From Acutalibacteraceae bacterium (GTDB lineage Bacteria; Bacillota; Clostridia; Oscillospirales; Acutalibacteraceae), in assembly GCA_045647525.1 (NCBI GenBank), contig JAZRMK010000048.1, positions 7,928-71,927 on the forward strand: a stretch of 64,000 nt of DNA. The letters run 5' to 3'. The notes below the pieces were generated by a model. It was not told the DNA's origin. It ran no database searches and saw only the letters and a list, made by a program, of their open reading frames with translations. Below, piece after piece: positions 1-64,000 of the stretch. The position numbers were made by a program, and so were the translations under genes. Each line of letters starts with the position of its first letter. Positions within the stretch are counted from its first letter, which is position 1.

Positions 1-697
1 CAAGCTGTTCGTTAACCTTGTCGGTCAATTCGCTGCCCTTTTCAAAGCCGATTGCGTAGTACTCTACATCACTTGACAAACCATCAACGATCATAAGATC
101 CTTGTAGTTGCCCTTACCACAGTAGCTCTTTGCAAGCTGTGCATCAAGAACTGCAAAACCGGCAGTACCGGAAGCAACCTCTAAAAGACAGTCTGTCTGT
201 TTCTGTGCGCCCTTAAAGGTGATGTTTTCAAAGCCCTTTGCATAGGTCTCACCTGCGGAACCACTCTCAGCCATACCTATTTTATCTTTAAGGCCTGCGG
301 CATCAACAATGCCGGAGTCGCTCTTTACAACAACTACCTGTCTGTTCTCCATATAATTATAAGAGAAGTCTACCTTGTCAGAACGCATAACGCCATCATC
401 GTCAGCAGTGTTGCAGGTAAATCCGTTCCAGATGCAGTCAATAGTGCCGGACTTCAAATCGGCATACTTATTATCCCAGGAAATTTCCTTGAAAACTACC
501 TCATAACCCATGTTCTCGAAGACTGCTTTTGCAAGTTCGGTATCAAAACCTATCAGGTTGCCGTCGGCGTCTTTATAGTTCATAGGTGCATAAATGGTAT
601 AACCTACAACGATGGTCTTTTCACCGCAGCCGGCAAACATAAGTACGCTCATAATGAGCACAAGGCACAAAGCCAGAAGTTTAAATAACTTTTTCAT
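1..697 (-). CDS. Amino-acid ABC transporter substrate-binding lipoprotein (family 3), partial; C-terminus lies beyond the window start
   Basis: Minus-strand frame from ATG at 697 reads MKKLFKLLALCLVLIMSVLMFAGCGEK (lipobox FAGC), then family-3 SBP motifs (GFDTELAKAV, DCIWNGFT). RBS AAGAGGAG lies upstream. The frame stays open to base 1. Confidence 0.8.
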   Translation of the reverse strand, partial: MKKLFKLLALCLVLIMSVLMFAGCGEKTIVVGYTIYAPMNYKDADGNLIGFDTELAKAVFENMGYEVVFKEISWDNKYADLKSGTIDCIWNGFTCNTADDDGVMRSDKVDFSYNYMENRQVVVVKSDSGIVDAAGLKDKIGMAESGSAGETYAKGFENITFKGAQKQTDCLLEVASGTAGFAVLDAQLAKSYCGKGNYKDLMIVDGLSSDVEYYAIGFEKGSELTDKVNEQL

Positions 698-769
698 ATT
701 TCTTTCTCCTCTTTAATACGGACGTGCCGTAATTTGTATTTTAGTGTATTACCACTTTAATGTGTTAAC

Positions 770-798
770 ATAGTAACACACCGCGAATGTCTTGTCAA
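770..798 (-). promoter_or_regulatory. Sigma-A-type promoter for the ABC binding-protein gene
   Basis: Minus strand reads TTGACA, 17 nt, TACTAT, about 70 nt upstream of the ATG at 697. Confidence 0.5.
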
Positions 799-823
799 GT
801 AAATTCCCGAAATTGCGCAACAA

Positions 824-866
824 AAAAGGAAAAGCAGCAGAACAATGTCCTGCTGCTTTTCCTTTT
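824..866. terminator. Strong bidirectional intrinsic-terminator hairpin between divergent genes
   Basis: 17-bp stem AAAAGGAAAAGCAGCAG / CTGCTGCTTTTCCTTTT with a 9-nt loop. A T-run follows it on both strands. Confidence 0.7.
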
Positions 867-1065
867 GGGGTTTTGTTTTGAGGAGGGTAGATGTCAGAAA
901 TTCGGGGTGCGGCTCCCTGCCTTCCTGACTGTATTCATTATATACCATGTCCTGTCGCCATTTGTTGATAAATTGTAAACTATAATTTAACAATTTTTAA
1001 GTTGTTGGAATAATAATACTCAAATTGTCAAAAATACAAAAAGAAACCTTTAAAGGAGAATTTTG

Positions 1066-1770
1066 ATGAGTGATAAAAGCAAAGGAAACGTCATAAAATT
1101 TCTTAACGGTAAAATATTTTATGTCGTTCTTATAATTTCATTCTTAGCAGTAGCGCTTGCGGCGTGGGCAGGACTTGAAGGCATTGACACCGCAAAGGTT
1201 CCAAACGAATCGGACATTAACTCTTCTAAGACACCGCTGAACAGTGCGGTATCGCCCGATGATACTAATGACCCCACCGTCAGCGAGCCAGACAGCACTC
1301 CCGAAACGGACACGGATAACGCACCCGACAAAGAAACCGAGGCGGCAGACGGTGCGGTTGCGGCGTTTTTCGTCAGACCTCTCTTAGGCGATACTTTGAA
1401 GACATTTTCAGATACACAACTTCAATTTTCCAAAACCTACGGTGATTTCAGACTCCACACAGCACTCGACATCGTCGCCGAACAGGGCGCTCCCGTCGTA
1501 GCGGCCGGCAACGGCACAGTCACTGCAATTTACAAAGACGACCTTTTAGGCACTGTTATTGAAATTGACCACGGAAACACCGTCACCGCAAGGTACTGCG
1601 GTCTTGCGGATGTTGTTCTGGTCAACAAGGGTGATACCGTCGATTCTTCTATCCAAGTCGGCAGTGTGGGCACTGTTCCCTCGGAAGCCGAAGACGGCGC
1701 ACATCTTCATTTGGAATTTTATCTCAACGGCAAGCCTGCCAACCCAGAAAACTTTTTTACCGACAATTAG
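1066..1770 (+). CDS. M23 family metallopeptidase (LytM domain) with N-terminal membrane anchor
   Basis: C-terminal HTALDI...IDHGN...GAHLHLEF motifs are typical of M23 peptidases. There is an N-terminal TM helix. RBS AGGAGA sits 6 nt before the ATG at 1066 (the track starts at TTG 1063). Confidence 0.85.
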   Translation: MSDKSKGNVIKFLNGKIFYVVLIISFLAVALAAWAGLEGIDTAKVPNESDINSSKTPLNSAVSPDDTNDPTVSEPDSTPETDTDNAPDKETEAADGAVAAFFVRPLLGDTLKTFSDTQLQFSKTYGDFRLHTALDIVAEQGAPVVAAGNGTVTAIYKDDLLGTVIEIDHGNTVTARYCGLADVVLVNKGDTVDSSIQVGSVGTVPSEAEDGAHLHLEFYLNGKPANPENFFTDN

Positions 1771-1816
1771 CGCGCCCTCTACGGACCAAATTTAATCAAA
1801 GCGTGGTCAGGGCAAC

Positions 1817-1849
1817 AAAAAAGCAGAAGTTTTTTAGCTTCTGCTTTTT
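1817..1849. terminator. Bidirectional intrinsic terminator
   Basis: Hairpin AAAAAGCAGAAG / CTTCTGCTTTTT flanked by A- and T-runs, between convergent genes. Confidence 0.75.
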
Positions 1850-1854
1850 GTTTT

Positions 1855-4800
1855 TTATTCAGTTCTCAACGCTTCAACGGGATCTTTCTTTGCAGCAACT
1901 CTTGACGGCACAAGACCTGCAACAAAGGTCAGTATCATACTGATAGCTACCAGAATTACTGCGCCACCGGTGGGCAGGAACGCAACATTCTTAATGCCAC
2001 TTACAGCCTCTATTATAATATTTATCGGGATATTCAAAAGCATCGTAACGATAATTCCTATCATACCCGCAACAAAGCCTACAATAAGTGTTTCTGCATT
2101 AAATACTCGTGAAATATCCTTTTTAGACGCGCCAATGGAACGCAAAATTCCAATTTCCTTTGTACGTTCAAATACCGAGATGTAGGTGATAATTCCTATC
2201 ATAATAGACGATACTACCAAAGAAATTGAAACGAACGCAATAAGCACATAGGAAATCACGTCAATAATCGTGCTGACCGACGACATCATAATTGCGACGT
2301 AATCTGTGTAGGTGATCTGGTCGTCTTCGGAAACTGTTTTATTGTAACTTGCAATAAATGACGCTATTTTTTCCTTATTTTCAAAGCTGGAAGCATAAAT
2401 GTTGATGCTTGACGGCTTGGATTTAACCGCATATCCCAACTTTTCAAGTGTGTCAACATAAGTGCTTTCCGATACTGTCGACGGAATGTAACTATCGTAA
2501 TAACCTGACAGGGTCACATCGTCGGATAACAATAACTGCTCGAATGCCGCCAACTTTTGAGTCTCGGGCATTGTTTTAAGAACCGATTCCAGTTGCTTAG
2601 CATACTGCATTTTATAGACACCGGTCAAAACTTCCGATACATACAAATCAAGAGTATTATCGTCAATCTGTTCAAATTGTTCCTTTGTAACAGTCTGTTG
2701 CTCGGTTTTATCGGGCATTTGATTATAAGTATCAATAATAAGTGCTATCTTGGAATCGCGGTCGGCAGGTGTGCTTTCCATAAGGAATTGGTCTATCTGT
2801 ATTTGTGTAGGTGTTGTAAAAATCTCACTGTAAACCGTCACCTTTTCCTCAGCACTCAACTGAGATGCCCACTCTTTGAACATTGTCGCACGTTCGGAGT
2901 GTGTGGGCTCTTTATAATCGGCGGTTTTGAAGGGAAGCCCTGTCAAAACATCGACTGTCGGATCTGCCAACTGCTGTTTTACAATGTCTGCCTTTGCAAT
3001 TTCTTCGAGATACCAGTCAGTAAGTTCAGGTAAATATCCGATAGCACCGGTCATAACGGTTGCGGTAACGTCTTCTTTGGGACGAATAATTCCTACAACA
3101 GTAAGTTCAGTGGCGCCACCCAATATCATACGCATCTTTTCTTCATAAAGTTTTTCGGTTTCTGCGGTGGTTCCCTTTGTGATTTCGACCCACTTATCCT
3201 TAACGCCGTCACCGTCGGTATCATAGCCCTCATACTTATCGGTAGGAAGTATCAGACGGAATTTCATTCCCATAATATCGTCATAGGTCCAAGAAGCATC
3301 TGCGTTGCTGTGGCTTTCGGTGTCTTTACCGTTCACAAGGCCCATCATCATATCCGAAATTTCGTTACGGTCTAAAAGTCCTAATGTAAACAAGAAGGTC
3401 TCGGACAACTCGTTGTTTTTATCAACAACCAGTACAACCTCATTTTTATTGCTCGGCCATTTCATCCCATCCTCTACAAGTTCGTACTGCTCGTACATAA
3501 TGGGATTTATGCCGTTGCCGTCCTTACTTTTCAAAATTTCTTGGAAAACCGAAAGACTACCGCTATTCATCACAGAGCCTGTAATCGACTGAGTCTGCTG
3601 ATCACCACTCATATATTGGGTGAACAATGACATAAAATCGTTGGTAGGAACAATGCCGTTTGAAAGATCATACGCATAGGTCTGCAAATCGGTTGAATAC
3701 CCGTACTGAATGGCGGAAATATAGTTCATAACCTCATTTCCGTCCTTTTCCAACCAGACCTTGAATTTTTCAAGATTATTAGTGTTGGTCTTACCCATTG
3801 CCTCCAACATATCATACATATCGGTGTTGGCATACACCTTTCCGTCGGCACGGTTATTTTTATCTTCGTCCTTGCTCATCATCGTAAGCAAAATTTGTGA
3901 CATATCTACCTGTTCGGCGTCAATGCTTATCGGATAGGACGAGAGTGCTTCTTCCTGCACTGTGTCGATATATGCTTTGAAACCTGATGACAGCGACAAT
4001 ATAAGTGCAATACCGATAATGCCTATACTGCCCGCAAAGGAAGTCATAAACGTACGTCCCTTTTTGGTCATAAGGTTATTAAGGCTAAGACTGAGTGCCG
4101 TAAAGAATGACATTGAATTGGCCTTTATATGCTTTTTCTTATTTTTCTTTTTGTTTTTGCTTTTCTTTTTTGAGGAATCGGCGGCCTCTTCGGCAGGCAC
4201 CGTTTCAGGCTTTGCATCAAGGCTGCTGTCATACGGAGCAGTATCCCCGATCACTTCGCCGTCGGAAAGCTTTACTATACGGGTCGAATACCTCTCGGCT
4301 AACTCAGGATTGTGGGTGACCATAATCACAAGTCGGTCTTTGGCAACCTCTTTAAGCAGTTCCATTATCTGCTCACTGGTTTCAGAATCAAGCGCTCCCG
4401 TAGGTTCATCTGCAAGCAAAATTTCGGGATTGTTTATAAGAGCACGCGCTATTGCAACACGTTGCATCTGTCCTCCCGACATTTGATTCGGTTTTTTGTG
4501 CAACTGATTTCCAAGCCCCACTTCTTTCAGCGCTTCAATGGCTCTTTTGCGACGTTCCTGCCTGCCGATACCTGAAAGGGTAAGTGCCAACTCAACATTG
4601 GAAAGCACAGTCTGGTGCGGAATGAGATTATAGCTTTGGAAAACGAAGCCTATCGGGTGGTTGCGGTATGTATCCCAGTCGCGATCCTTATACTCCTTGG
4701 TCGAAACACCGTCGATTATAAGGTCACCTTCAGTGTAACGGTCAAGTCCTCCTACGATGTTGAGCAACGTGGTTTTTCCGCAACCCGAATGGCCGAGTAC

Positions 4801-4908
4801 AGAAACAAACTCGTTGCGTCGAAACTCTATACTGACGCCATTAAGCGCAACAACTTCGAGTTCCCCGCCGGTTTCATACTTTTTTGTTATATTGCAAAGT
4901 TTTAACAT
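1855..4908 (-). CDS. ABC transporter, fused ATP-binding and FtsX/MacB-type permease protein with a very large extracytoplasmic domain
   Basis: N-terminal Walker A GHSGCGKTT, signature LSGGQMQR and Walker B LLADEPT. A Lys-rich linker follows, then a TM helix, about 550 aa of soluble domain and a C-terminal FtsX-like 3-TM bundle. Confidence 0.85.
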   Translation of the reverse strand: MLKLCNITKKYETGGELEVVALNGVSIEFRRNEFVSVLGHSGCGKTTLLNIVGGLDRYTEGDLIIDGVSTKEYKDRDWDTYRNHPIGFVFQSYNLIPHQTVLSNVELALTLSGIGRQERRKRAIEALKEVGLGNQLHKKPNQMSGGQMQRVAIARALINNPEILLADEPTGALDSETSEQIMELLKEVAKDRLVIMVTHNPELAERYSTRIVKLSDGEVIGDTAPYDSSLDAKPETVPAEEAADSSKKKSKNKKKNKKKHIKANSMSFFTALSLSLNNLMTKKGRTFMTSFAGSIGIIGIALILSLSSGFKAYIDTVQEEALSSYPISIDAEQVDMSQILLTMMSKDEDKNNRADGKVYANTDMYDMLEAMGKTNTNNLEKFKVWLEKDGNEVMNYISAIQYGYSTDLQTYAYDLSNGIVPTNDFMSLFTQYMSGDQQTQSITGSVMNSGSLSVFQEILKSKDGNGINPIMYEQYELVEDGMKWPSNKNEVVLVVDKNNELSETFLFTLGLLDRNEISDMMMGLVNGKDTESHSNADASWTYDDIMGMKFRLILPTDKYEGYDTDGDGVKDKWVEITKGTTAETEKLYEEKMRMILGGATELTVVGIIRPKEDVTATVMTGAIGYLPELTDWYLEEIAKADIVKQQLADPTVDVLTGLPFKTADYKEPTHSERATMFKEWASQLSAEEKVTVYSEIFTTPTQIQIDQFLMESTPADRDSKIALIIDTYNQMPDKTEQQTVTKEQFEQIDDNTLDLYVSEVLTGVYKMQYAKQLESVLKTMPETQKLAAFEQLLLSDDVTLSGYYDSYIPSTVSESTYVDTLEKLGYAVKSKPSSINIYASSFENKEKIASFIASYNKTVSEDDQITYTDYVAIMMSSVSTIIDVISYVLIAFVSISLVVSSIMIGIITYISVFERTKEIGILRSIGASKKDISRVFNAETLIVGFVAGMIGIIVTMLLNIPINIIIEAVSGIKNVAFLPTGGAVILVAISMILTFVAGLVPSRVAAKKDPVEALRTE

Positions 4909-4998
4909 GAATCGTCCTCTTTTGTGTTTTTTCTATATTTTACCATTTAAATATTAACGATGTGTTAATATTTAAAATTTTTTGCTCTAAAACAATTT

Positions 4999-6243
4999 TC
5001 AGTTCCACGAAACCTTAATCGCAGAAGAACCCGGTATAAGCGTCCATCCGTATTTTCTTATCTTATTCGGCTTGGAAATTTGTTCATTTGCGTCATCCAT
5101 AACGTCCCTCAAACCGAGTTCATTTACCACGCTTTCCATTTTTGAAACGCCTAACGAAACATCAAAGCCTATCTCTACCGACTTTTTTCCTTGATTTGCC
5201 GTATCACAGATAATCTTTACAAAGTCTGAACTCAATTGGTGTTTGCTTTTTATAAATGTCCCCTCTTTAACATAATAATTATTTTCCAAAGAAGTGCATT
5301 GAGGCAGAGCAAAATTATATGCCAGTTGTGTTTTTTCATCACCACTTAATTGCGCAAACTCACGGTCAATCGTCCTCGATTCCAAAAGGATTTCGGTAGT
5401 GACATTAAAGAAGAAGTGTACCTTTTCGTCACCCGAATCGTTGGTGGTAGGATCAACGTGATACCACTCACCGTCTATTTTGACAGTGTTCCACATATGC
5501 GGTTCATCGGTAACACCCGTAACAACCGTGCTTTCAAGTCCCAACATATTAAACGCTATTTGAAGTGCCTTTGAATACCCTTCACAAACAGCAAGTCCGT
5601 CAATCAGCGCACCCTTTACAGTCCATGCGTGTTCGTGCCCCGATTTTCCCGATACGGCATAAAAGTCGTATGTCACCTTTTTTACCAACCAATCGTGCGC
5701 TTTTAACTCTTTCGAGTACTGCGAATCACCGTCATTGACCGTTTTTAATAAATCCGCCAACTGTTCTTTTATCTCGACCTCGTATTCGTCACGCTCGTCG
5801 TCGGTACAAAGCCAATCTCTCACACTATCGGCAAACTTTATCTGCATATTATTGTTGACCGAGCGAAGATAATAGGCAGCAGGCAGCCAGAAATATTCAG
5901 GTCTGTCGCGGCGAACGCAGAAAAAAACAAACTCTAACTCTTCCTGCGTGCATTTGCCCACATCAATATACCCTGTCTGCATATCGTTTATTGCGTTATC
6001 CAACTTTATGTATATGCTTTTCTGCTCGGCATTAAGTTTTGAAAACATATATCGGTCAAGTTCATCTTTACATTCACTACCATCAGGATATATGTTGAAT
6101 TGAACGGTCGAATCCTTTTCGGTCAGCAACGTGTTCTCCACCTGTGTCGGCTTTCCTATAAAGGTGTTTATGGTTTCGGTCATTTTACAACCGCTCAATA
6201 TAATGCAAACAGAAAACACCAATGCTATGATTTTTTTGCTCAT
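4999..6243 (-). CDS. Transglutaminase-like domain lipoprotein
   Basis: Lipobox ILSGC. Transglutaminase-core Cys/His/Asp context: AVCEGYSKALQ...PHMWNTVKIDGEWYHVDPT. Confidence 0.75.
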   Translation of the reverse strand: MSKKIIALVFSVCIILSGCKMTETINTFIGKPTQVENTLLTEKDSTVQFNIYPDGSECKDELDRYMFSKLNAEQKSIYIKLDNAINDMQTGYIDVGKCTQEELEFVFFCVRRDRPEYFWLPAAYYLRSVNNNMQIKFADSVRDWLCTDDERDEYEVEIKEQLADLLKTVNDGDSQYSKELKAHDWLVKKVTYDFYAVSGKSGHEHAWTVKGALIDGLAVCEGYSKALQIAFNMLGLESTVVTGVTDEPHMWNTVKIDGEWYHVDPTTNDSGDEKVHFFFNVTTEILLESRTIDREFAQLSGDEKTQLAYNFALPQCTSLENNYYVKEGTFIKSKHQLSSDFVKIICDTANQGKKSVEIGFDVSLGVSKMESVVNELGLRDVMDDANEQISKPNKIRKYGWTLIPGSSAIKVSWN

Positions 6244-6875
6244 TTTTCAACCTCTTTCAATGCCACTAAAACATCTGCTAACGACAGATTGTTTTCTGTT
6301 ATGTTGGCTATGTTTTTAAACTCAGTTAATATATCTTTCTTTTTCATAGTTTCTACAAACTGACACCCCGCAAGACATAGCAACTGCGAGTCCATAATTT
6401 CTGCTGCTTGCGTGCCGGTCAGTAATTGTTCAATCCCCTCATTATTATATACTACTCCGTTTAATCTGTCACTAATTTTTGCGAAACTTTCGCTGTCAAA
6501 TTTAATAAAGCTTTGTAGTTTAAGGTCGTTTTGTATACTCACTGTTTCGGCAAATGTGTTAACTTGATCGTTATAAGCAAAATTCTCTGCCTCTTTTGAT
6601 ACGGTCAGAGGTCTTGCGGTAGTACTGAAATCGGACCCTGAAATTTCCAAAAGCGCCGCGGCAACACGGTTGTCTTTTGGCTCACAATAGAGCAATAAAA
6701 TATTGGTTGAACCGGTATTTTCAACGGAGCGCTCTGCCACGGAGTTGTACGCAACATCTTTTTCTATAAGCCTTGCCCCCGAAACCACTATTACTGCCAA
6801 GAATGCCGAGAAAAACAGCAGAAATGAAAGACCAAACGACAACGCAAAAAACGCAAACTTTCTCAAAATAATCAC
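6240..6875 (-). CDS. Hypothetical membrane-anchored protein
   Basis: Long ORF with an N-terminal TM helix. Its stop overlaps the downstream start by 4 nt, so it probably shares an operon with the two genes downstream. No family recognised. Confidence 0.55.
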   Translation of the reverse strand: MIILRKFAFFALSFGLSFLLFFSAFLAVIVVSGARLIEKDVAYNSVAERSVENTGSTNILLLYCEPKDNRVAAALLEISGSDFSTTARPLTVSKEAENFAYNDQVNTFAETVSIQNDLKLQSFIKFDSESFAKISDRLNGVVYNNEGIEQLLTGTQAAEIMDSQLLCLAGCQFVETMKKKDILTEFKNIANITENNLSLADVLVALKEVEK

Positions 6876-6947
6876 TCCTTAATATAATAAGTTTGCGTCC
6901 TATTTTGTGAGTTTATTCTAAATTGTGTTGACAAAGAAATTTAATGC

Positions 6948-6976
6948 TTGACTTTTAGTAAAGATTTGTATATAAT
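6948..6976 (+). promoter_or_regulatory. Promoter of tRNA-Val
   Basis: TTGACT, 17 nt, TATAAT, about 20 nt before the tRNA 5' end. Confidence 0.65.
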
Positions 6977-6996
6977 GACATTCGCAAGAAAAGTTC

Positions 6997-7072
6997 GGAC
7001 GTTTAGCTCAGCTGGTAGAGCACCCGCTTGACGTGCGGGCGGTCGAGGGTTCGAGTCCCCCAGCGTCCACCA
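6997..7072 (+). tRNA. tRNA-Val (anticodon GAC), CCA encoded
   Basis: Cloverleaf folded by hand: acceptor GGACGTT/AGCGTCC, anticodon stem CCCGC/GCGGG with loop TTGACGT, T-loop TTCGAGT, 3' CCA. Confidence 0.85.
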
Positions 7073-7075
7073 AAC

Positions 7076-7113
7076 AAAAACCTCTTTTGTCTTCAAGGAC
7101 AAAAGAGGTTTTC
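7076..7113. terminator. Bidirectional intrinsic terminator
   Basis: Hairpin AAAAACCTCTTTTGTC / GACAAAAGAGGTTTTT. Confidence 0.75.
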
Positions 7114-7119
7114 TTGCTT

Positions 7120-7986
7120 TTAAGGATTAAGAATAATATTTTCGTTTGCTAAGTCGCCTGCAAACCAATCATTCATATCATACGCTCTCAATGTGAATTC
7201 TATTTCTTCAACGTCATCTATGCCATTCTCTTCTAATGTACTGTCTAACCATGACATCGAAGTAAATTCACAGTTCCCGGCCGAAACCGAGTTCGAAAAG
7301 AACGGATTTACCATATAGCCGTTAACCGAAGTGTCTTCCGCCGCAAACATTATGTCTTTGCCGGATTTATTTATTATATACAGATTGACGGAATAACCCC
7401 AAACATCATCATGCTCGTAACCTGTAACAACAACCTTCGCATAGTCATTATCAAGTATTACCTTATCGGTCTTCTTTGCAGTTCTTTCGTACTTTTTGGC
7501 GTTTTCTTCCCCATAAGGATAAATGTGCACGGTTTCATATACTACATCTTCGGCTGACCAATCTTCGCTGTCGTAAACGCGGAATGTCAACTTGATGTCA
7601 GTGACGTCTTTTATTCCATTTTCTTCCAAATCATTAAGGCTGAACTCTATTGTTTCCTTAGACTTTTTGCCTGCCGGAACGGTTGAAGAGAAGTACGCAT
7701 AGCATTCAATTCCGTCAATGGAACTTCCGTCAGTTGTAAATGTATACTCTTTATCGGCTGATTTGTTTTCCAACTGAACCTCAACCGAGTATCCGAAAGG
7801 TTTCACCGATTTAAGACCTGTAACCTTAATCATGCATTCGTCATTATCGGCAACCGAAAGTTCAGTAAACGTAACCTTCTTGCTTCCTTTGGAATCATCA
7901 TCCTTGTCGGATTTTGAACCGCTGCCGCACGCAGCCAACGAAAGCAGCATAACAGCCACTAACAGTAGCGCGATTAACTTTTTCAT
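7120..7986 (-). CDS. Lipoprotein with two tandem copies of an about 130-aa domain
   Basis: Lipobox LSLAAC. Two homologous halves each end in ...LEENGI(K/D)DV..I.(F)T(F/L)R(V/A)YD..DW. Confidence 0.65.
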   Translation of the reverse strand: MKKLIALLLVAVMLLSLAACGSGSKSDKDDDSKGSKKVTFTELSVADNDECMIKVTGLKSVKPFGYSVEVQLENKSADKEYTFTTDGSSIDGIECYAYFSSTVPAGKKSKETIEFSLNDLEENGIKDVTDIKLTFRVYDSEDWSAEDVVYETVHIYPYGEENAKKYERTAKKTDKVILDNDYAKVVVTGYEHDDVWGYSVNLYIINKSGKDIMFAAEDTSVNGYMVNPFFSNSVSAGNCEFTSMSWLDSTLEENGIDDVEEIEFTLRAYDMNDWFAGDLANENIILNP

Positions 7987-8214
7987 ACTCTATTCCCCCT
8001 GAAATATTTTCTTTTGTGTAAGCCAAAGCATAACAATGCCCTAAGCTATATAGAAAAACGCATCAAGCATTTTACAAGAATATTTTAGCACCAAAAATTT
8101 GAACTGTAAAGTTTTTCCTGATAATCACCAAAAAATTTTGTAGCATTCTTACATTATATGTGGTATAGTTGTTTGCGTAGTGTGTTTTTTAGTAAAATAC
8201 ATTAAAATCAACTG

Positions 8215-8243
8215 TTGACTTTAACGCGGTGATGTGTTACAAT
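8215..8243 (+). promoter_or_regulatory. Promoter of the yerC-like/his operon
   Basis: TTGACT, 17 nt, TACAAT, about 35 nt upstream of the ATG at 8281. Confidence 0.55.
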
Positions 8244-8280
8244 GCTAACATATTAAATTTGCCGTTTATGTGAGGTTATT

Positions 8281-8562
8281 ATGTCTAAATTCGATAAAAC
8301 AACCCTTAATGAACTTTATTCTGCTGTTCTTTCCTTGGAAAGCAAGGAAGAGTGCGATGCTTTTTTTGAAGATATCTGCACAATTCAGGAATTAGAGGCT
8401 CTTACCCAACGTTTGCAGGTCGCAAAGCTTTTAAAAAGCGGTATGAGTTATTCAGAGGTCAACAAGCAGACCGGCGCGAGCACCGCCACCATTTGCCGCG
8501 TTGGTAAATGTATCAACTACGGTAACGGCGGTTACGAAATGGTCCTTGACCGAATTAAGTGA
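8281..8562 (+). CDS. YerC/YecD-family TrpR-like DNA-binding protein, first gene of the his operon (candidate histidine repressor)
   Basis: 93 aa. The pattern ...ELEALTQRLQVAKLL..G.SY.EV...TGASTATI.RV...L.YG.GGY is characteristic of the YerC/TrpR-like family. Confidence 0.75.
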   Translation: MSKFDKTTLNELYSAVLSLESKEECDAFFEDICTIQELEALTQRLQVAKLLKSGMSYSEVNKQTGASTATICRVGKCINYGNGGYEMVLDRIK

Positions 8563-8571
8563 GGATGTAAA

Positions 8572-9678
8572 ATGTTTAACGAATCTATTTTAAAAAGTGA
8601 AGAACGCATTGTTTTTGCACTTCGTTCAATTTATACCCGCTTCGGCTACTCCCGTTTTAAGATGAACAAGTTTGAAGAGTACGACCTTTACGCTAAAATG
8701 AAGGATTCTCTCATTTCCGACGGTGTTATAACCTTCACCGATACAAACGGAAAGTTGTTGGCTTTAAAGCCCGACGTTACTCTTTCTATCATTAAAAATT
8801 CGGTTGACAAGCCCGGCGTCGTTCAAAAACTCTATTATGACGAGAGTGTCTACCGTGTTTCCGGTTCTTCTAAAACCTTTAAGGAAATCACCCAGACGGG
8901 ACTTGAAGTTCTCGGTGATATTTCCCTTTACAATGTAAGTGAGGTTTTGGTTCTGGCGTTGAAGAGTCTTGAAACCATCGATGAAAATTATATTCTTGAT
9001 TTGGCAAATGCCGAGCTTTTCTCGGCACTTTTGAAAGTCTGCAACCTTTCTGATTCTGTCAAAGCCAATTTAACGGAAGCTATTAAACGCAAATCGAAGG
9101 ACTCTGTTGCCGACCTTTTGAACAGCGGTAAGATTGATGCAAATGCTTATGAGATTGCCGAAAAGCTCATCTCTAATTACAAGGATTTCGACAGTCTTAA
9201 AAACGCCTTTTCTTACATAGACGATGCCGACGTAAACGCCGCACTCTATGAAATGTGCGAACTCGGTAAAACCGTCACGGCATTGGGATATGGCAGCAAA
9301 ATCAATATCGACTTTTCCATTGTTAACGCCCAAGGATATTATAGCGGTATCGTTTTCAAGGGCTATATCAAAGGTATTCCTATGGAAGTTTTATCGGGCG
9401 GACGTTACGATAAACTTATGAAAAAAATGGGCAAACGTTTGGGCGCGGTAGGTTTTGCTGTTTACCTTGACAGTCTTAACCGTTTAAAAGCCACTTCGTC
9501 CGACTTTGACTGTGACTATATGCTTATATCCAACGGTTGCGACTGTGCCGCCGTTATAAAGCAGGTTGAAGAACTCTCGAAAGATGGCAGCAGTGTCACC
9601 GTAGTTTGTGCATTCGATGCCGATATACGTTGCAAAAAAGTCTTTGAATTGACTGCCGACGGATTGGAGGAGAAATAA
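8572..9678 (+). CDS. hisZ: ATP phosphoribosyltransferase regulatory subunit
   Basis: HisRS-like fold without an anticodon domain, sited immediately upstream of a short-form hisG. Confidence 0.85.
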   Translation: MFNESILKSEERIVFALRSIYTRFGYSRFKMNKFEEYDLYAKMKDSLISDGVITFTDTNGKLLALKPDVTLSIIKNSVDKPGVVQKLYYDESVYRVSGSSKTFKEITQTGLEVLGDISLYNVSEVLVLALKSLETIDENYILDLANAELFSALLKVCNLSDSVKANLTEAIKRKSKDSVADLLNSGKIDANAYEIAEKLISNYKDFDSLKNAFSYIDDADVNAALYEMCELGKTVTALGYGSKINIDFSIVNAQGYYSGIVFKGYIKGIPMEVLSGGRYDKLMKKMGKRLGAVGFAVYLDSLNRLKATSSDFDCDYMLISNGCDCAAVIKQVEELSKDGSSVTVVCAFDADIRCKKVFELTADGLEEK

Positions 9679-9679
9679 G

Positions 9680-10318
9680 ATGGAAATGATAAATGTTGCT
9701 CTTCCCAAAGGCAGACTCGGTGAAAAGGTCTACGATATGTTCGAAAGCTCCGGTTTTCCCTGCCCCTCTATCAAAGAGCCAAACCGAAAGCTGATCTTTG
9801 AAAACAAAGAGGTCGGCGTGCGCTATTTTTGGGTAAAACCCTCTGACGTTGCGATTTACGTTGAGCGCGGTGCGGCAGACATAGGTGTTGCCGGCAAGGA
9901 TATTTTACTTGAATACGAACCCGATGTTTACGAACTTCTTGATCTGAAAATGGGCAAATGTGCCATGGCGGTTGCCGCAAAAAAAGAGTTTCGTGATGAT
10001 ATTTCAAAAACGCTTCGCGTTGCGACAAAATTTTCAAATATCGCCAGAAAATATTACAACGCAAAATGCCGCGATATTGACATCATCCACTTGAACGGTT
10101 CTATCGAAATTGCACCGATTCTGGGTCTTTCGGATGTTATTGTTGATATTGTTGAAACGGGAAAAACCTTATTGGAAAACGACCTTGAACCAAAGGAAAC
10201 CATCGTGCCGATAAGTGCCCGACTCATTTCAAATAAAACATCATATAAATTCAAGCAGCTGCAAATAGACCGTATTACCGCAGCATTAGCAGAGCTTGTG
10301 AGGAACAAAAATGATTGA
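9680..10318 (+). CDS. hisG: ATP phosphoribosyltransferase, short form
   Basis: 212 aa. Motifs LPKGRL, DVAIYVERGAADIGVAGKD and VDIVETGKTL. Confidence 0.92.
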   Translation: MEMINVALPKGRLGEKVYDMFESSGFPCPSIKEPNRKLIFENKEVGVRYFWVKPSDVAIYVERGAADIGVAGKDILLEYEPDVYELLDLKMGKCAMAVAAKKEFRDDISKTLRVATKFSNIARKYYNAKCRDIDIIHLNGSIEIAPILGLSDVIVDIVETGKTLLENDLEPKETIVPISARLISNKTSYKFKQLQIDRITAALAELVRNKND

Positions 10319-11588
10319 TATTTTAGATTTTTCAAAATTAAGTAAAGACGAAATTTTCGCCCGCGAAACCGTAAAGGTTGACGTGTCGGGCATTGTTTCG
10401 GAAATCATCGATAATGTGCGTCAAAACGGCGACAAGGCGGTTTTGGAATACTGTAAAAAATTTGACAAGGCCGAATTGACGTCTTTGGAAGTCACAAAAG
10501 AGGAGATCGACGAGGCGGTTTCTCTTGTTGAACCCAAGTTTTTGGAGATTTTAAAAACCGCTGCCGAAAACATCCGCGAGTTCCACTCGCACCAGGTACG
10601 CGAAGGCTTTAAAATCGAAAAAGACGGTATTGTGACCGGACAGAAGATCACCGCCATCGAAAAGGCAGGTCTTTATGTTCCGGGTGGCACGGCTGCTTAT
10701 CCTTCAACCGTTCTGATGGACTCTATCCCTGCAAAAATTGCAGGTGTTAAAGAAATGTGTATCGTAACACCGCCCAATAAGGACAGCAAGATCAATCCCG
10801 TTATCTTGGCGGCCGCAAGTATTGCAGGAGTTGACCGAATCTTCAAGGTCGGCGGTGCTCAGGCAATAGCAGCTCTCAGCTACGGTACCGAGTCGATCCC
10901 TAAGGTTGACAAGATAGTCGGTCCCGGCAACGCCTTTGTTGCCGAAGCAAAACGTCAGGTATTCGGTCTTGTTGCCATTGATATGATCGCAGGTCCCAGT
11001 GAGATACTGGTCATCGCCGATTCCAAAAGCAACGCACGTCATGTTGCTGCCGACCTGCTTTCACAGGCTGAACACGACCGCAACGCAAGTGCCGTTTTGG
11101 TCACCGACAGTTTGGAGTTTGCAGAACTTGTAAGTAATTCTTTGGAGGAACAAATTCCTCTGCTTGAACGTTGCGACATCGCACGTGAATCGATTGACAA
11201 AAACGGCAAAATCATCGTTACCGACAATATTTTAACCGCGATTGAGGTTTCTAACGAGATTGCTCCCGAGCACCTAGAACTTCAACTCGACGACCCGTTT
11301 AAATACCTTGACGCTATAACAAATGCGGGCAGTATTTTTATGGGACGTTACTGCCCCGAGGCTTTGGGTGACTATTATGCAGGTCCCAACCACACCCTGC
11401 CGACCAGTGGAACTGCAAAGTTTTCAAGTCCCCTTTCGGTTGACGATTTCGTCAAAAAGACCCAGTTTACATACTATACCGAAGGTGCGCTCCAAAAAGT
11501 TGCCGACGATGTTGCTTTCTTTGCCGAAAAAGAAGGACTCACCGCACATGCCAAGAGCGCTACCATAAGATTTGAGGATAAAAAATGA
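10311..11588 (+). CDS. hisD: Histidinol dehydrogenase
   Basis: 425 aa. Motifs AGPSE, SQAEHD and GDY.AGPNHTLPT. Confidence 0.93.
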   Translation: MIDILDFSKLSKDEIFARETVKVDVSGIVSEIIDNVRQNGDKAVLEYCKKFDKAELTSLEVTKEEIDEAVSLVEPKFLEILKTAAENIREFHSHQVREGFKIEKDGIVTGQKITAIEKAGLYVPGGTAAYPSTVLMDSIPAKIAGVKEMCIVTPPNKDSKINPVILAAASIAGVDRIFKVGGAQAIAALSYGTESIPKVDKIVGPGNAFVAEAKRQVFGLVAIDMIAGPSEILVIADSKSNARHVAADLLSQAEHDRNASAVLVTDSLEFAELVSNSLEEQIPLLERCDIARESIDKNGKIIVTDNILTAIEVSNEIAPEHLELQLDDPFKYLDAITNAGSIFMGRYCPEALGDYYAGPNHTLPTSGTAKFSSPLSVDDFVKKTQFTYYTEGALQKVADDVAFFAEKEGLTAHAKSATIRFEDKK

Positions 11589-12658
11589 GTGAATTTAAAG
11601 CGAAGCAGTTTGGCTCGCTGAAAGAGTACGTTCCGGGCGAGCAACCGCAGGACAAACTTTATATAAAACTTAATACCAACGAGTCACCTTTTCCGCCGTC
11701 GGACAAAACTGTCAAAGCCTTAAACAGCGAGGAAGCGGAAAATCTTCGCCTCTATTGTGACCCCGAATGTAAGGCTTTAAAAGAGGAAATTGCAAAAGTA
11801 TACAATGTATCTTCTGACAATGTCTTCGTTTCCAACGGTTCTGATGAGATTCTCAACTTTGCCTTTATGCTTTACGGCAAGGCAAAAGGTGCTCTTTTTG
11901 CCGATATCACCTATGGCTTTTACAAGGTCTTTGGTGACCTTTACGGCATTGATTATATTAAAAAGCCGTTGAACGACGATTTCACCGTCAACGTTGAGGA
12001 TTACAAGGAAACCGGACGATTCACCGTTCTTGCCAATCCAAACGCACCTACGGGACTGGCTCTGCCGATTGAAGAAATAGAGGCAATAGTTGCATCTAAC
12101 CCCAACAACGTTGTGCTTATCGACGAGGCTTATGTTGACTTCGGTGCAGATTCGTCAGTGCCGCTTATCGAAAAATACAACAACCTTATCGTTTGCCAGA
12201 CCTTTTCCAAATCGCGCAGTATGGCAGGTGCAAGACTCGGCTTCTGTTTTGCTAATAAGGAACTTATAAAGGACTTGGAACTTATTAAATACTCAACCAA
12301 TCCTTACAATGTCAACCGATTGACCCAAATCGCAGGAACTGCCGCTATGAAGGACAACGATTATTATCTCGACAACTGCAAAAAAATTGTGCAGGCACGT
12401 GATTACACTACCTCACAGCTACAACAGTTGGGATTCTGTGTTTTGGAATCGAAGGCAAACTTCATTTTTGCAAAACACCCCGATTTAGACGGAAAAGAGT
12501 TTTATCTCCTGCTTAAATCCAACGGTATTTTAGTGCGCCACTTTGACTCCGACCGAATCTGCCAATACAACAGAATCACCGTGGGCAGTATTAAGGATAT
12601 GGAAAAGTTTATTGAGATTACCCGCAAAATTTTAAAAGAAAAGGAACTTTTGAAATGA
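11585..12658 (+). CDS. hisC: Histidinol-phosphate aminotransferase
   Basis: Class-II aminotransferase with PLP lysine context QTFSKSRSMAGARLG. Located inside the his operon. Confidence 0.9.
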   Translation: MSEFKAKQFGSLKEYVPGEQPQDKLYIKLNTNESPFPPSDKTVKALNSEEAENLRLYCDPECKALKEEIAKVYNVSSDNVFVSNGSDEILNFAFMLYGKAKGALFADITYGFYKVFGDLYGIDYIKKPLNDDFTVNVEDYKETGRFTVLANPNAPTGLALPIEEIEAIVASNPNNVVLIDEAYVDFGADSSVPLIEKYNNLIVCQTFSKSRSMAGARLGFCFANKELIKDLELIKYSTNPYNVNRLTQIAGTAAMKDNDYYLDNCKKIVQARDYTTSQLQQLGFCVLESKANFIFAKHPDLDGKEFYLLLKSNGILVRHFDSDRICQYNRITVGSIKDMEKFIEITRKILKEKELLK

Positions 12659-13242
12659 GAATTGCTGAAATTAAAAGAAAGACCGCCGAAACCGACATTG
12701 AATTGAAGCTGGCACTTGACGGTAACGGCGAATCTGAAATCAACACAGGATGCGGATTTTTAGACCACATGTTGACCCTTTTTGCCAAACACGGCAATTT
12801 TGACCTGACAGTTAATTGCAAGGGTGATGTTGAGGTCGATTACCACCACACAGTAGAAGATATCGCCATTTGCTTGGGTGATGCTTTTAAAAACGCCTTG
12901 GGCGACTGTCGAGGCATTACACGTTACGGCAGTTTCCTTCTCCCAATGGACGAGGCACTTATTCTTACCGCTATCGACATTTCGGGCAGAAGTTATCTCC
13001 GTTACAACCTTGACATTCAAAGAGCTAAGGTCGGCGATTTTGACACAGAACTTGTTTTGGAATTTTTCGAGGCATTTGTTCGTCACGCCAATGTTACCTT
13101 GCACATCCGTCAGTTAGACGGTGTTAATTCGCACCACATCATTGAAGGCACATTCAAGTCATTTGCAAGAAGCATGAAGGCTGCCGTTGCTATTGACGAG
13201 CAGAACAAGAATTCTGTTCCCTCAACCAAAGGGGTACTCTAA
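12655..13242 (+). CDS. hisB: Imidazoleglycerol-phosphate dehydratase
   Basis: 195 aa. Motifs RKT.ET.I, GFLDHML, DYHHTVED and NSHHIIE. Confidence 0.93.
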   Translation: MRIAEIKRKTAETDIELKLALDGNGESEINTGCGFLDHMLTLFAKHGNFDLTVNCKGDVEVDYHHTVEDIAICLGDAFKNALGDCRGITRYGSFLLPMDEALILTAIDISGRSYLRYNLDIQRAKVGDFDTELVLEFFEAFVRHANVTLHIRQLDGVNSHHIIEGTFKSFARSMKAAVAIDEQNKNSVPSTKGVL

Positions 13243-13860
13243 ATGACCGTTATTATCGATTACGGCGTAGGAAACCTCTTCTCGCTAACCTGCTCATTTA
13301 AAAAAATCGGAGCCGATGTTACTGTATCTGACGACCCCGAGATCATCAGAAATGCAGACCGCCTTATTTTGCCCGGCGTTGGTGCTTTCGAGGATGCTGC
13401 CGCCAAATTAAAGGAATCGGGTCTTGACAAGATTCTCATTGAAAAGGCTGAATCAGGCACACCTGTTTTAGGCATCTGCCTTGGTATGCAGTTGCTTTTT
13501 GAACGCAGCTTTGAATACGGTGAACACGAAGGACTGGGCCTACTTAAAGGCGATATTGTTTCCTTTAAGGGTGCTATCGACAACAGTTTAAAAATCCCTC
13601 ATATTGGTTGGAATGCAATAACAAAACATTCCGATTGCCCGATTTTCAAATATGTCAAAAACGGTGAACACGTCTATTTCGTGCATTCTTATTACGCACC
13701 GAAAGATGTTCCGTCGGCAGCGGTCACCAGCGATTACGGCATTGAATTTGCCGCCGCAGTACAGAACAACAATATTTTCGGTTGTCAGTTCCACCCCGAA
13801 AAAAGCGGTGATGTGGGACTTAATATCCTTCGTGCATTTATAGAGATTGGAGAAAACTAA
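13243..13860 (+). CDS. hisH: Imidazole glycerol phosphate synthase, glutaminase subunit
   Basis: Class-I glutamine amidotransferase: GICLGMQ nucleophile elbow and FHPEKS. Confidence 0.92.
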   Translation: MTVIIDYGVGNLFSLTCSFKKIGADVTVSDDPEIIRNADRLILPGVGAFEDAAAKLKESGLDKILIEKAESGTPVLGICLGMQLLFERSFEYGEHEGLGLLKGDIVSFKGAIDNSLKIPHIGWNAITKHSDCPIFKYVKNGEHVYFVHSYYAPKDVPSAAVTSDYGIEFAAAVQNNNIFGCQFHPEKSGDVGLNILRAFIEIGEN

Positions 13861-14573
13861 TGCTCATTTTACCCGCTATCGACCTTGTAAACGGCTGCGC
13901 AGTGCGTTTGTTCAAGGGCGATTACGACAATATGACTGTTTACAGCAAAAATCCTGTTGAGGTTGCTTTGAATTTTAAAAGTAACGGTGCCGAATTCATC
14001 CACCTTGTAGACCTTGAAGGTGCGCGTGACGGCAACACACCCAACATCGACGTAGTTGAAAACATCGTCAAAACAACAGGCTTAAAAGTTGAGATCGGCG
14101 GTGGCATCAGGTCACTTGAAGTTATCGAACGTTACCTTTCAATCGGCGTATCCCGAGTAATTCTCGGAACTGCGGCAGTAACTGACGAAGATTTATTGAA
14201 ATCAGCGGTTGAAAAGTTCGGTGATGCTATCGCGGTTGGTGTTGATGTCAAAGACGGCTATGTCGCAATTAAAGGCTGGCTTGAAAAATCAACATTCACC
14301 TGCGAAGAATTTTTCGAAAAGTTGCAGAACTTGAATGTTGCTACCGTAATTTGCACCGACATTTCAAAAGACGGTGCTATGCAGGGCACAAACCGTGAAA
14401 TGTATAAAAATTTAAGTCAAAAGTTTAATATGAATATTGTAGCCTCGGGCGGTGTTTCGAGTATCGATGATATCAAAGCTTTGAAAGAAATGGGGCTTTA
14501 CGGAGCGATTCTGGGGAAAGCATACTATATCGGTGCCGTCGACCTGAAAGAAGCAATCGAGGTGGCAAGATGA
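13860..14573 (+). CDS. hisA: ProFAR isomerase
   Basis: Starts ILPAIDL..G..VRL.KGDY, with GGGIRS in a (beta/alpha)8 barrel. Operon position fits. Confidence 0.92.
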   Translation: MLILPAIDLVNGCAVRLFKGDYDNMTVYSKNPVEVALNFKSNGAEFIHLVDLEGARDGNTPNIDVVENIVKTTGLKVEIGGGIRSLEVIERYLSIGVSRVILGTAAVTDEDLLKSAVEKFGDAIAVGVDVKDGYVAIKGWLEKSTFTCEEFFEKLQNLNVATVICTDISKDGAMQGTNREMYKNLSQKFNMNIVASGGVSSIDDIKALKEMGLYGAILGKAYYIGAVDLKEAIEVAR

Positions 14574-15328
14574 TAACTAAAAGAATAATCCCCTGCCTTG
14601 ATGTTAAAAACGGCCGAGTTGTAAAGGGCACGAACTTTCAAGGGCTTGCTGATGTTTCCTCGCCTATTGAGTTGGCGGAGTATTACAGCAACGTCGGTGC
14701 AGATGAACTCGTTTTTTACGATATTACCGCTTCCGCCGAAGGCAGAGCTCTTTTTACCGATATATTAAAAGAGGTCGCATCTAAAATATTCATTCCCTTA
14801 ACCGTTGGCGGTGGAATAAATACATTGGACGATTTCGACCGCGTTTTAAAATGCGGAGCTGACAAGGTCAGCGTCAATTCAGGCGCAATCAAAAACCCTG
14901 AGCTCATACGCGAAGCCGCAACTGTTTACGGCGACCAGTGTGTCGTTCTGTCGGTCGATATCAAGCGTGTTGACGGCCAATTCCGCGTTTTTGCCAAAGG
15001 CGGCCGCGAGGACACAGGCTTAGAGGCTATCAGTTGGATCAAACGCTGCGTGGAAATGGGCGCAGGTGAGGTCGTTGTCAACTCCATAGACACCGACGGC
15101 GTCAAAAAGGGCTTTGACATCGAAATGTTGCAAGCAGTCAGAAAAGCTGTCAACGTACCCGTTATTGCTTCGGGTGGTGCCGGTTGTTCTGAGGATTTTG
15201 TCACACTTTTCAAAGAGATACCCGATATTGACGCTGGTCTTGCTGCGTCGATCTTCCACTTTGGCGAGGTCGCGATACCTGATTTAAAATCACAGCTTAA
15301 AGCAAACGATATACTTGTGAGGTTATAA
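14570..15328 (+). CDS. hisF: Imidazole glycerol phosphate synthase, cyclase subunit
   Basis: Motifs RIIPCLDVKNGRVVKG, GADELVFYDITAS and TVGGGI. Confidence 0.93.
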   Translation: MITKRIIPCLDVKNGRVVKGTNFQGLADVSSPIELAEYYSNVGADELVFYDITASAEGRALFTDILKEVASKIFIPLTVGGGINTLDDFDRVLKCGADKVSVNSGAIKNPELIREAATVYGDQCVVLSVDIKRVDGQFRVFAKGGREDTGLEAISWIKRCVEMGAGEVVVNSIDTDGVKKGFDIEMLQAVRKAVNVPVIASGGAGCSEDFVTLFKEIPDIDAGLAASIFHFGEVAIPDLKSQLKANDILVRL

Positions 15329-15750
15329 TGATGATAAATTTGGATATTAGTAAACTTAAATTCGACAAAAACGGTCTTATACCCGCTATTGTGGTCGATT
15401 CCATCACAAAAAAGGTGCTCACCTTGGCTTATATGAACGAGGAGAGCCTTAAAATTTCATTGGAAAAGGAATACACCTGCTTTTTCAGCCGTTCAAGACA
15501 AAAGTTGTGGCTGAAAGGCGAAACCAGCGGCAACTACCAGCACATTGTTTCGATCACCGCCGATTGTGATTATGATGCTCTGGTCGTAGTAGTTGAAAAG
15601 GACGGACCTGCCTGCCATAAGGGCACTGATTCATGCTTTACAAACAACGTTTTTAGGAGCGAAACCTTAAAAGAATTTACCGTCGAGGGTCTTTATGACC
15701 TTCTGGCAGAACGCAAAGAGAAGCTCCCCGAAGGCTCATATACCACCTAA
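15328..15750 (+). CDS. hisI: Phosphoribosyl-AMP cyclohydrolase (HisI domain); ends at an in-frame TAA within what is normally a HisIE fusion
   Basis: HisI motifs (LIPAIVVD, SRSRQKLW.KGETSGN, CDYDALVVVVEKDGPACH). The ORF stops at TAA 15748-15750, inside the conserved HisE start ...PEGSYT(Y)LF. Confidence 0.85.
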   Translation: MMINLDISKLKFDKNGLIPAIVVDSITKKVLTLAYMNEESLKISLEKEYTCFFSRSRQKLWLKGETSGNYQHIVSITADCDYDALVVVVEKDGPACHKGTDSCFTNNVFRSETLKEFTVEGLYDLLAERKEKLPEGSYTT

Positions 15751-15984
15751 CTTTTCCAGAAGGGACTCGACAAGATACCCAAAAAGGTCGGTGAAGAATG
15801 CACTGAGGTTATTATTGCAGCAAAGGCCGACGACAAAAAGGAAACCATTTACGAAATCGCTGACCTTATGTATCACGTTATGGTGCTGATGAACGAAATG
15901 GGCATCTCCACCGAAGATGTTCACCGTGAAATTGCATCGCGCAACATAATAGAGCACAAAGTAAAACAAGAAAAGATGGTTTAA
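15751..15984 (+). pseudogene. hisE: HisE (phosphoribosyl-ATP pyrophosphatase) domain continuing in the same frame after the TAA, with no start codon of its own
   Basis: Same frame reads [53 protein letters not shown]...KMV, stop at 15982-15984. This is a typical HisE sequence, with no ATG/GTG/TTG near its 5' end. Confidence 0.7.
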
Positions 15985-16013
15985 TTACAAAACCCGACAA
16001 TTTTATATTAAAC

Positions 16014-16048
16014 AAAAAAGCACCGCAGATGATTCTGCGGTGCTTTTT
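16014..16048. terminator. Bidirectional intrinsic terminator
   Basis: Hairpin AAAAAAGCACCGCAG / CTGCGGTGCTTTTT between the convergent his operon and the kinase gene. Confidence 0.8.
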
Positions 16049-16067
16049 AATACATATAATTTGGCTT

Positions 16068-17627
16068 TTATTCAAGAGGTTTGGATTCCTTGGCCTCACG
16101 TCTGATGTCCTCGGGCTTAGCTCCATATCCATAGCCATAACTACCATATCCATAGCCGTAACTACCGTAACCATAGCCGTAGCCATAACTATATCCGTAA
16201 CCGTAACGGCGAGTACCGTACTTTCCGTGATACTTATATCCGCCATAGCCACCATGATTGATGTTCACCTTATTAAGAACATATCCTATAATTTCAGTGT
16301 CGCTGAATGCCAGATAGTTGATAGCATTATTTATCTTACTGCAATCGGTGCTGTTCCATTTTATTGCAAAGAGCACGCCGTCACAGAAGTCAGCAAGTAA
16401 AGCGGTTTCAGCCGAATCACAAGCAGGCATGTCAACGATGACATAATCGTAATGCTCGCGAAGATAATTAAAGATTGAGACGTAGTTCTTTTTAAGGAAT
16501 TTGATCTGTTCACTTCCTGCAAACAGAACATCGAAATCATCCTTAATTATATTGATAGATTCTTCTATCTTGATTTTGCCCGAAATAATTTCTGTAATAC
16601 CAACATTTTCAACCTCATTTTTTCGATTGAGAATGTTCTGCAAAGCACGGTTTGCAAAGTCAACGTCAACAAGAATTGTTTTCTTACCGCTTGTTGACAG
16701 CGATTTTGCAAGGTTATAGCTTATGGTAGTCTTTCCTTCGCCCATAACCGAGCTTGTAACACCGATAACATTAACTTTGTTCTTAGATGCCTTTAATCTT
16801 ACGCGCTGTTTAAGGACACGTATGGATTCCGAGAAGCCCGAAAGACCGGACGACCCCTTGACAAGCGCTTTCTTATTGCTATTTCTCTTTGAACTAACCT
16901 CGGGAATCTCGCAGATACACTTGCCGTTAAATGTAACCTCTATATCACGTTTTGACAATATCGGCTTACGGGTGTACATACGGATAACAACCAACAACAG
17001 TCCTATACCAAGACCTATAAACGCGCCGAATAACACATAAGTCGTTCCTGAACCTGCATTAAACGGTTTTTCACTCAAAACAGGCTTTGAACCTCTGATA
17101 ATATTCATCTGCGTATCGCCGAGAATATACTCTGCGATTTTCGGATAGTTATTTATCAAAGAGTTGAGTATATCATACGCATCCTGCGCAGAACTACTGG
17201 TAACATGAAGTTCAAAAAGGTTAGTGTCTTCAACTGCCGAAGCAGAAATGGTACCGTTAAGCGGCCTTTGAAGGTCGTTCTCAACAATTTCGGTAAGGAA
17301 ACCGCCCTCAACTATATGGGGGAAGGTTGCCGCCATCTGCTTTGACAACGTTTCGTTATAGTTGAACGCATAAACGCTGGCGCCACTGGCCGAGTTACTG
17401 TCAATAAGAGGAGTGATTGTAAAACGGGCGGTTGAGCGATACAACGGAACGAACGTTACTGCAAAAAACACGTATGCCAACAATGCGCAAGCAGCAGTTA
17501 GCGTTAAAACTATCCACCAAACACTCTTTAAATTCTGCGCAAAATCACGTAGAGTGAGACCGTTGCTTTGTTTTTCTGACACACTGGTTGTTTCTTTTTC
17601 TGTGTTTTTCAATTGTCTCATCTCCAT
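16068..17627 (-). CDS. Fused Wzz-domain / BY-type protein-tyrosine kinase (Wzc-like architecture) with a long C-terminal (YG)n tyrosine cluster
   Basis: N-terminal chain-length-determinant region with two TM helices. Walker A GEGKTT, A' ILVDVDF and B DYVIVDMPA. C-terminus is GGYGGYKYHGKYGTRRYGYGYSYGYGYGYGSYGYGYGSYGYGYG. Confidence 0.85.
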   Translation of the reverse strand: MEMRQLKNTEKETTSVSEKQSNGLTLRDFAQNLKSVWWIVLTLTAACALLAYVFFAVTFVPLYRSTARFTITPLIDSNSASGASVYAFNYNETLSKQMAATFPHIVEGGFLTEIVENDLQRPLNGTISASAVEDTNLFELHVTSSSAQDAYDILNSLINNYPKIAEYILGDTQMNIIRGSKPVLSEKPFNAGSGTTYVLFGAFIGLGIGLLLVVIRMYTRKPILSKRDIEVTFNGKCICEIPEVSSKRNSNKKALVKGSSGLSGFSESIRVLKQRVRLKASKNKVNVIGVTSSVMGEGKTTISYNLAKSLSTSGKKTILVDVDFANRALQNILNRKNEVENVGITEIISGKIKIEESINIIKDDFDVLFAGSEQIKFLKKNYVSIFNYLREHYDYVIVDMPACDSAETALLADFCDGVLFAIKWNSTDCSKINNAINYLAFSDTEIIGYVLNKVNINHGGYGGYKYHGKYGTRRYGYGYSYGYGYGYGSYGYGYGSYGYGYGAKPEDIRREAKESKPLE

Positions 17628-17630
17628 TCC

Positions 17631-19007
17631 TTATGATTTTACGGTGTCGGTGCGTTCACTAACCGTATTTTCTTTCAACACCTTTAACTGATGAACATTG
17701 TTGAAGATACAGCCTGCGAAGTAATTCTTGCTGATAGCTTCAATCTGGTCATTGATATTCACAACTCGGACAAAGTCCTGACGTACTACGATGAGCGAAG
17801 CATCAGCAACGCCTGAAATGATTTCTGCATCAACAGTAATTCCCGAAGGTGATGTGTCGATGATAATGAAGTCAAACTGATTTTTCAGTTCTTCAATAAC
17901 ATTTGCAAACCTGCTATCTGACATTTTGGCTGCCGAGTTAACGCAACTCTCTGCATTATCCAATATATAGAGGCCTGTTTCGGGGTCGTGCTTAATAAAC
18001 GAATTTATGTCCCCACCTTCGTCAAGATAAACTCTGAAATCTCGGTTGGGATCGTGCTCTATATTGTCAAAAAAGTTCTTGACCGCAGGCTTTTTAAGGT
18101 CGCAGTCGACGATAAGGACCTTGTGTGAATTATCTACAAGTGCTGTTGCAAGGTTTACCGATACGGTGGTCTTACCCTCGTTTTCAGCGGTACTGGTGAT
18201 CATAAATGTTTTATGACCCTTGGTACGATAGATACTCTCGATCTTAATAGCCATCTTTCTGAAGCTCTCAGTAAACTCGTAGCCTACAAGAGAGTTGGTT
18301 AAAATAAGACGACGTTTAGCATCAGGTAATTTTTTATTGATCTCATCAAGATGGTTGACAGTACCGAAAAGTCTGCCGTCAAGTTCAAGTTCAATGTCCG
18401 AAACATTCTTAATGGTATCGCGCATATATGACATAAGGAATATCAATACAGCGACGGAAAGAGCCGCGACAAATGCCATCAAAACACAGGTGCTTAAAAT
18501 TGAAATCGTGTTTGAAGGACCTGTCGGCACGTCGGGTTCGGAAATAATCTGAATAATGATATTATTAAACGAGGAGTCGGTAACATTAAAGTGGTTATCC
18601 GCAATAGTCTGCAACACCTCATGAGCCTTTTCGGGAGATGATTCGATGGAAGAAACTTTAATAAGGTTGGTGTCTTCAAGCTGTTCAGCGACCACTCGGC
18701 CCTCGACTGACTCACCCATATTGCTTTCGGCAGCAGCTATCATAGCGTCACTTCCGAAAATATCGTCCATTGATTCGGCAAGGCTTACGGTTCTCGCCAA
18801 CGACAACGCAGTTGAAGTCGATGTATAACCGCTAAGGTTTACCGAAAGCATCATTGTACTTGTGTACTCCCTCGGTGCTACGTATGTAAGAAAGACAAAA
18901 CTCGACACGAAGGCAATAATGCCGGCAAGCACAATACTTATTGCATTCTGCACAAGATCGGTTACTACTGTGTACGGGTTGATTCTTGAAATTTCAAATT
19001 TTTTCAT
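17631..19007 (-). CDS. Second fused Wzz-domain / BY-kinase-like P-loop protein, lacking a C-terminal tyrosine cluster
   Basis: Same architecture (two TM helices plus an ATPase domain). Walker A AENEGKTT, A' VLIVDCDL and B DFIIIDTSP. The last 25 residues contain no Tyr. Confidence 0.8.
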   Translation of the reverse strand: MKKFEISRINPYTVVTDLVQNAISIVLAGIIAFVSSFVFLTYVAPREYTSTMMLSVNLSGYTSTSTALSLARTVSLAESMDDIFGSDAMIAAAESNMGESVEGRVVAEQLEDTNLIKVSSIESSPEKAHEVLQTIADNHFNVTDSSFNNIIIQIISEPDVPTGPSNTISILSTCVLMAFVAALSVAVLIFLMSYMRDTIKNVSDIELELDGRLFGTVNHLDEINKKLPDAKRRLILTNSLVGYEFTESFRKMAIKIESIYRTKGHKTFMITSTAENEGKTTVSVNLATALVDNSHKVLIVDCDLKKPAVKNFFDNIEHDPNRDFRVYLDEGGDINSFIKHDPETGLYILDNAESCVNSAAKMSDSRFANVIEELKNQFDFIIIDTSPSGITVDAEIISGVADASLIVVRQDFVRVVNINDQIEAISKNYFAGCIFNNVHQLKVLKENTVSERTDTVKS

Positions 19008-19012
19008 TTAAA

Positions 19013-19891
19013 TTAATCCTCCCTTACAACAAGCATAACTCGGGTGTAAGTAATTTCTTGTCTTACGCCATCGATTTCGTCGTAGATACTCATTTTAATA
19101 TAGTTAACACCAGGCTTGGTAAGGTCAATACCGGTTGTATCAACCACTATATCATCAACGGTATAGGTCTTACCCGTAATTGAGTCAATGTATTCATCTG
19201 TCTTCCAAAAGTCAGGGTTGGTTACATCACCCATGCCCTCTTCATAATAAATGAGGTAATTGTTAAGTTCTATTTTATGTGCAGTATTTAAGTCACTTAC
19301 AACCTCAGCCTTAAAGGTAATGACTTCTGAATCGCCCATACTGTTTGAAACCTTGATATTGATATCATATTTTCCCTCAATATTGGTGAGTTCGCTGGAA
19401 ATAATCTTGATGTACTTACTGATATCGGTACTATTGGTTGTATCAAACACGTCAATAGCGGTTACATAAGACTGCAACAACTTAGTGCTGATCGACTGTC
19501 CACTGCGGAAGATGAAATCGTGTTTAAGCTGAAACTCCGGTTTTTTATAGTCGGTGTAAACGATTTTCTTCTTTATCATATCGACATTATTATCACTGTC
19601 GCAGACAGTAAAGGTAACGATAGAGGTTTTTTGGTCGATAAAATACTTTTCGCGAACAACGATGATCTTATCGGTCAAATCTCCGTCCTGCTCATCATAA
19701 GCTGTGACGAATTTGAGCAACTCGATATCCTGTACGCCCTCTTCAACCGTAACCTCAATAGCCTGGTCGTCCGGCACGGAACATTCAAGCACGGGCGCAA
19801 CCCTTGTGTCTTTCTTTGCCAAAATAATTCCCATACTTGTAACAGCAACGACCACCGCCATTGCAATAACTATCAATTTAAGTGTCCTCAT
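19013..19891 (-). CDS. Membrane-anchored protein with bacterial Ig-like (DUF5011-type) domains
   Basis: N-terminal TM helix. The motif A.DEQDGDLTDKI.V, followed by repeated beta-rich segments, resembles Ig-like DUF5011 domains. Confidence 0.55.
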   Translation of the reverse strand: MRTLKLIVIAMAVVVAVTSMGIILAKKDTRVAPVLECSVPDDQAIEVTVEEGVQDIELLKFVTAYDEQDGDLTDKIIVVREKYFIDQKTSIVTFTVCDSDNNVDMIKKKIVYTDYKKPEFQLKHDFIFRSGQSISTKLLQSYVTAIDVFDTTNSTDISKYIKIISSELTNIEGKYDINIKVSNSMGDSEVITFKAEVVSDLNTAHKIELNNYLIYYEEGMGDVTNPDFWKTDEYIDSITGKTYTVDDIVVDTTGIDLTKPGVNYIKMSIYDEIDGVRQEITYTRVMLVVRED

Positions 19892-19937
19892 TTTAAAAAA
19901 TAGCCTCCGTAATATGTTAACTTTGAGTATTTATAAT

Positions 19938-20663
19938 TTAAAGCCGCTTACCTTTGATTATTGTTAAAGGATTTGTTCTTAGCAACAACTGCGCATAATC
20001 AGGTGAGAAGTTAGAAGAAACAAAGGAATACACTTCCGATAAATCGGGCGATCGCGATATTGAACTATGGCTGTCACTGGCAATCACCGTTGCGAAATTG
20101 TTTTCCATAAACGAAAGTGCCACATCCTGCGCGGCAAAGCCGTTAAGACCCAACACGCTGTCAGCGTTGAGTTGCAAGGCAACGCCGTCTTGTAAAAACG
20201 GTACAATAAGTCGCGGATTCTGTTGGATGAAATCATACCGTTCGGGATGAGCTATTACAACTTTATATCCACCGGATTGCAATGCTCTCGATATTTCCAA
20301 AGCTCTTTTAGGATTATCATTAAACCCGAATTCTAAAAGCACATAATCAGTATCGTTTATTGTTATTATCTCGTCATTTTCCATGCAATCTTCAATACTG
20401 CTGATTGAAAACAGCTCTGCACCCTGGTAAATGTTTATGTTTGGAATTTGTTCCTTTACCTTTTCTTTGAATTCATCAAACGCCTTTGCAAGTTGCGCTT
20501 TATCAAGCCCTGCGCAACGCATCTTTTCAGCCATATAATGCGGTGTAAGAACAATATCAGTAGTGCCGTTTTTTGCCGCTACTTTGAGCATATCACACGC
20601 TTCGCTGTAATCATCAGCGCCATCATCTACTCCCGGTAGAATGTGAGTATGTATGTCAACTAT
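19938..20663 (-). CDS. CpsB/YwqE-type PHP-family protein-tyrosine phosphatase; 5' end extended to a non-canonical ATA codon
   Basis: The first ATG (20591) would remove the conserved metal-binding N-terminus. The in-frame upstream sequence reads (ATA)VDIHTHILPGVDDGADD, matching the CpsB start MIDIHSHILPGVDDG. RBS AAGGGAG is 8 nt upstream of ATA 20663. Confidence 0.7.
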   Translation of the reverse strand: MVDIHTHILPGVDDGADDYSEACDMLKVAAKNGTTDIVLTPHYMAEKMRCAGLDKAQLAKAFDEFKEKVKEQIPNINIYQGAELFSISSIEDCMENDEIITINDTDYVLLEFGFNDNPKRALEISRALQSGGYKVVIAHPERYDFIQQNPRLIVPFLQDGVALQLNADSVLGLNGFAAQDVALSFMENNFATVIASDSHSSISRSPDLSEVYSFVSSNFSPDYAQLLLRTNPLTIIKGKRL

Positions 20664-20720
20664 AACTATCGCTCCCTTGTATTTTCATTAAAAGGATATC
20701 GCGTGATTATATTCCAAATT

Positions 20721-20749
20721 ATTATATCATACAAAAAAGAATAATTCAA
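20721..20749 (-). promoter_or_regulatory. Promoter of the cpsB-like/kinase operon
   Basis: Minus strand reads TTGAAT, 17 nt, TATAAT, with a TGn extended -10. Confidence 0.55.
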
Positions 20750-20806
20750 CAAAAATATCACGTTTTACCAAGAGGTTTTTTAATATTTTCAACATATTTC
20801 AATAGA

Positions 20807-20838
20807 AAACCCCTGCCGTCAAATACAGGTCGGCAGGG
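20807..20838 (-). terminator. Intrinsic terminator after metY
   Basis: Minus strand CCCTGCCG...CGGCAGGG hairpin followed by GTTTTCTATT. Confidence 0.65.
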
Positions 20839-20859
20839 ATTGAAATCTTATGCGTCAAA

Positions 20860-22131
20860 TCAGCACTTTTCGAGCGCCTGAGCAATATCCGCAATAATGT
20901 CATCGGCATACTCAATGCCGACCGACATTCTGATAAGGTCAGGTGTGACACCACATTCAACAAGCTGTTGGTCGCTCAACTGACGATGGGTAGTTGATGC
21001 GGGATGCAAAATGCAGGTTCTGGCATCGGCAACGTGAATAACGGGAGCTGCCAATTTTACGCTTTCCATAAACTTTCCGGCAGCCTCTCTGCCACCCTTG
21101 ATGCCAAACGAAATTACGCCACATGTGCCGTTAGGCATATATTTTTTAGCCAACGCGTTATACTTGCTCGAAGGGAGATCAGGGAAATCAACCCATGCAA
21201 TTTTAGGGTTAGAGAGAAGATATTCCGCAACCTTGCGGGCGTTTGCGCAGTGTGTAGGAACTCTTAAATGCAAAGTTTCAAGACCTACGTTGAGCAAAAA
21301 TGCATTCATCGGCGACATCATCATACCGATATCTCTCATCATCTGGGCGCGTGCTTTGGCAATAAACGCAGCAGCGCCGAATTTTTCGGGATACACAAGA
21401 CCGTGATAAGATTCATCAGGTGCGCAGAAATCGGCGTGACGCGAAGAAGCAGTCCAGTCAAACTTGCCCGAATCAACAACGCAACCACCCAGAGCCATTG
21501 CGTGACCGTCCATATACTTTGAGGTGGAATGCAAAACAACATCAGCGCCCCATTCAATAGGACGGCAGTTAATGGGTGTCGGGAATGTATTATCAATAAA
21601 CAAGGGCATAGAATTAGCATGAGCAACCTTTGCCCAAAGTTCGATATCAAGTACACTTAAAGCAGGGTTGGCAACCGTTTCACCGAACAAAAGCTTTGTG
21701 TTGGGACGAATGGCTGCAACGATCTCTTCCTCAGTAGAATCAGGAGAAATGAAGGTTGTTTCAATTCCCACCTTGCGAAGAGTTATGTTAAGAAGATTAA
21801 ACGAGCCGCCATAAATAGAACTTGACGAAACGATATGGTCGCCCGCCTTACAAACAGTAAGAATCGCTGCGGTAGTAGCGCCCTGACCCGAGGAGCAGAG
21901 CATTGCACCGACGCCGCCTTCCAATGCTGCAATCTTCTTTTCAACCGCTTCAACAGTAGGGTTGCTCAAACGTGTATAGAAGTGACCCGAAGCATTGAAA
22001 TCAAAAAGGTCACCCAAGGTTTTTGCGTCTTCATATTTAAAGGTTGTGCTCTGATAGATTGGCAGAACTCTTGCCTCGCCGCTTTTAGGCTCATAGCCTT
22101 CCTGAACACATTTTGTATTGATATGTTTCAT
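20860..22131 (-). CDS. metY: O-acetylhomoserine sulfhydrylase / aminocarboxypropyltransferase (PLP-dependent)
   Basis: 423 aa of the Cys/Met-metabolism PLP family. PLP-lysine context HSTSKYMDGH. N-terminal pattern TK.V..GY.P..GE.R..PIYQS is typical of MetY/CysD. Confidence 0.88.
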   Translation of the reverse strand: MKHINTKCVQEGYEPKSGEARVLPIYQSTTFKYEDAKTLGDLFDFNASGHFYTRLSNPTVEAVEKKIAALEGGVGAMLCSSGQGATTAAILTVCKAGDHIVSSSSIYGGSFNLLNITLRKVGIETTFISPDSTEEEIVAAIRPNTKLLFGETVANPALSVLDIELWAKVAHANSMPLFIDNTFPTPINCRPIEWGADVVLHSTSKYMDGHAMALGGCVVDSGKFDWTASSRHADFCAPDESYHGLVYPEKFGAAAFIAKARAQMMRDIGMMMSPMNAFLLNVGLETLHLRVPTHCANARKVAEYLLSNPKIAWVDFPDLPSSKYNALAKKYMPNGTCGVISFGIKGGREAAGKFMESVKLAAPVIHVADARTCILHPASTTHRQLSDQQLVECGVTPDLIRMSVGIEYADDIIADIAQALEKC

Positions 22132-22297
22132 CTTAATTTCCCTCTTTTGCTTGTTGCCTTAGCAATTTTTAAATAATTCAATGGTATTTTAACACCAAAT
22201 CCCCATTAGTGCAAGTGTTTAGGCAATAAATACATTATTTGGTCCCGATTTTAGCAAAAATTCTCCAAACATTTGTAGTTTATAGAGGTTTAAATGA

Positions 22298-22326
22298 TAG
22301 ACAAGCCGCAAAATTTGTTGTATAAT
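22298..22326 (+). promoter_or_regulatory. Promoter of rpe
   Basis: TAGACA, 17 nt, TATAAT (TGn extended -10), about 70 nt before the ATG at 22398. Confidence 0.5.
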
Positions 22327-22397
22327 GTTACAGATAAGTGCGATTGGTTTGCACGTAAAATTTAATGTGACATTTTCTGTTTTGAAAGGAGTTTATT

Positions 22398-23042
22398 ATG
22401 GCTAAACTTTCACCCTCTATTTTAAGTTGCGATTATCTTCGCCTTGAAGACAGCACAAAAATTCTCGAAAGCGTCGGTACTGATATGCTTCACCTTGACG
22501 TTATGGACGGACAGTTTGTCCCCAATATGTCCTTCGGCGTTCCGGTAATCGATTCTATCAAAAAACATACTACTATCCCTTTGGACATACATCTTATGAT
22601 AGACCGTCCTTTGAGATATGTTCGCGAATTTGCAAAATATGCCGACTGGCTGGGCTTCCACTTTGAAGCCGGCTCCGATGTCGATGAAACCCTCGATGTC
22701 ATCAAAGCCGAGGGTTGTAAGACCTGCTTGACTATCAAGCCCTGCACAAAGCCGGAAGAGATTTTTAAATACTTGCCCAAGTGCGATATGGTGCTTGTTA
22801 TGTCGGTCGAACCGGGATTCGGCGGTCAAGGCTTTATGCCCGAGGCTTTGGAACGCATCAGCGCTCTTAAAGCCGAAATCAAACGTCAGGGTTTGAGCAC
22901 TCTTATCGAGGTTGACGGTGGTATAAACAACGTCACCGGCAAGCAGTGTCTTGAAGCCGGCGCCGATGTCCTTGTTGTCGGAAGTTTTCTCTTTAAAGCC
23001 GAAGATCTGGCAGCGCAGGCAAAAGAATTTTTGGATATGTAA
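22398..23042 (+). CDS. rpe: Ribulose-phosphate 3-epimerase
   Basis: Motifs SILS.D...L, HLDVMDG.FVPN, VMSVEPGFGGQ.F and VDGGIN. Confidence 0.92.
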   Translation: MAKLSPSILSCDYLRLEDSTKILESVGTDMLHLDVMDGQFVPNMSFGVPVIDSIKKHTTIPLDIHLMIDRPLRYVREFAKYADWLGFHFEAGSDVDETLDVIKAEGCKTCLTIKPCTKPEEIFKYLPKCDMVLVMSVEPGFGGQGFMPEALERISALKAEIKRQGLSTLIEVDGGINNVTGKQCLEAGADVLVVGSFLFKAEDLAAQAKEFLDM

Positions 23043-23044
23043 TT

Positions 23045-23599
23045 TTATCTGCCGTCAAGCGTTGAACCTATGCGCTCGACGGCATTTCGGCAGATTTCGG
23101 TGCCGTGTTCCTTTATTTTTGCATTTAACACCACCGAGTTTATGACCGATTTGCAGAACTCTCTAAAAGACGGTATTTCGTCACGTTCTGTGTCAACCGT
23201 TAAAAAGAATTCTCCACAATATTTATACAGTGTGCTGTTTTGCGATGTGCCGAGTTTAAAAAGCCTATGACAAAGCCCTAGAACTGCATCTGAATCGAAC
23301 AGTTGAGCCGCGACCGATATATCACTCGGTTTTCGCTTTGCTTTAAACTGTCGAGTCTTTGAGGTCGGTATAAAAAACACCTCGCATCCGCCGCTGAAAA
23401 TCGGGTATATCTCTATAAGAAACCGCGAAGCGTCGTTGGGGATTCTTGCCGAGATCAACGCCTTGCTTAATAAATTTTTAAGCTTTTGTTTTGATTCAAC
23501 CGAGGATTCGTCAAACAACACATGGTCTATGCCGTAAAACGCCGTTTCTGCCTCGTTTAATACAACCCTTATTGTGCCGAATTCATTAAACACCGTCAT
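23045..23599 (-). CDS. Hypothetical protein, possibly a MecA-like adaptor; start moved to an internal Met
   Basis: ORF shortened to MTVFNEF... because the longer form overlaps the divergent gene region. Only a weak remembered resemblance to MecA N-domain proteins (..IRVVL.E.E...YGI...). Confidence 0.35.
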   Translation of the reverse strand: MTVFNEFGTIRVVLNEAETAFYGIDHVLFDESSVESKQKLKNLLSKALISARIPNDASRFLIEIYPIFSGGCEVFFIPTSKTRQFKAKRKPSDISVAAQLFDSDAVLGLCHRLFKLGTSQNSTLYKYCGEFFLTVDTERDEIPSFREFCKSVINSVVLNAKIKEHGTEICRNAVERIGSTLDGR

Positions 23600-23741
23600 A
23601 AAGTGCCTCCCCAAAAAAGCCTTTATGACAATATATTGATGTCTGCCGATGCCCGTGCAGGTCCCGACAGAAGAAAACAAAAAAATCACAGGTGCCGCAA
23701 CCTTTAAAGCGGAGACAGATAATTCTGTCGAAAGGAACTAT

Positions 23742-25265
23742 ATGAAGAATTATATGGAACTTAAATCCGGTTCGGATGTTCGCGGTTATGCAAGCGACAT
23801 ATTCGACAACACCGTCGATCTTACCGAAGAAGCGGTTTACGATATTGCCGCTGCTTTTGTTCCGTTTTTGAGCGAAAAAGCAGGTAAGGACGCAACCGAA
23901 CTCACAGTGTCAGTAGGACACGATTCGCGAATCACCGCCGAGAAAATCAAGACGCAGGTCATCGCCGCATTAAAGGCTGCCGGTGTCAAGGTTTATGATT
24001 GCGGGCTTTCCTCGACGCCTTCTATGTTCATGACCACTGTTCACTTAGGTTGTGACGGTGCCATTCAGATTACTGCAAGTCACCACCCTGCCGACCGCAA
24101 CGGTCTTAAATTCTTCCTGCCCACAGGTGGTCTTGATCCGCAGGATATTTCCGAGATTCTCACTGCCGCCAACAACGGCGAAAAGGCAGAAGTTGCTGAG
24201 GGCATTGTTGAGAAAATCGACTTTATGTCGCAGTATTCGGCAATTTTGCGCAAGTTGATTTGTGACGAGTTGGGTGTAGCAGAAGAGGACAAGCCATTAA
24301 AGGATTACCACATTGTTGTTGATGCCGGCAACGGTGCAGGCGGTTTCTATGCTGACAAAGTTTTGGCTCCTTTGGGTGCCGATGTTTCGGGCAGTGTATA
24401 CTTAGAACCTGACGGTATGTTCCCTAATCACATTCCCAACCCCGAAAATGCCGTTGCTATGGCTCATATCACCGACGCCGTTCTTAATGCCAACGCCGAC
24501 TTGGGTGTTATTTTTGACACCGACGTCGACCGCGCAGCCTGCGTTGACCCCGACGGTGTTGAAATTAACCGCAACCGCCTTGTAGCTTTGGCAGCAGCCA
24601 TTGCTTTGGAGAAGGAACCGGGTTCAACAATCGTTACCGACAGTGTAACTTCGGCAGGTCTTAAAACCTTTATTGAAGAAACATTGGGCGGTAAACACCA
24701 CCGCTTTAAGAGAGGCTACAAAAACGTAATAAACGAAGCTGTTCGTCTTTGCAACGAGGGTGTTAACGCTCCTTTGGCTATTGAAACCTCAGGCCACGCC
24801 GCTTTGAAGGAAAACTATTTCCTTGATGACGGTGCTTACCTTGTGACAAAGATTATAATCAAAATGGCAAAGTTGGGTCGCGAAGGCAAAAATATTTTTG
24901 ACCTTACCGCTGACCTTAAAACACCTGCCGAGGAAAAGGAAATGCGTTTCAATATTATGGTTGACGAATTCCGTTCCTACGGCGAATGCGTTATCGAGGG
25001 CTTACAGCGTTGGTGCGAAGCCTTCAAGGACAAAGGCTTTAAAATTGCCGACGATAACCACGAAGGTATAAGAGTCAGCGTTTTGGACGGTTGGTTCTTG
25101 CTGCGCCTTTCGGTACACGATCCGGTTATGCCGATGAATGTCGAAAGCGATTCAAAGGAAGGTTGCAAGAAAATAGTTGAACTGGTTGCCGACTTCTTCC
25201 GTAACTGTCAGTTCCTCGATTGCTCGGCTATGGAAAACTTCCTGGAAGAAAAAGACGATGAATAA
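23742..25265 (+). CDS. Alpha-D-phosphohexomutase family (phosphomannomutase/phosphoglucomutase)
   Basis: Catalytic-loop variant TASHHPADRNGLKF, metal loop FDTDVDR and sugar loop ETSGH. RBS AAAGGA precedes the ATG at 23742 (the track ORF starts earlier). Confidence 0.85.
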   Translation: MKNYMELKSGSDVRGYASDIFDNTVDLTEEAVYDIAAAFVPFLSEKAGKDATELTVSVGHDSRITAEKIKTQVIAALKAAGVKVYDCGLSSTPSMFMTTVHLGCDGAIQITASHHPADRNGLKFFLPTGGLDPQDISEILTAANNGEKAEVAEGIVEKIDFMSQYSAILRKLICDELGVAEEDKPLKDYHIVVDAGNGAGGFYADKVLAPLGADVSGSVYLEPDGMFPNHIPNPENAVAMAHITDAVLNANADLGVIFDTDVDRAACVDPDGVEINRNRLVALAAAIALEKEPGSTIVTDSVTSAGLKTFIEETLGGKHHRFKRGYKNVINEAVRLCNEGVNAPLAIETSGHAALKENYFLDDGAYLVTKIIIKMAKLGREGKNIFDLTADLKTPAEEKEMRFNIMVDEFRSYGECVIEGLQRWCEAFKDKGFKIADDNHEGIRVSVLDGWFLLRLSVHDPVMPMNVESDSKEGCKKIVELVADFFRNCQFLDCSAMENFLEEKDDE

Positions 25266-26202
25266 TAATTTAAAGGGCAGCATTATGCTGCTTGTTGCCA
25301 CTGTTATATGGGGTACCGCCTTCGTTTTTCAGGAGGAGGCTTCTGATTTAGGCGCGTTCACCCTTAACGGACTACGATACATTTTGGGAGGAATCATTCT
25401 GATTCCTCTCATTTTGGTGTTGAATTGGAAAAAACGAAATCTTGAAAACGGTACTGTGATTGCAACACCTAAAACGACTTTGCTGGCAGGTGTTAGTTGC
25501 GGTGTAGCTCTGGCGGTTGCTGCAAATTTGCAGCAATTCGGCATTATGTTCAACGCCGACCTTGGCTCAGGCGATTCGGGCAAAGCAGGATTTATTACTG
25601 CGATGTATATACTTTTTGTCCCTCTTTTCTATTGTATTAAACATAAGGGATTAAAGCCGTCTGTAATAGTCAGTGTACTGCTTGGAATGTTGGGACTTTA
25701 CCTAATCAGCGTAAAGTCCGGCTTTTCTGTGGCAACGGGCGATGTTTTTCTCCTTCTTTGTGCGATTGCATTTTCCGCACACATACTTACAGTAGACCAT
25801 TGGGTTGCAAAGGTCGATGCAGTTGTTATGTCGTCTATACAATTTTTGACTGTCGGTGTCATTTCTTTGATTTTGTCGCTGATATTCGAAAGAAGCTCGT
25901 TCAGTGTTGCCTGTGTACAAAACGCCTTGATCCCCATTATTTATTTGGGAATAATGTCTTCGGGGGTGGCATACACCTTGCAGGTGTTGGGTCAAAAGCA
26001 CTCTGAAGCCACTGTTGCGTCACTTCTTATGAGCCTTGAATCGTTGTTTGCCTTGCTTGCGGCTTGTGTTTACTATCATAAAACGCCTACCTTGAAAGAG
26101 GCTTTCGGTTGCGGAGTAATGCTCGTTGCAATATTTATTATCCAGACCCCGTTTGTTGATAAATTCTTCGAAAAACTGCGTTCAAAGGCGGCGGCAAGAT
26201 GA
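25258..26202 (+). CDS. EamA/DMT-family transporter
   Basis: Ten predicted TM helices and two EamA repeats. The N-terminal pattern GSIMLLVATVIWGTAFVFQ is typical. The start ATG overlaps the upstream stop. Confidence 0.8.
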   Translation: MNNNLKGSIMLLVATVIWGTAFVFQEEASDLGAFTLNGLRYILGGIILIPLILVLNWKKRNLENGTVIATPKTTLLAGVSCGVALAVAANLQQFGIMFNADLGSGDSGKAGFITAMYILFVPLFYCIKHKGLKPSVIVSVLLGMLGLYLISVKSGFSVATGDVFLLLCAIAFSAHILTVDHWVAKVDAVVMSSIQFLTVGVISLILSLIFERSSFSVACVQNALIPIIYLGIMSSGVAYTLQVLGQKHSEATVASLLMSLESLFALLAACVYYHKTPTLKEAFGCGVMLVAIFIIQTPFVDKFFEKLRSKAAAR

Positions 26203-26717
26203 GTATGCAATACCGAGTTGTTCGTTCAAAACGCAAAACACTGGCAATAGAGGTGTCAATAGACGGTACTGTCACGGTAAGATGCCCTTTTGGGTGTCGA
26301 GATTCACAGATTGCACATTTTGTTGAGCAGCAAGCCGACTGGATAGAAAAGGCGAAGATGACACAACGGCAAAAAGCTCTTAAAAGGCCGCCGGAACCCG
26401 ACGAGGAGCAGGTTATCTTTTTGAAAAACACGGCTCGACAATATATCCCAAAAAGAGTCGAATACTTTGAAGAATTGACGGGCTTAAAATCGGCATCGGT
26501 CAAAATAACCTCGGCAAAAGGACGGTTTGGAAGCTGCGGTCCGAAAAACAACCTGTGCTTCTCCTACCGTCTTATGCTATACCCCAAAGCCGCCATTGAC
26601 TACGTGATAGTCCACGAGTTGTGCCATACTGTCCACCACAACCACAGCAAAGAGTTTTGGGATTTAGTTGAGCAAGTAATGCCAGATTATAAAAAATTAA
26701 GGAATCTGTTAAAATAG
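26199..26717 (+). CDS. YgjP-like (DUF45/M48-like) metal-dependent hydrolase
   Basis: HExxH context VIVHELCHTVHHNHSKEFW, typical of the YgjP/WLM-like family. Confidence 0.8.
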   Translation: MSMQYRVVRSKRKTLAIEVSIDGTVTVRCPFGCRDSQIAHFVEQQADWIEKAKMTQRQKALKRPPEPDEEQVIFLKNTARQYIPKRVEYFEELTGLKSASVKITSAKGRFGSCGPKNNLCFSYRLMLYPKAAIDYVIVHELCHTVHHNHSKEFWDLVEQVMPDYKKLRNLLK

Positions 26718-26749
26718 CAAAACCCCGATGAAATTCATCGGGGTTTTGC
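26717..26749. terminator. Intrinsic terminator hairpin
   Basis: GCAAAACCCCGATG / CATCGGGGTTTTGC. Confidence 0.75.
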
Positions 26750-26824
26750 TTATCCTTATATGACGTTGTTTTTGTGTTTTGATTTTTTAGCATAATGCAA
26801 AGGCGAAGCCGAAGAATCATTGTC

Positions 26825-29692
26825 TTACTCGGCATTATCAGAACCTTCGTCAGACTCTTCTGCATTTGTTTCGGCTTCTCGAAGGTCACCTTCGTGCACT
26901 TCCTCAACGGTTTCGGGCTCTTCGTCCTTTATCTCTGCTGTTTGAATTCTAAATTCCTCAACCTCGTCGAAAACAGATTCATCGAAGTTGAATCCTCCCG
27001 AAACGCCGTGGTATGCGTCTATTTTATTTCGGTCTATTTCCTCTAATAAATAGTCATCAGAGTCGTTTTCGATAGCAAAAACAGCCGCCTCGTAAAGAGT
27101 TGCGCGTGTGGCTATTATCTCGCCCTCGGGGTAATCAGGAGTCGGCGCGGGACGGAACACGCGCTTGACAATTATTACAACAATATAGACTATCAATACA
27201 AGCGCGCTGATAACCGTAATCAACAGTCCTGTTTTAATCCCGGGCGTTGTATATTGGAAAACTATCTCATTGTCACCTTTTGGCGCCAACACCGCCATAA
27301 AGCCCTCGTTTACTCTTACTATCTCGGTCTTTTGACCGTTAACATAAGCTGTCCAGCCTTCCTCGTAGGGAACAGAGAAAAATACATAGTTGCGTCGGTC
27401 TAACTCTATTTTTGCTTTAAATCCATCGGAATCATATTGAAAACTGTATGCCGAAACTGCGGCACGGTCGGCGCAGTCGTCACGGAACGCGGTATACGAA
27501 AAATCCATTGTTTGTTTGTTTTCATCTTTTGTTCCGATGTTATAGTCATCGCCGAGGTTGTCAAGCACTGCTGATATTTTAACGGCATCCTTTTGGTCTA
27601 CAACCAGCGCTTTAAGCATCATCAAATCAGCAAAATTTCTGTGATTGTTGCTTTCATAATTTACTCCGTCATCATAGAAATCGGAATAAGTATAATCACT
27701 GTAATGTAACGCCTGCTCCTCGGTCACAAAATAGTCATAGGTGAATCCCATAGGGATATAGCACTCGTTTTTATAAATCTTATATCCGTTCTGCTCTCCG
27801 CAATAACTGTAATACGGCAACATTTTACCGTCATCACGTTGGAAGTTGTAATCTTCTTCATCGTTATCGGCAACGGGGTCGAGCAGATATTTTACTGAAA
27901 GCAGACTTCTTGCCCCGTAGACCTTAGTTGTGGGTCTTGACGCAACCGAACGCTCCTCACCTATAAATTCATAAAACGATGTGACAGAACCCGGAACTAT
28001 CGAATGGAAATAGTTTATTGAAGAATAACCCAACGCGTAGCCGGTGTTGTCCTCACCATTGTAAACATCAATTCGGGCAAACTCATCATTAGCTATGGGC
28101 AGATCGACATTACCTTCAATAACACCGTCTATAACAACATTCTCAATGTCGGCTGAAAGTGACTGACCGGACATTATAAAGAAGGTTGAATATATAACCG
28201 ACACACAGCAAACGGTCGGAATTATAACTTTATATATAGAACGACGTTTTGCTATAATCGACGGCAACATGGCCTTTACGATAATAAGACTCAAAACGCT
28301 GATAGCAACCGTGACCCAGAACCTTAGATCGTAGATATTGCCCTCAACCTCAGCGCCACCTTCGGTGATTCTGCTCTTTACAGATTGGAGAATGAATTTT
28401 AACGGGTTGGTAGAAGCGTCTGTGTAAAGTCCGAAGCCTGTTATTTTGCCGTCCTCAATACCGTTGGGTGCAAGACCTATAACCAGTGCAAAGCCCAGGG
28501 TTATCGACATATTCCACTTCCAAGCCGATTTCCAGTTAACGCTTGTGTCCTCAAACGCAATAACAGTTGCCAGACACATCATAAGTATCGGCATATAGAA
28601 CCAACGGGCATAGTACTGAATGTTAAATAGCTGGAACGCACTGTTGAGTCCCGGCACCAAAGCAATAAAAATCGAGGCAAACAGAACCCTGCGCAACCAT
28701 GTGCCCTTCTTTTCGGACTGCAAGAAGCAGAATGTGCCAACCATTCCGAACAACGGCAGCCACCCGCCCAATGACGCCCACTTGACATCAGCGTGCGGGA
28801 AAAACACAGGGCGTGCAGGAAGATCCGGCGGGAAGAAGAAGCACTGAATAACATTAAGAAAGATCTGGTTGTTTCCGTAAAGCACCGAATTCCAACCAAC
28901 AAGGTAGCTGCCAAGTCGGTCATTCTGCAAAACAGACAAGATGCTCGGCAACAGTATTGCCGACGCCATGGCAACACCCAAAACGCACTCGAAGGAAAGG
29001 AGCGCAAACTCACTGAACTTAAACTTAAAACTTCCCGAGAGCACCCTTATCAGCCAGTAGATGACAACAAACAACACCATTCCAAAGAAGAAGAAATAGT
29101 TGTTAAGTGCCGTAAAGAAGACCATTAAGGCAACAAATCCCCTGCTGCGATGAGAATTAAATCTTTCTATACTAAGCAACAAAAGCGGGAACAAAACAAT
29201 GGCTTCATGGAAATGGTTAAAGAAGATATTGTAGACCGAAAAACCGCAGAATGCATAAAGCAAGCCGCCTATCATCGCTGTTTCGTTGCGTGCGGTAAAG
29301 TGACGGATGAAGAGATATGCGGTTACCGCTGCGCAAGAGAACTTTAAGATAAGCAACGGCCCCATAAGATACGGAACAATGTGATTCGGGAAGGGCAACG
29401 TCAACCAAAAAAACGGGCTTCCCAAAAGGTAGAAACTGTATGAGCCGATAAAGTTTGAACCTAAATCACTCTCCCAACTCCACCCGAAGTCGAGCGAGCG
29501 CACTGCATTATGGCAATACTGATAAAACGGTATCTGCTGGACATTAAAATCTCCGTAAAAGATAAAATATCCGTGACCCGTTATAATTGCAGGTATAAAC
29601 ATCGCCAACGCAGTAGCCAAGGCTATCAAAAACGTCCACAATGCAAACAAGCCTTTTTTAGAGCTTTCGGCTCTCGTTCTTAAATCGGTCAT
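26825..29692 (-). CDS. YfhO-family polytopic membrane protein with an acidic C-terminal tail
   Basis: N-terminal GHGYFIFYGDFNVQQIPFY and multiple TM helices are typical of YfhO. A large extracytoplasmic domain and a late TM helix follow. RBS GAAAGGAAG precedes the ATG at 29692. Confidence 0.8.
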   Translation of the reverse strand: MTDLRTRAESSKKGLFALWTFLIALATALAMFIPAIITGHGYFIFYGDFNVQQIPFYQYCHNAVRSLDFGWSWESDLGSNFIGSYSFYLLGSPFFWLTLPFPNHIVPYLMGPLLILKFSCAAVTAYLFIRHFTARNETAMIGGLLYAFCGFSVYNIFFNHFHEAIVLFPLLLLSIERFNSHRSRGFVALMVFFTALNNYFFFFGMVLFVVIYWLIRVLSGSFKFKFSEFALLSFECVLGVAMASAILLPSILSVLQNDRLGSYLVGWNSVLYGNNQIFLNVIQCFFFPPDLPARPVFFPHADVKWASLGGWLPLFGMVGTFCFLQSEKKGTWLRRVLFASIFIALVPGLNSAFQLFNIQYYARWFYMPILMMCLATVIAFEDTSVNWKSAWKWNMSITLGFALVIGLAPNGIEDGKITGFGLYTDASTNPLKFILQSVKSRITEGGAEVEGNIYDLRFWVTVAISVLSLIIVKAMLPSIIAKRRSIYKVIIPTVCCVSVIYSTFFIMSGQSLSADIENVVIDGVIEGNVDLPIANDEFARIDVYNGEDNTGYALGYSSINYFHSIVPGSVTSFYEFIGEERSVASRPTTKVYGARSLLSVKYLLDPVADNDEEDYNFQRDDGKMLPYYSYCGEQNGYKIYKNECYIPMGFTYDYFVTEEQALHYSDYTYSDFYDDGVNYESNNHRNFADLMMLKALVVDQKDAVKISAVLDNLGDDYNIGTKDENKQTMDFSYTAFRDDCADRAAVSAYSFQYDSDGFKAKIELDRRNYVFFSVPYEEGWTAYVNGQKTEIVRVNEGFMAVLAPKGDNEIVFQYTTPGIKTGLLITVISALVLIVYIVVIIVKRVFRPAPTPDYPEGEIIATRATLYEAAVFAIENDSDDYLLEEIDRNKIDAYHGVSGGFNFDESVFDEVEEFRIQTAEIKDEEPETVEEVHEGDLREAETNAEESDEGSDNAE

Positions 29693-29819
29693 AATTCTTC
29701 CTTTCAAGTTTCCGCTATTAACTCAAATCATTAAATTTATTATACCTTGATGCAAATCATAAATCAACACGAAAAAGAGCTTCTTTTTATTACGATTTTG
29801 TTAATATTTGTATGCGGTA

Positions 29820-29848
29820 TTGTAATTTCACGGAAAATTAAGTATAAT
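29820..29848 (+). promoter_or_regulatory. Promoter of the HD-domain gene
   Basis: TTGTAA, 17 nt, TATAAT. Confidence 0.5.
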
Positions 29849-29879
29849 GTACGAAAGAGAAATAAAAGGACGGGATTAT

Positions 29880-30455
29880 ATGTCGAGCCATTTTTACGCA
29901 ATGCTCTTTCGAATGAAATACATTGACCGTTGGGCATTGATGAGAAATACAAGACGCGAAAATCTTTCAGAGCATACTCTTGAAACTGCGTTTATTGCTC
30001 ACGCAATAGCGGTTATACATAACAAACGCTTCGGCGGTAGCGTAAACGCAGAACGTGCGGCTTTGCTGGCTATGTTCCACGACGCACCCGAGATCATAAC
30101 GGGTGATCTGCCTACACCGGTAAAATATTATAGCGGGCAGATCAAGAAGGCGTATGACGAAATGGAGTCAGAGGCAATAAACAGTCTTTTACAACTGTTG
30201 CCCGATGACCTGCGCCCCGAGTTCGACGGCATTTTATATGATAATGACGCAGACCTTCGCAAGATAGTCCGTGCCGCCGACAAAATTTCGGCACTAATTA
30301 AATGCAAGGACGAAATCATGTTGGGAAACAGTGAGTTTTCTGTTGCCGAAAAAGCCACTTTAAAAACCATTGAGGCTTTAAATTTCCCTGCCGCAAATGA
30401 GTTTTTAAAACTGTTTTTAGATAGTTTTTCCCTGCCTCTCGATGAGCAAAAATAA
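29880..30455 (+). CDS. YfbR-like HD-domain 5'-deoxynucleotidase
   Basis: SHFYAMLFRMKYIDRWALMRNTRRENLSEHTLETAFIAHAIA closely parallels the E. coli YfbR N-terminus. HD motif FHDAPE. RBS AAAGGA precedes the ATG at 29880. Confidence 0.85.
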   Translation: MSSHFYAMLFRMKYIDRWALMRNTRRENLSEHTLETAFIAHAIAVIHNKRFGGSVNAERAALLAMFHDAPEIITGDLPTPVKYYSGQIKKAYDEMESEAINSLLQLLPDDLRPEFDGILYDNDADLRKIVRAADKISALIKCKDEIMLGNSEFSVAEKATLKTIEALNFPAANEFLKLFLDSFSLPLDEQK

Positions 30456-30559
30456 CCACTACCCCATTTATCCTTTTAAAGTGAATTATTGCTTTTTAAA
30501 AGTAAAAGTGATATAATGTTGTTTACAGTCTGATTACCGTTTTTGAAAGGAATGTAATT

Positions 30560-32335
30560 ATGATGAATCCTCATTCTTTGTGTCCCGGTTGTATGGCGGA
30601 AAAGGTTTCTGAGGGCAAATGCCCCATCTGCGGTTACAACCCCGACGAATTGCAAAACCCACAACATCTTAAAATCAACACTCTGTTGGAATCGCGTTAC
30701 CTTATCGGCAAAGCCATTGATTCCAACGGCGAAAGTACTACATATTTGGGCTATGATACAGTAACACAAACCATCGTTAATATCCGCGAATATTTCCCAT
30801 TGGGACTTTGCGACCGCGATGTTGACGGAACGGTTGTTATGAGCGCAGGCTCGGAGTTCAACTACAATGAAGGTCTTATGCAGTTCTTAAAGCTTTCGCG
30901 TGAACTCTTTAAGCTCAACGAGCTTCCTGCTCTTTTTGATGTTCTTGACGTGCGCGAGGCAAATAACACTGCCTACCGCATCACTCGTGCCGTTCCCGGC
31001 CTTACTTTGCGTGAGTTTTTACTTCGCAACGGCGGTGTTTTAAAATGGGATCAGGCAAGAAGCCTGTTTGCTCCGCTTATTTCGTCTATTTCTGCACTTC
31101 ATAAAGCAGGTATCATCCATCGCGGTATTTCTCCCGACACCCTTATCGTTGGTAAGGACGGCAAACTTCGTCTTAACGGCTTCTGCATTGAAGCCGCAAG
31201 AACTGCCAAGAGTGAGTTCACTTCACAGCTCTTCCCCGGGTTTGCCGCAGTTGAGCAGTACGGCGTTGTCGGAAGCCAAGGCCCTTGGACCGACGTTTAT
31301 GCTTTCGCCGCAACTATATACAGAACTCTTGTCGGCAATCCTCCTCCCGAGGCAACCGAAAGATTGCAGAATGATAATATGACCATTCCTGCTAAAATTG
31401 CACGCGAAACGCCAAAAGCAGTTTTGGAAACCTTGGCAAATGCACTGCAAGTTTTGCCTAATGACCGCACACAGTACATTGATAATATGAGAAGGGGCTT
31501 GTCGGTCTCTTCGGCACAGGTTTCTGCCGCAGGCGGAGCTGCCACTTCACACACCACCGTTGTGTCCGTACCCGGAAACGAGCCTGTAAAGCCCACCCCT
31601 CCCGTTTCTACTTCAACCGTAACTGCTGCTAATGCGGATACTTTAAATCAGTCCGATAAAAAAGGCAAGTCAACCAAAGTTTACGGCATTATCGCCTTTG
31701 TTTCGACCGCACTTTTGTTGGCGGTGATAATCATATTCCTGCTTTGGTCTTTGGGCTTTATCGGTGGCGGTTCAGGCAAAACCGAAAGCAACAACAATAA
31801 TTCAAAAACATTGCCGTCCAACTCCGCAGTTTCGTTGGCAACGCCTTCCACCCCTAGTGAAAACGGCGAATACGGATACCTGGATGATTTCACAGGAAAA
31901 TATTATTCCGATATTTACGGCAAGTCCGATTATGCGAACAAGATAAAATTTAAGATTGTACGAAAAGAGTACAGTTCTGAATATGAAGCAGGTCAGATTA
32001 TTTCTCAAAGTCCTGCTCCCGATTCGCAGTATGAGATCGGCAAAACAACCGTCGAACTTGTCATAAGCGAGGGTGATTACTACATTTCGATGCCCAAACT
32101 TTCGGATATGACCCCGTCTGAAGCACGTGTGCTTTTGTTAAAACTTGGTTTCCGAGATGTTAACATTCAGGATGTTGACGTTTTCGTGGCCGATGCAGAA
32201 TTCGGCGCTATTGTGGGTTCCACCCCCGAAGCCGGCACTAAAATCAACGTTGAAGAGGTTGTTGAGATCAAGATCAATCGCTACGAAAGCACAGACGACA
32301 CCGATTCGCCCGAATCCACAGAACCGTTAGCATAA
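30560..32335 (+). CDS. Zinc-ribbon / Hanks-kinase-like (predicted catalytically dead) / TM / two-PASTA-domain protein
   Basis: N-terminal CPGC...CPIC. Kinase fold with VNIR for VAIK, HRGISPDT for HRDLKPxN and NGF for DFG. One TM helix, then two PASTA-like repeats (...GQIISQSPAPDS...ELVISEG; ...GAIVGSTPEAGT...). Confidence 0.8.
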   Translation: MMNPHSLCPGCMAEKVSEGKCPICGYNPDELQNPQHLKINTLLESRYLIGKAIDSNGESTTYLGYDTVTQTIVNIREYFPLGLCDRDVDGTVVMSAGSEFNYNEGLMQFLKLSRELFKLNELPALFDVLDVREANNTAYRITRAVPGLTLREFLLRNGGVLKWDQARSLFAPLISSISALHKAGIIHRGISPDTLIVGKDGKLRLNGFCIEAARTAKSEFTSQLFPGFAAVEQYGVVGSQGPWTDVYAFAATIYRTLVGNPPPEATERLQNDNMTIPAKIARETPKAVLETLANALQVLPNDRTQYIDNMRRGLSVSSAQVSAAGGAATSHTTVVSVPGNEPVKPTPPVSTSTVTAANADTLNQSDKKGKSTKVYGIIAFVSTALLLAVIIIFLLWSLGFIGGGSGKTESNNNNSKTLPSNSAVSLATPSTPSENGEYGYLDDFTGKYYSDIYGKSDYANKIKFKIVRKEYSSEYEAGQIISQSPAPDSQYEIGKTTVELVISEGDYYISMPKLSDMTPSEARVLLLKLGFRDVNIQDVDVFVADAEFGAIVGSTPEAGTKINVEEVVEIKINRYESTDDTDSPESTEPLA

Positions 32336-32343
32336 CAAAAAAA

Positions 32344-32376
32344 CACCTGCGAGGTCTTCTTCGCAGGTGAATTTTT
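32344..32376 (+). terminator. Intrinsic terminator
   Basis: CACCTGCGA / TCGCAGGTG hairpin followed by AATTTTT. Confidence 0.7.
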
Positions 32377-32390
32377 AGATGGAGAAAAGT

Positions 32391-33110
32391 ATGCCGAGAT
32401 TTTTTAAAGAATTTTTTGAAGATGCACCTTTTATCGACGGTGCCGACGCGCACCACATCATAAAATCACTGAGAATGCGTGTCGGTGAACCTTTAACGGT
32501 TTGCGACACAAAGGGCGTTGACTACTTCTGCACGATTTTAGATATCAGTGATTCGAGGGTGAATTTAAAGGTCGAATCAACTGCCAAAACTAAATCCGAG
32601 CCCGATGTTAAGGTCACACTTTTTCAGTGTCTGCCCAAAGGCGATAAAATGGATTCGGTTGTAAAGCAATCCGTCGAGCTTGGCGTGACCGAAATAACCC
32701 CTGTTCTTTCTACGAATTGTGTGTCACGTCCCGATGAAAAGCAACTCACCAAGAAAATCGACCGTTGGCAAAAAATTTCGTGCGAAGCAGCTGGACAGTC
32801 AGGTCGCGGCATTCTGCCTTTGGTCAACCAATGTGTTGCTTTGAAAAAGGTCGCCGAAAACACCGCAAAATTCGACAAAGTGTTCTTCTGCTACGAAATG
32901 GGCGGAAATGCGATTGCCGAAATTGACAGTTCTGTAAAAAACATAGCCGTAATTATCGGACCCGAAGGTGGTTTTACTGCCGACGAAGCCGAGATGTTAA
33001 AGGCGGCAGGAGCCGTTGTTACGACCTTAGGGCCCAGAATTTTAAGGACCGAAACCGCACCTTTGGCAGCCATTACCGCCATAATGCTGAAAACCGGAAA
33101 TTTGGAATAA
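32391..33110 (+). CDS. rsmE: 16S rRNA (uracil1498-N3)-methyltransferase
   Basis: Starts MPRFF. The C-terminal GPEGGF...E and LGPRILR.ETA motifs of RsmE are present. GGAG lies 6 nt upstream of the ATG at 32391. Confidence 0.88.
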   Translation: MPRFFKEFFEDAPFIDGADAHHIIKSLRMRVGEPLTVCDTKGVDYFCTILDISDSRVNLKVESTAKTKSEPDVKVTLFQCLPKGDKMDSVVKQSVELGVTEITPVLSTNCVSRPDEKQLTKKIDRWQKISCEAAGQSGRGILPLVNQCVALKKVAENTAKFDKVFFCYEMGGNAIAEIDSSVKNIAVIIGPEGGFTADEAEMLKAAGAVVTTLGPRILRTETAPLAAITAIMLKTGNLE

Positions 33111-33113
33111 ATT

Positions 33114-33152
33114 AAAGCCTCTATTGTGCTTGCTGCAAATAGAGGCTTTTTT
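33114..33152. terminator. Bidirectional intrinsic terminator
   Basis: AAAGCCTCTATT / AATAGAGGCTTTTTT between convergent rsmE and mutS2. Confidence 0.8.
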
Positions 33153-33154
33153 GT

Positions 33155-35530
33155 TTATTTTAACTGTACTACGGTAACGCCGTCCTCACCTTCGCCGTAA
33201 ACTCCGAAACGGAAATTCGCTACGCTTGGGTTGGTTTTTAAGTATGCGTGAACCGCCTTTTTGAGCGCACCCGTACCTTTGCCGTGAATTATCCAAACGG
33301 TGTTGAGCCCCGCCATAACAGAATTGTCAATAAATCGGTCAAGTTCCAACTCTGCCTCGTCACCCGTAAAGCCTCTTATGTCGATTTCCGACTGTGCTGT
33401 ACGCACATTGGGCTCCGACGTGACTGCTCTTTTGACCGTTCTGTGCTTGGCAGGCTCGGTCTTTGTTGTTTCAACCAAACGCAGATTTTTAATAGGCACA
33501 CGTGTTTTAATAACACCCGCCAAAACTAACACCTGGTCGCCTGTGGGATCTTCCTGCACAATGGCGTCCTTTTTTATGTCCCAGATGCGAACCCTATCAC
33601 CCTTTTTAAGAGGTCTCGGCAGTTTGTAATCTCCTTCGGCCGCTTCTATCGGGTCGGCGGCATCCTGCATACGCGCAATACCGCCTTTAACTGCGGCACG
33701 TGCAAGTCGGATTCGCTCTTCGGCACTGTTGCTCGATTTCTTGATTGATTCGATTTCTTGAAGCAACCTTTCTGCCTCGGCTCTTGCACGGTCAACAACG
33801 GCGTTTGCCTGCTCGCGAGCAGTTTCCATAGCCTTGTCGCGTTTTTTCTTTAATTCTTCCTCTTGCTGTTTGTTTTGTTTTTTAAGTGCTTCCATCTCGC
33901 CCTTTATGCGATCGGCGTCACGTCTTGCGGTTTCGGCCTTTTTGACCTCCTCCTCCAAGGTGGCAACAACTCGTTCAAACCTTGTATCCTCTTCGTTTAC
34001 AAGACTTTTCGCAAGTTCAACAACATCTCTTTCAAGACCCAGCTTTTCCGAGATTGCAAACGCATTGGAACGTCCCGGTATGCCAAGAATCAGCCTGTAA
34101 GTCGGTCTTAAAGTGGCAACATCAAACTCACAACTGGCATTGCAAACCCCCTCTTGCTCAATCGCAAAAGTTTTAAGCTCTGCATAGTGCGTTGTAGATG
34201 CAACCGTTGCCTTTTTTTCGCGCAGTTTCATCAAAATTGCAGTGGCAAGTGCCGCACCTTCAACGGGGTCGGTGCCTGCTCCGAGTTCGTCTATCAGCAC
34301 CAACGAGCTACTGTCGGCTTTGTTTAAAATTGAAATAATGTTAGTCATGTGCGCCGAAAAAGTCGATAACGACTGCTCAATACTCTGCTCGTCACCGATA
34401 TCGGCAAGGATATTACCAAAAACCGAAACGGTACTGCCGTCAGACACGGGCAACATCATTCCGCACATTGCCATAAGCGTTAAAAGTCCGATTGTTTTTA
34501 TAGTAACGGTTTTACCGCCGGTATTAGGACCGGTGATTATGAGTGTATCAAACTCATCGCCCAACGGTATCGTTACGGGCACGACCGTCCTTTTGTCGAG
34601 CAACGGATGGCGTGCGTTTTTAAGGTAGACCTTGCCGTGTTCATTAAGGCAAGGCATTGACGCCTTCATAGAAAACGCGAGGCTTGCCTTTCCAAAGATT
34701 AGAGATAAATCGACTGCCGAGTTGTAGGACAGGCGGATATTATCGGCAAAGGCAGCCGCTTCGCCCGACATTTCGGCTAAAATTCGGTCGATTTCTTCTT
34801 TTTCTTTTATCTGTAATGCCTTGATCTCATTGTTTACCTCGACTATCGCCATCGGTTCTATAAAAAGTGTTGCTCCCGACGACGAGGTGTCATGCAAAAG
34901 TCCGGGGACCTCACCTTTAAATTCCGATCTTACGGGGATTACATACCTTCCGTCACGTTGCGTTACTATTGCGTCTTGAAGATATTTTGACATTGTGTTG
35001 GAACGAACCATTTTTTCCAGTCGGTCGCGTACATTCAGCTCCGAAGAATGAATCTTTCGGCGGATGTTTTTGAGTTCGACCGACGCGTTATCGTCCATTT
35101 CGTCCTCTGACCTTATGGACATAAAAATCTTATCCTCAAAATACTTGTTGGGGATCAAGACTTCAAAATACGGTCTTATTGCTTTGGCATCAATATTCTC
35201 ACAATGCGAGCGCCACTCATAAAGTGAACGCACCGTTCGCAAAACGTCGCCTATATCGAGCAACTGCTTCATCGACAACACACCACCGCTTTCGGCAATG
35301 CTTAATGCATTGTTGACATTTCGGCTGTTGCCAAACGAAGGCGAACCGAACGCCGCCGTCAGTTTATATGCGTCATCGGTTTCCAAAAGCAACGTTTGTG
35401 CCTTGTTGATGTCTGTAACAGGGCAAAGTTCCAATGCCTTTTGCTTAGCATCATAAAGCACGCAGCAATCGGCAAGCATTTTTAAAACTTTATCCAGTTC
35501 AAGTGTCTTTATTTCCTTGTTTGAAATCAC
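33155..35530 (-). CDS. mutS2: Endonuclease MutS2 (Smr domain)
   Basis: 791 aa. Walker A GPNTGGKT, a long coiled coil and a C-terminal Smr domain (IDIRG....A...L..F.D.....G...V.IIHGKGTGAL). Confidence 0.92.
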   Translation of the reverse strand: MISNKEIKTLELDKVLKMLADCCVLYDAKQKALELCPVTDINKAQTLLLETDDAYKLTAAFGSPSFGNSRNVNNALSIAESGGVLSMKQLLDIGDVLRTVRSLYEWRSHCENIDAKAIRPYFEVLIPNKYFEDKIFMSIRSEDEMDDNASVELKNIRRKIHSSELNVRDRLEKMVRSNTMSKYLQDAIVTQRDGRYVIPVRSEFKGEVPGLLHDTSSSGATLFIEPMAIVEVNNEIKALQIKEKEEIDRILAEMSGEAAAFADNIRLSYNSAVDLSLIFGKASLAFSMKASMPCLNEHGKVYLKNARHPLLDKRTVVPVTIPLGDEFDTLIITGPNTGGKTVTIKTIGLLTLMAMCGMMLPVSDGSTVSVFGNILADIGDEQSIEQSLSTFSAHMTNIISILNKADSSSLVLIDELGAGTDPVEGAALATAILMKLREKKATVASTTHYAELKTFAIEQEGVCNASCEFDVATLRPTYRLILGIPGRSNAFAISEKLGLERDVVELAKSLVNEEDTRFERVVATLEEEVKKAETARRDADRIKGEMEALKKQNKQQEEELKKKRDKAMETAREQANAVVDRARAEAERLLQEIESIKKSSNSAEERIRLARAAVKGGIARMQDAADPIEAAEGDYKLPRPLKKGDRVRIWDIKKDAIVQEDPTGDQVLVLAGVIKTRVPIKNLRLVETTKTEPAKHRTVKRAVTSEPNVRTAQSEIDIRGFTGDEAELELDRFIDNSVMAGLNTVWIIHGKGTGALKKAVHAYLKTNPSVANFRFGVYGEGEDGVTVVQLK

Positions 35531-35545
35531 TTTTATCTCCTCAAC

Positions 35546-36301
35546 TCACAGCCCTAAGCTGTGGAAAAAGTCTAATGTTTTAAGTTTAAATCCTGTTTGG
35601 GACAGCAGATACTTCTCGGTTACAAAACTCAAATACCTTGCGTGCTCTGCGGGTATTGAAAACGAAAAAAGCTTCGAAAACTCAGAATAGACGATATGTC
35701 GCATCGCGGTAAAGGTCGTGCGGTCAAGTTCCACCGTGTCCCCTTTTGATTGCTCCACTGCGTGACAAACATCACACACTATTTCGCCGCCGTTGCAATC
35801 GAGATGAATCTTCTTCGCAGTGTCCAGTCCACAACCTCGACAACCGACAAGGTCGGGCATAAATCCTGCCTCCGTCATTATACGCAGTTCAAATATCGCC
35901 TTTAAAAGAAGAATGTCAACCTTTCCCTTTTCCAGAAAACTCAACGAATTGAGCGCAAGCCTTAAAAAGTCTTCGCTTTCATCCAACTCTTCGGGCACCA
36001 AATTTCGACAAAGTTCACATATATACTGAGCCAGACTCAATCGTTCAATATCTGAACGGATTCCAAAAAACACACTATGTACTTCGGTCTCGCTTACCCT
36101 GTAATGCTCTTTGGATTTGGTTATTAAAAATGTTGAGTAGCTGAGCAAAGCCGTTGACGCAGCATTTTTACTTTTGGGTTTTCTTGCACCTGTGACAAAG
36201 GCACTTATAACCCCTCTGTCACGCGTCAGTATACTTATCACCCGATCGCTTTCTCCCAAGTGATTCTCTCGTATCACAAGTCCGTCGGTCGTGAACTTCA
36301 C
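35546..36301 (-). CDS. recO: DNA repair protein RecO
   Basis: From GTG 36301 (RBS GAGGTGG 6 nt upstream) reads VKFTTDGLVIRENHLGESDRVISILT..., a typical RecO N-terminus. The Zn-finger CRGC...CDVC is present. The longer track ORF adds an implausible hydrophobic extension. Confidence 0.85.
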   Translation of the reverse strand: MKFTTDGLVIRENHLGESDRVISILTRDRGVISAFVTGARKPKSKNAASTALLSYSTFLITKSKEHYRVSETEVHSVFFGIRSDIERLSLAQYICELCRNLVPEELDESEDFLRLALNSLSFLEKGKVDILLLKAIFELRIMTEAGFMPDLVGCRGCGLDTAKKIHLDCNGGEIVCDVCHAVEQSKGDTVELDRTTFTAMRHIVYSEFSKLFSFSIPAEHARYLSFVTEKYLLSQTGFKLKTLDFFHSLGL

Positions 36302-36398
36302 GTCTTGCCACCTCACATTCGTCGGAATTAAAATAGGCAATATAATCATAAACACTGCCTGATTTGTAAAATGCATTCCAAAGATTCTGACCTTCCAA
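36219..36398 (-). CDS. YqzL-like small protein; 3' part overlaps the recO start in another frame
   Basis: Frame reads (TTG)EGQNLWNAFYKSGSVYDYIAYFNSDE..., resembling B. subtilis YqzL (..FTWNVFSQTGNVDTYLLFKELE). The era-yqzL-recO synteny is conserved. Start and true stop are uncertain. Confidence 0.4.
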   Translation of the reverse strand: MEGQNLWNAFYKSGSVYDYIAYFNSDECEVARREVHDRRTCDTRESLGRKRSGDKYTDA

Positions 36399-36481
36399 AA
36401 AAACCACCCTTTCAAGTTGATTACGACACAGTTATTATGTGTAACCCAAAGGGTGATTTCAAAGGTAATTATTTCTTAAAA

Positions 36482-37420
36482 TCAACTGTTGCGGCCATCA
36501 AGACCAAAGGAACGTATAAGACCATCGCGATTGCGCCAGTCTTCCTTGACCTTTACCCAGATCTTGACATTTGCCTTGCAACCAAAAAATTCCTCTATAT
36601 CTGCACGAGCCAAAGTTCCTATTTTCTTCAACATCGCACCGCCCTTGCCGATGATTATTCCCTTGTGAGAATCACGCTCACAATAGACAGTGGCTTCGAC
36701 CTCTATTATGGGCTCACCGTTTGCAGTGTCACGTTCAAAAAAGCGCTCTAAGCCAACTGCGATGCCGTGTGGTATCTCCTTGTCAAGCAAGCGAAGCATT
36801 TTTTCACGTATAAGTTCAGTGACGATAACACTGTCGGCCTGGTCAGTAACACAGTCGGACGAAAAATAGTGCGGAGCAGGCTTTACATACTGCAAAACAC
36901 AAGTTTCAAATTCATCTAAACCGTCGCCCGTTGCGGCAGAAATCGGCAAAATTGCATCGAAATCGTGCAGACCTTTATATGCCGAAATGATAGGCAAAAT
37001 ATCCGATTTATCGCGAACAAGGTCTATCTTGTTAATAACAAGAATGGTCTTTAAATTGCGTTTCTTGATCTCGTCGAGGAGTGCCAGTTCAGCCTTGGGC
37101 ATATCCTCGGGGTCCAGTTTAAATTTAGGAGCAGCTTCGACCACCAGAGCCACTGCGTCTACATCGGCAAGCCCTGACGAAACCACATCCATCATCTTTT
37201 CGCCCAACTTATTCTTAGGCTTGTGGAAACCCGGAGTGTCCACAAAAATCAACTGCTTGTCCTCTCTTGTCAAAACACCCATTATTCGAGTGCGTGTGGT
37301 CTGCGGCTTATCCGATACTATGGCGATTTTCTGACCGAGCATTCGATTCAAAATAGACGACTTGCCGACGTTGGCTCGTCCGACAATGGCAATAAAGCCC
37401 GAATATGTTGTTTCTTTCAT
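36482..37420 (-). CDS. era: GTPase Era
   Basis: G1 GRANVGKSS, G3 DTPG, G4 NKID and a C-terminal KH domain. Confidence 0.93.
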   Translation of the reverse strand: MKETTYSGFIAIVGRANVGKSSILNRMLGQKIAIVSDKPQTTRTRIMGVLTREDKQLIFVDTPGFHKPKNKLGEKMMDVVSSGLADVDAVALVVEAAPKFKLDPEDMPKAELALLDEIKKRNLKTILVINKIDLVRDKSDILPIISAYKGLHDFDAILPISAATGDGLDEFETCVLQYVKPAPHYFSSDCVTDQADSVIVTELIREKMLRLLDKEIPHGIAVGLERFFERDTANGEPIIEVEATVYCERDSHKGIIIGKGGAMLKKIGTLARADIEEFFGCKANVKIWVKVKEDWRNRDGLIRSFGLDGRNS

Positions 37421-37431
37421 TTTTATTCCTC

Positions 37432-37926
37432 TTATTCAGTAAAGGTGACCTCTCGCGAGAGCCCCATTTTAAGTAAAACCGATTCTTCTTTTTCACGCAT
37501 TGTTTCAGCTTCAAGATCGTTATTCACGTGGTCATAACCCAACAAATGCAACATCGAATGAACAGTCAAAAACGCTATTTCACGTTGAATTGAATGTCCG
37601 TATTCTTCGGCTTGACGGCAGGCATGTTCAACCGAAATTATAACATCACCTAACAACTTTGCTCCTGTCAACATATTCTCATCATACACACCGTCTTCGC
37701 CCAAGGGAAATGACAAAACGTCGGTCGAGCGTGCAATATTACGAAACTCGGTATTAAGTTTTTCTATTTGCTCGTCATCAACAAACGAAACATCGACCTC
37801 GGCATTCCAAGGGAAACCTTCTTCGGCCAGTACGGCATTACAGGCGCGGCGCACAAGCATTCTTATTCCCGCAGGAATCTTAATTGCTTTTTGCTTGTTT
37901 ACGATTGATACTTTGACTCTTTCCAT
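37432..37926 (-). CDS. ybeY: rRNA maturation RNase YbeY
   Basis: HSMLHLLGYDH zinc motif; about 160 aa. Confidence 0.92.
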   Translation of the reverse strand: MERVKVSIVNKQKAIKIPAGIRMLVRRACNAVLAEEGFPWNAEVDVSFVDDEQIEKLNTEFRNIARSTDVLSFPLGEDGVYDENMLTGAKLLGDVIISVEHACRQAEEYGHSIQREIAFLTVHSMLHLLGYDHVNNDLEAETMREKEESVLLKMGLSREVTFTE

Positions 37927-37985
37927 ACTGACTCTCCTTTAAAAATTCAAACCTTGCTATATATTAAATACCGAATGTTCGGCAC

Positions 37986-38957
37986 TTAACGTCTTCTTTC
38001 TTCATACCTTTCGTACGCCTTAATTATTTGCTGCACAAGTCGGTGTCTTACCACATCGCGTTCCGAAAATTTGGTAATTGCGATATCGTCAATATCCGAC
38101 AAGATGTTCAAAACCTGCTTTAAACCCGATTTTTTGCCGTCGGGCAGGTCTATCTGGGTCACGTCACCCGTTACAACCGCCTTGGAATTGAAACCCAGTC
38201 GGGTCAAAAACATCTTCATTTGCTCGGGCGTTGTGTTCTGCGCTTCATCGAGGATTATAAAACTGTCATCAAGGGTTCTTCCGCGCATATATGCAAGCGG
38301 AGCGACCTCAATATCGCCGCGTTCCTGACATTTTTGGAAATTTTCAGCACCAAGCATATCAAAAAGAGCATCATAAAGCGGACGCAAATACGGATCGACC
38401 TTCTGCTGTAAATCACCCGGAAGGAAGCCTAGCTTTTCGCCGGCTTCGACGGCAGGTCGCGTCAAGATGATTCGGTTGACTCTCTTGGCTCTGAACTCCT
38501 CAACCGCCAATGCCACAGCCAAATAGGTCTTGCCTGTTCCCGCAGGGCCAACACCTATGGTTATGGTATTACTTCTTATTGCTTCTACATAACGTTTCTG
38601 ACCGATGGTCTTGGCCTTTATGGGTTTGCCGCGTGAAGTGATGCAGATGCAATCATTATCCGTCAACTTCCTTATTCCGTCGGCGTCACCGTCGTTTACC
38701 AGCGACATACAGTACCGTATACTCTGATCAGACAGAGTTTCGCCCTTATTTATAAGGGTAATAAGCCCCTCAACCGTTTCTTTGGCGTGGGCTACGCCCT
38801 CTTCTTCTCCGCTGATTTTTACCTCACCCGAACGGAACACGATATGCACATTATATTCTTTCTCAATAAGTCGGATATTCTCGTCCATACTGCCAAAAAG
38901 ACACTGCACCTGCTCCATGCGTTCGATGTTGATTACGGTTTCAGCCAAATTTTTCAC
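37986..38957 (-). CDS. phoH: PhoH-family ATPase
   Basis: Walker A GPAGTGKTYLAV, FIILDEAQN and a PhoH-like C-terminus. Confidence 0.92.
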   Translation of the reverse strand: MKNLAETVINIERMEQVQCLFGSMDENIRLIEKEYNVHIVFRSGEVKISGEEEGVAHAKETVEGLITLINKGETLSDQSIRYCMSLVNDGDADGIRKLTDNDCICITSRGKPIKAKTIGQKRYVEAIRSNTITIGVGPAGTGKTYLAVALAVEEFRAKRVNRIILTRPAVEAGEKLGFLPGDLQQKVDPYLRPLYDALFDMLGAENFQKCQERGDIEVAPLAYMRGRTLDDSFIILDEAQNTTPEQMKMFLTRLGFNSKAVVTGDVTQIDLPDGKKSGLKQVLNILSDIDDIAITKFSERDVVRHRLVQQIIKAYERYEERRR

Positions 38958-39002
38958 TCCGTTATATTAAACTTATATATTTAGTTATATTTTACATTAT
39001 TT

Positions 39003-40172
39003 TTACTCATAAATCAACAGAAAATCACATTCTGCAATATTTTCGCGGCAACTGTATTGCGCCACAACTTCCACCCCTCTTTCGCTGACGAAAAACTCCA
39101 CATTTTTTGACAATATATCGGCATTTTTTAGTTCTTGCCTTTCCAACTCTTCCAACTTCGTGACAGCAATTTGCCGCGCGGTTTCTTCGTCAATCAAATA
39201 TGCTCTTATATCCACCTGCCTGAATGCAGCGGTAGTGATTTTTACAGGCAGATATGCACCGTTATAGGTGATTTTATGCTCCTTCGTTTCCCGTTCGTAA
39301 TTACCCTTCAACGAGCCGAAGTACAACGGTATCTCTAAGCCGAAAATCGACAAAACACTTCTAACTTTTGGCTCTTCCACATAAATTTCTTCGGTCTGTT
39401 TAAAGGTTGCAAGGTAGGACAATGTTCTGGTGGTCCGTGCCATAATTTTGCCTGACGACCGCCCGAAACTGAAACTCCCGTCCTTATACTCGGTAACTCC
39501 CGAAACAAGCAGATCTCCCGACTTTACCGTTTGACCAAGTTTCACCTTGGTTGTTCCTTGATTCACTTCGATTGCTTCTATAACTCCATCGCGTTTTGCC
39601 ACAAGATTGCAAGGCGTTTGGTCGGTTTTAACGGTGTCTATCGACTCGGAAATGTTAACGGTAGCCGTCGAGCCCTCAATATTGACCGATGCCCAAGCGA
39701 TATTGGGCAGTTTCAATGCCAACTTAACTCGGAAACTTTCCGCATCAATAGACTTGATTTTAGCGCCCTCATAAAGCCCCAGTTCCCGACATACCGACAA
39801 GACCTGCTTTTCACCGAGGTTTTCTATTCCTTCAACCTTTATGTTCCAAACAAATCCGGACATATAAAAAAGCACCGCCAAATACAGCACTGCTCCAACA
39901 ATAAGTCCTGTCCTTAAACGGTGTCTTTTAAGGCAAAACGGCATACCGTGGCGTTTTGACACCCTTGTCACGATTCGGTTTTTGCCCTTTACTTTATGTA
40001 GTTTTTTGTAATCTTTAAGCAGAACCGAAAGCGTCAAACCATCGGCACTCCGCCCAATATTCCAAAATGGAATTCTATATGCGGCGAGTTGATTCAAAAA
40101 CCGTTCGGGGTAGTCGCCTTTAACCGAAAACTCGACATATCCCGACAAAAATCTTAAAGCTTTTATTACCAT
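39003..40172 (-). CDS. yqfD: Sporulation protein YqfD
   Basis: About 390 aa with one central TM helix. The N-terminal pattern ...GYVEFSVKGDYPERFLN is typical of YqfD. It follows yqfC. Confidence 0.8.
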   Translation of the reverse strand: MVIKALRFLSGYVEFSVKGDYPERFLNQLAAYRIPFWNIGRSADGLTLSVLLKDYKKLHKVKGKNRIVTRVSKRHGMPFCLKRHRLRTGLIVGAVLYLAVLFYMSGFVWNIKVEGIENLGEKQVLSVCRELGLYEGAKIKSIDAESFRVKLALKLPNIAWASVNIEGSTATVNISESIDTVKTDQTPCNLVAKRDGVIEAIEVNQGTTKVKLGQTVKSGDLLVSGVTEYKDGSFSFGRSSGKIMARTTRTLSYLATFKQTEEIYVEEPKVRSVLSIFGLEIPLYFGSLKGNYERETKEHKITYNGAYLPVKITTAAFRQVDIRAYLIDEETARQIAVTKLEELERQELKNADILSKNVEFFVSERGVEVVAQYSCRENIAECDFLLIYE

Positions 40173-40175
40173 ACC

Positions 40176-40553
40176 CTACCCCTTGACGTTAAATTCAACC
40201 TTGTCAATCTCACCCTTGATTTCAGCATTCGTATCGGTAAGAGAAACTATGACCAATGAATGCCCGTAGAAACATACTGTGCCGTTTTGTATTTTCAGCT
40301 TTACAAGACTGTCGTAATAGTCGACAACGCCCTTACACCCTTCAACCGATGCAGACTTGTTGGAAGTCAGTTGTATCTCGGGTCCGGACGACGCCGACAG
40401 TTCCCCTACACCGAAAAGTGTTAATTTTTCTTTCTTTTTCTTGAATTCAGTCGGCATTTTTCGCCCCACAAAGATCTCTCCAATATTGTTTAAAGTTGCT
40501 TTAAACAATATGCTGACCATGGGTAATTCATACCCCTTTTTTCGCATAAACAT
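40176..40553 (-). CDS. yqfC: Sporulation protein YqfC (start uncertain; internal Met at 40457 also possible)
   Basis: C-terminal about 90 aa fit the YqfC pattern (...LTLFG...IQLTS...SVEGCKGVVDY.D..V...). Located immediately upstream of yqfD. Confidence 0.7.
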   Translation of the reverse strand: MFMRKKGYELPMVSILFKATLNNIGEIFVGRKMPTEFKKKKEKLTLFGVGELSASSGPEIQLTSNKSASVEGCKGVVDYYDSLVKLKIQNGTVCFYGHSLVIVSLTDTNAEIKGEIDKVEFNVKG

Positions 40554-40567
40554 TTATCGGTGATAGT

Positions 40568-41641
40568 ATGATTTTAAGATTCAAAACCGTAATTATTACG
40601 CTTATCTGTTTTTTGTTTGGCATGGCAGTCCTTATGTTCTCTCCCTTCGTGCGTCGGGGAATAGCAAACGGCATTGATGTGTGCATCACAACCGTGATTC
40701 CTTCTTTGTTTTTGTTTTCCTGCGTTTCCTGCTTTGCCGTAAAGTCAGGGATTTGTTATAACATCGGCAAGGCATTCGACAAATTCTCAAAGCCACTTTT
40801 CAACCTTTCGGGAGAAGAGTTTGCGGTGTTTTTGTTTTCCTGCGTTTCGGGATACCCAGTGGGTGCCTCACTCGTCACCGAGCTCTATAAATCAGGAAGA
40901 ATCTCCCAAAATAAAGCCGTTTTAATGACCAACTTTTGTGTAGCTGCAGGTCCTGCATTCATTTTAGTCGCGGTGGGTGAGATCTCACTCGGCAGCCGTT
41001 CGGACGGACAGAGACTGCTTGCAGCACACGTTATATCGAGCGTACTTTTGGCAATAATATTCGGCGTGTACTCGCGTTTTTCTAAAACCGACACCGACAA
41101 AAGTATCGGTCTCAAACCTTTTTCACTGACACCCCAGTCAACCACCGCTCTTTTCGTTGACAGCGTGACCGAAGCCTCAAAGAACATCTTTAAAATCTGC
41201 GGTTTTATTGTGGCATTCGGCGGAATCGGGGGTATGGTTTCGGCCGATAATCTTCCCGTATCTCCTTTTTTTGCCAACCTTGTGCGTGCACTTTTGGAAG
41301 TGACGGTAGGAATCGACCTTTTCGGTCGCGGCAGACTGGCTCTTTTGGCGTTTTTGCTTGGGTTCGGCGGAATTTCAGTGCATTTTCAGGTTTTGAGCGT
41401 CACAAGGGCTTTGAAAATAAAATACTTCCCGTTTGTTTGCACAAGACTGGTTCACGGTGTTTGTTCGGCATTTGTGATTGCTGCTTTTGAAAAAATTTTA
41501 CCCCGAAGTATCGACACACTCGCACAAAGCAACACTTCGCCCGAAATCAACGGCAGTCCCTTTTCGGTCGCGGCTCTGCTGCTTATGGGAATCACGCTCA
41601 TCGTTTATTCGAAACGGCAACGGCGAATTTCGGCGAAATAG
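40568..41641 (+). CDS. ylbJ: Sporulation integral membrane protein YlbJ (nucleoside-recognition/Gate-domain family)
   Basis: Polytopic membrane protein. The N-terminal pattern GI..C..TVIPSLFLF is typical of YlbJ. Confidence 0.6.
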   Translation: MILRFKTVIITLICFLFGMAVLMFSPFVRRGIANGIDVCITTVIPSLFLFSCVSCFAVKSGICYNIGKAFDKFSKPLFNLSGEEFAVFLFSCVSGYPVGASLVTELYKSGRISQNKAVLMTNFCVAAGPAFILVAVGEISLGSRSDGQRLLAAHVISSVLLAIIFGVYSRFSKTDTDKSIGLKPFSLTPQSTTALFVDSVTEASKNIFKICGFIVAFGGIGGMVSADNLPVSPFFANLVRALLEVTVGIDLFGRGRLALLAFLLGFGGISVHFQVLSVTRALKIKYFPFVCTRLVHGVCSAFVIAAFEKILPRSIDTLAQSNTSPEINGSPFSVAALLLMGITLIVYSKRQRRISAK

Positions 41642-41716
41642 CATACATCTTGCCAAATGTTTTAAAATGTGTTATATTGTTGTTAACGGTTACTCTTTTG
41701 TTTTTTAGGAGATAAT

Positions 41717-41935
41717 ATGAACAACAAGAAATTTTTCGATAATACTATTCCGCCTGCCTGTGCCTACTGTGTTCACGGGCAAAGCATTTCGGGCGGGAAA
41801 GAGGCTTTTTGCTTAAAAAAGGGCATTGTAGATGCCACGGATAGTTGCCGTCGCTTTAAATATGATGTGTTGAAACGCATACCTCACTCTGATACTATTT
41901 CAAAGAATTATTCGGCAGAAGATTTTAAGCTTTAA
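41717..41935 (+). CDS. Small Cys-containing hypothetical protein
   Basis: 72-aa ORF with CAYC...C...C spacing. RBS AGGAGA upstream. Confidence 0.5.
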   Translation: MNNKKFFDNTIPPACAYCVHGQSISGGKEAFCLKKGIVDATDSCRRFKYDVLKRIPHSDTISKNYSAEDFKL

Positions 41936-41961
41936 TAAATGACTGTTTTTGAAAATAACTA

Positions 41962-41990
41962 TTGACAAACCTCTTGGTTATGGATATAAT
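41962..41990 (+). promoter_or_regulatory. Promoter of the tRNA-His/tRNA-Gln pair
   Basis: TTGACA, 17 nt, TATAAT (full consensus), about 35 nt before tRNA-His. Confidence 0.7.
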
Positions 41991-42024
41991 AGTCGATGTG
42001 CCGAAAAGGCACGGTTTAAGATGT

Positions 42025-42102
<78 letters not shown>

Positions 42103-42126
42103 CTTTTTTTATACCATTTTATATAT

Positions 42127-42201
42127 TGGGGTGTCGTCAAGCGGTAAGACACAGCACTTTGACTGCTGCATTCGTAGGTTCGAATCCTGCCACCCCAGCC
42201 A
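42127..42201 (+). tRNA. tRNA-Gln (anticodon UUG), CCA encoded
   Basis: Acceptor TGGGGTG/CACCCCA, anticodon stem CAGCA/TGCTG with loop CTTTGAC, T-arm GTAGGTTCGAATCCTGC. Confidence 0.88.
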
Positions 42202-42270
42202 AAAAAGGAAGCACACCTTTGGGTGTGGTTCCTTTTTTCGTTTCGGGGTATTCGCAGGATTCCAATTTTT
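42184..42270 (+). repeat. Direct repeat copy A (87 bp): last 18 nt of tRNA-Gln plus its terminator and 3' flank
   Basis: Identical by eye to 42382-42468: ATCCTGCCACCCCAGCCAAAAAAGGAAGCACACCTTTGGGTGTGGTTCCTTTTTTCGTTTCGGGGTATTCGCAGGATTCCAATTTTT. Confidence 0.9.
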
Positions 42271-42381
42271 CGTCGAAGCAGCTGTAAAGCCGCGATAGGC
42301 TTTGCGGTCTGCCCGAGTCTCGAGTACGCACAGTGCGTCGGGCACCGTCCGGGACGGTCGGCGAACAAGCGAACGCAGAGT
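42271..42381 (+). other. 111-bp GC-rich, hairpin-rich insert between the two repeat copies
   Basis: Visibly much more GC-rich than its surroundings. Nested stems: AAAGCC/GGCTTT, GCCCGA/TCGGGC enclosing ACGCAC/GTGCGT, and ACCGTC/GACGGT. Confidence 0.8.
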
Positions 42382-42468
42382 ATCCTGCCACCCCAGCCAA
42401 AAAAGGAAGCACACCTTTGGGTGTGGTTCCTTTTTTCGTTTCGGGGTATTCGCAGGATTCCAATTTTT
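42382..42468 (+). repeat. Direct repeat copy B (87 bp): orphan tRNA-Gln 3' end plus flank
   Basis: Same 87 nt as 42184-42270, offset by 198 bp. The 5' three-quarters of the tRNA are absent. Confidence 0.9.
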
Positions 42469-42570
42469 TGTATTCGTGCCAAGTAATTTAAGGATATATT
42501 TAAAGTGACTCGGTTGTCGGGTCGCTTTTGCTTTATGGGAATGTTATCAACAAGCGATGATTAAAGCGTT

Positions 42571-42606
42571 TATAGCCCAAATTTATCCTAATGTACTTGT
42601 TATAAT
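42571..42606 (+). promoter_or_regulatory. Island promoter motif copy 1 (TATAGCCCAAATTTATCCTAATGT, then TGTTATAAT)
   Basis: The conserved CCAAATTTATCC box begins 21 nt upstream of a TGnTATAAT extended -10, ahead of the small ORF at 42663. Confidence 0.55.
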
Positions 42607-42662
42607 ATAAATATAATCCGGCATAAGCCGTTGAGAAAAACATTTTTGGAGGTACATTTATC

Positions 42663-42770
42663 ATGGCTAAGACGAAATCAGGAAAGAAGTTTGTAAGAAT
42701 TGGTGGTTACACAAAGTCAAATGGTGGCAAAGTCAAATCGCATTGCCGTTCCACTCCCAGCAAGAGATAA
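42663..42770 (+). CDS. Small highly basic protein (35 aa)
   Basis: MAKTKSGKKFVRIGGYTKSNGGKVKSHCRSTPSKR. GGAGG lies 10 nt upstream and a hairpin follows. Too short for the ORF track. Confidence 0.4.
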   Translation: MAKTKSGKKFVRIGGYTKSNGGKVKSHCRSTPSKR

Positions 42771-43010
42771 GCAAAAAACGCACGATGGGATAAAAAACCC
42801 ATTGTGCGTGCTATAATATGCACATAATCCATCAACAGAAAGGACACATGCTATTATGAAAATCCGCGTACTTATTTGAACCTTCAATACGCTTTAATCG
42901 CAAAACTCTCCATTTTGACTGCAACATGGAGAGCTGAAAGACAAATATATAAATGATATAATCAAATAAATGTATGGGCAAATAGGGGTGATTTTTTTGA
43001 TAAAAATTAT

Positions 43011-43418
43011 ATTGATAGACACGATATTATGTCCTTGGAAGAATCTACGCGTGTTACTGAACAGGATAGAGAAAAATACATTAAAATTGCCGAATAACTA
43101 TCATGGATTGACAGAAAAAAGAACGGATATCATATTATAGTGCCTAAAAATATTTCTGATCTCAAATATGAAGGAGAAATACAACATAATTGCGTTTATA
43201 CCAATAGATACTATATTGATGTTATAGATCATCACTCCATAATTGTGTTTTTAAGAAAAGAAGAGTATGTCCCATTTGTCACAATCGAATTCGATTATGA
43301 AACCTTTGAAGTTCTGCAAGCCTTAGGAAAATACAATAAAAAAATTGACACGGAACTGTACCGATACATTGTCAATTTAGGGAAGCAGTTATATTACGAA
43401 ATGCATAACCATCAATAA
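43011..43418 (+). pseudogene. Degraded PcfJ-like gene (only the C-terminal domain remains as an ORF, 43140-43418)
   Basis: The 92-aa ORF has the PcfJ-type core L.YEGE.QHNCVYT..Y......H.SIIVFLR......FVTIE. Related reading frames upstream are broken by stops (...EKYIKIAE*, then *LSWIDRKKNGYHIIVPK). Confidence 0.55.
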
Positions 43419-43562
43419 AAGTAACACGTTAAAATACATATACTCAACAAAAGCGAGGGTGATTTTAAATCAACCTCGCTTTTTGTTACGAATAGGACAA
43501 TATTGTCCGAAAGTTCGTGGTACAATATATTTGTAAAATAAATTAAATGAGAGGTAATTATT

Positions 43563-44219
43563 ATGAATGAACAAATGCGCAACAATTTAACTCCCCAAGG
43601 GTACATTCGTCAGATGTATGCAGAAACCGTAAATGGTGAATTTAAGGTTGGGTATACAGATCCTGACAATGATTCCGTTGAAGAAGAAAGAACATTTTAT
43701 GTGAATTGGACTGCGGAGGATGCAGAGAAAACAGTACAACGATATAATTTGCTGACTTTTGCATTGGCACGTATTGGCCGGCTTCACGATCAGTTGAACG
43801 ATGAAGAAAGCAGAAAGCAACTTCTTTCAGAGGCGGATCTTGAAATTTATAATACATATATTCTTCCTTATGAACCGATGAAAGTAAATTGGGAAGAGCT
43901 GTATCCCATTACTCCTTGTGAGCCAGATGAGCTGATGTCACTAATCCAGGAGATCCACGAACGCAGCAGATATGGAGATTTGATCGAAGAGGAAGAACTG
44001 CTCTGGAAACAGTACTGCATGTGGAAAGAAGAACAGAGTCAGAAAAGAATTCCTTTTAACCGCCGCTCCTGTGCTGATCTGATTACAAGGGCATCGCGTT
44101 TTGAAAGATTGATCAGCTTGGGTGCACCTGAAATCATTGTAACTGAGGAAGGCCGCCTGCTTGCAGAAGAAATGGTGCTTTATTATTTCGGTAAAGAAGA
44201 GCCGATCATTTGGGATTGA
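43563..44219 (+). CDS. Hypothetical protein (218 aa, acidic, helical)
   Basis: Long ORF in the island orientation. No family recognised. Confidence 0.55.
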   Translation: MNEQMRNNLTPQGYIRQMYAETVNGEFKVGYTDPDNDSVEEERTFYVNWTAEDAEKTVQRYNLLTFALARIGRLHDQLNDEESRKQLLSEADLEIYNTYILPYEPMKVNWEELYPITPCEPDELMSLIQEIHERSRYGDLIEEEELLWKQYCMWKEEQSQKRIPFNRRSCADLITRASRFERLISLGAPEIIVTEEGRLLAEEMVLYYFGKEEPIIWD

Positions 44220-44265
44220 AGCTTAACAGACGGTTATATTAAAAAATATAAGTGAGGTTGATTTT

Positions 44266-44559
44266 ATGGAACTTAAAGATTTTATAGGTAAAATTGTTAT
44301 TCGTGCATCGGATAAAAAACGGCTTTTTATCACAGAAATTACGGCACCTACAATAGAGGCGCAGACCACCCTTCCTGAAGCACACGGATATCACACTTGC
44401 TATTGTTGGGAAACCATCAATGGTGATCCTATTACTAATGGATATTTGATATTTGAAGACGAATCGTTAACTGAGCCGTTTAAAAAAGCTTACGATGCAT
44501 ATTGTCGCACCGAAGATGCCTATTGGGAAAATTACGGATATTATATGCGTAAATCGTGA
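44266..44559 (+). CDS. Hypothetical protein (97 aa)
   Basis: ORF with RBS AGTGAGG upstream. No family recognised. Confidence 0.5.
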   Translation: MELKDFIGKIVIRASDKKRLFITEITAPTIEAQTTLPEAHGYHTCYCWETINGDPITNGYLIFEDESLTEPFKKAYDAYCRTEDAYWENYGYYMRKS

Positions 44560-44635
44560 GTACCATTTTTAGTACATAGAAGAAGTTATAATATTGATAT
44601 CGCGCTGAATAAGGAACTGAATAAAGGTGAACTGT

Positions 44636-44767
44636 GTGGATTATGCCAATGATATAGTATTCGCTGAAACGGAAACCAATTATGGTGAAACAGTAAGATA
44701 TAGTTACATACCGGGCAACAATAGAATCGTATATTTTAGAGCATGTATCGAGATTGTAAAATATTAG
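44636..44767 (+). pseudogene. Fragment paralogous to the N-terminus of the downstream alpha/beta-hydrolase
   Basis: VDYANDIVFAETETNYGETVRYSYIPGNNRIVYFRA... parallels DGEKVEYEIVFGNEKIVFIKA... of the 44901 gene, then stops after 43 codons. Confidence 0.35.
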
Positions 44768-44820
44768 AAGATATGCATAGACTGATAGACTCTAAAAACA
44801 TTTGGGTAAGCAAAATAACA

Positions 44821-44855
44821 AACACCCAAAATTGTCCCAACGCAGATGATACAAT
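44821..44855 (+). promoter_or_regulatory. Island promoter motif copy 2 (diverged): CCCAAAATTGTCCCAACG, then TGATACAAT
   Basis: Same box-to-extended -10 spacing as copies 1 and 3. About 14 of 21 positions are shared with copy 3. Confidence 0.45.
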
Positions 44856-44900
44856 ACACTTGTAAATAGTAGTCCACAGGACTTAAAACAAGAGGGATAT

Positions 44901-45548
44901 ATGAAAACTTATGTAGATCTTATTGAGGATACCGAAAACACATGGGACTTTCCGGACGATGAAAACTCCTATATTGACACCCAATATGTTGATGGAGAAA
45001 AGGTAGAATACGAAATCGTTTTCGGCAATGAAAAGATTGTATTTATCAAAGCCGGAGCAGGAGGAAACGTACGAGGCTATGATAATAAATATCTTAAAAT
45101 GGCAAGGCGTGTGCATGAACGACTTGGCGCGACAGTAATATGTACCTCCAATCCCGTTGCTCCGCATGAAGACCTCGATGAAGCTGAGATCAGATGGGTA
45201 ATTGCCGAAAAGGGCTTGTCTAACTTTGAGATTTCCTTTATTGGCGCATCTGACGGCGCATACCATAATCTTTCACTTGCAAGTCGATTCCCCGAAACAG
45301 TGAAGTGGATCGGTATAAACACATCTTACATAAATGTCCCCGATCTTAAAAAACGGCTGCTTTCATCCCCCAACGTATATAAAATATTGATTTATGGAAC
45401 GAAGGATGACGATTTTAATGAAGTTGTTCCGGCGATTAGTGAAATAACGAGTGATAACTTACTGTTGGAATTAGTCGAGGGTGCTGATCACCGCTTTTAC
45501 GGAATGATTGAGGAATTTATCGCTTTGTCAGATTATTTGTACGATTGA
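44901..45548 (+). CDS. Alpha/beta-hydrolase-fold protein
   Basis: Nucleophile elbow GASDGA, YGTKDD and GADHRF in the order expected for a Ser-Asp-His triad. Confidence 0.6.
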   Translation: MKTYVDLIEDTENTWDFPDDENSYIDTQYVDGEKVEYEIVFGNEKIVFIKAGAGGNVRGYDNKYLKMARRVHERLGATVICTSNPVAPHEDLDEAEIRWVIAEKGLSNFEISFIGASDGAYHNLSLASRFPETVKWIGINTSYINVPDLKKRLLSSPNVYKILIYGTKDDDFNEVVPAISEITSDNLLLELVEGADHRFYGMIEEFIALSDYLYD

Positions 45549-45596
45549 TTCATGCACGAATGCTTTTAGTAACTAAAAAACGGAGAGGCTTCACGG

Positions 45597-45633
45597 TAAT
45601 AGTCCAAATTTATCCTAATGTGTATGATATAAT
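45597..45633 (+). promoter_or_regulatory. Island promoter motif copy 3: TAATAGTCCAAATTTATCCTAATGT, then TGATATAAT
   Basis: Near-identical to copy 1 over CCAAATTTATCCTAATGT. Extended -10 at the same distance. Confidence 0.55.
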
Positions 45634-45678
45634 ATGATTGTAAACAATAGTCCACAGGACTTAAAACAGGAGGAATAT

Positions 45679-45840
45679 ATGAAAACTTACAAAATCGTTT
45701 ACACTATTGCAAACCAACCCGGAAGACACGTGGCATTTTATGAAGCAGCCTGCGCAGACTTTGCTCGCATTCGAGCACGCGATGAACTTGGTGGCTGGGA
45801 CATCGTTACTATTTGGGAGGTCACAGAGGTCAATTTTTAA
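45679..45840 (+). CDS. Small hypothetical protein (53 aa)
   Basis: MKTYKIVYTIANQPGRH.... AGGAGGA lies 5 nt upstream. Shares its leader and first 3 codons with the 44901 gene. Confidence 0.5.
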   Translation: MKTYKIVYTIANQPGRHVAFYEAACADFARIRARDELGGWDIVTIWEVTEVNF

Positions 45841-45854
45841 GTCTCTTGATTTTT

Positions 45855-45881
45855 GGAGGTGGTCCGTCAAGGGCCACCTCC
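45855..45881 (+). terminator. Hairpin after the 53-aa ORF
   Basis: GGAGGTGGTCC / GGCCACCTCC. The T-run is weak. Confidence 0.45.
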
Positions 45882-46000
45882 TTCCCTAAAACGCACAGGA
45901 ATTATCGGACAAATTTGGATCAATGCGAGTTGTGTTTTAGTATAAAATACGGTATAATAAATAAAAGAAGAATAAATTTGCTTATAAAGAGGGACCTATT

Positions 46001-46192
46001 ATGACTCTTGAACAGAAAAAAGAAGCTTTGCGCAATGCAGCCTCAAAAGAGTTAAGTAGCGTGTATGACCTTTATAAATGGAAGAAAGTAAAGGGCTGTG
46101 AAAATTCATTCGTGTTAAGTGGAAAGTGTGGCTCGGAAGTACGCAAATCATATCTTGTTGGTTGCAATAAGTGGAGGTCAGTATATGGATAA
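46001..46192 (+). CDS. Small hypothetical protein (63 aa), apparently translationally coupled to the WYL-LRR gene
   Basis: RBS AGAGGGA upstream. The stop overlaps the downstream start in ATGGATAA. Confidence 0.5.
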   Translation: MTLEQKKEALRNAASKELSSVYDLYKWKKVKGCENSFVLSGKCGSEVRKSYLVGCNKWRSVYG

Positions 46193-52501: not shown

Positions 52502-54811
52502 TTACACTGCCTTTTCCAGTATCGCGGCGAAGACGGTTATATCATCATCATGACCATCACTGCGTCTACGCCTTGCCGCCGTTGCGATTTTTTCCGACAA
52601 CTGCTTTGCTCCGCCACCGCGCCATGATTCGATTTCTGCGCAGATCCAGTCGGTGCCGTCGGTCGTAACTCCGTCCGACACCATAATGAGAATGTCATCC
52701 TCTTTTAAGGTCACCACCGCTTTATCAAAACCAACCTCGTTTAAAATTCCCGCAGGCAAGGTTTTGCATTCTGCTCTGCCCGTTCTTCCGTTTCGGCGCA
52801 CAAGGGTGGGTGCCGCACCGGCTTTGAGCAGTTCTGTTTTTCCGCTGAAAAGGTCAATGCAGGAGATATCGAGCGTTGCCAGTGATTCGTCGCTTGATGT
52901 AAAAAGCATCGCAGAGTTCACCATCTTCAATGGGCTGTCGTAGCCGAAGCCTCCTTTATGCAGTCGTTCAGCCAATCCCGCAGTCATCGCCGAATCGACC
53001 GCAGCCCTTCCACCACTGCCCATTCCGTCACTTAAAATAACTACCAAACGGCCTCTGCCGTCGAAAAAATGCCGGCAGGTATCTCCGCAGAGTTTGTTCT
53101 TGCCCTGATTAAACTGGGTGCAGTAGCAGTCGACAGAAAAGACCGCCTTTTCGGTCGCGGTGATGTAATATGCTCTGCCTGAACGGGTTATTTCGGGCGG
53201 TTCAAATTCACGCTCGCAAACCTCTTCTATCCGTTCTAAAACGCGCGCTCGGTTAATGGGCATTTCGGGTGCTTCTCGTAGTTTGATTTCAACCGTTATT
53301 CGTGAGAATTTATCTACCACGCAGCTACATTCGTCTGCCCTTAAATCCAACTCTCTCAACGCGGCGGCAACTCTGTTTGCGAGGGCAATATCATACCTTT
53401 GGGCAGTGCGAAACTCCTCCGACAACTCCCCCAGCATATCGGCAACACCGGTCATCTGGTCCGATACCACGCTTCGCATTTCCGAAACTCTTTTTTCCGC
53501 CGAGACTGCGCTTAAAAAGTCTGTGTAATAACGGCATAACGATGCCTCAAAGCGCTCGGGTCTTAAACATTTTTCGCGAAACTCGTCAGGCACATCGGCA
53601 AGCTCTAACGGTCGGCAAGACCTTATTGCCTCGCAGAAACCTAAAACAGCATCAACGGTTGTTTTTCGGTTCTTCTCCCAACAGTTGAGCATAAAGGTAC
53701 ATCCTCGGCACGCGTCATTTTCAACATCGTGTAAAACATTGACGAAATTAGGCTTTTTTGCAAGACTCAAACACCTCGACACATCTTCAACTGTTTCGGA
53801 AACTCCCTTTAAAGCCGCCGAAGCAAAGCCCAATCGCATTGTCAACGTTCTTCTTAATCCTGCTGTATCGGGCGTGATGACACGCGGATTCAAAACACTA
53901 CCCATTCTTGCGGAAATCTTTCGCGGCACTATCAGGAAAATGACACTTGCTAATATTGATTCCAACAGTGACGACACTGAAACTGCCGAGCCGGAAGAAA
54001 CAATTACCCACATCAGACAAACCGAAGGAGGACAAATCGCCGCCATCAGTTTCCCCAAACTGCAAAATGCACCCGTTACGAGCCCTGTTATCGACAAAAT
54101 AAATGCAGTTTCGACACTTTGCCCAGACACAACACTTGCAAACCCGACCGAAAGTGACGCAATAGCCGAAGCACCTGCTCTGCCATAACGCGCAGCGAAC
54201 AATATCAGTAATATGCCAAAAGTTTTGCCTACGGACAGGCCCGCTACCTCAACATTTATTACCGACATCAAGCCTAAACTTACGGCAATCAGTGTAGAGG
54301 CGGTTTGCTCTTGTGTCAACCCTGCAATCTTTTCCCATTTTATTGCAGTTGCTCTGCGTATAAAGTATGCTCCGCCCCCTGCAAGCAGACCTTCCGACAC
54401 CCCTAATATGCCTTCTTTTAAAAACGACTGTCCTGCCGCCGCAACACCTACACCCGACACAACGGTTGCCGCAACAACGCCTGACCAAAGCGGATTTTTG
54501 AAAACAGGTTTTACTCCGCTTAATATAAATCTTATCGCGACGATTGCAATTAAAGCCGCCGCATATTTAAATGCTGATACCGAAAAGGGCGGAAATATGT
54601 ATCCAAAAAACGCACCCAATGCCGTTGAAAACATATACTTCATCGGCAACCCTGCCGTTATTGCAGCACCCAGCGGTGCTATTCCGCCCCAGAGTGTTGT
54701 TCTTGACATTAAAAATCCGAAAATCAACGATACTATATGATATACAATAGCGCCCAACCGTTCACCCGCATCTTCAAATACCACAGTTTTTGCGTTTGCC
54801 ATTTCCTTCAT
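52502..54811 (-). CDS. spoIIE: Stage II sporulation protein E (PP2C phosphatase with a 10-TM N-domain)
   Basis: 769 aa. Polytopic N-terminal third, central regulatory region and a C-terminal PP2C domain (..VVILSDGMGSGG.A, MVSDGV, DDITV). Confidence 0.88.
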   Translation of the reverse strand: MKEMANAKTVVFEDAGERLGAIVYHIVSLIFGFLMSRTTLWGGIAPLGAAITAGLPMKYMFSTALGAFFGYIFPPFSVSAFKYAAALIAIVAIRFILSGVKPVFKNPLWSGVVAATVVSGVGVAAAGQSFLKEGILGVSEGLLAGGGAYFIRRATAIKWEKIAGLTQEQTASTLIAVSLGLMSVINVEVAGLSVGKTFGILLILFAARYGRAGASAIASLSVGFASVVSGQSVETAFILSITGLVTGAFCSLGKLMAAICPPSVCLMWVIVSSGSAVSVSSLLESILASVIFLIVPRKISARMGSVLNPRVITPDTAGLRRTLTMRLGFASAALKGVSETVEDVSRCLSLAKKPNFVNVLHDVENDACRGCTFMLNCWEKNRKTTVDAVLGFCEAIRSCRPLELADVPDEFREKCLRPERFEASLCRYYTDFLSAVSAEKRVSEMRSVVSDQMTGVADMLGELSEEFRTAQRYDIALANRVAAALRELDLRADECSCVVDKFSRITVEIKLREAPEMPINRARVLERIEEVCEREFEPPEITRSGRAYYITATEKAVFSVDCYCTQFNQGKNKLCGDTCRHFFDGRGRLVVILSDGMGSGGRAAVDSAMTAGLAERLHKGGFGYDSPLKMVNSAMLFTSSDESLATLDISCIDLFSGKTELLKAGAAPTLVRRNGRTGRAECKTLPAGILNEVGFDKAVVTLKEDDILIMVSDGVTTDGTDWICAEIESWRGGGAKQLSEKIATAARRRRSDGHDDDITVFAAILEKAV

Positions 54812-55034
54812 TTTTCACAGTCCTTTACATAATCCGTCACGGGTATTATACGGCAATATGTTTGACACAAAGTGTCACACTGTGCTTAATATTTTTGATT
54901 TGTTTTGGCATAAAATGACTTTTAATAGAAAGTTTTGGCGTAATTATAAAATTTGCAAAATTTAAGACAAAAAAAGCATAATTCGCCCTTATTCCGAAAA
55001 AATAACAAAGAACAATTTTTTTGAGGTGAATTTT

Positions 55035-55211
55035 ATGAAAAGATGTATGAGTTTTGCCAAAGGTATGGCTTGGGGAATACTTGCAGGTATCAGCGTTGCG
55101 GTTGCAGTGAAGTGTGTTTGTTCTAAAAGCCGCCGAATGAGAAAATGTACCAATCGCGCCGCCAGAACCGTTTCGGGAATAATGGACGACATACAGGAAC
55201 TTTTGAGATAA
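55035..55211 (+). CDS. Small membrane protein (58 aa)
   Basis: RBS GAGGTGA 5 nt upstream. One TM helix (MAWGILAGISVAVAV) then a basic tail. Immediately precedes the TauE-like pair. Confidence 0.4.
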   Translation: MKRCMSFAKGMAWGILAGISVAVAVKCVCSKSRRMRKCTNRAARTVSGIMDDIQELLR

Positions 55212-55212
55212 A

Positions 55213-55584
55213 GTGAAGAATTTAAAGAAAAGCAGAAAGTCACTCTTCCTTTTTTCAGGCGGAGTGACGGCAGGGTTCTTGAACGGTCTTTTCGGTGCAG
55301 GCGGAGGCTTGGTTGCCGTACCGCTTTTAAAATCGTCGGGGCTTGACCGCAAAACTGCCCACGCCAACTCGGTTGCGGTTATTGCACCGCTGTCGGTTTT
55401 GAGTGCATCACTCTACATTTTAAATGGCTCGGTCACAGTAGCCGACGCCGTTCCTTACATTCCGTCAGGTGTTGTCGGAGCTGTGACAGGTGCTCTGCTG
55501 CTACGAAAGATCCCCTCCGGAACATTGCGACGCATTTTCGGAATTTTTATTCTTATTGCGGGAGTGAGGCTCTTACTGAAATGA
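55213..55584 (+). CDS. TauE/SafE (TSUP) family half-size membrane protein, N-half
   Basis: GFLNGLFGAGGGLVAVPLL is a typical TSUP repeat start. About 4 TM helices. GTG start. Confidence 0.7.
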   Translation: MKNLKKSRKSLFLFSGGVTAGFLNGLFGAGGGLVAVPLLKSSGLDRKTAHANSVAVIAPLSVLSASLYILNGSVTVADAVPYIPSGVVGAVTGALLLRKIPSGTLRRIFGIFILIAGVRLLLK

Positions 55585-55991
55585 GTTTGCTTACCATTAT
55601 TGCAGGTTTTATTTCAGGCTTTGTCGGAAGTTTGGGATTGGGCGGCGGTGGCATACTGCTAATGTACTTTTCGCTCTTCACCGATATCGCACCGCAAAAG
55701 GCAGGCGGTATAAATCTTCTTGCCTTCTTGCCTGTCGGCACGGTTGCTGTCATCACCTACACTTTCAAAAATATGATAAAATGGAAAACCGTCCTAAATG
55801 TGATTTTGGGTGGCATAATCGGTGTGGGAGTTGGGGTGATGCTCAACAGTATGATAGACACATTTTATCTATCAAAAATATTTGCAGCCGGACTCATCGT
55901 GTTTGGGTTAACACAAGTAATACCGTTTAAAGTTTTAAAGGAATTCTTTAAAACTCGCCATTCCTCCCCCACCGAAAATGACACTTTATGA
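55581..55991 (+). CDS. TauE/SafE (TSUP) family half-size membrane protein, C-half
   Basis: GFVGSLGLGGGGILLMY is the second TSUP repeat. The ATGA overlap with the upstream ORF suggests translational coupling. Confidence 0.7.
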   Translation: MSLLTIIAGFISGFVGSLGLGGGGILLMYFSLFTDIAPQKAGGINLLAFLPVGTVAVITYTFKNMIKWKTVLNVILGGIIGVGVGVMLNSMIDTFYLSKIFAAGLIVFGLTQVIPFKVLKEFFKTRHSSPTENDTL

Positions 55992-56012
55992 GTGCCATTT
56001 CTCATCAAATAC

Positions 56013-56048
56013 AAAAACCTCCGAAGAGCAACACTTCGGAGGTTTTTT
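56013..56048. terminator. Bidirectional intrinsic terminator
   Basis: AAAAACCTCCGAAG / CTTCGGAGGTTTTTT. Confidence 0.8.
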
Positions 56049-56136
56049 ATTACGCATTTGTTTATTTACAGTCAAATTTTCTTTTGCGCTGATTGGCAGT
56101 CATTAAATCAGAAGGCTTTACGACTTCTGTTCGGTT

Positions 56137-56592
56137 TTAAAGTTCACCGAACTCTCTCAATGTGCGGAGATAGAGGTGCGCTTCTTTTCCGTCTTCCTTT
56201 TTATAAGTACGTTCTTTTTCGTATCCCAGTTTTTCGTGCAATTTTATGCTTGCAATATTGTCGGAAACAACGTCAGCAACGGCTATGGTGTAATCCTTTT
56301 CGCACATCAAAGAGCAAACAGCTATCATAGCTTCAAACCCGTAACCTTTATGACGCTCAGACTCCAAAATTTCAGGTCCAATGCTCACAATACAGTCGGT
56401 GTGCGAGCAAACATTCATTACACCTATGCATTTATTGCCCTCGAACACCAAAAACATTTCGAAATACTTTCCATCGTGCAAGCGCTCGACCGATTCCTCG
56501 ATCATTTTCTGCTTTTCCTCCAAGGTCATTTTGCCATACGAAAAGCCGTCAAGACACTTTATATCCTTTTTGGTTATAGGCCGAAGTTCCAC
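56137..56592 (-). CDS. GNAT-family N-acetyltransferase
   Basis: 151 aa. Acetyl-CoA-binding-type segment HKGYGFEAM followed by ...N..SIKLHEKLGY. Confidence 0.8.
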   Translation of the reverse strand: MELRPITKKDIKCLDGFSYGKMTLEEKQKMIEESVERLHDGKYFEMFLVFEGNKCIGVMNVCSHTDCIVSIGPEILESERHKGYGFEAMIAVCSLMCEKDYTIAVADVVSDNIASIKLHEKLGYEKERTYKKEDGKEAHLYLRTLREFGEL

Positions 56593-56604
56593 TATAATTC
56601 TCCT

Positions 56605-57474
56605 CTACTTCATTCTTAAATCATTCAACAGCATTCCCGTATGCGGTGCTACGCCGAAACGCGAACTGAACATTTTGCACTTGCAAAGGAACAGATAGTA
56701 GATGTTCTTGCCGCAATAACGCAATGTTTCGAAATTTGCCTGACCCTTTGCGATTATAAGGTCTGCCGAATCAATTATTTTCAATGCGTTTTCTGACACA
56801 TCTTCCAAAACCGTTCCCGCAAATCGCGAACCGTTGCCGCAAACATCAACTACTTTTGTAAGCCCTATCTGCTCTGCATCTTCCATAGTAGCATCATTCA
56901 AAACAGGTCTTCCTCTTACCAAAACGTTGATTTTGAGTTTTGGAAACGCTTTTTTGATTTGCTCAATCAATAATTTATCCATCACGACCTCGCCACAGTT
57001 ATCGGTGAGGTAAACCAATCTGTTTGCCGTTGCCAGTTCACTTTTAAGATTCTCTAATTCAGTGTTGTCAACAACTATATCCTCTGCTGAATCAAGTTTC
57101 TCTTCTAAAGCTTTTTCGCTGACACTGTCCATCGCACCAAAATCAATATAATTGCCAAGCATTGCAAAATGCACTGCCAACTTCAACGGGTCGGTTGCAC
57201 TTTCGATTTTCTTACTTATGTATGGCACTTTTGACATCATAAGCTCATTGAAAAAATGTTTTTCCTTGGAAAAATCGTCTGTTGTTCCGAGTTCCTTTTC
57301 AATTTTGTTCATAACAATCGGAGCGCTTTCGCTAAGCTTAGCTTCGGATAAAATTTTCAAAAGTTTCTGAACAAATTGAAGTTTGTACTCCTCGGCCGCA
57401 TCGTCGGGCAACTTTTTCAAAAATTTATTTAAAAGACACTTTATGCACTCGGAGTGCAATCTTTCCTGTTCCAT
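56605..57474 (-). CDS. DUF89/ARMT1-like damage-control phosphatase family protein
   Basis: LTDNCGEVVMDKLLI and a C-terminal AKGQANFETL match DUF89 signatures. GAGGAG lies 6 nt before the ATG at 57474. Confidence 0.7.
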   Translation of the reverse strand: MEQERLHSECIKCLLNKFLKKLPDDAAEEYKLQFVQKLLKILSEAKLSESAPIVMNKIEKELGTTDDFSKEKHFFNELMMSKVPYISKKIESATDPLKLAVHFAMLGNYIDFGAMDSVSEKALEEKLDSAEDIVVDNTELENLKSELATANRLVYLTDNCGEVVMDKLLIEQIKKAFPKLKINVLVRGRPVLNDATMEDAEQIGLTKVVDVCGNGSRFAGTVLEDVSENALKIIDSADLIIAKGQANFETLRYCGKNIYYLFLCKCKMFSSRFGVAPHTGMLLNDLRMK

Positions 57475-57493
57475 TTTAAACTCCTCAAAAACC

Positions 57494-58381
57494 TTAATCG
57501 TTACACTTGAAAACGTCAGCAACTTCACTTATTGTCACAAACGCCTTGGGGTCTATCGCACGTATAATACCCCTCATTTTAGATAACTGAAAACGGTTAA
57601 CTACAAAATAAATAATGGTTTTATCGGCGTTCGAGTAACCGCCGACAGCCGCGATTTTAGTCGTTCCGCACTCAAACTCTTTCATCAAAGCAGCACTAAC
57701 CTCATCAGCATTTTCGGTTATTATCATTACTTCTTTTGAACGGTCAAAGCCCTCAACGATAAAGTCAACCGTTTTAAGCCCTGCGGCGTATGTAACAATC
57801 GAATAAAGAGGCAACGTCCAGTCGGCCATTACGATTCCGCATATTACATAAAGTATAACGTTATATATCATAACAAATGTGCCCACGGTTATACCGAGCT
57901 TTTTAGCGAAAATCACTGCCATAACTTCTATGCCGTCAATCGCACCGCCGTATCTAATGGTAAGACCGCTGCCGACACCCGATATAACACCGCCAAATAG
58001 CGCACAAAGGAGCAGGTCTTTTCCTGCCAGAGGCGATGCAACGCTTACATCAACAGGCAATACGTCATTTATCAACCATGACGCCAACGAATAAATTACA
58101 ACCGCAAACACAGAATAAACGGTAAAAGCCGAGCCCTGATGTTTTAAGCCGAATAAAAGCAACGGAATGTTCAAAATCAACAAAAACACCGAAAGTGTCA
58201 TATACGGCGGGGTAGCCTGTGAAAGCAGGATCGATGTGCCGGAAATGCCGCTGTCGTACAAATTAACCGGAGCAATAAACATAGTAACCCCGATGGCGTT
58301 TATAGTTCCTGCTACAAGCAACAACACGAAGTTTTGCCATTTCAACGTTTTAAGTTCATCTGTAAAAAGCTTCTCTCTCAT
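57494..58381 (-). CDS. YitT-family membrane protein (with DUF2179 C-domain)
   Basis: Five TM helices with GGAIDGIEV. The C-terminal soluble domain (MIITENADEV...ECGTTKIAAVGGYS) is typical of YitT. Confidence 0.8.
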   Translation of the reverse strand: MREKLFTDELKTLKWQNFVLLLVAGTINAIGVTMFIAPVNLYDSGISGTSILLSQATPPYMTLSVFLLILNIPLLLFGLKHQGSAFTVYSVFAVVIYSLASWLINDVLPVDVSVASPLAGKDLLLCALFGGVISGVGSGLTIRYGGAIDGIEVMAVIFAKKLGITVGTFVMIYNVILYVICGIVMADWTLPLYSIVTYAAGLKTVDFIVEGFDRSKEVMIITENADEVSAALMKEFECGTTKIAAVGGYSNADKTIIYFVVNRFQLSKMRGIIRAIDPKAFVTISEVADVFKCND

Positions 58382-58881
58382 AAATATACCTCTCGAATTC
58401 TTACTGTTTAATTATATCATAGCTTTATGAACTTTTCTACCTATGTGATAAAATTAAAACAAAAAGACTCCTTTTCGGAGCTTTTTACAGTAGTAAATGC
58501 CGCAAAAGCACAAAAAAACAACCCTTGATTCAAGGCTTCAACCTCTCGTCAAGGGTTATTTTTCTGAACTCTTGATATCCAACATCTTTTTAACCTCTCT
58601 TTTCTTAATTCCAAAACCGTTTTCTTTCACCCGTCACGCCCGTTTTGACCTTAAATCCGTATTATATTATAAATCCCGTAAAGTGAGAAGCACTTTTTGG
58701 CGTCGGGTAATTGGGTTTTGTGCAGTGGATTTTTTGATGGGTTTCGGTATTTCACCTGTACATTGGGCTCATCCTTTCTGCATCTTTATAGTAGCATATT
58801 CTTTGCCCTATTTCAATTCGCAACACTGCATAAAGTTAAAACCTCAGAATTATGCAAAACACAGAAATAGTCAAACGAGCA

Positions 58882-58910
58882 TTGACACGCCCTTTTAAAA
58901 TTGTTATAAT
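58882..58910 (+). promoter_or_regulatory. Full-consensus sigma-A promoter in a non-coding gap
   Basis: TTGACA, 17 nt, TGTTATAAT (perfect -35, perfect -10, TGn extension). Only a terminator hairpin lies downstream before the antisense strand of the next gene. Confidence 0.55.
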
Positions 58911-58929
58911 AATTATGTTGGGTGTTAAA

Positions 58930-58962
58930 AAAACCTGTGCACATTTTATCCGTGCACAGGTT
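58930..58962. terminator. Bidirectional intrinsic terminator
   Basis: ACCTGTGCAC / GTGCACAGGT with A- and T-runs on both sides, directly after the stop of the 58969-59736 gene. Confidence 0.8.
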
Positions 58963-58968
58963 TCTTTT

Positions 58969-59736
58969 TTATGCAATTACAACGGTTCTCTTTTTAATCA
59001 CAGAACGAACCGCATAGATCAATCCGTAAATAAATAAAACTGCCAAGAAAAATACTATCGGATTTATAATCATAAGCGACCATTTGGGGATTATTCCGCC
59101 TTCTACAAGACCTATGTAAAGAGCATCCTCTTCCAAAAAGAACCAGTTATGTTCAAGCAAAATATTTCCTAATTTTGCCCAAAGTGTTATAACAACGAGC
59201 AATACGCCACATTTCCATGCATTCTTAATCTGAGCATCAATCAAGCCGAAGGCTACTGTCAATACACCCCAGGCAAGAAGAACGCCGTGATAGAACATTG
59301 TCTGAACAGCCTGATAGCACCAAGGTTCACCACTTCCGATGTTTGCAGGGTAGCAGAGATACATAAGCGGTGCAAGTATCGCAAGAATGGCTATCGGTTC
59401 TCTGATTTTGTCACCTTTTAGGTTGAACTGTGAAATTGCCACCAAAGGACAAAGCACCGTGCAAATATGGAACGGCAGTTTATCGGTGTTCAAGCCGTCG
59501 TAAACAAATTCGTGAACAAAAAAGTCAGAAAGGTAAGACGCTACCAACGAATAAGCCAAAAGGCGCAACACCTTTTGTTTTGACTCTGTTGATTTTCCCT
59601 TTGCCGAAAGCCAAAGAGCCACAATGCTGCCCGCAATAAGAACTATAAATACGATGTGTGGCAACGAGAACGGCGTTATGGCAATACCGGTGTTAAAATG
59701 AGACTTTTCGAAAAGCTTAAAACACAATTCCCTCAT
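58969..59736 (-). CDS. YwaF/TMEM164-like integral membrane protein
   Basis: 255 aa with about 7 TM helices. The N-terminal ...TPFSLPHIVFIVLIAG... resembles the YwaF (TIGR02206-type) family from memory. Confidence 0.45.
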   Translation of the reverse strand: MRELCFKLFEKSHFNTGIAITPFSLPHIVFIVLIAGSIVALWLSAKGKSTESKQKVLRLLAYSLVASYLSDFFVHEFVYDGLNTDKLPFHICTVLCPLVAISQFNLKGDKIREPIAILAILAPLMYLCYPANIGSGEPWCYQAVQTMFYHGVLLAWGVLTVAFGLIDAQIKNAWKCGVLLVVITLWAKLGNILLEHNWFFLEEDALYIGLVEGGIIPKWSLMIINPIVFFLAVLFIYGLIYAVRSVIKKRTVVIA

Positions 59737-59840
59737 ATCAATCCCTCAATTTTAATTTTTGTATCCTTATTTCTTGTTCGGCAGCCGCAATAAGCCTTAA
59801 AGACCGGATACATTCTGTGTCGAATGTTGAACACACGAAA

Positions 59841-59869
59841 ATTATACTCTTTTCGACAAGAAAAGTCAA
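59841..59869 (-). promoter_or_regulatory. Promoter of the YwaF-like gene
   Basis: Minus strand reads TTGACT, 17 nt, TATAAT. Confidence 0.55.
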
Positions 59870-60135
59870 ATTCCGTTACTATACTGTAACCTTTTTAGCA
59901 AACTTTTCCTTCCGGCAACGGTAAAGTTTGCCCGTTACTTTTTCAACTATGATATATTCTGTCCGTTAAAGGATTATGCTGTTATTCCTTTGTTAAAAGA
60001 TTGTTTTCTGTCAAAAGCGAAAATCCATTGAATAGCGCAACACTCATCACCACTTTACTTTTTATTCATTATTTCCAAAGGCCTTATCGGGCAGAGCTAT
60101 TAAACAGCGAAGTGTGAATATTAAGAGTAAAAAGT

Positions 60136-60169
60136 CAAAAAATCCTCGGAAAATTTCCGAGGATTTTTT
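60136..60169. terminator. Bidirectional intrinsic terminator
   Basis: AAAAAATCCTCGG / CCGAGGATTTTTT. Confidence 0.8.
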
Positions 60170-60203
60170 CTTTGCATAATTCAAATACTATTATGACATC
60201 TAT

Positions 60204-60896
60204 TTAATTGAGCACTTCGTATTCCGCTGGCAAGGTTATTTTGGTAGTGCCTAATTCACTGTAATCACTCATTGCACCGCGAGAGTTAACCAATGTCAGA
60301 CGAACTAATTTACCGTTTTCGAAATAAATTTTTATTTCACAGTTCATAGTATATATGTAAGCGTTTTCGGTTTCCGAAAAAGTCACGTTGTCATAATCAT
60401 AAGCAAGGGCAAAATAGCCTATGTCATATTTCAAATTATCGGTTGCATTTAATTTCTGATCTTCCCAACTTTCGTCAGGCAAAAGAACGCAGCCGTTATA
60501 ATCATTTACATAAACATCAACTGCATCACCTTTATGGGCATAATAATACTCTCTTTCGTATGACAATGAGTTTTCATAATAAAGGTTTTCTTCCGGAACC
60601 TGTTTATAAACAGACTCCATACCGTTTTCAGATACATAATGGCAAGTATGGTTGCTCAAAGCTTCAAGCAAAGTTTCACCGTTTTCTCCATACTCGAACG
60701 CCGTCTCCCATTGTTCCTTTGTGACCTGATAAACAGAACCTACGGCATCGCCTTGGGACACGTTGTCGTCGTCGTTCTCATTATTTTCGCCTTGCGACAC
60801 ATCTGCATCGGTATCGTCTGCTGGTGTTTCTTTACCGCAAGCTACAAACGACAACATCAGTAGCATTATAAGAAGTAACGATATAAATCTTTTCAT
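60204..60896 (-). CDS. Lipoprotein, function unknown
   Basis: RBS AAAGGAG precedes the ATG at 60896. Signal plus lipobox MKRFISLLLIMLLMLSFVACG, then an acidic low-complexity linker. Confidence 0.65.
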   Translation of the reverse strand: MKRFISLLLIMLLMLSFVACGKETPADDTDADVSQGENNENDDDNVSQGDAVGSVYQVTKEQWETAFEYGENGETLLEALSNHTCHYVSENGMESVYKQVPEENLYYENSLSYEREYYYAHKGDAVDVYVNDYNGCVLLPDESWEDQKLNATDNLKYDIGYFALAYDYDNVTFSETENAYIYTMNCEIKIYFENGKLVRLTLVNSRGAMSDYSELGTTKITLPAEYEVLN

Positions 60897-60991
60897 TTTA
60901 CTAATCTCCTTTTTAAATGAAAGTATGTACAATCCAAGTTGCATACACAAAAATGCAACTCCGTTTGCTGCCAATATTATACCACATACTC

Positions 60992-61690
60992 TTATAATTT
61001 GAAAGGCTTTTTATGAAATGGACATTTCTTTTGCAAGCACTGATTGTTCAAATGAGAACGGGAACAGATCACTTGATCCAGTTCCATTTTAACGCCTAAC
61101 TTTTCGCTCGTAAAACCAACTGCTTCTATAATGGCTAGATACGAATCCCTCTTGCAGCAACGAGGTCCACCGTTCTGACCAATAGCATTTAATGTTCTCG
61201 CTGTCATTTGGTTTGATAGTCCCCATGCTTCAGCAGCCAACGGAGTTGCTTTGGTTACGATTGACACATACATTCCAGCACTGATTCCTGCACCACACGC
61301 TCCCCAAAATCCGCATGCTCCTCCTGGAACTTGCTTTCCTCTTTTATACATCTCGGAAAGTGCCATTTCTAATTCCAAAATACCGCCCGCATTTTTGTAT
61401 GCAGTAAGTAATGCCGCTCCAACCATCACGTGATGTTCTGGGCCGTGCATGTGACAAAAATCGAGCGACATCATTTTTTCGAGTATATAAACGGGATTTT
61501 TTGATTTTTCGTTTAGGCATAATGAAAAAATGCTGTCCATTCCAGATGTGTGACATTCATTGCAAACATAATGACCGTTGATACATCTTGTTTTGCTGTC
61601 TTCTCTTTTATGGCAAATAGCACATTCCATTACAGTATCTGCGTCCAGATACTCCAGCTGTGCTTTACAAATTAAACATTCATCTCCCAT
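60992..61690 (-). CDS. Cys-rich putative metal-binding protein (possibly DUF5714-like)
   Basis: N-terminal CLIC...CAIC...C..GHYVCNEC zinc-ribbon-like pairs. Later GGACGFWGACGAG and GGPRCCKR motifs. Confidence 0.55.
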   Translation of the reverse strand: MGDECLICKAQLEYLDADTVMECAICHKREDSKTRCINGHYVCNECHTSGMDSIFSLCLNEKSKNPVYILEKMMSLDFCHMHGPEHHVMVGAALLTAYKNAGGILELEMALSEMYKRGKQVPGGACGFWGACGAGISAGMYVSIVTKATPLAAEAWGLSNQMTARTLNAIGQNGGPRCCKRDSYLAIIEAVGFTSEKLGVKMELDQVICSRSHLNNQCLQKKCPFHKKPFKL

Positions 61691-61764
61691 TATTTCACCT
61701 CATAAATTCTTATTTGTTAAACTGATTATATCATAAAAACTGTGATTTTTCCACCTTATATTAG

Positions 61765-61943
61765 ATTTGAACCGTTTCGCGCAGGCTTTGCCTGCTTGCC
61801 CTCTTGCGGTGCCCGACATTTTCTCGGGCGCCGATACGCACCCTCGCCTCTGTCGACCGCTGCGCTTCGTTTTGCTCGCTGCATCGTCCACAGGACGCGC
61901 TCGCAACCTCACCCCGGGAACCCATCGGTCGTCGGTTCAAAAT
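61765..61943. repeat. About 180-bp GC-rich element bounded by inverted ATTTGAACCG / CGGTTCAAAAT ends, downstream of tRNA-fMet
   Basis: Visibly GC-rich against an AT-rich background. The ends are inverted copies of a tRNA T-loop-like sequence. It shares GTCGGGCACCG with the 42271-42381 insert, in the same orientation relative to the adjacent tRNA. Confidence 0.6.
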
Positions 61944-61956
61944 ACATCTCTGTAAT

Positions 61957-61994
61957 AAAAACGAAACACCCACCAAATGGTGAGTGTTTCATTT
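61957..61994 (-). terminator. Intrinsic terminator after tRNA-fMet
   Basis: Minus strand AAACACTCACC ATTTG GTGGGTGTTT followed by CGTTTTT. Confidence 0.7.
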
Positions 61995-62071
<77 letters not shown>

Positions 62072-62104
62072 ATATTTTGTTTGCACTTTTTCGGTGCAAA
62101 ATGT

Positions 62105-62133
62105 ATTATACATTATATTATCCAAAATTGCAA
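62105..62133 (-). promoter_or_regulatory. Promoter of tRNA-fMet
   Basis: Minus strand reads TTGCAA, 17 nt, TATAAT. Confidence 0.6.
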
Positions 62134-62260
62134 GCATTATTTTTTAAAATCATAAATTTTTCTCTCGACGATTTTCGACTTGGGCTAAATTTCTTTTTAT
62201 ATTATGGTCCCAAAGACATATAAATAAACCGCCCTTTATAAAGGGCTGTTTTTGTTACTT

Positions 62261-63967
62261 TTAAGAAATCTTTATTCCGTAAATACCGGTAACTCGGGTA
62301 CCTATTACAAGTCTATCTCCAAAAACAACAGGTGAAGCTTCGCAGTTTGAGCCGATGTTTACTTTGCTGAGTTCAGCTCCTGTTTTGGAATCGTGCAAAC
62401 GAACATTACCTGCCGAGTCACACGAAACGACATAAGCTGTGCCGTCGGCATTGTAAACTGCTACCGGTGAACTCCAAGTGTACGAATTCATTGCGTATTC
62501 CCAAACTATTTTACCTGTTTCAGTGTCAAACGCAACCAGCTTGCCGTCATACAAGTTCGGACAACGGGCTATCGGATAGATTATAAGCCCTTCAAGCTGG
62601 GTTCCTTCGCGGCCGAGCAACGGAGAACCCTGACAGCCGCCCGAAACATCGGGAATAGAATTTACGGTGTAGGGTGCCTTCCACACAACTTCACCCGTTC
62701 TGGCGTTAAGCTTGTAGATATAGATCTCACCCGAGCCCCGTCCTTCGCCACCGCTTGCGGTTTTGCGGAGTGACGGTGCAGTGTAAATGTATCCGTTGCC
62801 GTCCTTGCCCCATTCAAAAACGGGTGTGGAGTTTGAATCATCCAGTGTATCCTGCGCCCAGACGACTTCCATAGTATCAAGGTCCATACAGAAGAACATA
62901 CCGCCGTTTTCCGAAATGTAAAGATATCGGTCAACGATTACACAACTCGCCTCAAAACCTACTCGGTAGCCCATTTCGGTACCCTTTGTTCTATAACGGA
63001 TCTTGCCGGCTTCTTCGGGGTCCATAGTAATTGTGCCCGCGTTTTTATCATAAACCGTATTGAGCTTAATGGTATAAAGAATGCCGTTTTCGCCGGGCCA
63101 GATAAGAGTATCGGTCTCGGCATCGACTATGGGCGACGAGTCAAACGCACACCAACTACGCCAAGCGTATGAGTCAGAACCGACACGCTCGTAGAGTATC
63201 TTGCCGTCGATAAGGCTTATCGCAAATATTCTTTGTGTTCTGCTGCCTGCGGCAATACCTGCTCCGACATAAAGAACAGGATAACCTCTGGGGTCGATAG
63301 CGCCTGCGCCCTTAAAGTTCATACCTATATAAAGAGGATCACGGGTGTATGCACCGGTATCAAGGTCATAGAAATAGATATTTCCGTCCAGTGTTGCATA
63401 GATGACCTCTACAAGATCCTTCTTGTTCTTGGCGCTGTCATACATATTGGTCATAATATTCTTACTTGCCTGGTCCCACTGAGCCAAAAGCGGTTGTCCT
63501 GTCCAACCGCTGCCGCCCCAACCATTGTACCAGCCAACATCCTTCTGCCAGACCTGTGTCAAGGTCTTGTTGACAACATTTCCTGTGCCGTAGGTGGCAT
63601 CATTACGGTAGTTATTACCTCTGAATGTAGAAATGCCGGGCAAAGCAAAATATTCATCAGGATAGCCGAAAGTGATCGACTCGTCGCGTTTAAAGGAATC
63701 AACTACTTCTCCTTTGCTTATTACCTGCCACTTTGTAAAATATTTATCAGGGTCGGTAGAATCGACACAAGTTGCATCCATATGGTATGTTGGTCTGGGC
63801 GTTGGTGTGGGCGTCCCACCCGAAACCGTGCCCGAATTCAAACCCGACGAAGCAGTGCTCTCGGTTCCGCTATTTTTGCAGGAAGCCAAAAACAGCATAC
63901 ACAATACCAAACCTAATGCCAAGGTGTTGCGAAAAACAGTCCTTACTTTAAGTTTAACATTCTTCAT
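62261..63967 (-). CDS. PQQ-like beta-propeller repeat lipoprotein
   Basis: Lipobox LASC plus a Thr/Pro linker. Repeated ..G.v.W.. / D..tG blades (e.g. TGKIVWEY, TGEVVWKA, TMEVVWAQ) are typical of PQQ-like/BamB-like propellers. Confidence 0.7.
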   Translation of the reverse strand: MKNVKLKVRTVFRNTLALGLVLCMLFLASCKNSGTESTASSGLNSGTVSGGTPTPTPRPTYHMDATCVDSTDPDKYFTKWQVISKGEVVDSFKRDESITFGYPDEYFALPGISTFRGNNYRNDATYGTGNVVNKTLTQVWQKDVGWYNGWGGSGWTGQPLLAQWDQASKNIMTNMYDSAKNKKDLVEVIYATLDGNIYFYDLDTGAYTRDPLYIGMNFKGAGAIDPRGYPVLYVGAGIAAGSRTQRIFAISLIDGKILYERVGSDSYAWRSWCAFDSSPIVDAETDTLIWPGENGILYTIKLNTVYDKNAGTITMDPEEAGKIRYRTKGTEMGYRVGFEASCVIVDRYLYISENGGMFFCMDLDTMEVVWAQDTLDDSNSTPVFEWGKDGNGYIYTAPSLRKTASGGEGRGSGEIYIYKLNARTGEVVWKAPYTVNSIPDVSGGCQGSPLLGREGTQLEGLIIYPIARCPNLYDGKLVAFDTETGKIVWEYAMNSYTWSSPVAVYNADGTAYVVSCDSAGNVRLHDSKTGAELSKVNIGSNCEASPVVFGDRLVIGTRVTGIYGIKIS

Positions 63968-64000
63968 AAATAAACCTCCGTTTACTTAAAACTTCCGAAT

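Follow-up and report, generated by a model that had tools for sequence, protein, structure and literature searches.

What is the GC-rich, folding DNA that stands between two copies of a tRNA 3′ end, directly behind the tRNA-Gln gene of this Acutalibacteraceae genome? tRNA loci are classic landing pads of mobile DNA, and the first-pass annotation of the 64,000-nucleotide stretch analysed here (the window) had offered three explanations for the segment: a collapsed integrative element next to an accessory island, a small non-autonomous mobile element with a long target duplication, or a structured RNA co-transcribed with the tRNAs. The features of the locus are given below by window position.

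41962–41990, plus strand: sigma-70 promoter of the tRNA-His/tRNA-Gln operon, consensus TTGACA-17-TATAAT (sequence scan).
42026–42102, plus strand: tRNA-His(GUG) (ARAGORN / cmscan).
42127–42201, plus strand: tRNA-Gln(UUG), complete (ARAGORN / cmscan); the junction falls between nt 58 and 59 of the T-loop (42183/42184).
42184–42270, plus strand: repeat copy 1, 87 nt, comprising tRNA nt 59–76, the terminator and a degenerate upstream adaptor (repeat search).
42201–42238, plus strand: intrinsic terminator 1, with a symmetric hairpin (A-tract, stem, T-tract) whose arms lie at 42201–42217 and 42222–42238.
42254–42260, plus strand: GCAGGAT, the 5′ strand of the closing helix, which pairs with ATCCTGC (tRNA nt 59–65) at 42382–42388.
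42269–42381, plus strand: the core, termed E, 113 nt, with a 5′ tail TTCGTCGAA, helix P1, helix P2 around P3/P4, and a 3′ end GCAGAGT (covariance model).
~42278–42313, plus strand: P1 hairpin of core E.
~42319–42325 with ~42373–42380, plus strand: P2 of core E, CTCGAG with CGCAGAG, enclosing P3/P4 at ~42332–42367.
42382–42468, plus strand: repeat copy 2, 87 nt, the second unit of the tandem in truncated form (repeat search).
42382–42399, 42399–42436 and 42437–42468, plus strand, inside repeat copy 2: a tRNA 3′ pseudo-end, terminator 2 and an adaptor remnant, respectively.

A repeat search confirmed the exact 87-bp duplication (42184–42270 and 42382–42468); extending the comparison to 42184–42273 and 42382–42471 gives 99% identity, with the first 87 nt identical. 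As annotated, the repeat opens in the T-loop of tRNA-Gln and includes 18 nt of the tRNA up to CCA: its first base is A59 (TTCGA/AT), 18 nt before the tRNA 3′ end, and the window contains two copies of this 18-nt end (ATCCTGCCACCCCAGCCA) and no more, where 0.02 would be expected. Past CCA the repeat takes in the terminator hairpin and 32 further nt. The flank of about 50 nt is indeed repeated exactly, but its last ~30 nt are the degenerate upstream adaptor of the element and not neutral sequence. Likewise, 111 bp separate the two copies, but the conserved core defined by the covariance model is 113 nt long and has its first two bases inside the repeat. The GC-rich insert folds at −46.8 kcal/mol, with z = −1.9 for the insert alone and z = −3.2 when the flanking 7-bp closing helix is included. 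The GCAGGAT of this helix is the reverse complement of the T-stem 3′ strand (a GCAGG match) and not a copy of the T-stem 5′ strand (GTAGG). Repeat copy 2 ends where a core would start, and the window content amounts to 1.44 tandem units of 198 bp, a full unit (42184–42381) followed by the first 87 nt of the next. What the 87-bp repeat represents is the start of a further tandem unit that has been truncated. The only promoter-like site 5′ of the element in the window is that of the tRNA operon at 41962–41990; terminators lie at ~42212 and ~42410, and the interval from this promoter to the second of them contains no other promoter.

Directly behind the second repeat, the window continues into an AT-rich accessory stretch of 35–40% GC (42469 to ~50000). 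Its ORFs include a 728-aa protein with WYL and leucine-rich-repeat domains (46119–48305), a 420-aa fragment resembling Pol III-alpha (48463–49725) and several others without a Pfam match. At the start of this island, 42664–42771 on the plus strand encodes a 35-aa lysine-rich peptide (MAKTKSGKKFVRIGGYTKSNGGKVKSHCRSTPSKR) behind a GGAGG ribosome-binding site.

The first-pass annotation had proposed a search for further copies of the 111-bp sequence, and copies were obtained from the genome itself, the family and the class. BLAST of the insert against its own 1.38-Mb assembly returned diverged copies on contigs C20, C44 and C9. A first covariance model built from these three sequences and the window copy added a fifth copy on C3 and two partial ones, giving five full and two partial copies in this genome. 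With the covariance model, 8 of 151 genomes of the family carry the element, each belonging to a different genus; with an improved model (R2), 20 of 400 sampled genomes of the class were positive, from five families, four of which are placed outside the order of the window. Copy number ranges from 1 to 9 per genome. An exact-motif scan of a genome collection yielded 112 stretches, every one of them titled as a MAG or an uncultured bacterium and most labelled Acutalibacteraceae, Oscillospiraceae, Feifaniaceae, Ruminococcus or Clostridia; the source names that could be read point to animal guts. Metagenome contigs contributed ten further stretches, one of which is a chance match within a coding sequence. 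Viral contigs, phage records and plasmid records gave 0 matches to the core. The annotation had also suggested looking for an Rfam identity, and no family matches the insert: a cmscan of positions 41000–44000 against Rfam 15 (E ≤ 1) reported the two tRNAs and chance matches elsewhere, with none on 42269–42381. A literature search found no description of such an element. The insert is one member of an undescribed, dispersed, non-coding family of structured elements that trail tRNA genes in gut Clostridia.

The secondary structure of this family is supported by compensatory change. RNAalifold applied to 63 distinct cores returned four helices, P1, P2 (CUCGAG with the 3′-terminal CGCAGAG), P3 and P4; across these cores 94.4% of cells are paired, and 26 of the 31 pairs show changes on both sides. 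The covariation score was 0.524, compared with 0.06–0.11 for slid partners, and none of 500 shuffles reached the observed value. In P2 a double compensatory swap (CUC/GAG to CGG/CCG) touches the very last nucleotides of the core. Well-kept copies have an additional 5′ hairpin, P0 (GAGAAC..GTTCGTC), which is degenerate in the window. Full well-kept units fold with z-scores of −4.8 and −5.0, beside the −3.2 of the window copy, into a closed multi-branch junction, in which the closing helix is a T-stem mimic formed from T-stem sequence of the adjacent tRNA. Counts of G-U versus A-C combinations weakly favour the plus strand, and for this reason the structured form is likely an RNA of the tRNA strand, with single-stranded DNA as the alternative. 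The first-pass annotation had named a lack of other copies and a lack of covariation as points that would tell against its reading; both copies and covariation were found.

Members of the family are bound to tRNA genes by a common frame, in which the tRNA terminator is followed by an anti-T-arm adaptor, the ~110-nt core and a tRNA copy starting from nt 59. In nearly all copies away from contig ends, a complete tRNA on the same strand ends 60–90 nt 5′ of the core, which sits behind the tRNA terminator. For about 60 of 84 motif matches the same-strand tRNA end lies 61–87 nt upstream, the others being contig ends or tandem second units. At least 17 anticodon species are used, among them Gln (2), Tyr, Ser (4), Glu, Pro, Arg (4), Lys, Trp, Thr and Ala, and every copy inspected locus by locus lies on the tRNA strand. 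A second terminator commonly follows the element.

The 3′ end of the core is invariant (..GCGCAGAGT / ..GCAGAGT) and abuts the tRNA copy. In 47 of 50 loci the sequence past GAGT aligns best from exactly 18 nt before the tRNA 3′ end, that is, from nt 59. Of the 5 T-stem positions in this copy, 4.62 agree with the cognate tRNA, compared with 2.49 for non-cognate tRNAs. Its length is bimodal: 23 loci hold the whole 18 nt to CCA, and 30 loci hold the first 7 nt only, these 7 being 6.2/7 identical and the acceptor part matching at the chance level of 3.1/11. On the other side of the core, the adaptor consists of 5–7 nt complementary to tRNA nt 59–65, followed by the GAGAAC that pairs with GTTC(G)TC at the core 5′ end to form P0. 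At 9 of 61 loci the adaptor is lengthened to the antisense of the whole tRNA 3′ end, including TGG, and at none of the 23 loci with a full downstream 3′ copy do the two occur together. A long stretch in inverted orientation, covering the whole tRNA 3′ half, was considered as a constant part of the unit and rejected because of its restriction to 9 of the 61 loci.

The tRNA-Gln locus was compared between relatives, as the first-pass annotation had advised, and the element proved to be present in two congeners and absent from three. In the latter (G151, G164 and G170) the tRNA-His/tRNA-Gln site consists of the tRNA and an ordinary terminator, with no adaptor. In G159 the site is occupied, the terminators on either side of the element differ and the repeat is the 18-nt tRNA end alone; in G168 it is occupied by two full units and a third that is truncated right at the core start. 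No orthologous empty site was found for the tRNA-Lys copy of another genome (G067), where synteny is not conserved. About one third of all loci contain a partial or full second unit, truncated on the right at variable points. Duplicated target lengths are 7, 18 or 54–198 nt. A fixed long target-site duplication was rejected, given that the repeats are 7 nt, 18 nt or whole or partial units.

Copies at different tRNAs of the same genome are somewhat less distant from one another than pairs taken at random (0.266 versus 0.308, p = 0.01), some of their cores being only 8–14% apart, and the nearest relative of the window copy is the C20 copy of its own genome. Mean divergence within a genome is ~27%; by this measure the within-genome copies appear to be old, with no sign of recent bursts. 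Between such same-genome pairs, homology runs from GGTTCG to GAGT-ATCC, which are the universal T-loop-flanking bases, and adaptors and terminators are locus-specific.

Two tandem arrays deserve separate mention. In L057 (from G168) and in the array on contig C25 of G092, the core, T-tract and adaptor are identical among units, and the internal units have a heavily diverged acceptor/CCA part and terminator 5′ half. Such divergence beside identical cores exceeds what neutral decay would be expected to produce, and suggests either homogenisation of the core block or error-prone joint formation. The third unit of the G092:C25 array (L022, oriented positions 700–830) keeps the ends GGTTCGGCGAC (5′) and ATGCCGACGGAGAGT (3′) around an interior that is an unrelated ~65-nt GC-rich hairpin, a chimeric variant.

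The C20 copy of the window's own genome (L009, positions 1–2870) is an orphan without a tRNA, 24 nt past the stop codon of a 549-aa large serine recombinase with Resolvase, Recombinase, Zn ribbon and DUF4368 domains. The recombinase gene follows an ORF fragment that by eye resembles a phage major capsid protein, and the prophage/host junction is at or near the ATCC that normally adjoins the T-loop junction. Our reading of this arrangement is that a prophage inserted next to an orphan unit.

Another tRNA-linked cassette, unrelated to the element, was also encountered, right behind tRNA-Gln in two stretches (L053, from G151:C18, and L054, from G164:C25) and downstream of the element in two others (L082 and L099). 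It combines a terminator with a long inverted repeat (CT-rich/AG-rich), a GCTTTGC..GCAAAGC hairpin, a promoter and a small gene that starts MNSPLLDKSLDFA and whose product may be of the four-helix-bundle / 23S-rRNA-IVS-protein kind.

No gene was found to accompany the element. Clustering of the ORFs around ~100 copies revealed no recurrent ORF within 1.5 kb, or within stretches of up to 8 kb around each copy, where only syntenic housekeeping genes were seen; no integrase was found near any of the ~100 copies or among the ORFs of the island downstream. Protein families were then compared with the presence of the element. At the Pfam cut-off, TnpB (PF07282) was detected in none of ten element-positive genomes, with one weak sub-threshold match in the genome of the window, and the IS110 DEDD transposase (PF01548) in none of ten, with weak sub-threshold matches in one. 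Y1_Tnp (PF01797) showed no association, with matches in four of ten genomes that carry the element and in four of ten that lack it. Reverse transcriptase (PF00078) was present in only two of ten positive genomes and missing from G092, which has six copies. The sole reverse-transcriptase-like ORF of the window's own genome (C69:9158-9772, minus strand, a 326 aa frame, RVT_1 50.6 bits) is not near any of the copies.

Several candidate identities were set aside on these results. Models based on reverse transcription (TPRT-like insertion, a PBS-like antisense copy, snap-back synthesis) are disfavoured because reverse transcriptase is absent from 8 of the 10 positive genomes. A class C group II intron or other retroelement was rejected on the same distribution of reverse transcriptase, found in 2 of 10 only, and on the lack of a match to any Rfam intron model. 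Omega-RNA, bridge-RNA and HUH/PATE ideas were rejected since the cognate proteins do not co-occur with the element. The element lacks the hallmarks of a MITE: its ends, TTCGTCGA.. and ..GCAGAGT, are not inverted repeats, and there is no fixed short target-site duplication.

Taken together, we favour, with modest confidence, a model in which the element is a non-autonomous, site-specific T-loop insertion module, rarely mobilised by a putative trans-acting factor, with a core that would be transcribed by read-through. A mobile reading of this kind is the best supported because the family is dispersed, insertions are polymorphic among congeners and the junction is invariant. On these same points the small non-autonomous mobile element of the first-pass annotation holds up, but the fixed long target duplication that was part of it does not. 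According to this model, the element would enter tRNA loci at T-loop position 58/59, and upstream of each insertion a functional tRNA 3′ end would remain, with a displaced pseudo-3′-end downstream of it. The putative factor would act in trans and only rarely, and the core would probably be expressed as RNA through read-through of the tRNA terminator. Two routes could have led to the tandem in the window: the direct repeats derived from the tRNA may have recombined unequally or slipped, or the element may have re-inserted at the regenerated tRNA, with truncation following in either case.

Some observations are harder to reconcile with mobility. A mobilising enzyme was not found, with reverse transcriptase, TnpB, IS110 and Y1-HUH proteins all failing to co-occur; the copies are old, at ~27% divergence; and JGI metagenomes contained no strain-level empty allele of the window locus. 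The model also gives no mechanistic account of how the tRNA-specific adaptor is refitted at each new tRNA. Finally, cores are preserved in the 30 loci whose acceptor copies have decayed, where 96% of the core is still paired. An intact core beside a decayed pseudo-3′-end resembles the outcome of purifying selection in place, as would be expected of a functional RNA more than of a selfish insert in decay.

This retention of structure in old loci is the strongest argument for the main alternative, which we regard as possible though rather doubtful, namely that the element is a resident, functional non-coding RNA linked to the tRNA. It would be a read-through product whose T-arm mimic and anti-T-arm adaptor act on the upstream tRNA or on processing enzymes, in processing, stability or regulation, and the tRNA fragments and the 87-bp repeat would be by-products of recombination between the real T-arm and the mimic. 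An unequal crossover between tRNA nt 59–65 and the 7-nt frame copy would alone yield the observed tandem of core E, 3′ end, terminator and next unit. Such an RNA would also fit with the shared tRNA strand of the inspected copies, a window core that has no promoter of its own, the usual second terminator downstream, and an adaptor and first 7 nt that remain matched to the cognate T-stem. More generally, the structured RNA co-transcribed with the tRNAs that the first-pass annotation had listed is compatible, as a prediction, with the covariation, the tRNA strand and the lack of an intervening promoter. A host-beneficial RNA, however, is expected at conserved orthologous positions, and the patchy, polymorphic, multi-target spread of the family is the strongest argument against this alternative. 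The element is found in 5% of genomes, in the family as in the class; the orthologous tRNA-Gln site has it or lacks it among congeners; at least 17 anticodon species are served by 1–9 copies per genome; and same-genome cores at different tRNAs can differ by as little as 8–14%.

We consider it unlikely that the element is a mobile element free of protein genes which finds its target through its own transcript. Here the anti-T-arm adaptor would pair with the T-arm of the tRNA gene or of the tRNA itself, and the core, either a ribozyme itself or the handle for a universal host enzyme, would join the 3′ end to nt 59. To our knowledge, guide-programmed, T-loop-specific, 'intron-like' RNA-directed mobility has not been described in bacteria.

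Quite improbable, in our view, is a CIME-like att-att scar or minimal integrative derivative, in which the core would be the attP arm for a tyrosine integrase acting in trans and the partial unit would reflect accretion by the AT-rich island. Direct repeats of the tRNA 3′ part do flank the element in the window and in 47 of 50 loci; starting in the T-loop and spanning exactly the tRNA 3′ end, they have the form of a classical att footprint, arrays resembling tandem accretion exist, and the accessory island begins right behind the second repeat. Against this, neither an adjacent integrase nor a parent element with a core arm was found: integrases are absent from the island and from the surroundings of every copy, and no larger element containing the core came to light, the viral contigs, phage records and plasmid records all giving 0 matches. 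That four helices covary in a compensatory way argues for a single-stranded structure and not for duplex protein-binding arms, one core serves at least 17 tRNA targets, and the core end (..AGAGT) and the tRNA (..TTCGA) have no common overlap at the junction. A third tRNA-Gln 3′ end that would bound the AT-rich island is absent from the window. The collapsed integrative element by the island that was first proposed is not supported, since there is no integrase and no third tRNA end and the insert is a complete family member.

It is very improbable that the 87-bp duplication arose during assembly through a mis-join at a repeat: the source is a 73-contig MAG and copies of the element, enriched at contig ends in many assemblies, do disturb assembly, but full-plus-partial or full-plus-full units recur across many independent assemblies, the window junctions are canonical (GAGT/ATCC), and an exact repeat of 87 bp is shorter than the k = 141 indicated by the contig names of several assemblies.

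This is a new family of structured nucleic acids, widespread in animal-gut Clostridia, with four covarying helices and no Rfam entry. It also represents a new mode of tRNA-locus occupancy, without a recombinase gene, with an invariant T-loop 58/59 junction and with a frame fitted to at least 17 tRNA species. If the element is the mobile insertion module that we favour, the T-loop would be targeted by a mechanism that is possibly host-encoded or RNA-based; if it is a resident RNA, it would be a regulator or processing module of a new, tRNA-linked kind. In either case the units break MAG assemblies, and their pseudo-tRNA 3′ ends can pass for island boundaries.

The element shares traits with several known systems. 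Like tRNA-integrating islands and CIMEs, it has its junction in the T-loop, a repeat over the tRNA 3′ end that keeps the tRNA intact, and tandem accretion. Unlike them, it is only ~200 bp long and has no genes, no linked integrase and no known parent; a single core family with a covarying single-strand structure serves at least 17 tRNA species, and the repeat is bimodal (7 or 18 nt) or consists of whole units. With MITEs, REP/BIME, RUP and Correia elements and IS200/IS605 PATEs it has in common that it is short, non-coding, multi-copy, structured, non-autonomous and patchy. It differs from them in lacking terminal inverted repeats and a fixed short target-site duplication, in its low copy number (1–9), in its strict placement behind tRNA genes on the same strand, and in that the transposase families do not co-occur with it.

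TnpB/IscB omega-RNAs, IS110 bridge RNAs and group IIC introns likewise combine a structured scaffold with a short adjoining segment that is complementary or identical to the target, and the element resembles such guide RNAs and introns further in its position just past an intrinsic terminator and in a 3′ boundary that falls on target sequence. In contrast to these systems, TnpB, the IS110 transposase and reverse transcriptase do not co-occur with it and no Rfam model matches; its scaffold is also much smaller than that of a group II intron. The last resemblance is to the t-elements of plant mitochondria and to mascRNA, in which, as in the element, a helix mimics the tRNA T-stem; the element also sits in a tRNA transcription unit, and about one third of its loci finish with the acceptor 3′ strand and CCA. 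The T-stem mimic is present as the closing helix, but, unlike t-elements and mascRNA, the element has no acceptor-stem partner and no cloverleaf; its mimic is fitted to the neighbouring tRNA, and the element itself is insertion-polymorphic and multi-copy.
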